Shown here: piece by piece, positions 1 through 64,000 of the stretch
How the letters are laid out: every line of letters begins with the position of its first letter
Position numbering within the stretch: position 1 is the first letter of the stretch
Source of the DNA: Flaccisagitta enflata
Taxonomy: Eukaryota
Assembly (NCBI GenBank): GCA_965153355.1
Contig: OZ231126.1
Coordinates: 1,736,001-1,800,000, forward strand
Reading direction: 5' to 3'
Length of the DNA: 64,000 nt
Program-made: the position numbers and the translations under genes
Notes under the pieces: generated by a model
Told to the model about the DNA's origin: nothing
What the model saw: only the letters and a program-made list of their open reading frames with translations
Databases searched by the model: none

Positions 1-185
1 TTGTTTTTGTTTTTGTTTTTGTTTTTGTTTTTGTGTTTGTTTTTGTGTTTTTGTTTTTGTTTTTGTTTTTGTTTTTGTTTTTGTTTTTGTTTTTGTTTTT
101 GTTTTTGTTTTTGTTTTTCTTTTTGTTTTTGTTTTTGTTTGTGTTTGTGTTTTTGCTTTTGTTTTTGTTTTTTTTGTTTCTTTTT
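1..185. repeat. (TTTTTG)n microsatellite
   Basis: Direct hexamer repeat that runs off the window start. Confidence 0.95.
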
Positions 186-825
186 TATTTGTCCCTTCCT
201 GTATCTTTTCTTTTACTGTTCTTCGTCGTAACCTCACCCGATTTGTAGAGATATGTTTCAAGGCGTGACTTATGTCCGGCAATGTGTAGTTCTACGAGGC
301 TCAATATATTTACCGAATTGAAGGCCTCGTGATTGCGTCTGGCTTGTAAGGATGTGTTCCCACTAATGAAAATAATCGTAAAAGCATTTTCCACTGATGA
401 AAACAATCTTAAAGGCGTGTTTCCACTGATGAAGGCCTCGTGATTGCGTCTGGCTTGAAAGGGCAAGTTCCCACTGATGACAGTCATAACGCCATAAGGG
501 CATGTTCCCACTGATGACAGCAATCACGATCATTCCCATTAATCGTGTTACAGCATTTACACAAGTGCATATGAAATCAACCAACCCCAAGTAAGAATAA
601 GTAGAGTGAGTGAGCCCATCAATGGAGTGAGTAAGCGAAGCCGTGTGGAGTGAAAGAACAGAACGAGTAAGCCCATTAACAGAATGAGCAAGCAAAGCGG
701 TGCGGAGTGAGAGAACATGGTGAGCAATGCCAGCGAAACAAACTTAGCGAGCGACCGAGCAAGCCTATATATAAACTTTAGAAAACAGGCCCTAATTGGT
801 TCTGCAGTGCGACTAAAGAAAAAAT

Positions 826-976
826 AAACAAGGCCGGATACACGGCCATCAGTTGCGGACGGGTGGGTGGGCAGGGGCGGAAATGCGCATTTTTCCACTT
901 TTCAACTCGTTGACACCGACGGACCGACGGACGGACGGACAAAGGCTCTTATAGAGTTGCGTGTCCGCAACTTAAA
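826..976 (-). mobile_element. Short Helentron-like non-autonomous element (HINE/DINE-1 type), subTIR variant AGTTGCGGAC
   Basis: Minus strand reads TTTT-AGTTGCGGACACGCAACT (hairpin), then (GTCC)n, GTCCGCAACT, a GGCCGTGTATCCGGCC stem-loop and TTGTTT. Confidence 0.7.
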
Positions 977-1348
977 ACAATTTTCATTCTGATTTTACAT
1001 GGTTTAAATTCAACAAATCAAATTGTTATTTAAAAGCATATTAAAGAGCTTCAAAAAATGAATGACTTGCCACCAGTCCCATTAAATTTGATCAATTCGT
1101 TTGGATTTTATGTTAAAATGAAGACAAATGTATCAAAGCATAAGTGGGAAAACAATAGGTTCTCTTTCATGGTTTTTTTTAGGACAAAATTTGCAAAAGA
1201 TGTTGTAATTTCTAAACGATTTGAGCTAGTAACTCCAGAAACAGCTCAAATGACAGATTTCTTGAAGGGCTTTCTGAATGTCATGGATTTTGATAGGTTT
1301 TTTCTTGATTTAAACCTTTTACAAATGACAAAACAAAGAGCTTTTATA

Positions 1349-3848
1349 ACAAAAATAACTGAACTGACCTGACTCCTTATTGTATCTTTTTATCGAAAAT
1401 CAGACTTAAACACAACCCAAAACAGACCCAAACCAGACTCAAACCAGACTCGAACCAGACTCAAACGAGACTCAAACCAGAATTAAACCAGACCGAAATC
1501 AGACCGAAATCAGACATAAACCAGACATAAACCAGACATAAACCAGACATAAACCAGATGTAAGCCAGACTCAAACCAGACTCAAACCAGACTCAAACAA
1601 GACTCAAACCAGACTCAAACCAGACTCAAACCAGACTCAAACCAGACTTAAACCAGACCGAAACCAGGCTCAAGCCAGGCTCAAACCAGGCTTAAACCCT
1701 AATCAAACCAGACTCAAACCAGACTCAAACCAGACTCAAACCAGAATTAAACCAGACCAAAACCAGACCAAAACCAGACCTAAATCAAATATAAACCAGA
1801 CAAAAACCAGACATAGACTAGACCGAAACCAGACCTAACCCAGCCCTAAACCAGACATAAATCAGACATGAACCAGTCTTGAACCAGACTTAAACCAGAC
1901 TTAAACCAGACGTAAACCAGACTTAAACCAGACTTAAACCAGACTTTAACCAGACTTAAACCATACTTAAACCAGACTTAAACCAGACTTAAACCAGACT
2001 TAAACCAGACTTAAACCAGACTTAAACCATAATTATCTTGAATATCATTTTAACCAGCAGACTTAAACCATTAGACCAGCAGACTGAAACCATTAGTTTT
2101 AAACCAGCAGACTTAAACCAGCAGATTTAAACCAGCAGACTTTAACCAGCAGACTTAACCCATTAGATTTAAACCAGCAGACTTAAACCAGCAGATGTAA
2201 ACCAGCAGATTTAAACCAGCAGACTTTAACCATCAGACTTTACCCAGCAGACTTTAACCAGCAGACTTTAACCAGCAGACTTCAACCAGCAGACTTTAAC
2301 CAGCAAACTTTAACCAGCAGATTTTAACCAAAAATGACCAAAAATGACCAAAATGACCAAAATGACCAAAATGACTAAAAATGACCAAAAATGATCAAAA
2401 ATGACCAAAAATGACTAAAATGACCAAAATGACCAAAAATGACCAAAAATGACCTAAATGACCAAGATGACCAGAATGACCATAATGACCAAAATGTCCA
2501 AGATGACCAAAGATGACCAAAAATGATCAAAATGATCAAAATGACCAAAAATGACCAAAATGACCAAAAATGACCAAAAATGATCAAAAATGACAAAAAA
2601 TGATCAAAGTGACCAAAATGACCAAAACTGATCAAAAATGACCAAAATGACCAAAATGACCAAAATGACCAAAAATGACCAAATTGACCCAAAAGGACCA
2701 AAAATGACCAAAAATGACTAAAAATGCCCAACATGACCAAAAATGATCAAAATGATCAAAAATGACCAAAATGACAAAATGACCCAAAATGACCAAATGA
2801 CTAAAATGATCAAATTGATCAAAAAGACCAAAAATGATCAAAAAGACCAAAAATGACCAAAAATGACCAAAATGATCAAATGACAAAAATGATCAAAATG
2901 ACCAAAATGACCAAAATGACCAAAATGATCAAAATGACAAAATGATCAAATGATCAGAAATGATCAAAATGGCCAAAATGGCCAAAACCAAAATGACCAA
3001 ATGACCAAAATGACCAAATGACAAAAATGACCAAAATGACCAAATGACAAAATGACCAAAATGACCAAAATGATCAAAATGACCATAATGACAAATATGA
3101 CCCAAAATGACCAAAATGACCAAAAATGATCAAATTGATCAAAAAAGACCAAAAAATGATCAAAAAAGACCAAAAAATGACCCAGCCCTAAACCAGACAT
3201 AAATCAGACATGAACCAGTCTTGAACCAGACTTAGACCAGACTTAAACCAGACATAAACCAGACTTAAACCAGACTTAAACCAGACTTTAACCAGACTTT
3301 AACCAGACTTAAACCATACTTAAACCAGACTTAAACCAGACTTAAACCAGACAAAAATGATCAAAAATGACCAAAATGACAAAAATGACCCAAAATGACC
3401 AAAATGACCAAAAATGATCAAATTGATCAAAAAAGACCAAAAAATGATCAAAAAAGACCAAAAAATGACCAAAAATGACCAAAATGATCAAAAATGACAA
3501 AAAATGATCAAAAATGACCAAAAATGACCAAAAATGACCAAAAATGATCAAAAATGATCAAAAATGGCCAAAAATGGCCAAAAATGACCAAAAATGACTA
3601 AAATGACCAAAATGACCAAAATGACCAAAATGACCAAAATGACAAAAATGACCAAAAATGACCAAAAATGACCAAAAGCAACCAATAATTCCCAAAAACA
3701 ACAAAAAAATGACTCCAAATAACTCCAGACGACCCAAAAAGATGCAAAAAAGCAAAGTGTTACCGACGGACGGACGGACGGATGGACGGACCGACCGACC
3801 GAGCGACCAAACGACGGAGCGGGTTGCAGAGTCGCGTGCACGCGACTA
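1349..3848 (-). mobile_element. Large HINE-like element with composite central satellite, 3'-truncated
   Basis: Ends in the AGTCGCGTGCACGCGACT palindrome after (GACG/GACC)n. Arrays are (AAACCAGACT)n, (AAACCAGCAGACTT)n and (AAAATGACC)n. It is the reverse complement of 9180-10988 but lacks that copy's last ~30 bp, and has an internal re-duplication at about 3181-3350. Confidence 0.8.
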
Positions 3849-6360
3849 GAAAATTTTAGAAATTAGGAATCATTTTGCCCTCTTACAATATTAGTGTTTG
3901 AATAGAAGATGGTAAACAAAATCAGTGACTGTTTGAAAGATCTTCAAAAAATCTTTCATTCTAGACCAATCTCAGTCTTCTAGCTTTACTCGTTTGGAAA
4001 TGGCATTAGTTTGAAGTTGAGCAGATACATTTTTGTGGTACCACGCGGATCAAAAAAAAAAGACGTACTTTTAAATAGTTAATTCATCCAATAAATCTTT
4101 AAAAAACTATAAAAAATCTTAGATCATTTTGAAGATCTTTGAAATTACTTTTATTTGGCGCCAATCTGGTATTGCTATCTTTTTTCATTTAGAAATGGCA
4201 TTAGTTTGAATAAAAACATTGCCTAGTTCAGTTTCGCAATCTCTATGAAAAAAATGCATTTTAGCAAAATAGTGTTTCTCTTTGCAGAGCTCTAGCTCTT
4301 AAACTGTTTGAGATACAGACCTGGGATTGGTCTAGAATGAAAGATTTTTTTAAAATCTTTTAAAATGTCTCTCTTAAAAATAGCTTAAATTATTTCGTAT
4401 ATCTGTTTTATCAATTAATAGATAGGTGCGTCTTTTTTTTTTATCCAAGTGGTACGATTCAGGATCCGGCGGGCTGAGTAAAATGATGGGACCGCAATTT
4501 TTTTCTAAAACATTTTAACTTACTTTAAGTATCGATTGAAAGCTTAGGTAATTCTGAACAAGAAACGTTATCTCATTCATGTTAGCGGTTCACTAGTTTG
4601 TTACAATTGGATGATTAATTGGGAAAAAAGTCGAAGTCAGTCTTCGACTTTTTGACATATTCGAGAGAAACGTGGTTTTCATTTTCTTATTAGGAAGTTG
4701 AGAATCTCATCCGGCTGATTGCACCCTCAAACAAAATTGATAGGGTAAGTAAATTTAATAATTCTCTTTCATTTGGTGCCAGGCTCTATGACAAATATTT
4801 TTTGCGCTATGATCTTTTAAAGATTTATTTATAAAAAATTCGAATGGAATATTTTTGATTTTTTTACGATTTTGTGTAGGATCGATAAAAGAGTGTATTT
4901 ATGTTTGTTTGAGCATGCAAATACAAGAAAACATGTTTATGAGCACAGCTGCTCATCTGTGAGGGCGTTTTTCAGCATTTTAGCTCATTTAGCTCACTTA
5001 GCTCAGTCTATTCTTTCTGATTTCAAATATGATAAATGAATAAATATTTTCAACTTGTTTAAGCAAGCAAATAAAAAAAACATGTCAGTGAGCAAAGCTG
5101 CTCATCTGTGAGGGCGTTTTCAAGTATTCTAGCTCATTAAGCTCATTTAGCTTGCACTTTTTCTCTAATTCTAAATAGGATAAATAAATTATTATTTTGA
5201 TTTAAGCAAGCAAATACAGAAAAGCATGTCAGAAAGCAAACTGGTTGTCTGGTTGAATCATTTTGATTATTTTAGCTTATCTAGCTCATTTGGCTCAGTC
5301 TTATTTTTTTCTGATTTTCAGTGCAGTCAACACATACAATTGCTTTTGATTTGATCTAAAAAAACTTCAGTGACAGAAGATGGTGAAAAGTGACCAATGC
5401 TAACGACTTTTTTCCTCACGGCCACAGCCGCCATTACTGGTATTATATCATCTAACCAAACAAAGTGTTCTTTTGTTTTGATTCATAGCCCAACCGCTTC
5501 GCCTTCATGGTCCGGCCTCTTAATGACCAATATACAGTCAACTCTTCAAATCCAGAAAACTATGCCAAACTTCGGTTTTTGGGAGTATTTTAGGTGCTCT
5601 TTCCATTTCTGACCAGATCTTTTGTCTCTGGGCAACGGTTTGCCGCAAATTGCAGCAACCATGGTAATCATATGCTGCAAATATAGATATCTCCAAAAGT
5701 ATTTAATAGATTGATATGAAACTTGGTATATGCTGTGTTTAGTGTCTTTCTTTGCTTCTTTTAAAGTGATAGGTGATTGCAGCAAATTTAAAAGCTGCGG
5801 CAAGTTGCTACAGTACCATTTTTAACAGAAAATCTATGCAATTTTTAATGAAATAGGAAGAGAAAGGGAAATGCAATATTTTTCTATCTAATATGGCCCT
5901 TATTATACACTAAAACATATGAAAAGCAATTTTAGGCACTTTTTATGCTGTAACAAGTTGCTGCAGCAAATATGTTTTGTGGAATTCTGTTTAATCTAGA
6001 CAAATTGCAGACTGATTTCTCTTAAATGAATCAAATAACTATATTAACTGCTGCTGCATGATAAGCAGCACAAACACATCTACAATTACACCTGCAACAG
6101 ATTTTACACAGATGCAGCAACAATTTTCACTGCGTGACATTGGATTGTATTGATCTTTAATGATGATTATGAGAACATCTGTCTCAAGTAGCTGTCTTTG
6201 AGTAATCATAAACATTTATCAAGCTCCCCTGTTTTACACATGAAAAGAATTAAACAATTTATCTATATCAATATGTAATGCAGTAAAATTACTTGATTTA
6301 AGTGTATGATCTGAATAGATAGTGGTTCTTTTAAGAATATTAAGAGTTCTCAGCATTAGG

Positions 6361-6820
6361 AATAGTTGCTAAAGTGTTAGATGGTCAATGGTACCCGTGC
6401 CTTGCTTAAGTAGATTATGACTGAAATTGAGGGAGCAGGGCAGCAGCCTCAAAGGGGTCTATGACCTATGCTTTCACACATATGGGGATTTTCTTCTCCT
6501 CCTCCTCTTCCTCCTCCTTCTTCGGCCCTCCTAACCTCCAGGCTCATATCTCAGCCTCAAGGCCCATATCCCAGTCTTGAGGCCTAAATCCCTCAAGGCT
6601 GGATATGGGCCTTGAAGGTGGGATTTTAGCCTTTAGATAAGATTTTAGCTCCAAGGTTGGGATTTGGGCCTCAAGACAGGGATTTGTACCTCAAGGCTGG
6701 GATAGGGGCCTTGAGGATGAGATATGGGCCTGGAAGTTGGGGGAACATAGGAGGAGGAAAAAATCCCCCATATGTGTAAAAGCACAGGTCATTGCCCCTT
6801 TTAGGGCCGCTGCCCAAAAA
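6361..6820 (-). mobile_element. Dispersed repeat family D (GGGCAGCGGCCCC subTIR), probable HINE/MITE
   Basis: Internal inverted arms GGGCAGCAGCCTC...ATGACCTATGCTTTCACACATATG and CATATGTGTAAAAGCACAGGTCAT...GGGCCGCTGCCCAAAA. Homologous to 14858-18214 and 30720-31326. Confidence 0.65.
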
Positions 6821-6874
6821 GTATGCAAAGAAGACAGTGAGGTAAAATTGTATATTTAAAGAACTGTTTGTCTT

Positions 6875-7076
6875 AAACAAGGCCAACACCTATATGTCGT
6901 GTGGGAGACTTACAGATTAACTTAGAATGATTCAGTATACTCATAAATGACTTTAAATGACAAAAAAAATTAAAATGATAAAAGAAGTAAGTGTGATAGA
7001 CCAACCAACCAACCAACCAACCAACCGAACAACTGACGGATGGATGGACGGACAAAGCGAGGTGTAGTAGACTAAA
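6875..7076 (-). mobile_element. Degenerate short HINE (AACAAGGCCAACACCTATA end)
   Basis: Same terminus as 30226 and 36797, with an (ACCA)n/(GACG)n tract; the terminal palindrome is largely deleted. Confidence 0.6.
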
Positions 7077-7248
7077 GATATCTGTTAAAAAAAGAAAATC
7101 ATTTGGAACATGATTGAAAAACTGCATAAAAAAACATTTTTATAATTTTTCAAGAGGGATCCAATGAAAGAAAATGGTGTTATCATGTGAGGTAGTATTA
7201 CTATTTAGTACATGTACTTATTTGATGTCTTTTCAATAACTTATTTAT

Positions 7249-7430
7249 AAACAAGGCGGGATACACGGCTACCATAGTCGCATGCGGGTGAGCAGGGGCC
7301 ATATTTGAGGTCACTTCACCATTTAGGCAGTAGCAGTGGGGTCAAAAAGTAAAATCATAAAAAAAAGTCCGACCAACTGACAGTCAGACGGACAAAGCGG
7401 GTTTGAGAGTCGCATGCACTTGACTAAAAA
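7249..7430 (-). mobile_element. Short HINE family A
   Basis: AACAAGGCGGGATACACGGC...AGTCGCATGCACTTGACTAAAAA; homologous to 18694-18906. Confidence 0.7.
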
Positions 7431-7635
7431 GTTGAAGATTCGAAGATTTGAAGGTTTTTGGGTTCAGCAGAGAAAAGTGGTTCTCCCTTTTTCTGGTGAG
7501 GCGTTGGAGGAAGTTGCTTTTCTAGGGCCGAATGATATTACACTTGAAATTGTTATCTATGAAAGAGGTAATTCTTCTCTTTCAGACAGCGCCAAGTAGA
7601 ATTCTCTGCAATCAATAGTTTTTGACCCAGGATTT

Positions 7636-7821
7636 TTTAAATCTTTTTTTAATTTTTTTGCATTTTTCTTATCTTTTCTGATTATTGATATTTTTCATTG
7701 ATCCTGATTTTAGGCTTTATGTTACATAAAATAGAAATGATGATTTTACACAAATTGATTCTAACTTTTATAATGCTAACTTTCAAATCACTTGCATTTG
7801 TTTTTGATGATGAACAAGTGG

Positions 7822-7893
<72 letters not shown>

Positions 7894-8074
7894 ATCTTTT
7901 TTTAATTTTTTTGCATTTTTCTTATCTTTTCTGATTATTGATATTTTTCATTGATCCTAATTTTAGGCTTTATGTTACATAAAATAGAAATGATAATTTT
8001 ACACAAATTGATTCTAACTTTTATAATGCTAACTTTCAAATCACTTGCATTTGTTTTTGATGATGAACAAGTGG

Positions 8075-8158
<84 letters not shown>
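7636..8158. repeat. Tandem duplication of a ~253 bp unit ending in (CT)n
   Basis: About 7636-7888 is repeated almost exactly from about 7889; this produces the twin ORFs at 7698 and 7951. Confidence 0.9.
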
Positions 8159-8162
<4 letters not shown>

Positions 8163-8203
8163 TCTCTCTCTCTCTTATTTCAAGTCCTGAAGATAGGCAG
8201 ATT

Positions 8204-8380
8204 AAAACAAGGCCAAATACACTGTTACTGAAGTTGCGTGCGGGTGGGTAGGGGCCATATTTCAGGTCAGGAGCAATGAGGTCAAAGAAATAAAATCATG
8301 AGAAAAAATAAAGTGTGACCAACCAACCAACTGACGGACGGACAAAGCAAGTTGTAAAGTCGCGTGCACGCGACTAAAAA
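8204..8380 (-). mobile_element. Short HINE family A
   Basis: AAACAAGGCCAAATACAC...AGTCGCGTGCACGCGACTAAAAA. Confidence 0.75.
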
Positions 8381-9179
8381 TCCAATAAGAAACTTGCTGT
8401 TTTAATGGCTGTTTAGGCACCTGTTGCAGCAACTGTTGCAGCAGCTTTTGCATCCTTTGCTGTTACAGCAGTTGCTGTTGCATGTTGGTGCAAATGACAG
8501 ATACTTTTGCTGTTGCTCTTTTAATCATTCAATCATTGTCAAGAAAACACAAAGTTTTTGATATGCAAATTTTCTTTTATTTTGGTGAATAAAATGAGAC
8601 TAATGTACAATCCTTTTTGCTGCAGTAATTTGTTGCAGCCCTGTATGTGACATTATTCTTTTATGATAGGGAATCAAGTGCAGTCCTACTCTAGCATGCA
8701 AAAATACCCTTAGACTTTCATTACTTTTTCATATATCTGTTATAACGATGCAGATTTTTTATCAAAGATCATACTGCAGCAACTTGCTCAGCTCTTAAAT
8801 TTACTGCAACAACCTGAAATTTAATAAGAAGCATGGAAAGACACCTAATACAGTATATACTGAGTTTCATAACAATCCATTGAATATCTTTGAAGATATT
8901 TGTTTATGCAGCATATGATTACCATGGTTGCTGCAATTTGCGGCAAACCGTTGCCCGGAGACAAAAGATCTGGTCAGAAATGGAAGGAGCACCTTAATTA
9001 CTCCCACAACTCAAAATTCGGCATAGTTTTCCGGATTTGAAACCTTAACATGCTGGACCATCAGAGCCGTACTGAAACAAATGCACGTCAGAAGTCAGAA
9101 CGAAATAGGTTGAGTCACGAAGTCAAGACCAAGCCAAGATGCAGAAAAATCCATTTCTCATTGTAACATAATGCTTTTT

Positions 9180-10988
9180 AGTCGCGTGCACGCGACTCTA
9201 CAACCCGCTCCGTCGGTCGGTCGGTCGGTCCGTCCGTCTGTCCGTAACACTTTGCTTTTTTTCGTCTTTTTGGGTCGTCTGGAGTTATTTCGAGTCATTT
9301 TTTTGTTGTTTTTGGGAATTATTGGTTGCTTTTAGTCATTTTTGGTTATTTTTGGTCAGTTTTGGTCATTTTAGTCATTTTGGTCATTTTGGTCATTTTG
9401 GTCATTTTGGACATTTTTGGTCATTTTTAGTCATTTTTGGTCATTTTTGGTCATTCTTGGTCATTCTTGGGCATTTTTGGTAATTTTTGGTCATTTTGGT
9501 CATTTTGGTCAATTTGATCATTTTTGGTCATTTTTGGTCATTTTTGGTCATTTTTGGTCATTTGGGTCATTTTTGGTCATTTTCGGTCATTTTCGGTCAT
9601 TTTTGGTCATTTTTAATCATTTTGATCATTTTGATCATTTTTGTTCATTTTTGGTTATTTCTGGTCATTTTGGTCATTTTGGTCATTTTGGTCATTTTTG
9701 ATCATTTTTGGTCATTTTTGGTCATTTTTGGTCATTTTTGGTCGTTTTCGGTCGTTTTTGGTTATTTTGGTCATTTTTGGTCGTTTTTGGTCATTTTGGT
9801 CATTTTTGGTCATCTTTGGTCATCTTTGGTCATCTTTGGTCATCTTTGGTCATAAAGTCTGCTGGATAAAGTCTGCTGGGTAAAGTCAGATGGTTTAAGT
9901 CTGCTGGTTTAAATCTGCTGGTTTAAATCTGCTGGTTTAAATCTGCTGGTTTAAATCTAATGGGTTAAGTCTGCTGGTTAAAGTGTGCTGGTTTAAATCT
10001 GCTGGTTTAAGTCTGCTGGTTTAGGTCTGCTGGTTTAAATCTAATGGTTTAAGTCTGCTGGTCTAATGGTTTAAGTCTGCTGGTTTAAGTCTGCTGGTTA
10101 AAATGATATTAAAAATAAGTATGGTTTAAGTCTGGTTTAAGTCTGGTTCAAGTCTGGTTGAAGTCTGCTTTAAGCATGGTTTAAGTCTGGTTAAGTCTGG
10201 TTTAAGTCTGGTTTAAGACTGGTTCATGTCTGATTTATGTCTGGTTTAGGTCTGGGTTAGGTCTGGTTTAGGTCTGGTGTATGTCTGATTTTTGTCTGGT
10301 TTATGTTTGATTTAGGTCTGATTTAGGTCTGGTTTTGGTCTGGTTTTGGTCTGGTTTTGGTTTGATTTCATTCTGGTTTGAGTCTGGTTTGAGTCTGGTT
10401 TGAGTCTGGTTTGATTCTGGTTTGAGCCTATTTTGAGCCTGGTTTGAGCCTGGTTTGAGCCTGGTTTGAGCCTGGTTTGAGCCTGGTTTAAGTCTGGTTT
10501 GAGTCTGCTTTGAGTCTGGTTTGAGTCTGGTTTGAGTCTGGTTTGAGTCTGGTTTGAGTCTGGTTTGAGTCTGGTTTGAGTCTGGTTTGAGTCTGGTTTG
10601 AGTCTGGTTTGAGTCTGGTTTGAGTCTGGTTTGAGTCTGGTTTGAGTCTGGTTTGAGTCTGGTTTGAGTCTGGTTTGAGTCTGGTTTGAGTCTGGTTTGA
10701 GTCTAGTTTGAGTCTGGTTTGAGTCTGGCTTAAATCTGGTTTATGTCTGGTTTATGTCTGGTTTATGTCTGATTTAGGTCTGTTTTCGGTCTGGTTTAAT
10801 TCTGGTTTGAGTCTGGTTTGAGTCTGGTTTGAGTCTGGTTTGAGTCTTGTTTGAGTCTGGTTTGAGTCTGGTTTGGGTCTGTTTTGGGTTGCGTTTAGGT
10901 CTGATTTTCGATTAAAAGATACAATAAGGAGTCAGGTCAGTTCAGTTATTTTTGTCCTGCACGCGACTTATAGGTGTTGGCCTTGTTT
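9180..10988 (+). mobile_element. Full-length large HINE/DINE-1-like element with composite satellite
   Basis: TTTTT|AGTCGCGTGCACGCGACT, then (GTCG/GTCC)n, (GGTCATTTT)n, (GTCTGCTGGTTTAA)n, (AGTCTGGTTT)n, the 3' subTIR GCACGCGACT, a stem-loop AGGTGTTGGCCT and TGTTT. This matches the described DINE-1/HINE layout. Confidence 0.85.
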
Positions 10989-11717
10989 TCCTCTAACAGC
11001 TTGGTATAATTGAAATCGCTAATATCGACGACTGTCCATTTTGGTGTTGTTAAAATCGCCGACTTTAGTGATTCTAAAACACCCTCATATATGTAAAAAC
11101 TAAAAAGAACATGTTCTATTATTTTTCTCAAAATATGTCCTCTTCAATTTTCCTCATTTTTTGGTCAAATATGCCCCTTGGGCTGATAAGCATTGGAAAG
11201 AAAAAAATTGGAATACTCCCCGTCTCTTTATGTGGAAAAACATGGTTAAACTCATTTGTTGTTAAAATCGTTAATTTTAACGACTTCAAATTTACTCTGT
11301 TTTCAGTGGTTATAAAGTCGCTAAAATCAGCGTTTTTTGCTAGGCCAAATTTGCGACTTTTACTCCTTATGACATTCATGGGCCACTCTATTAGTCGACT
11401 GTCTGATGGCAACAAAGAGAAGCCTCAATTGCATGATCATATCGTAATGACATGCGACTGTCTTTCAGATAAGTACTCGCATCCGTCGGACATGATGACG
11501 AGTAACACCAATGCTTTGAATGAGGAAAAAAGTCATTGTACACTGTTTCCCGGTTGTTGTTGTTGTTGTTGTTTTTGTTGTTGTTGTTGTTGTTGACGCA
11601 TCTAAAAGGAATTGATATATCGAAAAGCTGGTGTGGTTCTCAATATGTTTTATAAGGTGATAAGAGAAATATGTCAGTCTGTCTGTATACCTGACAACCC
11701 ATCTATTTGGTTATAAC

Positions 11718-12035
11718 CAGGCCTGTATATTCTTGAGTTCCCCCCCCCCCCGTGGGGGAAAAGAATCAAAGGGTCTGGAGATGGGGAAGGAAATCTAAGG
11801 GGAAAAAAAGAGAAAAAAAGGAAATTTGGGGAAAATATAACTTTTTACAGTACCAAATCTTAATACTCAATTAGTAAAACACAATTTAACACTATTTAAA
11901 CCTTAACTACATAGTTTTATTGCTATATGGGGAAGAAAATCATGGATATAAAAACGCGATGCGACGCGTCGCGGGGAAGAAAATCAAAGGCAGGGGGGAA
12001 AAAAATCAAAAGCGACTCAAGAATATACACCCCTG
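11718..12035. mobile_element. hAT-type MITE
   Basis: TIRs CAGGCCTGTATATTCTTGAGT and ACTCAAGAATATACACCCCTG; 8-bp TSD GTTATAAC. Confidence 0.85.
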
Positions 12036-12700
12036 GTTATAACAATGCAGGCAATTGGTCCATATTCAGCACCGTATCTAAATCAGATAGTATGTTCAGC
12101 CCTTCATGGGCACGGGCTACCTGGACGGAACTCACTATCTTTATGTTTTTGTAACGTGGAACAAAACAGTGGGAAACTTTTTGACCTATTTTGGGCACCG
12201 CGAGTTCCACTTTTTCATGACAGCCTCATGGTGGCTATGGTAAAAATACTGGTTTTTGGTCAATTTGGCCTCAAAAGTAAGCCCCTTTAGCTTCAGAGCT
12301 AACCAGTGGTGCAATCGGCATGTTTCCATCTTTATTTGTTGAGATTTGAGAGAATTTTAAAGATGAAAGGGTATGAAGATCAAAATGCAGTTTCAATTTC
12401 ATTGGCATTTTGGACATATTTTAAAAATTTCAATATTTCTTGGCTTTGGATGGACCAATTGGCACGAAATTGGTGATCAAATTTAAGAGTTTTTGCTGCT
12501 CTAGCTGATGGTAAAAAGATTTGTGATCGATTTATTCCCTTTTTTTTTATTGACCATACAAGCAGGTGTAAAAATGTCGATTTTTTTAAAAAATTGGGCA
12601 ATTTTGGACACAAAATTAGGCCACTTCCGATTTGAAAAAGACTTAAAATCCATGAGCAAAATAAACTACTGCTCAAGAGCTAATCAGTGGTGCTATTGGC

Positions 12701-13689
12701 CAGGGACGGCGAGAGAAATGGCGGGCCCCCCCTCTAGCCTCTTTGGCCGGGCCCCCCCTACCCCCCCTTCCTAGCACACCCCCCTACCCCCCCCTTAGCA
12801 ACCCCCCCCCCATCCCTACAAGAGTGAAATTTATCATATTTAACCAATACAGGCTGTACATAAAAAAGACCAAGTTAATCAATAATAGAAATTAAATCAA
12901 AATCAATGTGCCTCTTTTCCAATCTGAATGGGGGGGTCAGAATTGGTCAGCCCTTCTAACGGGAAAAAATATGGCTCTAATTTTTAACCAATACAGGCTT
13001 TACATAAAAAAGACTAACTAAATCAATAATAAAAATCAAATCAAAATCAATGTGCCTCTTTTCCAATCTGAATGGGGGGGGGGGTCTGAATTAGTCACTT
13101 TGAATTATTTGTCACCTTTACAAGGGCCTACATTTAACTGAAATATGAGTTCAATTGAAAGTAACATGTACTATATCTTTGAAAAGGTTGGTATTCGAAA
13201 GCTTCGAGGCTTTATCAATATGTTGATTTGATCTCAATGGGGCCCCCACTTGACTTCTTAAGTCCAGACATGATCTAATCTGATTTTTTTTTTTTTTTTT
13301 TTAATTTCTCCTCTTTTTAGTCGCATGCTACGCGACTCTATAAGCCACTTTGTCGGTCGGTCCGTCGGTCGTTTTAAAGGCTTTTTATCGCATTTTTGAT
13401 GGCTCTAAATGGCAAAAAGAAACTTGGAGGAGTAGAAAGCCTGTTATGAAGTGCTTTTGAAAAAAAAACTTTTTATCCCTCTGTCTGCCTGACATCTTTT
13501 GAAAGTGCCGACGCACGCGACTTAGGTCTAATAACCTTGTTTCTTTTTTTTTTTCTTTATTTTTTTTTTCATTTTTTTTCTTTTTCTTTCTTTCTTCTTT
13601 TTTCCCCTACCTCAGGGGCCCTCCCGGGCCCCCCTAGGGCCCGGGCCCCCCTTCTCAGAGGGGGTTGGACCCCCCTCTCGCCGGCCCTG
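12701..13689. mobile_element. hAT-type MITE containing a nested HINE
   Basis: TIRs CAGGGACGGCGAGAG and CTCTCGCCGGCCCTG; 8-bp TSD CTATTGGC; GGGCCC subterminal motifs. Confidence 0.85.
13314..13542 (+). mobile_element. Short HINE family A
   Basis: TTTTT AGTCGCATGCTACGCGACT...(GTCG)n...GCACGCGACT-TAGGTCTAATAACCTTGTTT. Confidence 0.75.
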
Positions 13690-13926
13690 CTATTGGCATG
13701 TTTTAGCATTTAGATTTTGCAGGACTTCAAAGATCAAAGGGTATGTCAAAAAGACGAATTTTGGACATTTTGCCCTCAATTTAGGCTCACTTCCCTGTAA
13801 AAATCGATCAAAAAATCCAAGAGATTATAAAACTAGAGCTCAAAAGCTAACCAATGGTGCAATCCTCAAGTTCATATCTGTATTTGTTGAGATTTTAGAG
13901 CATTTCAAAGATGTATGGGTATGCAG

Positions 13927-14571
13927 TAGCTTGTACCTAAATGACTAAAAGCAATAAAATCAGAATTCTACAAGTAGTTCTTGTTGTGGGGCTGTCTTGG
14001 GCTTCTAATGGTATCAATTTTGGTTTGAAAAATTTGCATCTTGCTGTCCGCGCCTTACCTTGAATTTTCCTTCAGCCTATGGGAAACCAAAAATTTCAAA
14101 GTGCTTAAATCTCTGTTTTGACTGCAGATTTGAAATCTGCAGAAAAACCTGTTAATTGAAAGTGCTTTCCTTTTTGCAATCTTCCTTTGGGATCATAATC
14201 AAAATTCATCTTAAAGATATAAAAAAAAGGTAAGTTCGGCAATTTTACATATAAATAAAAGAGAAAGGTATGTTTTGCTAACTTTGACACTTATTTTGAG
14301 CACCTTCCAGTTGGAATATTGAAAAACGGAAAGCACTTTCGATTTATAGTTTTTTCTGCAGATTTCAAATCTGCAGTCAAAACAGAGATTTAAGCACTTT
14401 GAAATTTTTGGTTTCCCATAGGCTAAAGGAAAATTCAAGGTAAGGCGCGGACAGCAAGATGCAATTTTTTCAGACCAAAAGTGATGTCATTGGGAGCCCA
14501 AGATAGCCCCACAATAAGAACTACTTGTGGAGTTCTGATTTTATTGTTCATTGTCATTTCAGTACAAGCTA
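13927..14571. mobile_element. Palindromic hAT-type MITE
   Basis: TAGCTTGTAC...GTACAAGCTA with ~250 bp inverted arms; 8-bp TSD GTATGCAG. Confidence 0.9.
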
Positions 14572-15536
14572 GTATGCAGTATGAAGGTCAAAATGCAGCT
14601 TCAATTTCAGTGGCATATTAGACATTTTTTTACAAATTTCAATACTTCTTGCCTTTGGAAGGACCAATCTGCATTAAATTGGTGACCAAATTAAAGCGCT
14701 TTTGCTGCTCTTGCTAACAGTAAAAGAAATTTCAATTCATTAACCTCTTATTGACCGTAAAAGTAGGTGTAAAAAAGTTTATTTTTTTCTCAAGAATTGG
14801 TCAATTTTGGATGAAAAACTAGGCCACCCATGAAGAAAGACCTAAAATCCATGAAGAAATAGTCGCAAAAGCGTTAGATGGTCAGCGGTACCCGTGCCCT
14901 GCTTAAGTAGGTTGTGGTTGAAGTTGAGGGGGGAGCAGGGCAGTGGCCCCAAAGGGATGGATGACCTATGCTTTCACACATATTGGGAATTTTCTCCTCC
15001 TCCTCCTCCTTCTCCTCTGCACCTCCCCTGCCCCCAGCCTCCAGGCCCATATCTCAGCCAGGAGGCTCATATCTACAGACCGACCGAACCTCCGGTTTGA
15101 ACTGTTTTTACTGTACGGATCACTCTCCCAGCTCCGTCACTGAATCCGGAGTCGTTAGTTATCAGTAGGTCACCGAATTCAGTAGGTCAACAAACCGAAG
15201 TTTGATGTTTTGTTTACTTTTCCTATTGAACGTGCAAATTGGGACTCCAGAATTGCCCTCTAACACGAAAGATGATTCCACAACAAAACATGCATCTGCT
15301 TTTCCTTTTCCTAACGAATTTACATTGCTCATGCTTCCTTTACAAATGAGATCAACCCCCTCTTTCCTCATCAAAAGAAGGAAAGATCGCCGATCGCGAT
15401 CGAGACTTGATGCTTCCCTTGCAACTAAATCCTTGACAATGTTGGTGTAAATCAATTCTCTTTAAAAAAAAATTCTTTGGTGTTGTTTTTTGATCTCAGG
15501 CTGTCCATGCCGTCTGTCCCTGTGTGTGTCAGAGAG

Positions 15537-15563
15537 AGTGTGTGTGTGTGTGTGTGTGTGTGC

Positions 15564-15650
<87 letters not shown>

Positions 15651-15690
15651 ATGTGTGTGTGTGTGTGTGCGTGTGTGTGTGTGTGTGCAT
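15537..15690. repeat. (GT)n microsatellite
   Basis: Direct dinucleotide repeat. Confidence 0.95.
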
Positions 15691-15844
15691 ATTTAGGGAT
15701 CGTCTGAAGGTTAACTTCGGCTTCGACCTTCGGGTCAGGACACTGCCCTGATAATCAAAATTAACATTATTTTTCTTTTAAAAGCAAAATACTTCATTTA
15801 TGCAAGAAAGTGAGAGAGAGAAAGAGACAAACAGAAGGCAGAGG

Positions 15845-15887
<43 letters not shown>

Positions 15888-15982
15888 TGAGAGAGAGAGA
15901 GGGAGAGAGAGAGAAGAAAGGAAAAGAAGATAAAAGAGATATATATGCAAAAAAACTGTGAAAAAAATAATAAAAAAAGATA

Positions 15983-16542
15983 CAGTATGATCCATCTCGA
16001 CTGTAACATTTCATGACGGCATTGATCAAAAACTAAAAGAGACAGTTCAATTCTGAAAAAAACATATGAAAAGTAATTGCTTGGCATTCTATGATAAACT
16101 ATTCCTCAGACTTTTCTATCAAATTTTGATACTTTTTACACATAGAAGACTTTTAAGCAAATTATGCTAAAAAAGGTCATTTTTCTCTCTTTTTTCATAA
16201 AAACTGTATCCAATTACAATTTTTTCACTTCTACCTAAAACTACATCAATGTATTTCATATTTGAGACCTATCTGATATCAAAAAGTGAAATTTTTTTAA
16301 AAATTAAAGCAATTCCAAGAAAAATTTTTTTTGACAAAGTCACAAAAATGCTTGTTTTGCCAAGAATGATTATCGGTTCATTTAGAATTTAGGGGTTTGG
16401 TTTGTCTAAAAAAATCCTAGGCATCAATCATCATAAAATGCCAAATTATTACCTAACTGAAACTTTTTTCAGAATTAGATTATCTTTATTACTTTTTGAG
16501 CAATGCCGTCATGAAATGTTACAGTCGAGATGAATCATACTG
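15983..16542. mobile_element. Tc1/mariner-type MITE
   Basis: TA|CAGTATGATCCATCTCGACTGTAACATTTCATGACGGCATTG ... CAATGCCGTCATGAAATGTTACAGTCGAGATGAATCATACTG|TA. Confidence 0.9.
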
Positions 16543-16550
16543 TATCATAA

Positions 16551-17151
16551 CACCTCTCACATAATTAGGCGAACTGGAAGAATGATCAAAATTGATAGAA
16601 ATATGGCATTCAGTGGGCTAAAATCTAACATAAAGAAAGCTAAAATATAGTACTTTCACAAACCGGGGCAAAGTTTTGAACCTCGGAAAATGCGTGGCTT
16701 TCGGGAAGTGATTTGGTAAAAATGCAGTTAAAGATTTTGACTGATTTTGACATGGAAATTTTTGATGATGAAAGAACATAAACCTCCTTAAATTTTACCG
16801 TTAAAAATGCAAGAAAACATCAAATCTCGGGTTCTTATATCACTGACATACAAAAATGAGTCAACTGTACCAAGAAACAGTCAGGGACAGCCGTGAAAAG
16901 TCACAAAACCCCTTGTCAAATAGAAAGGTTTTAGCACAAAATTTGGAGCTGAAGAAAACCTAAACTTTGCTTGATATCATTTGGTGATGCTATTTGCAAC
17001 TCTTGGTTGACGTAATTTGGACTTTTTTTGTAGAACCCTCATGGAAATAACATGTTTTAATATTTTCCTTAACCTGGACTCCTGTCTTGGACTTTAAAAA
17101 CACAATTATAGACAAGTTCTGACCCCAGTTTGCCTAATTTTGTGAGAGGTG
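16551..17151. mobile_element. piggyBac-like MITE (degenerate TTAA flanks)
   Basis: TIRs CACCTCTCACATAATTAGGCGAACTGG and CCAGTTTGCCTAATTTTGTGAGAGGTG; flanks ATAA and CTAA; related to 49994-50598. Confidence 0.6.
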
Positions 17152-17501
17152 CTAAAAACAGGTACAAATATAAATAATTACATAAAAAAAATTATAAGAT
17201 AAAATCCTATGCTTATTATTTTTTCTTCATAGGTTGATTTGAAATAAAGAAATGTATATTAAAATTTTTTTTAAAAATTAATGTTAGTGAACAATATTTC
17301 ATTGTATCTCCTGTTACAATTAAAAGAAGGTTAACAAATAGATTTTGTATAAGATTTGATTTGATTTTTTTTTTCTTTAACTTAACCTATCAATGTAGTT
17401 TTTTTTTTTTTTTTTTTTTTTGATCATTAATATCTATACCTATTTTTATAAAATTCTTTTTGTTTCTTTTACTGTTTTTTCTCCATATCTTTTTTGTTTC
17501 T

Positions 17502-17591
<90 letters not shown>

Positions 17592-18437
17592 CTTTTGCAT
17601 AAAAGAAAACATTTTTTTAACATTTTTTATTCAATATAATCAAAAAAGCTGGATATACAAAGTGGTACTCTAGTCACTTACAGATAGGCAAGGGCAATGA
17701 TAGGGAAAGGTACTGTGGCATTTAAGTTGGAGCAGTGAGCTTAAAATGCTTAAAAAACGCTAATCAAGGAAAATGGGGACCAATTGACAGATAAAGCGAG
17801 GTAGCGTTACGTAAAACTAAAAAATAATAACTTCGGTTTCTGACTTCGGTAAACTTCGGTTTCGGTTTCGGTCAGTTAGTCACTGTCAACTTCGGCTTCG
17901 GTTCGGCTTCGGTTTACCTACCTTCGGTCGACCTCTACTCATATCCAAGCCTCAAGGCCCAAGTCCCAGTCTTGAGGCCCAAATCCCTAAAGAGTGGAAT
18001 CTGCCTTGGGATTGGGATTTGGGCCTTGAGGGTGGGATTTGGGCCTCAAGTCTGGGATTTGGGCCTCAAGGCTTGGATATGGGCCTCCAGGCTGAGAAAT
18101 GGGCCTGGAGGCTGAGGGGAGGGGGGGTACGGAGAAGAAGGAGGAGAAGGAGGGGAAAATTCTCCATATGTGTGAAAGCATAGGTCATCGACCCCTTCGG
18201 GATCGCTGCCCAAGTAAAGTACTGCTCAAGAGCTAACCATAGGCGCAATATGCATTTTTTTATCTGTATTTGTTAAGATTCAAAAACATTTCAAAGATGA
18301 AAGGGTATGAAGGTCAATATGCAGTTTCAAGTTCTGTGACAATTTTGACATCTTTTTCAATTATCAATACTTCTTGGCTTTGGATGGGCCAATCTGTATA
18401 TAACCAGTGAACTAATAAAAGTGTTTTTCATGCTTTA

Positions 18438-19054
18438 CACACGCACATTGAATACAACGTGAAGATTACGGCAAAGGTATAGCACCCCCCCCCCCCTTGT
18501 AGCTCATGTCGCCTTAGCCATATGGTCGTGTATGGTATCATTCAATAAGTTATCTCAATACAATTTACGCCACCAAGGCGAATTTTGAATTTCGCCTCCG
18601 TTTAAGACTCTAAAAGGCGTTTTTTTTATCCTTCAAGGGGGTGTCCGCCGTCAATGTTTAGGTTAAAATTTTTCAAGAACGGGAGTGAAATTGAACAAGG
18701 CCGGATACACGGCTACCGAACTCGCGTGCGGGTGGGCAGGGGCCATATTTGAGGTCACCAAATCATTTGGGCAGGAGCAGTGAGGTCAAAGAAATAAAAT
18801 CATAAAAAAAGTAAAGTGTGACCGACAGACCAACCGACCAACCGACCAACCGACCAACCGACCAACGGACAGAGCGGGTTGTAGAGTCGCGTGCACGCAA
18901 CTAAAATCGCCTCTTGGGCGTAAATTGTACAGTGACAAGCTACAGAAAGATACCCCATAGGACCCTGTGGTGAATTTGTCATAAGCTGAAGGTAGGGGTG
19001 CTAACCTTTTTTTAAGGTTTTTGTAATCTTCACGTTGTATTACGCGTGGAAGTG
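18438..19054. mobile_element. TA-flanked MITE with nested HINE
   Basis: TA|CAC...AATACAACGTGAAGATTAC and GTAATCTTCACGTTGTATT...GTG|TA. Confidence 0.7.
18694..18906 (-). mobile_element. Short HINE family A
   Basis: AACAAGGCCGGATACACGGC...(ACCGACCA)n...AGAGTCGCGTGCACGCAACTAAAA. Confidence 0.8.
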
Positions 19055-19059
19055 TAGAT

Positions 19060-19916
<857 letters not shown>

Positions 19917-20603
19917 TTCCAGGGATAGGCTGAAAGGTGATCAATAAACATTACAAAGAATTGAAGACTTCGTCAGAATGTGTTGAGTTTGACTGAGTAG
20001 CTTTCCATGCCAGACAATCAGTTCCCCAAGTATCATGGCAGCATTTGCCCATTTAGTCCAAATGGACATCACTAGGGTCCAAATCAGACCATTGAAATGA
20101 TGGTAGTCATAAAGTTTTACAGAAGTTAGTGAAACAATGGCTTTGGAGTATGTCAAAGTCGTTGATTTTAGCGACTTTATGACCACTGATAACAAAGGAA
20201 ATTGGAAGTCGTTGAAATTAACGATTTTTACAACAAATGATTTCAACCATCTTTTTCCACATTTAGAGACAAGGGGTATTCCAATTTTTATCTTCCCAAT
20301 GCTTATTAGCCCAAGGGGCATATTTGACCAACAAATAAAGAAAATCGAAGAGGACGTACTTTGAGAAATGTAAAAAAAACATGTTTTTTCAGTTTTTACA
20401 TATATAAGGGTGCCATACAACCGCTAAAGTCGGCGATTTTAACAACACCAAAATGGGCAGTCGTCGATATTAGCGATTTCAATTAAACCAAGCTGTCTAA
20501 GCCAGCGTTTACGGACTTCTGCTCAAAGACGACACATAATCAAAAACATATCTCAAACATTATTGTGTTGAGTGTCGAAATGACTTCGTTTTAAAAAATA
20601 AAA

Positions 20604-20886
20604 AAACAAGGCCAAGTAGGCCAACGATGCGTCCTCTTTTAATGAACGTTCTTTATGAATGAATGTTTTTTATGAATGAATGTTTTTTTATTAATGAATG
20701 TCATTTGTGAATGAATGAATTAATGATTTAATGAATGAATTCCAAGATGTATGCTTCTTTTACTGGGTCAGAACCACTTTTCTGTTGAAAAAATGCTTGA
20801 TTTTGATGTTTTTAATGAATGCGTTACCAACCGACAGACCAACGGACACAGCCTATTATAGAGCTGCGAGGACGCATCTAAAAAAC
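20604..20886 (-). mobile_element. Short HINE family B (AGATGCGTCCTCGCATCT subTIR)
   Basis: AAACAAGGCCAAGTAGGCC-AACGATGCGTCCTC...(TGAA)n...TGCGAGGACGCATCTAAAA; other copies at 22794 and 44753. Confidence 0.75.
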
Positions 20887-21250
20887 TTGATCTCGCGCAC
20901 ATGCTCGATCTCAATCTAATCTTCGATAGTATCTCGTAAAAAGTTCCAAAGTCCTTTTTAATCGTGCTTTTGTGACTCTTGTGACAAGAGGCTTTGTCTG
21001 TAAGTTGGTCCATCAGCTCATTGGTCCACTGGTCCTTCTGTCGGTCCATCTGTTGGTCTGTAATGATTGAGTCGAAGTGCAAAATCTAGCTTTCCCCCTC
21101 TTGCAATGGGGTTGGTTTGGGTTTAGGGGTTGGTTTGGGCTCTACTGGCGTTGACATTTTGATGATTGTAGCCTTCTCTTCTTGTTTTCCAGAAAAAAAA
21201 TGTTTGCACGTGTTGCATGTGTTTGAGTGTGTGGAGGGGAGTGTGGAGAG

Positions 21251-22683
21251 GTCATTCTTGGGCATTTTTGGTCATTTTTGGTCATTTTGGTCATCTTGGT
21301 CGATTTGATCATTTTTGGTCATTTTTGGTCATTTTTGGTCATTTTTGGTCATTTGGGTCATTTTTGGTCATTTTCGGTCATTTTCGGTCATTTTCGGTCA
21401 TTTTTAATCATTTTGATCATTTTGATCATTTTTGTTCATTTTTGGTTATTTCTGGTCATTTTGGTCATTTTGGTCATTTTGGTCATTTTTGATCATTTTT
21501 GGTCATTTTTGGTCATTTTTGGTCATTTTTGGTCGTTTTCGGTCGTTTTTGGTTATTTTGGTCATTTTTGGTCGTTTTTGGTCATTTTGGTCATTTTTGG
21601 TCATCTTTGGTCATCTTTGGTCATCTTTGGTCATAAAGTCTGCTGGTTAAAGTCTGCTGGGTAAAGTCAGATGGTTTAAGTCTGCTGGTTTAAATCTGCT
21701 GGTTTAAATCTGCTGGTTTAAATCTGCTGGTTTAAATTTAATAGGTTAAGTCTGCTGGTTAAAGTGTGCTGGTTTAAATCTAATGGTTTAAGTCTGCTGG
21801 TCAAATGGTTTAAGTCTGCTGGTTTAAGTCTGCTGGTTAAAATGATATTAAAAATAAGTATGGTTTAAGTCTGGTTTAAGTCTGGTTCAAGTCTGGTTGA
21901 AGTCTGGTTTAAGCATGGTTTTAGTCTGGTTAAGTCTGGTTTAAGATTGGTTTAAGACTGGTTCATGTCTGATTTATGTCTGGTTTAGGTCTGGGTTAGG
22001 TCTGGTTTAGGTCTGGTGTATGTCTGGTTTTTGTCTGGTTTATGTTTGATTTAGGTCTGATTTATGTCTGGTTTTTGTCTGGTTTATGTTTGATTTAGGT
22101 CTGATTTAGGTCTGGTTTTGGTCTGGTTTTGGTCTGGTTTTGGTTTGATTTCATTCTGGTTTTAGTCTGGTTTGAGTCTGTCTTGAGTCTGGTTTGATTC
22201 TGGTTTGAGCCTAGTTTGAGCCTGGTTTGAGCCTGGTTTGAGCCTGGTTTGAGCCTGGTTTGAGCCTGGTTTAAGTCTGGTTTGAGTCTGCTTTGAGTCT
22301 GGTTTGAGTCTGGTTTGAGTCTGGTTTGAGTCTGGTTTGAGTCTGGTTTGAGTCTGGTTTGAGTCTGGTTTGAGTCTGGTTTATGTCTGGTTTATGTCTG
22401 GTTTATGTCTGATTGAGTCTGGCTTAAATCTGGTTTATGTCTGGTTTATGTCTGGTTTATGTCTGATTTAGGTCTGTTTTCGGTCTGGTTTAATTCTGGT
22501 TTGAGTCTGGTTTGAGTCTGGTTTGAGTCTGGTTTGAGTCTTGTTTGAGTCTGGTTTGAGTCTGGTTTGGGTCTGTTTTGGGTTGCGTTTAAGTCTGATT
22601 TTCGATTAAAAGATACAATAAGGAGTCAGGTCAGTTCAGTTATTTTTGTCCTGCACGCGACTTATAGGTGTTGGCCTTGTTTT
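21251..22683 (+). mobile_element. 5'-truncated copy of the large satellite HINE
   Basis: Matches 9460-10988, including idiosyncratic repeat variants and the 3' terminus. Confidence 0.85.
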
Positions 22684-22793
22684 CCTCTAAGCCAGCGTTT
22701 ACGGACTTCTGCTCAAAGACGACACATAATCAAAAACATATCTCACACATTATTGTGTTGAGTGTCGAAATGACTTCGTTTTAAAAAATAAAA

Positions 22794-23075
22794 AAACAAG
22801 GCCAAGTAGGCCAACGATGCGTCCTCTTTTAATGAACGTTCTTTATGAATGAATGTTTTTTATGAATGAATGTTTTTTTATTAATGAATGTCATTTGTGA
22901 ATGAAAGAATTAATGATTTAATGAATGAATTCCAAGATGTATGCTTCTTTTACTGGGTCAGAACCACTTTTCTGTTGAAAAAATGCTTGTTTTTGATGTT
23001 TTTAATGAATGCGTTACCAACCGACAGACCGACGGACACAGCCTATTATAGAGATGCGAGGACGCATCTAAAAAA
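22794..23075 (-). mobile_element. Short HINE family B (duplicate of 20604-20886)
   Basis: Near-identical sequence ending AGATGCGAGGACGCATCTAAAAAA. Confidence 0.75.
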
Positions 23076-23610
23076 CTCGATCTCGCGCACATGCTCGATC
23101 TCAATCTAATCTTCGATAGTATCTCGTAAAAAGTTCCAAAGTCCTTTTTAATCGTGCTTTTGTGACTCTTGTGACAAGAGGCTTTGTCTGTCAGTTGGTC
23201 CATCAGCTCATTGGTCCACTGGTCCTTCTGTCGGTCCATCTGTTGGTCTGTAATGATTGAGTCGAAGTGCAAAATCTAGCTTTCCCCCTCTTGCAATGGG
23301 GTTGGTTTGGGTTTAGGGGTTGGTTTGGGCTCTACTGGCGTTGACATTTTGATGATTGTAGCCTTCTCTTCTTGTTTTCCAGAAAAAAAATGTTTGCACG
23401 TGTTGCATGTGTTTGAGTGTGTGGAGAGGAGTGTGGAGAGGGGAGAGAGGTTGTACGGCTCATCCTACCCATCCGCAACACCACAGTCACCCAACGTTAT
23501 TTGTTATTTCTCTGTTTATCTGAGTACGTGTGTCTCTTGACTTTGTTTGTTTGTTTGTTTGTTTCTGTCCGTTTGTTTCTGGTAGAGTTACTCTATTGCA
23601 CTTCCCGTGA

Positions 23611-23701
<91 letters not shown>

Positions 23702-23879
23702 GTCCTGTCAATAGACTGACTTATTCATCCGGCGACCAATCTTTTACAGCTAAGCACCCCATTCTTAACTTAACCCACTCTCCCTCAGATTCACCCCCAC
23801 CCTTAATCTTTCCCCACCTATATCCACTGTTCATGTCGGCGAAAGAAAAAGTTTGATGCGATGTCCTTAATCCTGATAT

Positions 23880-25650
23880 TGATATCGTATGTATTCACAC
23901 ATCAAAATAATGTGTAGCACAAAAACAAAGAGCAAATGGTAAAAAAGCAAATAGCAAATCGTTACAGGTAAATCAAATCACAGGAGGGAGAGTGTATGAA
24001 TGAGGGGAGAGTCCGGGCAAATGATACATTTGAGAGAAAATTTCTCTTTGCGACGTTCAAGCAATTCCTCCCAAGTGAGTCGGTGCAGCGCATGCTGGAG
24101 CTCGGTGACGCTCTCGTTGTACGAGTAACGGAACAAGCTTTGAAAGATGCTGTTATATGCGACGCGTAGTTGTCGACGGTTGTCACGATTTGCAACGTGG
24201 ATGATCTCAACACCGTAGGTTAAGATCGTTAAGCAGTGAGCCTCTTAGAGTTGGAGAAGAACCATCTCATCAGGACGCCCATCGATGCAAATGATTGAGT
24301 TTAGGGCACGATAGAAAGAGCAGAGCTTTTCTTTAGTGCAGCAGGAAAACTTGACACCGCTCTTCAAAGTCACGCCGAGGTAATTCCATGAATCAACCCA
24401 TGGAATCAAAGTGCCGTTGATGCAGACTTCGAATGTTGGAGGGCCACCTTTCCCAAAGTAAAGATTTTTTGTTTTTTTTTGGGATTGAGCATTATATCAC
24501 ATTCACGACAGTAGTCACTGCACAGATGAAGGATACTTTGAAGGTCTTTTACGGATGGGGCTAGTACAGCCATGTCGTCGGCATAGAAGAGCGTGGCAGC
24601 AAATATGCCACGGACGTGGCAACAAAAGCCGGCTTTTTTGAGAATATTGATGAGTTTGTCGACGTATATGCCGTAGAAGTCGGGCAACAAAACTCCTCCT
24701 TGACGGACTCCTGCTGACACATGAAACCATTCGATGTAGACGTCGTTCCAGCGGACACGGCAGAAAAGTCCATCATGCCACGTGATGATAATATCTATGA
24801 ATATCTTTGGTACATGGCAATCGAGTAATTTGATGAATAGACCCGAGTGAACGAGGCGATGAAATGCTTTACTCGCATCTAAGTACGAGCAAAAGACGCG
24901 ACTTCCATTCTCGATGAAGTAATTGATTGTCTCTTTCAAACAAAATAAGGCATGACTTGTGGATTTCTTCCGTTTAAATCCGAATTGGTAGTTGGAAGTA
25001 ACCAAGTGTTCAGAAAAGACGGATTTCAGCACATGCTCAAATATCTTTGAGACACTTGGAGAGATGGTAATGCCTCGATAATTACCGACATCACCATGGT
25101 TCCCTTGATTATCTTTGATAATGGGAACAATGAAGCCAAAACGAAATTGTTTTGGAATGAAAGAATGATTAAGCATTCCATTGAAGAGGCGGGTGAGGCG
25201 ATGCAGCATAGGGAGTGGCGCGTTGAGAAAGTGCTCTGCACATAGACCATCGTCATCAGCACATTTGCCTGATTTAAGCCCACTGATAGCATCAAATACA
25301 TGTTCAAACGTGATCCTGTACTTGGAACAATCGCATGTGTCATTATGAACTGAGCAGAGATCATTATATTTTTTCTTGAACAAACTGTTCAATTCAGCAA
25401 CCTTGACAGGATTGTTGGGTTCTGAGTTGCGTTGGAATGCTCTTTTGAACGAATCAGCTATTGCGTTGTTAGAGGTGCAGCCGTCAACAATAGGAGAGAA
25501 ACCATTGTTGTTTTTATTGTGGAGACATTTCCATGAACGCCAGAATTTGTTGGTGTCGCAAGACTCCAAAGCGTCGTGGAGGTTATTCCAGCATCCTTGA
25601 TTGGCTGTATGTTTACGGCTCGTAGTTTCAACTATCCGTCCATTTATATT
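23880..25650 (-). mobile_element. 5'-truncated, decayed LINE (non-LTR retrotransposon)
   Basis: ORF2 RT region followed by a C-terminal remnant and a T-rich 3' UTR; boundaries approximate. Confidence 0.85.
23979..25640 (-). pseudogene. LINE ORF2 reverse transcriptase pseudogene
   Basis: Motifs NYRGITI, QFGF, LDASKAF, GVRQGG and FYADD. Frameshift near 24470 in an A-run, then IPWVDSWNYLGV...LTYGVE with an internal stop, ending at about 23979. Confidence 0.9.
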
Positions 25651-28600
25651 CTGACTGACTGATGATGGTAGACGCATAGGAAATTAGGCAAAGATTGGAA
25701 AATGGCGTTGCGATGGTCTCGTTCTTTAGGAAAAATTTCAACAATCTGAGAGAGGTAAAATGAAAGGGAAGTTGGGCATGAGATATTGGTCAACCAATGA
25801 AAACAACATGAGATCAGGATAGACATTGAGCAGAAACAGCCAATAACAACATGTACATCTTATCCAGAGGCCATGAAGCCAGATCAATACACTGCCCCCG
25901 CCCTGCCCATCCCACCAAATTCACCCATGTCACCCCAATAATCAGTTGACCGGGCAGACGATAAAAAGGATGCAAATGCAGGACGCAGGATGCAGGATAA
26001 AATGATAAAAAACAGAAGATAAAACAATAAATAGCCAGACGACAAAAACAACAATAAAACACCAAAACACTAAAATGATAAAACTTACTTTATGGTACTC
26101 CATGGTTTCCCACCGGCGTCGTTATCGTCCTGAATGTCAGATGTCCGTTCATATGTCTCTGCAATAAAAGGATGAGAGACTTATGAAAGATATGAAATTC
26201 CAAGGGCACACATCATGAAAATCTAGCTAATATCAAGCATTACATTACGAAGCGATGCCATAAACAATGTCTACGCAAATAAAAATCGAAGCATGAAAAT
26301 ATAAGTCGACGAAAGAAGTAGAAGGAAAAATATGTGAGAACACGCAATTCCAAATCAATAAAAGAGCAAGGCGAAACGGGCAAAACCATGCCCACCATAT
26401 GGTTGCAGCCAAAATGGGCAAAAAACAAAAGGCATCGATTTAGAAAGAAAGAAGAAAAAGACATTCACGCGAAGAGCATCATCATTCCCATACTTATAAA
26501 TATCACACATTTCCACACTCTGCCCCATTTTTGTAATTTCATAAATTTCAAAAATCCAACATCTAGTTTCTGATCGTGGGAAACCCTAAAAATAAAAAAC
26601 CCATACTGCAACGCAAAAAAAATTACATTAATATAACTACAAACTCCGCCCCTCTCCCCAGCCTCCGCCTCTTACATCCCCCCCCTTCCACAGAAGGAGA
26701 TCGACGAACAACATGGCGACAAATCTTTCCCCCCCCCCCCCCCCCCCCCCGGAAGAGGGGGACCAAACCAAGCGCAGTGATCAATCCGACAATCGGGAGG
26801 TGGAGACGAGATGGAGACGAGGAAGAGAAGGCGCCCGTTCTGTTAAAAAGTTAAGAAGGGAAGGAGGGGGGGGGGGGAAGGGGGGAACGGGCCTAGGAGC
26901 ACCTCTAGACTGGGATTTGACTTTGAGGTGGAAAAGTATAAGAGGAGGGCATTTAGTAATATGTACACCATACGAAATTTATTTGTAAACAAGATTTTAA
27001 AGGGACAAATGTCAAATACAAAAAAATCTAAAAACTAAGTGATACGATATGTTCGTATCCAAAACAGCAGAATGACAACAAAAGATAAAACAATAAATTA
27101 CTAACCCTATAAATTAAAAACAATTATACGAGGGAAATAAACCCCAAGAACCATTTCAGGATGACCACGTCACCTGCCCTATCTCCAAGGCAGAGAAGCA
27201 CAAACTCGAATCTCCAACAGCTCGTCAAATTGCGATAATAAGGCGAGGGAAAAGACGAGGTTGAGGCGACGTCGACGCCCGAGAATGGACCCAACGTCGT
27301 ACATCATCGTCGATGGAAGGCCAGAAGCCACACTTGCGCCTTGGGTCTTGGAGCTTCGTTGGGATTTGACGGGAAACTGCAGATGTCTTCAGCATTCAAA
27401 CGTTGACACCAGCAGAAGCTATAATGACAACAAATGAACTGACAGGACAGGAAAGCATTTGGAACAGGTAAAAATTACATGTCAATGCGAAATGAATCAA
27501 TGTTGATTTGGATATTGGAACACACAACTTAGTAACAGGGAAAGAGACGAAAGCATGGATGATCAGAACCAAATATGAATTTGCACACTCTTTGTCAATA
27601 AAATCAAACAGAGCAACATCATTCATATCTATAGTTACTAAGTGACAGGCCCATGCGCCCAAAATTTCTCTCTCCCAAAAACTTAGCTTTTATTAATGCG
27701 TCCAAATCCACAATCTCGACGTGAAATGTCTCCTTAATGGGCGTCGGACTCGAATTCTCCGGACATGAATAACGGGTCCATTATCGCCCAAGACACCCCG
27801 CTGCAACCTGCTTGTGCCCCCGTGTTGCTGCGTCTTCTGCTTCGTCGGTTGCTGTGATCATTGTTGTATCAGACTCTGACTCGTCATCACGCTGCTGTTG
27901 TTCAGCATCCATGTTAGCCTTATCCACATGTCATTTCTACTACCTTGGGGATGATTTTAACAAAACTGCTGGTTTTATAACTGTTTTGTATAGCCTGTAG
28001 GTGCAAGAAATGGAATCCACCAGCTTTTAAATCATCCTAAGGCCGGATTTTGAGAAAAAACACGTTTTTACCATCCTGAGGTACAGGTCATTGAATTTTC
28101 CCAATTTTATCTTGTTTTGCTCATATTTTTTTAACAAAAAGAGCTAGATATGCCAGATTGGTCCCATTTTAAAGATCTGCTCAAGATCTTTCCAACCGTC
28201 ACCAATTTTTTGTAAATCCGTTGAAAAATGCCTGAGATATAAGCACTCAAACATAGGGTATGTTATGAGGAATACTGACTATCTTCCTAGACGTTGATTC
28301 CTTGTGATAATTCTACTTGTTTTGCTCATAACTTTTGAACGAATAAAGCTAGAAATGCCAGATTGGTCTCATTTTAAAGATTTTTTAAAGATCTTTCTAA
28401 CCATCACCAATTTTTTGTAATTCCGATAAAAAATGCGTGAGTTAAGACTTGTCAAATGTAGGTGATGTCATGGGAATCTTGGAGGATTTTCCCAACTCTT
28501 CTTCTCACTTTGTCTATTGGTTTGTCCATCAGTCAGTGGGTTGGTTAGTTGTTCAGTTGGTCCATCAGTTCGTAATACTTAGCTTTATTGAAGTTTACAG

Positions 28601-29059
28601 GCATTTTTTGCATCACTGCCACTGCCAAAATGTTTCCTCACCTGTAGAACACAGGAGTAATTCCCATATTTCAAACCTGAAATTATCCTTCTCAGTCCTC
28701 AAATCAGTGCTTTCAGGCTTTGATTGGCCCTATAAATCCTCAAAATAACTCCCTCAAACCTCAAATTAGCCCTCGCAGGCTTCAAATTAGTCCTAGGCCT
28801 CATGTCAGCCCTCTGTCTATCCACTCATCCTCCCCTCTTAGGTCCTTACTCTTCCATCTCAAGTCTCAAAATGACCCCCTCAGCCCCCCAATCAGCCCTG
28901 TCATGCCTCAAATCAGCCCTCTCAGAATCAGAACCCCTCCAGAACCCCTCCATTTCATCTTTTTCGGGCCCTGAGAATCTCAAGAAAGCTGATTCAAGGC
29001 TTGAATAAAACTGGAACTGCTTGGAGAGGAAGAGGTTGAACAATATGTGAGGCTTAGAT

Positions 29060-29418
29060 AGCTGATTTGAGGCCTGAGAGGCCTAAATTTGAGGCACGAG
29101 AAGCCAGGTTTGATGCCTGAGAATTTGGATTTAAGGCCTGAGAAGCCAAATTTGAGGCCTGGGAGGTTGGATTTGAGGCCTGAGAGGCCAGATTTGAGGC
29201 ATGAGAGGCTAAATTTGAGGCCTGAGAGGCTGGATTTGAGGCCTAAGAGGTCAGGTAAGAGGTCTCAGAGGCCAGATTTGAGGTCTCAGACGCCAGATTT
29301 GAGGCCTGAAGGGCCCGATGAGGGGGTGCGGGGGGGAAAAACGGATGTACAAATGGACAAACGAAAGTCCCCCTGTGTTCTACAGGACTTCGTCCCCTTT
29401 GGGGCCGCTGCCCAAAAA
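29060..29418 (-). mobile_element. Family D-related repeat with a 21-bp tandem array
   Basis: (GAGGCCAGATTTGAGGCCTGA)-like units ending in CCCCTTTGGGGCCGCTGCCCAAAAA. Confidence 0.6.
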
Positions 29419-29447
29419 GGCATATTCCATGAATTTTCTTTTTTTAA

Positions 29448-29670
29448 ATTTTTAGTGGCGTGCTACGCGACTCTACACCCCGCTTTTTTGGTCCGTCCGT
29501 TGGTCGGTTGGTCCGACCGTCTGTCCGTCCCTCCGTCCGTCTCACTTTACTTTTTTTGGGTTTTTGCGTTCTACGGCCTCACTGCTCCTGCCCGAGTGAT
29601 CAAGTGACCTCATATACGGCCCCTGCCCACCCGCACGCGACTGGGGTAGCCGTGTATCCGGCCTTGTTTT
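29448..29670 (+). mobile_element. Short HINE family A
   Basis: TTTTTAGTGGCGTGCTACGCGACT...GCACGCGACTGGGGTAGCCGTGTATCCGGCCTTGTTT. Confidence 0.8.
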
Positions 29671-30225
29671 CTATCAAGTTAAGAGTGAAAAGAATTCTAA
29701 ATAAATTTCCCTGAAAGACAACAACTTCCTTCTCGTATCTTACATCACTTGTTGATGTTTAAGATAATGGCTTTCTTCTTATCCATAATCGACAATGTTT
29801 TGAATAGAAAATAAGACCAGAGAAAGACGGTGAAATCAGAAGCTCCGAATGTCAGGACTTTGCCTCTCTTTGGGCATCTTCGAAAAAAATCCTGCAGAAC
29901 ATTAGAATCTGAAGCCTTGGATGCCCGATGATAGGTCTGAACAGGTGGATCTGAGGCCTGGAAGGTTTAATTTGCAGTCTGTGAGTGCATATTTGATGCC
30001 TGAAAGGGCAGATTTGGTCTGAAAGGGCTGAATTAAGACTTTCACACTTTCAGGCATAAAATATGCCTTCATAAACTTCAAATTGAATCTTCCAGGACTC
30101 AAATCCACCAGTTCAGACCTTTAATCAGACATCCAAGGCTTCAAGATTCCCATTGTCTACCGGATTTTTTTTTCAATTTGGGTGTAGTGAGGGATATTGT
30201 TCTACTTGTCATACCATGCGTATAA

Positions 30226-30595
30226 AAAACAAGGCCAACACCTATAAGTCGCGTGCGAGATTTACAGGGTAAGAAAGACTTAGAATGACTTAGAATGACT
30301 TAGAATGACTTAGAATGACTTAGAATGACTGAAAATGTCCAAAAAGGACTTAAGATGACTAAAAAACCTAATGACCAAAAATGACTTAAAATAACTTAAA
30401 ATGACTTGGAATGACTCAAAATGACTTAGAATAACTATTAATGACTAAAAGAAACTTAAAATGACCTAGGAGTTGACGTTATATTACAAAAAAAGTAAAG
30501 TGTGACGGACGGACCGACGGACCGACGGACCGACGGACGGACCGATGGATGGACCGACAAAGCGGGGTGTAGAGTCGCGTGCACGCGACTAAAAA
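30226..30595 (-). mobile_element. HINE with a (TAGAATGACT)n central array
   Basis: Termini match the large satellite HINE (AACAAGGCCAACACCTATAAGTCGCGTGC ... AGTCGCGTGCACGCGACTAAAA). Confidence 0.8.
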
Positions 30596-30719
30596 GAAAA
30601 AAGATGCACCTTTCTTTTCATTGATAAAACAGATTCAAAAAATGAATAAAACTTTTTTTAAAAGATATATTTCCAAAGATTTAAAAAAAATGGATGTTTA
30701 TTGTTTCACCTGTAGTCTG

Positions 30720-31326
30720 AATAGTTGCCAAAGTGTTAGCTGGTCAGCGGTTTTCGTTTCCCCTTTGTGAGTGTACGTGGGTGTGAGGTGGTGAGAGGGG
30801 CCAATGACCTGTACTTCCTCAGTAAGTGTGGTTGTAAAAGGTGAATCATGGGTTGAGGGGTTAAGATATGGGCCATGAACTTGGGATTTGGGCTTTGAAG
30901 TGAGAATGGGGAGTGGGGACTGGGATTTAGGCCTTGGGGCTGGAATTTTGGCTTTGAGGCTGGGATTTTTTACCTTGAAGCTGGGATCTGAGCCTCAAGA
31001 CTTAAATCTGGGCCTTGAGGCTAGGATTTGAGCCTCAAGGTTATGATTCAGGTTTCAAGGATTTGGCTTTTAGGCTAGGATTTTAGCCTGGAGGCTAGGA
31101 TTTGGGCTTTGAGACTTGGACTTGGACCTTGAGGCTGGGGTTTTGGCCACAAGGCTGGAATTTGGGCCTTAAGGCTGGTATATGGGCCTCTATGCTGGGA
31201 TGTCCTCCAGGTTGGGTTTTGGCCTTGAGGCTGAGGGGGGGTACAAAGAAGGAGGAGGAGAAGAAGGACAAGTTTCTTCATATGTGAAAGCATAGGTCAT
31301 CGGCCCTTTTTGGGCGCTGCCCAAAA
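30720..31326 (-). mobile_element. Family D repeat
   Basis: AATAGTTGCCAAAGTGTTAG start, (GGCTGGGATTTGGGCCTTGA)-like array, CATATGTGAAAGCATAGGTCATC...GCTGCCCAAAA end. Confidence 0.65.
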
Positions 31327-31368
31327 GGGAAGATTTGAGACCTGGGAGGGGTTCTATGATCTGTGAGG

Positions 31369-32183
31369 CTATGCCGGATCATAAATAGGCTTGAAAAGCT
31401 TAAGCTTAGGGCCCCGCGCCTCAGGGGGCCCCGCACCCCTTGTGAAAAAAAAAATTACAATGAAAAATATCATAAAGAAATGTAATAGAAAATGAAAAAA
31501 TCTCAAATACTGAAATTTATACTCAACTGCTTACAGAGTAAAAAAAGGTGCAAACAAAAAAAAATATTTTCACAATTCTGATCTCAAACTAGCAATCAAA
31601 AACATAAAATGTTTTTTTTTTTAAATGTAATCAAAAATTTAACAAATTAATCTGCTTCAAACAAATTTACAAAATTTGTAAAATCTTAATTTTAATGAAT
31701 GAATAAAAATCTTAAAGCAAGATTTGTTTTGCTTTTACAGAAAAGCACTTCAAATCCCTTACTGAAATCGTTTTTAATGCAATAGATTTAGGATACCCCA
31801 TTAGTTTTAAAGCAATAATTTAAAATCACAATATTTGTAATATTTATTCAAATTTTCAAATAATCTTTATGCATCAGTCTCTGTTCACACTCTTTATCAA
31901 TTGATAAGGTCTTTATAGTTGTGGACACGTCTGTTTGTCCGTCGGTCCATCGGTTTGTCAGCACAAGTCAAAAAGCGGAAAAACAAGCGTTTTAGAACAT
32001 TTCTAGTTGCGGACAATTGCATTTCTGCTCCTGCCCACCCATCCGCTACTGGTGGCCATTTATCCAGCCTTGTTAACTATAAATTTGGTTTAAAATTATG
32101 TGTGAATATGCAACAAAAAAAATTGAGGGGGCCCCGCGCCCCTAGCTAAGCTTAGGGCCCCGCGCCATGTTGATCCGGCTCAG
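31369..32183. mobile_element. hAT-type MITE
   Basis: TIRs CTATGCCGGATCA and TGATCCGGCTCAG; 8-bp TSD CTGTGAGG; GGGGCCCCGCG subterminal repeats. Confidence 0.75.
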
Positions 32184-33720
32184 CTGTGAGGACTGATTTG
32201 GTGGCTTAAAAGGGCTGATTGGAGAGATTGGGGGCCATTTTGACACTGGAGAGGGTGGAGTTCAGGCCTGAGAGGGGAGGATGAATGGATAGACAGGGGG
32301 CTGACATGAAGTCTAGGACTAATTTGAAGCCTGAGAGGGCTAATTTGAAGTTTGAGGGACTTGTTTTGAGGATTTAGAGGGCCAATCAAAGCCTGAAATG
32401 AATGAGAGGGATGATTTTGGGTTTGAGATATGGGAATTCCTCCTGTGTCCTACATGTGAGTAAACATTTTGGCAGTGGCAGTGATGCAAAAAATGCCTGT
32501 AAACTTCAAAAAAGCTAAGTATCACAAACTGATGGACCAACTGAACCACCAACCAACCCACTGACTGATGGACAAAACCAAAAGACAGAGCGAAAAGAAG
32601 AGTTGAGATAATCCTCCAAGATTCCCATGACATTACCTAGGTTTGGCAAGTCATAACTCAAGCATTTTTTTGTTGGATTTGCAAAAAATTGGTGACAGTT
32701 AGAAAAATCTTGAAAAAATCTTTAAAATGAGACCAATCTGGCATTTCTAGCTTTATTCGTTCAGAAGTTATGAGCAAAACAAGTAGAATTATGACAAAAA
32801 ATCAATGACCAGGAAAATAGTCAATATTCGTCATAACATACCTTATGTTTGAGTGCTTATATCTCAGGCATTTTTCAACGGATTTACAAAAAAATTGGTG
32901 ACAGTTGGAAAGATCTTGAGCAGATCTTTAAAATGGGACCAATCTGGCATTTCTAGCTCTTTTTGTTCAAAAGATATGAGCAAAACAAGATAAAAATGGG
33001 AAAATTCAATGACCTTTACCTCAGGATGGTAAAAAAGTGTTTTTTCTAAAAATCCGGCCTTAGGATGTTTTAAAAGCTGGTGGATTCCATTTCTTGCACC
33101 TACAGGCTAAACAAAACAGTTATAAAACCAGCAGTTTTGTCAAAATCATCCCCAAGGTAGTAGAAATGACATGTGTATCATTATCAATGAAAGTTTGATT
33201 TGCTGCAGGAGGATAAATTGCCGTCACGGGAGTAACCACAGCCTTCCGTTGCTGCAACTGTTGCTGTTGAAACCGCCACTGCTGCTGGACTTGCTCCAGC
33301 CGCTGCCGCTGTTCCTCAGCCTCCTGTTGCTGCTTCTGACACCCAAAAACTTCAAAATGGTTGTGACCAATTTCATGGCAGCTCAAAACTACATTCGCTT
33401 TTACACACGGCATTAGATCAATCGGGAGATAATTTGATATCACTGCCAGCACATGGCTCATTGTACTATCGCAAAATTTTTTTACCTGGAATAACATGAA
33501 TAACGTTTGTCATTGAATATTTGATTTACATCCTTATTTGCAATACATTGGATCCTTATTATCTGTGTTGTGACCTCCCTGAAAAGCAATGGAATGATAG
33601 GGACAAAAAAGGAAATCCACGTTGATCAGGACCTCTCCTAGATTGGATTTTTATCTGGCGGAAATAAAAAAGGTGGCGATAAAGATGCTTACAAACAAGC
33701 AGTGAGTTTTTTTCGTGCAG

Positions 33721-33760
<40 letters not shown>

Positions 33761-34231
33761 TAACAGCTGCAAGAAACACGTTACGTGCTGTCTGCCCGTC
33801 GCTAGCTGTGTCACTGCCCAGCGTGAGAACAAGTTGAAACTTCAAAAGGAGAAACGTTGCACAGAAAGACAGCGATGATGAGACAGACACACTGACAGAC
33901 TGATAGGTATTAAGAATGAAAAAGTCACATAAACAAATAGATAGACATGAAACGCACAACTGAAAAGGGACAGACAGACAAACGGATGGAGAGGTGAAGA
34001 GAACACACTGCAGAATATGAAATTTTGGTCTGCTTAACGATAAGCTTTGGTCTTTCACGCTTGAGTTGAAAATACTCATTTTTGTTGATGTTGCTGTTGT
34101 CGATTAAAGCTTTTCAATTTCATAGTTGTCCTTTTTTCCTTGATTGTCGCATTTTTGTGATTGTTGTTGTTATTGATTTGGCCCATTTCACTGTCATGAA
34201 GGTTGTTGTTGTTGTTGTTGTTGTTGTTGTT

Positions 34232-34263
<32 letters not shown>

Positions 34264-34454
34264 CGTTTTTATTGTTTGTCATGTTGTTGTCTTGGATGCC
34301 CCGCCTCTTCCCTCTTCAACGATATTGTGACCCTACGTCACTTGTTACTTTGTTTTTCACGCAGGTTGGTGTGACCTAAATCTAATCCCTTATCATCTCG
34401 ATCCAGAGGTCATGCTAAGCTTTAAAATGAAATCTACGCAACGATTTCCACATA

Positions 34455-34518
<64 letters not shown>

Positions 34519-34564
34519 AGAAAGAAAAAGGAAGAAAGAAAGGAAGAAAGAAAAAACGAAAGAC

Positions 34565-34598
<34 letters not shown>

Positions 34599-34739
34599 CG
34601 AGAAAGAGAGAAAAAAAGAAAAAGAAAGAAAAAGAGATGAAAGACTGACGAGTAGGTTCATTCACTAGATCGTCAAGCAAAACGAAGGGAGGAGGAGGAG
34701 GAGGAGGAGGAGGAGGAGGAGGAAGAGCAGGACAAAGTG

Positions 34740-35062
34740 TTGACCACAAGTGGCCACGGCAAAAAACAACAGCTGTGGTCACGAGTCCGTGGCCACGGGA
34801 AGTGCCCACCTGGCCCGAGCGTGAAACCAGAAGTTCGTTCCGGTTGCGGAAAAAGGGCAGGGTTGCCCTATAACAATAATGGGCTGCTTGGCCGTGACGG
34901 TAACGGTATTGAGGAGAAGAAGAAGAGGAAGAAGAAGAAGAAAAAGAAAAAGAAGAAAAGAAAAAGAAGAAAAGAAAAGGAAAAAAAAGAAAAAAAAAGA
35001 AGAAAAAAAAGAAGAAAAAAAAAGGGAAAAAAAGGAGAAATAAAAGAAATAAAAGAGGGAAT

Positions 35063-35157
<95 letters not shown>

Positions 35158-35560
35158 CCTACCCCTGTTTACATCTCCTTGTCTGTTGGTCTGTCTCCCC
35201 ATCAGTCTGGCATGTAATATGTTCTTCTTAAAAATGTGAGGTTGTCTAGCGTATTTTTGAAGTTGTAACCACAGATGAGTAAAAACAGTTACTTATGATT
35301 ATACGTCCCATACCGTCCCATACCGTACCGTCCCCGACACAATATTTCAATGAATTGCATCGCTACGCCACGTGGCGGAAAATGGCGTTGTTGCAACGTC
35401 CACGGGATAGAGGTTTACCGCCGTGTCACGCTCGGCCCAGGTGCCCACATATGTTGTCTACTGAGGTGGCCACTGAAACTTCTTCATCAGTCACCACTTT
35501 GGTCCGTGGCCACGCCCCAAAATGGGGTGGGTCGCCATGGCCCCCTAATCGAGAGCAAGA
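34740..35560. promoter_or_regulatory. Possible regulatory island (GC/CpG-enriched unique sequence with repeated GTGGCCAC/CCACG motifs)
   Basis: Four GTGGCCAC palindromes, GCCACGTGGC, AAATGGCG and CCACGCCCC clustered in an AT-rich background; function is inferred only. Confidence 0.25.
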
Positions 35561-35996
35561 ATACCTCTTTTGAACAGTCGCATAATCAGTTGATCACTGT
35601 AAGGGAAAAGACAGGGCAAGAGATATCAAGAAAGGTAAATAAATCACATAATTGTTCTCATGATTCCTCATTTATCATTCATGCTTGCTATGACATCATA
35701 ATCCCATTCCCATTCTGATTGATATCCTGCCAGAATCTAGCGCCGTAGAGAGACCCATTTTGTCTCAGCTCTCCCGCTTGGATTTGAAAAGGTTTTAATA
35801 GATCTTGAAAATGAATACTTTATTTCGAATTTTTTCGAACCTACAATCACTAAAGGTCAAAAGAATCAATTAAATGACCTCTCAAAGGGTGTTGTTTTAT
35901 GCCGCGTAAGCTTCACAAACATGCCCGGGTGAATCGAAATTATTTCAATACACAATCAATACACAATTGTACCTACTGTAGCGCTGCATCAATTCT

Positions 35997-36200
35997 TACG
36001 TCGCGTGCTACGCGGCTCTACACCCCAATTTGTCGGTTCGTCAGTCAGTTGGTCAGTCGGTCAGACGGTACGCGTTTAACTTTTTAACGTTTTTTTTTGC
36101 TATCTTTTGTCTTACTGTTCTTGCCAAAATGCTCTAATGACCTCAAATACGACCCTGCCCACCCGCAACCGACTTGGGTAGCCGAGTATCCGGCCTTTTT
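35997..36200 (+). mobile_element. Degenerate short HINE family A
   Basis: GTCGCGTGCTACGCGGCTCTA...GCCGAGTATCCGGCCTTTT. Confidence 0.65.
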
Positions 36201-36715
36201 TTTCCTCTGCTTATTACCCGACGACCACAGAATTTAGTGTGAACACATCAATGAGAAAATAAGAAACTTAAAAGATTAAAGAAATCTAAAATGTTGTCAC
36301 GCAATATTTGGAAGTTGAGAGTTCTTAATTCTTTAATGTTGAGAGTTCTTAATTGAAATGCTTTTTAGATGGAGTCGAGATTTGAAATCGACTTTGACGC
36401 GACAAATTCATCATCATCTGCAACGGGGGGGGGGAACGGGGGAGTGGGGAAGGGGGAGTGGGAAAGGGGAGGGGGAGGGGGAGGGGAGATGGGGGAATGG
36501 GTTTGTGTGTGAAGGGGAGGGGCAATGAGTGGGCGGGGGTTGGATGGCTGGAGTGATTAGGGTGGTCGGGGTAAAGATAGGGCCTTTCGCTCAAAGTGAT
36601 ACATTTATACCGACTGTGTAGGACGGCGAGTATTTGATGTTAACATTTAGTGTTTCACCCCATTTTTTCAACTTTGGTTGAATAACTATGATGCAACCGA
36701 TATCTTCACGAGATA

Positions 36716-38728
36716 TAGTAGATGTCGTCTAGACTCGGAAATGCAGGGGAATTCATTACAGGAAGACAAATATACTTAAGAGACTGATATTTAGAATAAC
36801 AAGGCCAACACCTATAAGTCGCGTGCAGGACAGAAATAACTGAACTGACCTAACCTTTTTGTATCTTTTCATCAAAAATCAGACATAAACCAAACCCAAA
36901 TCAGACCCAAACCAGACTCAAACCAGACTCAAACCAGACTCAAACCAGAATTAAACCAGACCGAAACCAGACATAAATCAGACATAAACCAGACATAAAC
37001 CAGACCTAAACCAGATTTAAGCCAGACTCAAACCAGACTCAAACCAGACTCAATCCAGACTCAATCCAGACTCAAACCAGACTCAAACCAGACTCAAACC
37101 AGACTCAAACCAGACTCAAACCTGACTCAAACCAGACTCAAACCAGACTCAAACCAGACTCAAACCAGAATTAAACCAAACCAAAACCAGACCAAAACCA
37201 GACCAAAACCAGACCTAAATCAGACCTAAATCAAACATAAACTAGACAAAAACCAGACATACACCAGACCTAAACCAGACCTAACCCAGACCTAAACCAG
37301 ACATAAATCAGACATGAACCAGTCTTAAACCAGACTTAAAACAGACTCAAACCAGACGTAAACCAGACTTAAACCAGACTTGAACCAGACTTGAACCAGA
37401 CTTTAACCAGACTTAAACCATACTCATCTTTGATATCATGTTAACCAGCAGACTTAAACCATTAGACCAGCAGACTTAACCCATTAGATTTAAACCAGCA
37501 GACTTAAACCAGCAGACTTAAACCAGCAGATTTAAACCAGTACACTTTAACCATCAGACTTTACCCAGCAGACTTTAACCAGCAGACTTTAACCAAAAAT
37601 GACCAAAAATGACCAATAATGACCAAAAATGACTGAAATGATCAAAATGACCAAAATGACCAAAATGACCAAAAATGACCAAAAATGACCAAAAATGACC
37701 AAAAATGACCAAAAATGACCAAAAATGACCAATAATGACCAAAATGACCAAAATGACCAAAATGACCAAAAATGATCAAAAAAGACCAAAAATGACAAAA
37801 ATGGACCAAAAATGACCAAAAATGACCAAAAATGATCAAAAATGACCAAAAATGACCAAAAATGACCAAAAATGACCAAAAATGACCAAAAATGACCAAA
37901 AATGATCAAAAACAATCAAAAATAATCAAAAATAATCAAAAATAATCAAAAATAATCAAAAATAATCAAAAATAATCAAAAATAATCAAAAATAATCAAA
38001 AATAATCAAAATGAGCAAAAATGACCAAAATGACCAAAAATCACCAAAAATGGCCTAAAATGACCAAAAATGACTAAAAGCAACCAATAATTCCCAAAAC
38101 AACAAAAAAATGACTCGAAATAACTCCAGAAGACCCAAAAAGACGAAAAAAAGCAAAGTGTTACCGACTGACCGACCGACCGATGGACGGACGGACCGAC
38201 CGACGGAGTGGGTTGTAGAGTCGCGTGCACGCGACTAAAAACTTATAAAAGAATATTTTATTGCCCATGGGTGTTGGTTGCCATGGAAACACCTTTCCAT
38301 GTATTCAGGCTAAAGTATCAATATTTTGAGAAATTTTTTGAAGGAACATTGTTTATGATAAAATTTGCTACAACTTTCCCACAATATATTTTGTAAGAAT
38401 ATTGCTTGTTTAGCTGTTGCTAGGGAGCGTAACTATGTTGGACAGCCCTGTGATGCTCCATAACAACCGCCAAACAAGCAATATTCTTGCCAAACATATT
38501 GTGGGAAAGTTGAAGCAAATTTTATTCTAAACAATGTTCCCTCAAAAAATTTCTCAAAATATTGATCTTTTAGCGTGAAGACGTGGAAATGTGTTTCCAT
38601 GGCAACCAACACCCCTGGGCAATAATGCATCTTTTAATTAGTTCATATTTCAAATATCAGTCTTTTAAGTTTATTTGTCTTCCTGTTATGAATTCCCCCG
38701 CATTTCCAAGTCTAGACAACATCTACTG
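36716..38728. mobile_element. Palindromic Tc1/mariner-type MITE split by a HINE
   Basis: TA|TAGTAGATGTCGTCTAGACT ... AGTCTAGACAACATCTACTG|TA; inner arms 38257-38420 and 38460-38623. Confidence 0.8.
36797..38240 (-). mobile_element. Full-length large satellite HINE
   Basis: Both termini present; same ordered arrays as 9180-10988 plus an (AATAATCAAA)n block. Confidence 0.85.
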
Positions 38729-39248
38729 TAAATTGTTTACAGAAATACTCTGAGTGTATGTCTTTGTCAGATGTTGACCTAAAAAAACATTAAATCAACA
38801 ATACACAAGACAAAAGCAAAGAAAATAAGGATCATTGACGAAATTTTGCTAACATTTCTTATCTCATTGCTACTGTCAAAATTATAAGACTCACAAATGC
38901 AAAGAAATTTTGCATCTTTAAAAACATAGCCGCTTCTGTAATCAATTTTGGAAGGCGGCTATGTTCTTCATTTTTGTGTTTTTTCATTTCTATGCAAAGT
39001 TTTAATTTTAACAAGCCTCCTATCAGTGAACAAGTATCAAATTTTGAATATTTTAAAGTGAAAATGTTTATTTAATAAGAATTTTCTTTTGCTCTTTTGC
39101 CCTGTTTGAATGCAAATTTTGCAATAGAATATTTACTATGATATACCTTAATATTTTTTTTTATGTTATCTTTTATTTTAATTGTCATAAAATTTTCTAT
39201 TTTGTCCCCTGTTTACACACTAAATCTTGCTGTCGGATGCTCGCCGTC

Positions 39249-39460
39249 GTAGGTGGGTGGAGTGGGATAAAGTGGTGTTAGGTGTTTTTTCCCGTCAGGA
39301 TGGGATTTGATGGACTGTGTAGGTGGGCGGAGTGGGATATGCGGTGTCAGGTGTTTTTTTTCTCATCATGGTGGTATTTGATGGACTGTGTAGGTGGGTG
39401 GAGTGGGATAAAGTGGCGTTAGACTTTTTTTTCCATCAGGGTGGGATTTGATGGACTGTG
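39249..39460. repeat. ~70-bp G-rich minisatellite, 3 copies
   Basis: GTAGGTGGGTGGAGTGGGATA...GATTTGATGGACTGT repeated three times. Confidence 0.85.
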
Positions 39461-40191
39461 GGTATTTAGCTCTGGGTGATATTTTTTTTACCACAGTAAG
39501 GCAAGCAGGGAGGAGGGGGGGCACTCGATTGGACTGTAAGGAAAGGTGAAATTTAAGAATACAGCGAGGGAGGAAGAATTGAATAGAATTGGGTGATGAT
39601 GGGCTAGGTGAGATTGGTAGAAAAGAGAACTGTAAGGGGGAAAGAGGGGAAGGTTGAAGTGTTTGCTCCGAGCAAAGGTTGTGAGGGGAGAAATATAGGG
39701 GAGATTAAAGGAATGGAAAAGAGTGAATGGTGAATGAGTGAGAACTGAAAACTGCAATTAAGTGGAAGGCTTGTTAAAGTGGAATGGTGGAAAAGCCGGT
39801 TGAGGAGGAACGGCAGACAGACAGACAGAAAGATGGAAATTCAAAGGGAGAAAGATATGATACTCAGTAAGGGGGACGATCAGGCACACAAACAGACAGA
39901 CAAGACAGATGGTGACACATATTGACGGACAGTCTTGGAGAATGGTAGAGAAATAGGAACGTACATTGTCACAGCCTCACAGAGAGAATGACAAACAATC
40001 AGGAAGATAGACAAACAGACAGACAAAAACAGAGATAAACAGACACAGACGTAGGAGGCAAATAAAGTCGGAGTGATATTCATCATAACAGATTCGATAT
40101 TCGCGCTTCTGAGGTCTGAGAATGACTGATTACTCCCCTATTTCCACCGCAAATTTCCCGACTTCTTTGTCTGTATCTCTCTCTCTGTCTT

Positions 40192-40268
<77 letters not shown>

Positions 40269-40904
40269 TTCTCTGTGGTTCCAAATTTGATAATTTTTTG
40301 AGATGCAGTCCGCGTGCGATGCCATCTCAAGCAATGACGACAGCCGCAACTTCTCAACATCTCAATGCGAATGAGCTTTTTTTTCGTTACTGGCATAGTC
40401 GACTGTATCAAAACGGTAATGACAGTATGCAGTATGCTGTATAACGAACACCCCAACACATAAAAGCGCCGAACAACTTTATTGTCTTATTATATAAGAG
40501 ACATATCATACCTAGTGTCCTAACCATTCTCATTAAAAGAACAGGTAAGAAGCCTTCCCAAGTTCCAATTTCGAAATAATTGCTTCATTTCTTATTTTCC
40601 GTTAACTCCACCGATTCTAAGGCTAAAGGCAATTCGTGTGGAAATCCTCCACTTTGCAAATCAGGGATCGAATATCTTTGATCTAATTGGATAATTTGAT
40701 ACTAGAGTCGGATTGAGCGACGATTTTTGTCGCGTTTTAAGTGTTTAATTGATTCCTGATTGTTGACACTCATCTTTCAACACATTTCGAAACAGAGACA
40801 GAATAAAAAACATTTGACACGAACTGTTTAGACTACGATTGAGAAACACACGCTATCTACCGACAAACGTTTAAAGATGATATGGTAACATTCAATTTCA
40901 TATA

Positions 40905-41165
40905 TTAGTCGCTTGCTATGCGACTCTATTAAAGACTGTTTTTGTACCAGTAGGTAGGTCCGTAGGAAACGCAAGATTAAGGTTACGCGAAATCGGCTGA
41001 AATAATGATTTCTGGGCATGGCGGCTCCTGCCTAGCCATATTGCAGTCCCCGCCCTCCAAGGACCAAAATACTGCTCCTGCCCACCCGCATTACTACCCC
41101 TGCCCACCTGCATTCCCGCCCCTCTCCAGCCGCAAGCGACTACTTATTGACCAATGACCATGTTT
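40905..41165 (+). mobile_element. Degenerate HINE, subTIR variant AGTCGCTTGC/GCAAGCGACT
   Basis: 5' AGTCGCTTGCTATGCGACT; 3' GCAAGCGACT...CCATGTTT. Confidence 0.6.
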
Positions 41166-41694
41166 TCGACCATATTTATTCCATGTATTTTTTTCCCGTC
41201 AAAGTCAGATAAAAGCAAGCTAGCTCTTTGACAATCATACATGAAGGAAGTGCTCCCCTAGCCAGATTTGTAATGAAGTATAACGGTTCACGCTTGTATA
41301 ACTCGGAACTAAAAGGTTGTGGTCTTGTATCTATTGACTACTTGGAGATCGAATTGATACGATTTAACAACTAAATCATGCGAGCAAAGAGATTGCATAA
41401 AGCAATAAATCGGGTCTGACTGAAGACTAAAATAGTCCCAAATGAACCAATCTCGTTTTTCCTCTTTTTCTCCAGAATTCTTCATTCGCGACCTCTGCAG
41501 GCCTTTGAAGATCTTCTTTACTGTGCACTTACCAAATCTCTTTCTGTCCGTCTTTCTTCCTGTGAATTCTGTCTTTCTTTGCTGAACACATTTTCAATTC
41601 TCTGTCTATCTTTTGTCCTTTTGTTTCTGTCTGTGACACCTGAGTATTTCTGTAAATTAGTTTGTCAACCGTTAGTCAGAATCAGAATTTGGAG

Positions 41695-42290
<596 letters not shown>

Positions 42291-42574
42291 GGAAGAAGGG
42301 AAGAAGGAAAGAAATTCAAACGACTGAAAATAGACTGACTGATCGGGGATGGGTACACATCAAAAGGGAAAGTAAGAATGATGAAAAAGCAGAAGAGAGA
42401 CAGTAAGATAATGACAGAGAGAGAGAGATAGAGAAAGAATGACAAAGTCAAAAAGTGTATATTGAGCCGGCTGTAACGTGTTAAGCCAACGGGCTGTTTC
42501 TTATCTTTCCTCTCATCGTCCTTCTTATCTTCCTTCTTTATCAGACTTTTTCATCTTAGATCTCAATCTCTGTA

Positions 42575-43106
42575 ACAACCTGACAAGATGGAAAGTAATA
42601 ATGGAATAACAAGAATATTAGTGGCTTTGAGGTAACCACCTGACAACATAAAAAGTAATGACAAAATAACAAGAATGTTAGCGACTTTGAGGTAACTACC
42701 TGTCAACATTAAAAGTAACGACAAAATAACAAGAAAATTAGTGACTTTGAGGTAACCACCTGACAACATGAAAAGTAATGACAAAATAACAAGAATATTA
42801 GCGACTTTGAGGTAACCACCTGACAACATGAAAAGTAATGACGAAATAACAAGAAAATTAGTGACTTTGAGGTAACCACCTGACAACATGAAAAGTAATG
42901 ACGAAATAACAAGAATATTAGCGACTTTTAGGTAATCACCTGACCACATGAAAAGTAATGACAAAATAACAAGAAAATCAGCGACTTTTAGGTATTAACC
43001 TGAGAACATGAAAAGTAACAACAAAATAACAAGAAAATTAGTGACTTTGAGGTAACCACCTGACAACATGAAAAGTAATGACAAAATAACAAGAATATTA
43101 GTGACT
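42575..43106. repeat. 60-bp minisatellite, about 9 copies, with alternating variants
   Basis: TGACAACATGAAAAGTAATGACAAAATAACAAGAA(T/A)ATTAG(C/T)GACTTTGAGGTAACCACC with an exact 60-bp period. Confidence 0.95.
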
Positions 43107-43656
43107 TATTGCCGTTATTTGCTGTTAAAGATGTACAGGTGGTATTTCCAGTTCCACGCGTTGGTAAGTTCATCAGTGATTGATATGGTAATGAACTGAA
43201 ATTCTTTGACGAATTTTATTCATTAATTCTTCCTCTCATTCTTCCCCCGCGACCTCGCTTCCCTAGTTCACTTGTTTTCAAGTTCATTCATTCATTTATT
43301 CACTGGTTCGTTCATTCATTCAGTCATTCTTGTTACCTCGCACATTCATTTCTGAGATTCAACCCCAAGAAATGCTTTTGTCTATCATTATATTCTACAA
43401 ATCCAAGCATCTGGTGAAAGAGACTGAAAGAATCAGCAAAACAGTAACAGAGACATCATTTGGGGTAGATGACATCCAAAAGCTCTCTTCTCTTTAACCC
43501 TCGTCTTCCCCACTCATCTCATTTTTTATCTCTTCTAATTTCGCTACGCCGATTTTGAAAAGTGAATAACTCTTTGTCAAAAATTCAAACTTGACTATTT
43601 TTGTGTCTCTTTTAATTGTCATGCGAGTTAATCAAGAAATCAGCGTGACCAAATTT

Positions 43657-43755
<99 letters not shown>

Positions 43756-43838
43756 GACTAAATCAGCGTGACCGAATCGGGGCAAATGATTCGCTCAGAG
43801 CAATCGTTAAGACAGTGGGACATCCTGACTAAACGACG

Positions 43839-43927
<89 letters not shown>

Positions 43928-44027
43928 CTGGTATTCATTTGGTGGTGGGTTTTTTGATGATTTGATCAACTATGACATCATCTGAACTGAAGGGAAAATT
44001 GACGGAAACAAAGACTCAGTTATCTCA

Positions 44028-44313
44028 ATCCCAGTGGCATCGGTGTAGGACAAGAGACTTTCAGGACATCCATGGACATCCCAGTGGCATCAGTGTAGGA
44101 CAAAGAACTTACAGGACATCCCAGTGGCATTGGTGTAGGACATAGAACTTACAGGACATCCATGGTCATCCCAGTGGCATCAGTGTAGGAGAAAGAACTT
44201 ACAGGACATCCATGGACATCCCAGTGGCATCAGTGTAGGACAAAGAACTTACAGGACAATCATGGACATCCCAGTGGCATCGGTGTAGGACAAAGAACTT
44301 ACAGGACATCCAT
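44028..44313. repeat. 40/50-bp minisatellite, about 6 copies
   Basis: ATCCCAGTGGCATCRGTGTAGGACAAAGAACTTACAGGAC with an optional ATCCATGGAC. Confidence 0.9.
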
Positions 44314-44752
44314 TGACGTATGTGTCTGTTGGGCGGGGAAGTCCTTTGGGTTGAGAATCCGGTAGAAATAGGAAAAAGAACGAAAGGGAAAAGAGAAAAA
44401 AGAAGGCAGAGAGGAAAATTACTATTTAGTGCGCCAATGCACGCCAACAACAGGCTCTGTCAGTTGGTCGATTGATTGGTTGGTTGGTTGGTAACGCATT
44501 TGTTTGACAATCCACACAGTGCACATATGAGCTAACTTTTTGCCTTGCTGTTCCAAAGGGCCCCTTTGAGCATAAGAAGTATGAAAGTTTGAAGTCACTG
44601 TCGGGCACAAAATTGGCCTAAAAATCTCTGTGCTTCAGGCTCCTCTACACCGCTGCCCTGTGGAATGGACACATTTCCTCGAAACCCCTTGTTTCAAACA
44701 AAATTTTAACATCCTAATTTAGTTACTGTTAACAAAATCTAAGCCAGTATAT

Positions 44753-45038
44753 TTTTAGATGCGTCCTCGCATCTCTATAATAGGCTGTGTCCGTCGGTTG
44801 GTCGGTTGGTTGGTCGGTTGGTTGGTCGGTTGGTCGGTAACGCATTCATTTAAAACATCAAAATCAAGCATTTTTTCAACAGAAAAGTGGTTCTACCCTA
44901 GTAAAAGAAGCATACATCAAGTAATTCATCCATTCAATCATTCATTCATTCACAAATGACATTCATTCATAAAAAAACATTCATTCATAAAAAGTGTTCA
45001 TTCAAAGAGGACGCATCTTTGGCCTACTTCGCCTTGTT
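44753..45038 (+). mobile_element. Short HINE family B
   Basis: TTTTTAGATGCGTCCTCGCATCT...(GTTG/GTCG)n...GAGGACGCATCTTTGGCCTACTTCGCCTTGTT. Confidence 0.8.
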
Positions 45039-45653
45039 GGTTAGTGGGAAGTGTTTAATAATGCCATGAAGGTAGCGATTCAAAAACGCTTTCTGAATGT
45101 GACTATCAAAATAAATTTTGCTTATTTGCTTATTTGCTTATTTGTTTTTCATGTGATTTCTGATCCACTTTTGCAGAATAAAAGATGAAAAAAGATGCCG
45201 TTTTGTTACCAGATGTAAAAAAGTCATTCGTGAAAAATTATGAATAGGATGCAGTATAAAATGTGCCATTTTACATCTCTTTCCCACAAATGGCAGTATT
45301 TGGGCCTTGATACTACAGTCTAGGCTGGCGTGTATGTGGTTCATTACTTGATTTTGCGTTGTTGAAAGACCAGAATTGTCTAGGATGGCATGGATGAACA
45401 CACTGTGTCACACAGTATAGTTCTCTTAGGCACATACGACTAAAGAAGCTAAAAACCACATGGGTGTTCTCTGAGGCAGATACTACTTAGGACCTTAAAA
45501 CTACATGTACGTCCTCTGAGTTTCGATAACTCTTTCCTCTTTCGGGGCATCGCCCAAAAAGTAACATTTGTAGCAAAATGTAAATCAGGTTTGACGTAAT
45601 TGAACATTTGCCTCTGACATAAACAGAGTAATAAGCGAAGCTCGGAAGATGGA

Positions 45654-45699
<46 letters not shown>

Positions 45700-45702
<3 letters not shown>

Positions 45703-47428
45703 AAATAACGCTGAAGCTTGGAGACTGAACAAAGGAGGTGAAGATGAATTAGAGAAAGTTGAAATACAAGCTCTAAAGAGCCTTTTTAGCTTGCCATTGC
45801 ACACACCAACAGCGGCAATCATTTACACTTTCGGCACATTATTCACAAAGCAACGTGTCGATAAAAAAATCCTCATCTATCTTCACAAACTACTACAGTA
45901 TGATTTTTCTGAACTGTAACAAAAGATGAGAACATAGCACGAAAAGTAGGAGAGCTAGCTACAACCTGAAAAAAACACTTGGAAGATATGAGTTTGCAGA
46001 TTTTTGATGAAAAATCCCAAGGACTTTTTCTTTTATTTTGATCTGATTAATGCATGTGAATCAAAAGGCAGATTCTACCAAAAAAGGCTGTTTTGTAGTG
46101 ACTGTCTTTCTGTAAATCATTATCATTTCTGAACGGTTTGAGCTACAGATCCCAGATTGGTCTCAAATGAAAGATATTTTGATGTGGTTTTAGGAGAAAA
46201 ACAAAGACAGCGATTTTTAAAAAGAGTTATCCTGCCAAACATGAACGATTTTGTTGTTTCGGGATAAATTGATTGCAGAATTGACTTTCAGTTAACCAAA
46301 TGCATTCAAAACTCAAAAAAAGTCTGTCTGTTGAGCTTTTCCCAAAAAGTACTTCAAAATAGCTTTCATTTGGGACCAATCTGGCATCTGTAGCTCAAAG
46401 GGTTTGGAAATGAGAGCTATTTAAAAAGAAACAGTTAAGCAGATATCTTTATGACTTTTTCCATTTTTCCACCTTTCAAAATTTCAATCCCAATTGAAAA
46501 AATAAGATGGATATCAGTTTTCTTTCCAAAAAACCTTTGGAATCTCTTAACAAATAACTGCAAACTTTCACCTTCTGATAGCTTCTTTCAGAATTTGGCT
46601 AGCTCTTCTAGTTTTTGCATAATGTTCTCATCTAATGTTACAGTTGAAAAAAATCATACTGTAAATAAAGGTGACGATGCTTGGTTAAAACAAGCCCTAT
46701 CCACTCTTTGCTCAATGAACACTGGGTGGTACCAAAAAACAATAGCAATCCTAGAAGAATACGATCTCCCAACTGACTTGGACGACATAAAAAAACTGAC
46801 AGAAGCGGGTTGGAGATCACAAGTCACAAGAAAAATAGAAAAGACCAACAAAGAACGCCTCTTAGAGTCATGTTACAAAACCGTGGATGGCATCAAAACT
46901 CCCAAGACAAAAACTCAATACATGGCTCGCGAACTAGACAGGAGAGAGTACATCAGAGCTCCTGACAGTATCATCCTCAAGACAACAAAATATGAAGCTA
47001 AAACCATCATAATGGCGCGGTATGGGATGCTGCAATGTGGACAAAATTTTAAGGGGTCTGATGATGTTAATTGTAATACCTGTAATGTAGCTGATGATGA
47101 AAATCATCGCCTGAATTATTGTACTAAATGGAAGGACACCAACCTTCTTAATGCTGATATAACAATTGATTTTAAAAATGTATATTCCAATGATATCGAA
47201 ACACTAAGAGTGATACTACCATACATTCAAAAGGTGTGGAACGTAAAAAATGCAAATGGAACAATGCATACTAATTGAATTAATTTGTTTTGTCATGTAC
47301 TCTTGTATTTATTTTGATGTTTCTTTGAACCTATTTATTATTTATGTACAATTTTGTACCGCTCATAACAATTCATTTGTTAATGTGATGAACGCACATT
47401 TGATAAGCATTACAAGTCAAGTCAAGTC

Positions 47429-47432
<4 letters not shown>
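45700..47432 (+). mobile_element. 5'-truncated LINE 3' end with (CAAGT)n tail, embedded in (CT)n and interrupted by a MITE
   Basis: LNNAEAW...ELEKVEIQALK..LFSLP..TPTAAI (post-RT region) continues after the MITE as NKGDDAW...CNTC..DENH..YC (CCHC-type) to a stop at 47278, then a T-rich UTR and CAAGT x4. Confidence 0.8.
45896..46661. mobile_element. Tc1/mariner-type MITE
   Basis: TA|CAGTATGATTTTTCTGAACTGTAAC ... GTTACAGTTGAAAAAAATCATACTG|TA. Removing it restores the LINE reading frame (HKLL-NKG). Confidence 0.9.
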
Positions 47433-47505
<73 letters not shown>

Positions 47506-47679
47506 AGTGTCCGATGGAAGGTGGCAATTAACGGATCGTAGAATGATACAGGAGGGGATTTTATATAGTCTACTGAGAGCACCGTGTCATTTCTTGATCC
47601 ACTGTGACGAATTGAGATGGAAAGGACAAGTTATGTCGGAGTAATGACAAAGGAGAGGAAGAGGGGGAATAAGAAGAGG

Positions 47680-47950
47680 ACGAAGAAGAAGAAGAAGTAG
47701 AAGAAGAAGTAGAAGAAGAAGAAGAAGAAGAAGAAGAAGAAGAAGAAGAAGAAGAAGAAGAAGAAGAAGAAGAAGAAGAAGAAGAAGAAGAAGAAGAAGG
47801 AGAAGAAGATGAAATAGAAGAAAAAGAAGAAGAAGAAGAAGAAGAAGAAGTAGGAGAAGAAGTAGAAGATGGAGAAGAAGGAGAAGAAGAAGAAGAAGAA
47901 GAAGAAGAAGAAGAAGAAGAAGAAGAAGAAGAAGAAGAAGAAGAAGAAGA
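47680..47950. repeat. (GAA)n microsatellite
   Basis: Direct repeat. Confidence 0.95.
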
Positions 47951-47954
47951 TGGA

Positions 47955-48470
47955 GGATTCGAAACTATTGTACAAACAGTGCGAGCGAGCGAATATGGAA
48001 TATTCGTCAGTGTTTTGCGCGGGTGAAAACTATGAAACGGAACATAGTTGAAACTATCCGTTTCTTTATGGTAAGTGTCAGTTTCCAGACTACCATCATT
48101 TTTAGTCGCGTGCACGCGACTCTACAACCCGCTCCGTCGGTCGGTCCGTCCGTCCGTCCGTCGGTCTGTCGGTCGGTAACACTTTGCTTTTTTTCGTCTT
48201 TTTGGGTCGTCTGGAGTTATTTTGACTCATTTTTTTGTTGTTTTTGGGAATTATTGGTTGCTTTTAGTCATTTTTGGTCATTTTTGATCATTTTTGGTCA
48301 TTTTGGTCATTTTGGTCATTTTGGTGATTTTGGTCATTTTTGGTCATTTTTGGTCATTTTTGGTCATTTTTTTTTACACTAAAAGCGACATCGAGAAATG
48401 GAATTGACTTGCCCTCTTCCATTGTAAATCTTATCTTTGGTTCGATATCATTCATGATATCAAACAGGAT
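47955..48470 (-). pseudogene. Penelope-like element RT C-terminal fragment split by a HINE
   Basis: FDIMNDIEPKIRFTMEEGKSIPFLDV, then the insertion, then NDGSLETDTYHKETDSFNYVPFHSFHPRKTLTNIPYSLARTVCTIVS; these are typical PLE RT thumb motifs. Confidence 0.75.
48098..48370 (+). mobile_element. 3'-truncated large satellite HINE
   Basis: Matches 9180-9450; sits in a T-run. Confidence 0.8.
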
Positions 48471-48495
48471 AGATGGTTGGCCCAGTGACATTTTC

Positions 48496-48906
<411 letters not shown>

Positions 48907-49230
48907 ATATGCTACATTTCATTTATCCTCATGTTACTGTCACCCAATTGGCCATCCAACTCAATTCAAACCTTTCCTCTTTAAAATTTGAATAAAAAAC
49001 TTGTCTGAAATTTAAGTGGGACATTTTACGAGTGGCGTTTCATGACAAATTTGTCTCGGGCAGGAAAGTAAGCCATCAATAAGTTGTCAACCGTTCATTT
49101 TATTCACACACATGCTTTTTTTTCGAAATGTGCCAAATGCCTCATTCTTTCCATCGTTCGTTTGGCTTAATTCGCTCTAGCTGTGTTCACTTGGTTTTAA
49201 TGAAAACTGTTGAAACTTGAACGAAATATC

Positions 49231-49447
49231 AACAAGGCTGGATACACGGCTAACCCAGTCGCGTGCGGTGGGCAGGAGCTTTATCAGGTCACTTTATCAT
49301 TTGGGCAGGAGCAGTGAGGCCAAAGACCGCAAAAACCCAAAGAAAGTAAAGTGTGATGGACCAACGGACAGACCGACGTACCGACTTACCAACAGACCAA
49401 CGGACCGACTAAGCGGGATGTAGAGTCGCGTAGCACGCGACTAAAAA
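49231..49447 (-). mobile_element. Short HINE family A
   Basis: AACAAGGCTGGATACACGGC...AGTCGCGTAGCACGCGACTAAAAA. Confidence 0.8.
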
Positions 49448-49527
49448 TTGATCATCATTGTAACCACGACATATAAGGAATCTACAAGTACAAAAAAGCT
49501 TGCGGAGTTTGATGTGAGATATGTCCT

Positions 49528-50680
49528 CTTTGGGGCAGCGGCCCCAAGGGGGTCCATGTCCTGTAGAACACAGGGGGGACTTTTGTTCGTTCGTGCGTGT
49601 GTACCCCCCCCCTTTCTTTTTTTTTTTGTCAATTTTCCATGTTATTCTATGGGAGCTTTTGCATTTTTTTTCATTTTTCATTAATTTTTCTAACTATTCA
49701 ATGGGAATCCTTTATTTTTACTTTATCTGTCAATTTCCCATGTTATACAATGGGAAATATACATTTTTTTTCATTTTCTCGTCAATCTTCCATATCATGC
49801 AATGGTAATTACATACTTTTTCATTTTTTTGTCAATTTTCCATGCTTTCCAATGGAAATTTTTGAAATTTTCGTTTTTTGTCTGTTTTCCATGTTATCCA
49901 ATGGTGCTTTCAAACCGGATTGGGCAGAAATCCACCCACGTTCTACAGGATATTGTCTCCTTTGGGGCCGCTGCCCTGCTTACTATCAGCTAACACCCCT
50001 TCCATAATTAGGCAAACTGGGATGAAAAGGCGCTGTTTAAGGGTTGATAGATACAAGTATGATTAATTCAAACGATGTTAAACATCAACATCGGTAAATT
50101 TCATCAACATAATGCAAAAAATGACTAAAAAATGTTAACGGCTATCTCCTTATAAGCTCAATTATGCGATTAAGTGAAAAGTCATGTAAGGGCCCTCTCT
50201 GGCCATGATCTCAATATGTCATCTTCTTGTCTTGGGCTTTTGTCAGTTAATGCGGTTTTCCATGCCCCTCCTTCTTCGTCACTGACTTTCCTGCACCAAC
50301 CAACCTCATTACCTGCTAAATAGCGGTTTTTTTTTTGCATCCCATCTTCTCAAAATGCTGGAGGGAATACACCTTCCCCTTTGAAACAATTTTCCCGTAG
50401 AAATTGGCAATGATTTGACGCCGCACTTCCGGTAAAGGTCCCTCCATCTCCTTCTACATGCTGGAAAGTCCCCTCCTTCGCTTTCCTACGTCAAAGTACT
50501 ACGTCTTAGCTATCTCTGTGTCAAATTTCATCACTCTGAGAGCATTTCTACTATCAATTTGGATCATTTTTCCAGTTCGCTTAATTATGGAAGGGGAGTT
50601 AATACAGTTATACTGATAAACATACAAAGCAGGGCAACGGGTATTGCTTACCACATATTGCCCTTGGGCGACTGGTTGTC
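49528..50680 (+). mobile_element. Family D-related element interrupted by a piggyBac-like MITE
   Basis: TTTGGGGCAGCGGCCCCAAGG ... CCTTTGGGGCCGCTGCCCTGCT. The 3' end GCAACGGGTATTGCTTACCA..GCGACTGGTT resembles the reverse complement of 14858-14900. Confidence 0.55.
49994..50598. mobile_element. piggyBac-like MITE
   Basis: CTAA|CACCCCTTCCATAATTAGGCAAACTGG ... CCAGTTCGCTTAATTATGGAAGGGGAG|TTAA. Confidence 0.65.
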
Positions 50681-50968
50681 TTTTTGTACAAAACATGTAC
50701 AACTTGCGAGCAATGGAGGCTCAACAATCATGTCGTTCCTGTGGTACGTTCATCATTGTAAAACATGGAAACACTTTCTATGTCAAACAACAATGACATC
50801 TTATGCATTTAAAACTCGTTTTCATTGTAACGAATGTCGCGATTACTACTACAAATAAAATGCTATAAATTCAAGACTTAATCGATTAAAACAATAAATT
50901 GATATTCAGACTAATAAAGTCATTCATCATTTGGGTATTAAGAAGTTTTGTTTTACTCTGGCGCCTAT

Positions 50969-51115
<147 letters not shown>

Positions 51116-52098
51116 ATGTTGTTTTTGATTCCACGAAAACTTTTTAACCTCGGTCGGAAGGACGGATGGACGTATGGACGAATAGACGTTTTGATGTGCA
51201 AAATATTGCCATCTACAGCACTGATTTCCTCTACGAATTGGTCGACAATTCCTTGGAAAAAAAGTTTGGACGTATCAGGATATGGATGTATATCTGGATT
51301 CTGGAATATGAGCTTTTATTCATGGCTAAGACTTAAACACAGATCATTCGAGAACATTTAGCTACAGCGCAGAGAGAGATGGTAGAAATTTTCGGTACTT
51401 TTACGACAGCCCCCATCGATGGCATGAAATAATTCTTCTTATTGCAGCATTTACTGCATCATGAAGCGATTTCATTTCTCTCATGATAGGATTTCAGACG
51501 TGAACTTGCTGATTGAGGTATCACACACTTACTTTGTTTAATTGTTGATCGCGAAGTTGATTTTCTTTCTGATGAAAATCCTTTTTTGGAAATCTAGCGA
51601 TTTTAACTTTTAAGTTGGTTGTTGCTATGACTAATTCTTCAATGTAAGCTCTAAATTAAGGGATATCCATTTAAGGATGGATTTTAGCTCAGGATTTGAT
51701 GCTCGTTTCACTTCGTGAATCAGTCAAGTGTGATCAAGCATTACTCCTTTTAGTCCTTTACGGTCAGGTGTCAATTTTTGAAAAAGAAAATCAGACATCT
51801 GTGATGCTTTTTGTTTCATCTCTATCAACAGAGGTTGGCGCCAAAGAGACAATGACAAGACACATGAATTGGGACAAGAGACAAGGACCCCTGGTCGGTA
51901 TTTTGATATCGAGGAGAAAATCATTAAATGTTTTAACTCATTTTTTTGGAAGTTGTTGATCAATGAATGGAGACCGGATTTGTTCTTTTTACGATCATTT
52001 TTTAGGGTTGGCCTTGTTTGATACTGCCAATAACAGAGCCTTCTAAACCGATTCCTTTTCTTTTCCATATTGTGTGTGGTTTCTCCAATCTCTGTCTT

Positions 52099-52454
<356 letters not shown>

Positions 52455-52640
52455 GTTTTTGCGGTCGTCCGTGTGGCGTCTCTACGTTGATCTCCCGTAG
52501 TGAAGGCGCCTCGATTTTGTCGCGATGAGTCGAAAACAAAAGATCAAAAAATCGAATTTCAATTAATCAAAAAGTAATTTTCAATGAATGACAAAAAGAC
52601 AATCAACAAGTTTGATGACTTTGATATTTTCAAATCGCTT

Positions 52641-52850
52641 TGAACACCAACTCTGAAGCCTGCTCCCAAGTGAGGATGCCCCATCGCACTGAACACCAAC
52701 ACCAAAGTCATTTGACAAATGAGATTATCATATCGCACTGAACGCCCACTTTGAACCCTGCTCGCAAATGTGAATGCCACATCGCACTGAGCGCCAACTT
52801 TGAATCTTTTGCCATATTAGGATGCCACATTGCATCGAGTACCAACATTG
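52641..52850. repeat. Diverged 49-bp tandem repeat, 4-5 copies
   Basis: CATCGCACTGAACACCAAC-like core at a 49-bp period. Confidence 0.7.
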
Positions 52851-53927
52851 TAGCCCATTGTCTCGAAACAATGCCATAGCTTAGTAAACTTTCAGATCTG
52901 GCGCACTACAACACAAGATTAATCGCATGTGACGGATATAAGGAATGTTGATAATAGATTTGCAGCTCTTCATGAGCCATGAAAGGTTGTGTCTGGAACA
53001 CCATGCACAGTGGAAAATTGAGACGTCAATGGTTTGGTTAAGTTCCGTCATAGCCAATTTGCCATTTATGTGGTTGATGTCATATAATTGTCATAATTGT
53101 TATATACCATCTCGCTTTTTCTGTCGTAAATAATCAGCTAAATTCAGCCCTATTTTCCAAGCTAAATCCTTCTCCTTTCTAGCTTGCATTTTGTAACAGG
53201 AATGTAGAAAATGTCCCAGCATTAATTTGCGCAAATATTCATACTTTTCTCAAGGCTAGGGAAGCTCATTTTTTAATGTCAAATAACATTTGAGCCTTGT
53301 AACTGGTTACCACTTCTTTGTTATTGTCGTTTCCAAGAATTTACGACAGCTTTTCTCTGATGCAGATTCTTGACTTAAGCTAAAAACAAGTTACACAGGG
53401 TAATGAAATCGTCGCGGACGGGGGGGGAAGAGCAGGGACTAAAATGCGGGATTAGATGATTACAGACCACCGGACGGATCAACGGAGTGACGAAAGCACA
53501 AAACAAGCATCCTGTAGATTCGCAAGTCTGCGATTAAAAAGATTAAAAAGGTAAACGTGGAAACAAGTAGAATGACAACATTCATCACTTGCCAAGGATT
53601 GTAAGATGGGTGATTGAACTGACACTCATACAACAAGTCAGGAGCTGTACAGCAGTTTGTTTTTTATCAACTAACCTGCCCAAAGACCAAGATAGTATCT
53701 GAATACTTGATCCTACACCTACCTGTCCGCGCGCGACATGGGTTGTCATGTCTTGACAACCTTATTTGTCAAAAACTACCTTTTTCATTATTTTGCTCAT
53801 CTTCTGTCATCTTTGATAGCGTCATTTTAGGGCGTCACAAAGTCTGGACGCCTTTTTTTGTGTGTGTGGGCGTAAACTAAAATGTCATTGACTAGAATGA
53901 TGAATTGATATAGTTGGTTCCATGTAG

Positions 53928-54039
<112 letters not shown>

Positions 54040-54403
54040 ACACACACACACAAAATTAGAGACAGAGACAGGCAAAGAGAGAGCGAGGTAGAAAGAGGGA
54101 GATAGCCCAATGAAGATGTCAAAAAAAGATCCAACACACTCATTTTTGGTCGACAACCCCTATCTTCATTTTCCCTCTTGTGTATCATTTCGTATCATCA
54201 TTGAGTTAAGATATTACTCAAATGTTAAGTGACTAAGAGCTTCAGAAAAATTGAGAGAAGATAAAATTCGGAAAATTCTCTGCGAAGAAGTCGTCAAAAA
54301 ATTTGAATAATAGAATGTCAGGAAAAACTCAGCAGGAAACCTTTTGAGTTAATGAGTGTGAAACATCCGTATCGTCATTTCGATCAAGATCAACCAGTTC
54401 GAC

Positions 54404-54472
<69 letters not shown>

Positions 54473-54695
54473 ATTTTAGGATTCATCAAATGGCTTTTTG
54501 ACATTTGAACTCAAATGTCGTGTAAGGCAGGTGACTGTCTTTGCTGGACAGAGACCAGTCTTTTGCGGGGTGATTGAATAAGCAATTCTTCTGAAGAAGC
54601 TGAAACCAAAAATCCGAATGGCGAGAAACGGGCCGGCAGAAGGACCAGGACCATGACCGTCCTCTCTTAACAGCGTGGATCACTGTGCGCCATGG

Positions 54696-54878
54696 TTTTT
54701 AGTCGCGTGCACGCGACTCTTTACCCCGCTTTGTCTGTCCGTTGGTCCGTCGGTTTGTCATTCCGTCGGTCTGTCAGTCCGTCTTTCGGCTGTCTCACTA
54801 CTTTTTTGGCGTTTTTGCCTCACTGCTCCTGCCCAAATGCCCGCACGTGACAGGGGTAGTTGTGCATCCAGCCTTGTT
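54696..54878 (+). mobile_element. Short HINE family A
   Basis: TTTTTAGTCGCGTGCACGCGACTC...GTGCATCCAGCCTTGTT. Confidence 0.75.
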
Positions 54879-55027
54879 CTTATCTGGAATCTGGAGGAGC
54901 TTTTTTTACTTCCACTTGCCGACCAAAATCTGAGTTCAGCACCTCGCTGCTGATTGACAAACAGAGTGCTACAAATGATCATGAGAGAGCAAGATACGAG
55001 CAAACAAACTTGGAAAACAACTTAGCC

Positions 55028-55535
55028 TGCTTCTGCATCTCCTCCTCACTTTCTGCTTCTGCATCTCCTCCTTAGATTCTGCATCTGCATCTCCTCCTTA
55101 AATTCTGCTTCTGCATCTCCTCCTCAACTTCTGCTTCTGCATCTCCTCCTCAACTTCTGCTTCTGCATCTCCTCCTCAACTTCTGCTTCTGCATCTCCTC
55201 CTTAGATTCTGCTTCTGCATCTCCTCCTTAAATTCTGCTTTTGCATCTCCTCCTTAAATTCTGCTTCTGCATCTCCTCCTCAACTTCTGCTTCTGCATCT
55301 CCTCCTCAACTTCTGCTTCTGCATCTCCTCCTTAGATTCTGCTTCTGCATCTCCTCCTTAGTTTCTGCTTCTGCATCTCCTCCTTAACTTCTGCTTCTGC
55401 ATCTCCTCCTTAAATTTTGCTTCTGCATCTCCTCCTCAACTTCTGCTTCTGCATCTCCTCCCTAACCTCTGCTTCTGCATCTCCTCCCTAGCTTATTCTT
55501 CTGCATCTCCTCTTTAACTTTTGCCTCTAAATCTC
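55028..55535. repeat. 26-bp minisatellite, about 19 copies
   Basis: TTCTGCTTCTGCATCTCCTCCT(C/T)A(A/G)(C/A) tandem units. Confidence 0.95.
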
Positions 55536-56741
55536 CTGCTTTTCCTCCCTTTCATGTTTTTGCATGTCAGATTAGCTTCAACTGAGTCTAATCAAGAGCC
55601 GAACCAGACGTCATTTCTTTATTTTCTTAATCGTGAATTAAGTTGATAATTTTCTTTCTAAAAACGGTTTTAGACAGTTTTGGGATTCTGACTTAGTCGA
55701 AGAATTAACTGATCATTTCCTTGACTGACGTCTTGACTGACTTCACTGACGATGCAATCACTATGGACTGGCGTATCGAGCTGTTTGCTGAAGTGTGGTA
55801 ATTTCAAAGACTGCAGCTCAGGTGCGATATCGCACCTTTGCAGCAAAGACAACAACAGGTTAATGATTTTTATTTACAAAGGAGTAGATATATCAGAACT
55901 GCACCAGATGTTCCTATTAGATGATGCATTTCAGATATCAAATCCTTAAATAAAGTAAATTACAATTCTTATGCATTTTTTGAATGCTCATTTTTACCTG
56001 ATTTTCTTTGATTTGCTAAAAAATTCATCGATTAAGTTCCTCATAGCTACGTAGCTGATTCAAGTTTTGGACCAAAAGTACTTACATCAACCATATCCCA
56101 GATAATAAAAGATAGAGTAATAAAATGGAGTGAAATAAAAAAGAGAATGAGAGTGAGTTAGGAAAAAGTGAAGAAGTTTACTTATTTCCTCCATCACGCT
56201 TTGGAGTTGTTACATTTTCACTTTAAATCTTACAGCAATTAGCTGATTTGATGTTTTGTTGACCATCAAAATGGCGACATTGCTTCTACTGCATCATGCC
56301 AATTACCTTCAAGAGAGAGAACCCGTTTGCAGCTTATCTAAAGATTGTTCTTAATGATTTTTCAGCGTTTACATCATTTTGTAAAATTGCTTATGGGCAG
56401 GGGCAGTAATACAAAACCCGCTTGTTACGGACAGACCAACTGATCGATAATATGGTCGCGCATCCTCAGTGTGCAATTTTTCATCCTGCCCCACAACATC
56501 TAGCCCATTCTTTCCTGAGCAAGAGCGTTGCTTGTTGTTGTTGAACTCCTGCACTCATTAACCAATGAACTTTCAAATGAACTGATGCAAAGGACGATTG
56601 AATAATTTGATGATTATATTTTCTGTCCCACAGTTCGAGGATTTGATTGGAAAACAAAATCGATGATTTTTAAGAAAATTGACGAGAATTTGTGCAGACA
56701 GATTGTGGAGTCAAACTGTGCATCGCTCGGCGCCATCCAGT

Positions 56742-56742
<1 letters not shown>

Positions 56743-56821
<79 letters not shown>
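56743..56821. repeat. (GA)n microsatellite abutting the LTR element
   Basis: Direct repeat immediately before the TGT start of the putative LTR. Confidence 0.95.
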
Positions 56822-56823
<2 letters not shown>

Positions 56824-57450
56824 TGGAATATCGCGTTAGATTTTACCATTTTGTGATTATTTGTAATTGCATATTCTCTTTGGTTCGCCCTGTTTGTTGC
56901 CCATTTTGTGAATTTATATTATTGCTGATTTTCTTTCTTTAGTTATCAGTTGTAATGTTATTCGCTCTTCATTCCTGATCAATCTTGGGGTGCGTTTCCT
57001 TACCTGGTGAGTTTTGGATGGACTTGGTTGGTTGGTTAGTTGGTCAGTTTGGTTGGTTGGTCAGTTGGTCGATTGGATTAACTAGTTGTTTAGTTATATA
57101 GTTCTTATGTTGTTGAGTTATTGAGTTATTTAGGATGATAGGTTGTTAGGTTAATCTCTTTTCTTCTTTTCCCCTCTTCCTTTCCTTTCTATTATTTCAG
57201 CGTTTTTGTACCCCTTTCAACCATAGAAGATATTGAGATGGCGACGACGAAAGACCTTATCCAAATGGAGACTTGATGACTTTGAGTGGATTCGTGGTGT
57301 TGGCGTTGTTGGCGCAGCGCGTGGCGTGGCATAGAGAGGATTGGCGCGGTCGTGACGCAGCGACTGCCGGACTGATTCATCATCGTCAACGTCAGCGCAA
57401 AGGTACTCTGACGGTTGGAGACTGTATTCTACGCGGTTCTTTACAGTACA
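56822..57450 (+). repeat. Putative 5' LTR of the BEL/Pao element
   Basis: Begins with TGT directly after (GA)n and lies upstream of gag. The 3' boundary is uncertain: the second LTR is outside the window and no clear PBS was identified. Confidence 0.5.
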
Positions 57451-57497
57451 AAAACGATACCAGAGATTGATCAAGATTTGTGTTTTATACCACCACA

Positions 57498-60155
57498 ATG
57501 AGCACAAAAAATACACAGGCCCCGGGTGGCGACGGAGAACCGCCGGTGTGGAAGAGGCGCGACATATCGAGCGTGAGAAGAGAGCTCTATCTCGAATTCG
57601 CTGTCGTCCAATCGGCGTTCAGCGTCGCTTCCGTCAGTAAAGAAAGGGCTGTGTTGATAAGAGCGAATGACGCGGCAAGCAAATTTCAAAAACTGTTGAA
57701 CGAAAGAATAGAACAATACAACGCGTGCGTGATAGACGACGTCTCAGCTGAACATGCGGCAAATGACTTGATGATAGACATATCGGCGTACCGGGCGGAG
57801 CTGGATACATCCCTCAAGCCGTTGTACATAGAAGAGGCAGGTGAGGGTGAAAGGGATGTATCATTCGACGCCGGCTCTCCCATCGCGAAGGAAGAGGCGC
57901 CGGAAAGAACGGCGCCGTCGCGATTCGAGAGACTGAGACAACCACCAGGAGGTGGCATAATGGATAAAACAATGCGCATATCAGAGAGCGAGGAGGAGGA
58001 GGCGCCAAACGAGGAGGAGGCTCTCAACGAAGAGGAGACTCCAAACGTGGAGGAGGAAGAGAGAGGAGCGGAAGAACCGGAAATGGTGGAGGAAGTAGAC
58101 GGCGCCGAAGAGCATCGAGATAACGCCGGCGAAAATCAGATCGCAGAAACAGCGGCGACAGGCGGCATAATGAGCAGGATCGCGGGGATGTTTAGAGGAT
58201 CATCAACGCCTCAACAAGCGAATACGGCAGAAGCGGTCGTGGCGTCAGCAGGGAATCCGGCGATCCACGTGATACCCGCGACGCCGGCCGAGAGGACGCC
58301 GTCAATGAGAAGCGCCGGATCTATCGCGAGATCGATACAGGCGAAGAAAGACAGAGACGAGGAACAGAAAAAAGAGAAAGAACGAATGGAAGCGAATAGA
58401 AGGCAGAGTGAAGCGGACGAGGCGGAAGCATTGAGAAAGGTAGAGGAAATAAGAAGGCAGAGAGAACAAAACGAAAAACTTCACCAAATCAAAGTGAAAG
58501 GGATCGAACGGATCCACCGAGAACAACAACAAGCGATCAGCGACGACGATGAGGCTTCAGGCGCCAGAGATGCGATGAGGAGGCTCGAGCAGTCCGTCAA
58601 CGGGGGCGAAGAGAGAGCCTTGAATCCCAACGCCGCGGTGGAGAGCTGGGCAAAAAATAACGCCAGCGGCTCCGTTCCGACGACGCCCGTGAGAGGAAAA
58701 GTGCCACAACAAAGGAAAGGAGAAAAGAAAGTGGCATTAAAACTCGACCTCGATAAGATCCAACTGACGCCAAAAGGAATCACGAAACCCATTGTTCCTC
58801 CAGAGAAGGCGGTTAAGAAGCCAATCGTTCCGTCGGCAAGACCCAAAAAGGTGAACAAACCGACAATTCAAAAATTGCCACCTAGAGAATTCAAACAAGA
58901 AAAAGAAAAAAAGGATGTGAAACACCTGAGAGAGAAGAAAGAGAAAATCGAGAAGGAAACAATGGAGCTCATGGCAAGGCTACAAGAATTGCACAACTCG
59001 GCGCAGCAGGTGGAGGAAGGCTTGGAGGAGCGCGATGAGGAGGAGGAGGAGGAGGAAGAGGCGCCTAAGACGCCAACCACACCAGGTTGCGCCGGAAGTG
59101 CAAACCAGGAGGAATTCGTGCGAGTCCAAATTCAGATGTTTGCAATGGCTCAGCTGAAAGAAGCTCGCCCGGTGAAGAAGTTTGCGGGTGTGGGCAAAGG
59201 AATGAGCTTTGCCAAACATATGTTGAAATTTGAAACGGCCTTGGAGATAGTCGGTCTGTCGGAAAAAGCCAAATTGAACGAGTTCCAACATTACTTAGAG
59301 GGCGCAGCATTCCAGTTGATAGAGGCCGAAACTCTGGAGAAAACGGACGCGGGAAAAGCGGTGAGAACGGCAATTGAGAAACTAAATAAAAAATTCGGCC
59401 TAAGAAAAGAATCGGCGATGGAAATGCTCGAGGAGTTGTTGCAAGGAAAACAAGTCGGTGAAAAGGACCATGGCGGCTTACTGATGTTCTATTGTAAGTT
59501 GCAGAGCATTTACACGTTGGCAAAAAGCACCGGCAGAGGAGGAGAATTCGAGAATAAGATGATCATCGAATCAATCCTCTCAAAAAAGACCCCACACCTG
59601 ACAGCGAAATGGTCAAAGAGAGTGGTGAAAAACATGATGTCAGATGGGGAGACGTTGGGCTTTGAAACGTTCCTCGAATTCCTTGACACCGAGCACACAA
59701 TCGCCGAATTATGCTACAGAAACTCGAGTCAGGCGCAGAATAGCAAGCCTGTAGGAGCAGCCAAAGTAGCGGCGACAACGGCGACTGCCCCGGCGAAAAG
59801 CGGCGGTAAACCGACGGTAAATGCGACAGCGGCCAGCACAACGGCTGCAGCACCGACGGCCGGAAGTTGTGAACGTTGCGGAGGCCAACATCGCATTCCA
59901 GCGTGCGACATTTTCAAGGGCTTGTCCAGCGCGGATAAGAGAAAATTTTGCATAAACACTCGTATATGTTATCTGTGCCTTGAGACCGGGCATATGGCGA
60001 GAAACTGCAAATCGACGGAAATGTGCGCCATCTGCGGCATAGGTCACCACACCTTGCTCCACCCAGACGAATCCTCGGGTGCCCCGCCTACCCCGGCGGG
60101 AACCAATGGAGGAGGAGGAGGGGGAGGAGGAGGAGGAGGAGGCGGAAACGCATGA
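57498..60155 (+). CDS. gag: BEL/Pao Gag (885 aa) with a long acidic/charged N-terminal region
   Basis: ATG at 57498; knuckles CERCGGQHRIPAC, CYLCLETGHMARNC and CAICGIGHHTLLH; poly-Gly tail, then TGA. Confidence 0.9.
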   Translation: MSTKNTQAPGGDGEPPVWKRRDISSVRRELYLEFAVVQSAFSVASVSKERAVLIRANDAASKFQKLLNERIEQYNACVIDDVSAEHAANDLMIDISAYRAELDTSLKPLYIEEAGEGERDVSFDAGSPIAKEEAPERTAPSRFERLRQPPGGGIMDKTMRISESEEEEAPNEEEALNEEETPNVEEEERGAEEPEMVEEVDGAEEHRDNAGENQIAETAATGGIMSRIAGMFRGSSTPQQANTAEAVVASAGNPAIHVIPATPAERTPSMRSAGSIARSIQAKKDRDEEQKKEKERMEANRRQSEADEAEALRKVEEIRRQREQNEKLHQIKVKGIERIHREQQQAISDDDEASGARDAMRRLEQSVNGGEERALNPNAAVESWAKNNASGSVPTTPVRGKVPQQRKGEKKVALKLDLDKIQLTPKGITKPIVPPEKAVKKPIVPSARPKKVNKPTIQKLPPREFKQEKEKKDVKHLREKKEKIEKETMELMARLQELHNSAQQVEEGLEERDEEEEEEEEAPKTPTTPGCAGSANQEEFVRVQIQMFAMAQLKEARPVKKFAGVGKGMSFAKHMLKFETALEIVGLSEKAKLNEFQHYLEGAAFQLIEAETLEKTDAGKAVRTAIEKLNKKFGLRKESAMEMLEELLQGKQVGEKDHGGLLMFYCKLQSIYTLAKSTGRGGEFENKMIIESILSKKTPHLTAKWSKRVVKNMMSDGETLGFETFLEFLDTEHTIAELCYRNSSQAQNSKPVGAAKVAATTATAPAKSGGKPTVNATAASTTAAAPTAGSCERCGGQHRIPACDIFKGLSSADKRKFCINTRICYLCLETGHMARNCKSTEMCAICGIGHHTLLHPDESSGAPPTPAGTNGGGGGGGGGGGGGNA

Positions 60156-63100
60156 CTAGCCGTACCTAAACAAAATTCAGTCTTTAAAGTCGGTGGAGAT
60201 GATGGAGCATGGCGTCTGATCGTACCGTTATACGTAGTGGGGGAAAATGGAGAAGAGATTGGCACTTATGCTCTTCTCGATGGTGGTGCGAACCGAAATG
60301 TTGTGTCGGAGTCGATATGTTCACGTTTGGGAATAGGAGGAAGAGACGTGAACATGAAAGTGACGACCTTGGACAAAACTGTGGAAGGTGTCAGGAAAGT
60401 AGCGGATGTGATGGTGAAAGGTACAAATGGTTTTGAACTAAAGCTGAGCAATGCGATCTTTGGAGAGATAATAGCCACAGAGGGTGACAGACCCCCCAGA
60501 ATCGCGGATGTGGAGGGGATTGAACACTTGAGCGACATCGAGTTTCCTGCTTTTCCGGAAGAGAATGACGCCGACAGCCAAATAGGAGTGATTATCGGGG
60601 CTGAACATGCCCGAGTATGGAGCTCTGGCAAAAGGCGCATCGGCGATGAGTCACTTCCGGTGGCGCTGGAGACGGGATTCGGCTACTGTCTGATAGGCCC
60701 CAAGAAGAACGTTGACTCGCATTGTTTTGTTTGTAACCATGTTTCCTTTCAGAGTTACCCATCCAACACAGAGAAAGAAATGAAAAAATGTTTTGCGAGT
60801 GAATTTGAAAGAGCAAAAAACGACGATGAAACAATGTCGGTGGAGGATAGATTTGCTCTTAGGCAACTCGAAGAATCGATTGTATGGGATTCTACAGTGG
60901 AAAGATATCGAGTGAGCCTGCCCCACAAACGCGGAAGAAAAGCGACGGCAGAAAGGATCAACAAAGTGGATTCGAGCGGCATGGCATTGGACCGCCTGTG
61001 GAGAACGGCACGACAAATGCGAAAGGACCCGGAGAGGAGAAGGGTCACATTTGAAACAATGCGTCAATTCGAAGCGAAGGGCAGAGTCGTGAAACTCGAT
61101 CCGAAAAAGCACGCAGCAACACCGTCGGACAGGCCTAAGTGGACAATCCCCATCCATGTCACAGATAAGCCAGGGAAACCTGGTCAAGTTCGTATCTGTC
61201 ATGATTGTAGGGCATCTGTGGGGGGTGTGTGTTTGAATGATTGTCTATTAGATGGCCCCCAATTGGCATGTGATATTCGTGGCGTGTTGATGCGTTTTCG
61301 TGATGGGGGTGAAGTTGCGGTAGGGGCTGACATTAAAGATTTTTTCCATGAAATCTATATTGCAGAGGAAGACGAAGGCGCCTTTACGTACTGGTGGTTT
61401 CCGACGGAGGAGATGGACGAAGCGGAATTGAATGGATTTTTGGGTCACGTGTTCGGCGCCAAAAGTTCCAACTTCGTCGCGATCTTCACGCAACGGTACC
61501 ACATCAATCAGAGGGCGAGAGAATACGGTCCTCAAGTAGTGGAGGCGTCAAACCGCAATCTGTACGTCGACGATCTGTTGAAGTCTTTGCGCAACACGAA
61601 GATAGCGCGTGATTTCCGGATCGCGATCACTGCGGCGATGAAGGATGGCGGCTTCACTCTCTGCAAGTGGCGCTCATCAAGGCCGGAAGTGCTGGAGGAG
61701 GCGGATCCGGCGCCGGAAATGAAGGACTTTCGGAATGCCGCAGCCCCCGGAGAAGACGTGGGAAAAGTTCTGGGGATGCGTTATTCGTTCTCAGCGGACA
61801 AGATTTCTTACGCGCCAGAAAAAGAAAAAGCGGAAATGAAAGTGGAAACGAAACGCCAGATGCTACAAGTAATAGCGTCATTCTTCGACCCCCTCGGATT
61901 CTTGGACCCTTTCGTGATTTGGGCGAGATTCATTCTGCAGCAAGTGATGAAGACCGCGATCGGATGGGACGAGAAAAACATAGAGGAAGCATTGTTGGAA
62001 GCATTTGCTGTGTGGCAAGGAGATTTTGAATTCCTCAAAAACTTTGAAATTGAACGATGGACTGCGACGCTGGAAACTCAGGATGGTGAAAAACAACTGA
62101 TGGTGTTCAGCGATGCGAGTAGTAAGGGATACGGCGTGGTGATATACGTGCGCCGGAAGACGCCGGATGGAAAGATTCACGTAGCGATCGTATGCTCGAA
62201 GGCGCACGTGGTGCCGGTGAAAGACGCTGAAGCTGGGCACCACGATTCGATGCCGAGGCTGGAATTGCAGGCCGCGCGATTGGCGGCAAGGATGAGATCA
62301 TCTGTGGAAAAAGAGACAGGGAGTTATGACAGTATCATTATGTGGACTGACTCTGAATGTGTGATTAAGCAACTTAATGATACAGTCACCCGATTTAAAG
62401 TTTATTTTTCCAACCGCATCTCAGAAATACAGGCGTTGACGAGCGTGTCCGAGTGGAGATGGGTGCCTTCCGGGGAAAACCCGGCCGACGACTGTACCCA
62501 TGGTCTTCTGGCGCGTGACCCGAAATGGCGACGTTTCCACAGTGGGCCGGAATTTTTGTGGCAAGACGAGACGGAATGGCCGGAAAAGCAGATCGTGTCG
62601 GAACCATTCCCAGCGCATATCCTGGCTACGGCAGTGACAACTCCTGCAGTGGAAGAGACTTGGATATCGAGAATATCCCGCGGTGTTGCCTCGTGGCCAG
62701 GAAAAGTACGTCGGATCGCGCTTTTCAAAAAGACGATAATGCGATGTGTAGTGAGACGACGCCCCGCAGTCGGTGGCAGCGGTGCGCAGTCAGCTACACT
62801 GCGCGAGCTGCGAGACGCGGAAATGCTTCTGATACGGGACATTCAATCGCGGCATTTCAATGAAGAGATAAAAGCGTTGACGACGGCGCCAAAAGGCCCC
62901 ACAAAGAGACATAAAGTGCACGCGAAATCGACGATAGTGGCATTGAACCCGTTCATCGATGCGAGTGGGATACTGCGCTGCATGGGACGTCTCACAAACT
63001 CGACGGATCTGAGCTACGACGCCAGACATCCAATAATACTCCCTCATGACGACGACGAAGTGTTGGTTTTGATAAGACTATTTCATGAATGTCACCTTCA

Positions 63101-64000
63101 CGCTGGCGTGGAACATGTGTTGGGAGAGTCGCGACCCCGTTTTTGGATCACAAAAGGGCGCCGCGTCGTGTCGCGCGTGGTAAAAGCATGCGTGGGATGT
63201 CAGAGACACTTCAAAGCGCCGGAGTCGCAGCAAATGGCGCCGCTTCCCGCAGAAAGGACGCATGCTTGTCGGCCCTTCGAGAATACGGGAGTAGACTGCT
63301 TTGGACCTGTGAAATGCAAAATTGTTGGAAGGGCATTTCACAAAGTGAATGTGGCTCTTTTTACGTGTATGGCGACGAGAGCAGTGCATTTCGAAGTATT
63401 GCGGAGTATGGACACATCGAGCTTTATTGATGCTCTGCAACGCTTTTGGGCGAGAAGACCGGCGGTGAGGCGCCTGTTTTCAGATTGTGGCTCAAACTTC
63501 ACTTCCGCCGAGAAAGAGATTGCGGCGGAAGTCGCGGCATGGAACGCGTCGTCGACGAAGGATTTGCGGCTGCTTGGGATCGAATGGAAGTTCAACCCAC
63601 CGACATCCCCTCATAGGGGTGGTGTGTGGGAGCGGCTTGTGAAAGCCGCGAAAAAACATTTAACGTTCGTATTGACATTGGACAACCTGAGCATCGAGAC
63701 GTTGACGACAGTGTTGGCTCAGGCGGAGTTGGCGATGAACTCGAGACCGATCACACACATCCCTGATGAGCCTGGAGTCCAAGCGCTGCGTCCGATTGAC
63801 TTTCTGTGCCCTGGTGTATTTGCGGCGTCGGACTGTGACATTCTTCCTCCATCGCCTCCGGATGCAGTGTGCCTTCGTTACAGTTGGCGCCAATCGAGAG
63901 CATTGGTTGACGAATTTTGGAACCGGTGGTCGCGGGATTATGTTTCGGCGCTACAAGCGCGGCCGAAATGGCGTTTGTCGGAGCCAAATTTGGAAGTCGG
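60156..64000 (+). CDS. pol: BEL/Pao Pol (protease, RT, RNase H, integrase), in frame with gag after a single TGA, open to the window end
   Basis: Manual translation shows no stop in about 1281 codons. Motifs: ALLDGGA (~60270), ADIKDFF (~61326), YVDD (61563), FSDAS (~62106), HHCC zinc site (63084-63200), GVDCFGP, SDCGSNF, GGVWERLV. Confidence 0.92.

Follow-up and report, generated by a model that had tools for sequence, protein, structure and literature searches.

A conserved in-frame UGA-CUAG between gag and pol of a marine BEL/Pao retrotransposon as a probable site of programmed readthrough

In the window, that is, the whole 64 kb stretch of DNA analyzed here, the gag and pol genes of an LTR retrotransposon of the BEL/Pao (Belpaoviridae) type, from a marine animal, share one reading frame and are separated by one TGA codon (60153–60155, forward strand), which is retained in diverged copies and at which programmed UGA readthrough probably yields Gag-Pol. 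Between its ATG at 57498 and the window end at 63998, this frame comprises 2167 codons with exactly one stop, codon 886, whereas the other two forward frames contain 123 and 86 stops. The junction reads ...GGC GGA AAC GCA TGA CTA GCC GTA CCT AAA..., which confirms the original prediction of a single in-frame UGA in the UGA-CUAG context at the gag-pol junction, with no further stop or frameshift in the coding sequence. The stop lies within an 11-nt cassette, GCATGACTAGC (60150–60160, forward strand), in which an Ala codon is followed by UGA, CUA and the two bases that open the next Ala codon. Since CTAG follows only one of the 2167 in-frame codons, namely the TGA itself, and none of the 872 single-base changes by which a stop could arise at other places in the frame yields TGA-CTAG, the presence of TGA-CTAG at the junction exceeds chance expectation. 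The heptamer TGACTAG occurs three times in the 64 kb window when both strands are counted.

The retrotransposon is intact-looking, with about 7 kb of its 5' part inside the window. The 3' LTR and the 3' end of the element lie beyond the window, and the presumed 5' LTR with leader (56823–57497, forward strand) is therefore without fixed limits; it was placed by its first letters, TGTGG, which adjoin a (GA)n microsatellite, and by a shift in G+C content from approximately 0.43 outside to approximately 0.51 inside the element. No second copy of the element was found within the 64 kb window. In the host, the element family is highly repetitive, with a summed word depth in the thousands in run X1.

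The gag ORF (57498–60152, forward strand; 885 codons) encodes a protein with a long, charged N-terminal part, a core that is conserved and a triple Cys-His box (59868–60062, forward strand). Residues 791–855 of the read-through frame match all three Cys-His patterns, here CX2CX3HX4C, CX2CX4HX4C and CX2CX3HX4H with an HH doublet; in the passages available from PMC554778, the hallmark of Pao/BEL Gag is given as CX2CX3-4HX4C, CX2CX2-4HX4-5C and CX2-4CX3HX4H, often with this doublet. The Pfam zf-CCHC model matched gag with an E-value of 0.0017, a match that falls short of the curated cut-off. A (GGA)n tract (60108–60146, forward strand), as read from the sequence, encodes 13 Gly residues that form a linker ahead of the stop, and its length is variable among sibling copies, one of which has 11 Gly and another GGGGGGGAGGG. 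The pol ORF (60156–63998, forward strand), which continues the gag frame and is truncated by the window end, encodes protease, reverse transcriptase (RT), RNase H and integrase. Scanning for motifs on the same strand located the protease motifs ALLDGGA (60270–60290) and CLIGP (60687–60701), the RT motif YVDD (61563–61574), the RNase H motif FSDAS (62106–62120) and the integrase HHCC (63084–63200), and the spacing computed from motif positions gave an integrase D(62)D(48)E (63288–63638). Pfam domains found in pol were Peptidase_A17 (E-value = 4.7e-36), Integrase_H2C2 and DUF5641. The protease motif contains DGG instead of the usual DSG or DTG, and all close relatives keep DGG. The translation after the stop bears out the prediction that no ATG precedes the protease Asp: no Met is encoded from the stop to the catalytic Asp (60279–60281, in ALLDGGA), and the first in-frame Met lies 3' of it.

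The BEL/Pao hallmarks present in the element, namely, the triple Cys-His box, LLDXG and LIG in the protease, YVDD, DAS, the expanded integrase D-D-E and the PR-RT-RH-IN order, are shared with Pao, Sinbad, BEL and roo as far as these are described in the passages available from PMC554778. According to the same passages, Sinbad has an integrase D(62)D(49)E, compared with D(62)D(48)E here, and one ORF for its gag- and pol-like proteins, whereas the element studied here has a conserved stop and the DGG protease motif.

Conservation of the junction was assessed in sibling proteins and in DNA copies. The siblings formed two clusters at 90% identity with 12 gag proteins, nine of which extend to the end of gag, while three break off before it. 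In all nine of the former, the ORF terminates after an identical ...GGGNA; sibling gag ORFs are 882 to 887 aa in size, with the common start MSTK... and the common end ...GGGNA. At the DNA level, the junction was compared in three variants, the window and two diverged copies on marine-metagenome contigs (runs X7 and X2, from other studies), which carry, in frame and at the corresponding position, GCA TGA CTA GCG and GCA TGA CTA GCT. The same 11 nt are found in register in contig loose ends of X7 and X2, with different flanks, and a third loose end, 15 letters long, agrees with the GCG variant; thus, among the matches listed, the junction motif is present in three of three junction loose ends. 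The Ala codon that follows CTA varies across the three DNA variants (GCC in the window, GCG and GCT), so that TGACTAG proved to be conserved while its neighbors vary, in line with the original prediction. A sense codon at this position in sibling copies, which had been named as the observation contrary to readthrough, was found in none of the copies examined, as the nine gag ends and both DNA copies keep the stop. Positions 60103–60154 were masked as a repeat in the contig mapping, and with the stop at the edge of the mask there is no variant row at the stop itself. Among the variants listed, third codon positions, upstream as well as downstream of the stop, account for 32 of the 40 best-supported differences between copies, and both gag and pol are under purifying selection. 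Skips in the same mapping, each confined to a single contig at 80% likeness and without cross-run support, were not taken as introns. Searches for DNA relatives by means of the pol alignment gave 125 pattern matches in metagenome contigs and 98 in viral contigs, none of which was confirmed.

Among the wider stored relatives, 100 were gag-only and 37 were fused Gag-Pol proteins. Boundaries between gag and pol were placed by per-protein phmmer coordinates, and at 30 to 60% identity the relatives are represented by proteins only, in which the gag/pol break and a terminal Ala are visible and the reading frame of the break is not. The pol-only ORFs of the relatives all begin 3 to 49 codons past the stop position (25 of 25), none of them ahead of it. 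The start of the pol ORFs P0190 and P0193, MSKT..., corresponds to a GTG that lies two codons past TGA-CTA-GCT in one of the metagenome contigs. A terminal Ala was found in 45 of the 100 gag-only relatives (50%-identity representatives), compared with 11.7% Ala over the 30 preceding residues (binomial P ~9e-17). The remaining 55 gag-only relatives have no terminal Ala, for which a different signal or a cut at a contig end may in some cases be responsible. The 37 proteins that cross the junction without a stop are fused forms with an identity of 23 to 28%, and no junction-spanning protein above 28% identity was found among the relatives. In keeping with the statement that BEL/Pao elements usually encode one fused ORF, the distant relatives (identity of 28% or less) are fused, and Sinbad is described in this way in the passages of PMC554778. 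The original view of the arrangement as rare rather than unprecedented is qualified in that it is not rare within this clade, as the ratio of gag-only to fused proteins shows.

The possibility that the TGA is a private inactivating nonsense mutation, arisen for example from CGA or TGG in a family that normally has a fused Gag-Pol, draws on the 37 distant BEL/Pao proteins without a stop at the junction and on the abundance of TGG (32) and CGA (18) codons in the frame. The copies examined are already in contradiction to this reading, which is extremely improbable: the nine sibling gag ORFs share one end point, TGA-CTAG stands in frame in two diverged DNA copies, the 25 pol-only ORFs begin shortly past the stop, a fused form above 28% identity was not found among the relatives, and the CTAG context follows a single codon of the frame. 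A defect that spread by hitch-hiking, in which the stop of one master copy was inherited by a non-autonomous lineage supplied with Pol in trans and its conservation reflects descent, would suit a family so highly repeated in the host; however, Pol that is not translated in cis would decay, yet the full-length pol relatives, with 52 to 64% identity and a size of 1290 to 1339 aa, are intact in seven of seven cases, and most differences within the pol part affect third codon positions. Moreover, representatives with a mutual identity of 50% or less still show the break and the terminal Ala, and the flanks of the cassette diverge while its 11 nt are unchanged, which makes hitch-hiking quite improbable, if somewhat less so than a private mutation.

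It is also conceivable, although unlikely, that the stop is conserved and Pol is obtained by a route other than readthrough, namely, splicing out of the stop, non-AUG initiation downstream of it or insertion of selenocysteine at the UGA. The CTAG ends in AG and could serve as a splice acceptor; however, the nearest upstream GT, at about 60080, would give an intron of 80 nt, which is not a multiple of three, and the tract ahead of the AG is purine-rich, with no pyrimidine tract, as would be expected to disfavor splicing. For non-AUG initiation, a GTG lies two codons past TGA-CTA-GCT in one metagenome contig, but this GTG reads GTA in the window, and no pol start is conserved, because the starts set by gene callers are spread from +3 to +49, some of them past the catalytic Asp. 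UGA is the codon of selenocysteine, and a SECIS would be located 3' of pol, beyond the window; Rfam finds no family, SECIS included, in 56800–64000 at E-values up to 1, a range that covers the element without its 3' part. In addition, the entire 11-nt cassette fits a known readthrough context, as described in the published passages available. That Gag-Pol arises by readthrough rather than by one of these routes, and at what level, we infer.

Under programmed readthrough, most ribosomes would terminate at the UGA and release Gag, whereas in a minority a near-cognate tRNA would be accepted at the UGA, and translation would continue into protease-RT-RNaseH-integrase, so that the frequency of readthrough would set the ratio of Gag to Gag-Pol. 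In eukaryotic readthrough, the inserted residue is given as Trp, Arg or Cys. This mechanism, which had been put forward in the original prediction, is supported by the sibling gag ends, the diverged DNA copies and the lack of a fused form above 28% identity among the relatives. The signal would be the short linear UGA-CUAG context, with downstream RNA structure apparently uninvolved: a stimulatory structure in the 150 nt downstream of the stop was not predicted, as folding was no better than that of shuffled sequences (MFE z of 0.48 for 150 nt and 1.25 for 80 nt; pseudoknots are outside the folding model). In the gammaretrovirus MuLV, an in-frame UAG between gag and pol is followed by a downstream pseudoknot, and Gag-Pol is produced by suppression; this gag-pol readthrough was reportedly described by Yoshinaka in 1985. 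The in-frame gag/pol stop and the ratio-setting logic are the same here, whereas the stop is UGA instead of UAG and the downstream 80 and 150 nt lack folding beyond that of shuffles. No signal of the MuLV type (UAG followed at a distance of about 8 nt by a stable structure) was found at the junction, where Rfam likewise finds no family.

The use of UGA-CUAG as a readthrough context, as had been assumed, agrees with the literature, in the available parts of which both UGA-CUAG and UGA-CU are published as such. In these parts, mammalian UGA-CUAG genes and the alphavirus nsP3/nsP4 UGA-C site are characterized, like the junction studied here, by a short linear signal with no required nearby structure; the mammalian genes use it for a protein extension and the alphaviruses for a viral replicase, whereas here Gag would be joined to Pol in a retroelement. 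According to the passages available from a preprint on fission-yeast Ty3/gypsy elements (bioRxiv 10.1101/2022.12.06.519325), GAA-TGA-CT is kept between gag and pol, and the stop of Tj1 is stated to be essential for transposition. In those passages, Tj1, Tosmo1-3 and Tcry1 resemble the present element in having an in-frame TGA between gag and pol, followed in theirs by CT(A/G), and a short strict cassette that includes the codon ahead of the stop and is read as programmed readthrough. They differ in belonging to Ty3/gypsy rather than BEL/Pao and in residing in another host kingdom; in addition, the stop is preceded by GAA in theirs and by GCA in the present element, in which a G as fourth base past the stop completes the CUAG.

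No report of readthrough or of an in-frame stop in BEL/Pao elements was found in the literature searched, and recoding surveys and supplementary tables could contain one. The words frameshift, stop codon and readthrough are absent from the BEL/Pao survey PMC3118150, and the passages on silkworm Kamikaze are confined to its protease motif and tree position. The chances are about even that a large, mostly marine, undescribed BEL/Pao clade has swapped the fused Gag-Pol ORF for a structure-free Ala-UGA-CUAG cassette kept down to approximately 30 to 50% protein identity, and that a sister group with the gag end ...NP[VT][LI] may rely on a second recoding signal of another kind.

How retroelements set the ratio of Gag to Gag-Pol is a classic recoding question, and BEL/Pao elements are usually described as having one fused ORF. 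The understanding of the readthrough mechanism itself is unchanged by the present data. If the proposed reading is true, Belpaoviridae would gain, in a widespread marine lineage, a first reported case of programmed readthrough and would become the third group of LTR retroelements to use it, beside gammaretroviruses and some Ty3/gypsy elements, and the junction would be a natural, deeply conserved case in which the 4 nt of CUAG are a sufficient context in invertebrates. It would also represent convergence on the short signal of alphaviruses, fission-yeast elements and mammalian genes, and for the annotation of such elements it would follow that an in-frame TGA-CTAG at the end of gag does not denote a dead copy.

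In the gag–pol frame of the BEL/Pao element, which starts at ATG 57498 after a preceding stop at 57468–57470 and whose last full codon within the window ends at 63998, only one stop was found among 2167 codons, namely the TGA at 60153–60155 (codon 886); the remaining two forward frames contained 123 and 86 stops. The junction reads GCA TGA CTA GCC and is preceded by a (GGA)n tract coding for 13 glycines, while the stretch from the stop to the catalytic Asp of the protease, LAVPKQNSVFKVGGDDGAWRLIVPLYVVGENGEEIGTYALLD, contains no Met. The original prediction, which described an in-frame TGA joining gag and pol of the same frame, with no ATG before the protease Asp and no further stop or frameshift, was right on all points that could be checked. 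A CTAG directly followed only one of the 2167 in-frame codons, the TGA itself, and of 872 single-base changes that would create a stop at another place in the frame, not one would give TGA-CTAG. The glycine tract (60103–60154) was variable in length in the window and sibling proteins (13 Gly, 11 Gly or GGGGGGGAGGG), and the last four residues before the stop (GGNA) were constant among siblings despite these length changes.

Pfam domains of the downstream part were Peptidase_A17 (E-value = 4.7e-36), Integrase_H2C2 and DUF5641, and the upstream part gave a weak match to a zinc knuckle. The complete set of Pao/BEL hallmarks listed in the available text of PMC554778 was found in the element: a triple Cys-His box including the HH doublet (59868–60062), the protease motifs LLDXG and LIG, the reverse-transcriptase motif YVDD, the RNase H motif DAS, and the integrase spacing D(62)D(48)E, which differs from the D(62)D(49)E of the BEL/Pao element Sinbad in the same source. 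The protease active site (60270–60290) is LLDGG, as opposed to the DSG or DTG usual in aspartic proteases; it was kept in nearly all close relatives (P0002–P0008 and P0026–P0031), and one representative, P0102, has DSG. Non-DS/TG protease motifs of Pao-like elements are regarded as likely inactivating in the accessible part of PMC554778, a view that does not fit LLDGG, a motif conserved under selection. It should also be noted that the N-terminal part of Gag ahead of the conserved core (57498–59170, about 560 residues) is unusually long, rich in Glu, Lys and Ala with acidic repeats, and common to the sibling gag ORFs.

The 3′ end of the element lies beyond the window. The flanking DNA is AT-rich (G+C of 0.32 to 0.44, versus about 0.51 inside the element) and abundant in microsatellites, long ones of the types (GA)n, (GAAA/GGAA)-like, (CA)n and (AGC/TCC)-like being located at 56743–56822, 41420–42406, 47570–48984 and 51724–52566. 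The element's presumed 5′ end is immediately preceded by 79 to 80 bp of (GA)n, and tracts of this kind repeat throughout the window. Elsewhere, a stop-free stretch of 425 codons at 24406–25683 (−) with non-LTR (LINE) type reverse-transcriptase motifs, including FYADDMAVLA, is probably a LINE fragment, and a stop-free stretch of 279 codons at 46439–47278 (+), whose end is rich in Cys and His, may be part of another mobile element. Parts of the BEL/Pao element were present in sequencing runs of one organism and in marine-metagenome runs belonging to several studies.

The sibling gag ORFs formed two 90%-identity clusters with 12 members in all, 97% and 86% identical to the window gag. Three broke off before the gag end, and all nine that reached it finished in GGGNA like the window copy; five of these are full-length (887 aa), and the contigs that carry them measure 3.5 to 4.9 kb. 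No second copy of the element was found within the 64-kb window. Contigs from three DNA runs aligned to the window at 80% likeness revealed a highly repeated family; the region 60103–60154 was masked as a repeat, leaving the variant table without a row at the stop, and the junction was read in register, backwards from unaligned contig ends abutting 60170 and 60173. The first diverged end read ACG GCA TGA CTA GCG ACG CCG, the second AAT GCA TGA CTA GCT GTG TCT AAG, and a third, of 15 letters, agreed with the first, so that the motif was present in all three junction ends among the contig ends listed. GCA, TGA and CTAG were thus invariant across the window copy and the diverged copies, the flanks diverged, and the codon following TGA-CTA varied synonymously (GCC, GCG, GCT). 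This is the pattern of constant TGACTAG amid varying synonymous sites that had been proposed as a check. The related pol ORFs P0190 and P0193 begin with MSKT, which is what GTG-TCT-AAG-AC in the second contig encodes when its GTG serves as an alternative start; this match ties the protein and DNA evidence together.

More distant relatives were assessed at the protein level, using a 451-residue query across the stop (read as X) against 1.84 billion representatives. The best 150 of 8658 matches, pooled with proteins of other searches, gave 177 re-scored proteins, of which 100 were gag-only ORFs ending no more than 65 residues past the last Cys-His box. All 25 pol-only ORFs started 3 to 49 codons past the stop position, none before it, and the 37 proteins that span the junction without a stop all had an identity to the query of just 23 to 28%. 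No fused protein above 28% identity was found among the pooled listed matches or, by targeted search, in the 1191–3793 aa length class, in which the seven closest full-length pol ORFs were intact (1290 to 1339 aa) and 52 to 64% identical to the window pol. A C-terminal Ala occurred in 45 of the 100 gag-only ORFs, against 11.7% Ala in the preceding 30 residues (binomial P ~9e-17), an excess that would be expected if the codon preceding the stop were a conserved GCN. A second gag-only class (P0090, P0105, P0111, P0128, P0155, P0156, P0177 and others) ends in Leu (17/100) or Ile (5/100), often as NP[VT][LI], with tails of this type 40 to 60 residues past the Cys-His box; these ends may reflect a different conserved recoding signal.

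Among the listed copy differences, the 40 best supported fell on both sides of the stop and mostly at third codon positions (32, as against 5 first and 3 second positions), indicating that gag and pol are both under purifying selection in stop-bearing lineages. Since pol is in frame and lacks its own start, yet is selected, it would be translated as a Gag-Pol fusion by ribosomes passing the UGA. A private nonsense mutation in the window copy is contradicted by all the copies examined, none of which carried a sense codon there. An intact pol under selection speaks against a defective lineage that is mobilised in trans. Production of Pol by other routes is a less probable alternative that lacks support, since splicing would act on a junction with neither a pyrimidine tract nor an in-phase GT...AG, non-AUG initiation is at odds with the absence of a conserved pol start among relatives (gene-caller starts are scattered, some past the catalytic Asp), and an Rfam search of the portion inside the window (56800–64000) gave no SECIS for selenocysteine insertion.

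The readthrough-promoting contexts described in the available text of published reports, UGA followed by CUAG, CU or C, include the UGA-CUAG present at this site. The stimulatory structure sought downstream did not emerge: the 80 nt and 150 nt after the stop folded no better than shuffled sequences (z = 1.25 and 0.48), and Rfam returned nothing in 56800–64000. Together with the UGA-CUAG context, this leads us to read the site as a putative short, structure-independent type of readthrough. The conserved stop is real, and its interpretation as probable programmed UGA readthrough is well supported by the comparative evidence.

In-frame stops with readthrough are classical in gammaretroviruses. 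GAA-TGA-CT is strictly conserved in the fission-yeast Ty3/gypsy elements Tj1, Tosmo1-3 and Tcry1, and the Tj1 stop is stated to be essential for transposition (accessible part of the preprint bioRxiv 10.1101/2022.12.06.519325). Sinbad encodes gag- and pol-like proteins in one ORF, according to the available text of PMC554778. A full-text literature search returned no report of readthrough in BEL/Pao elements, although older recoding surveys or supplements may mention it, and the words frameshift, stop codon and readthrough are absent from the BEL/Pao survey PMC3118150. The mechanism and its signal are already known, while their use in BEL/Pao elements is new as far as the literature searches reach.
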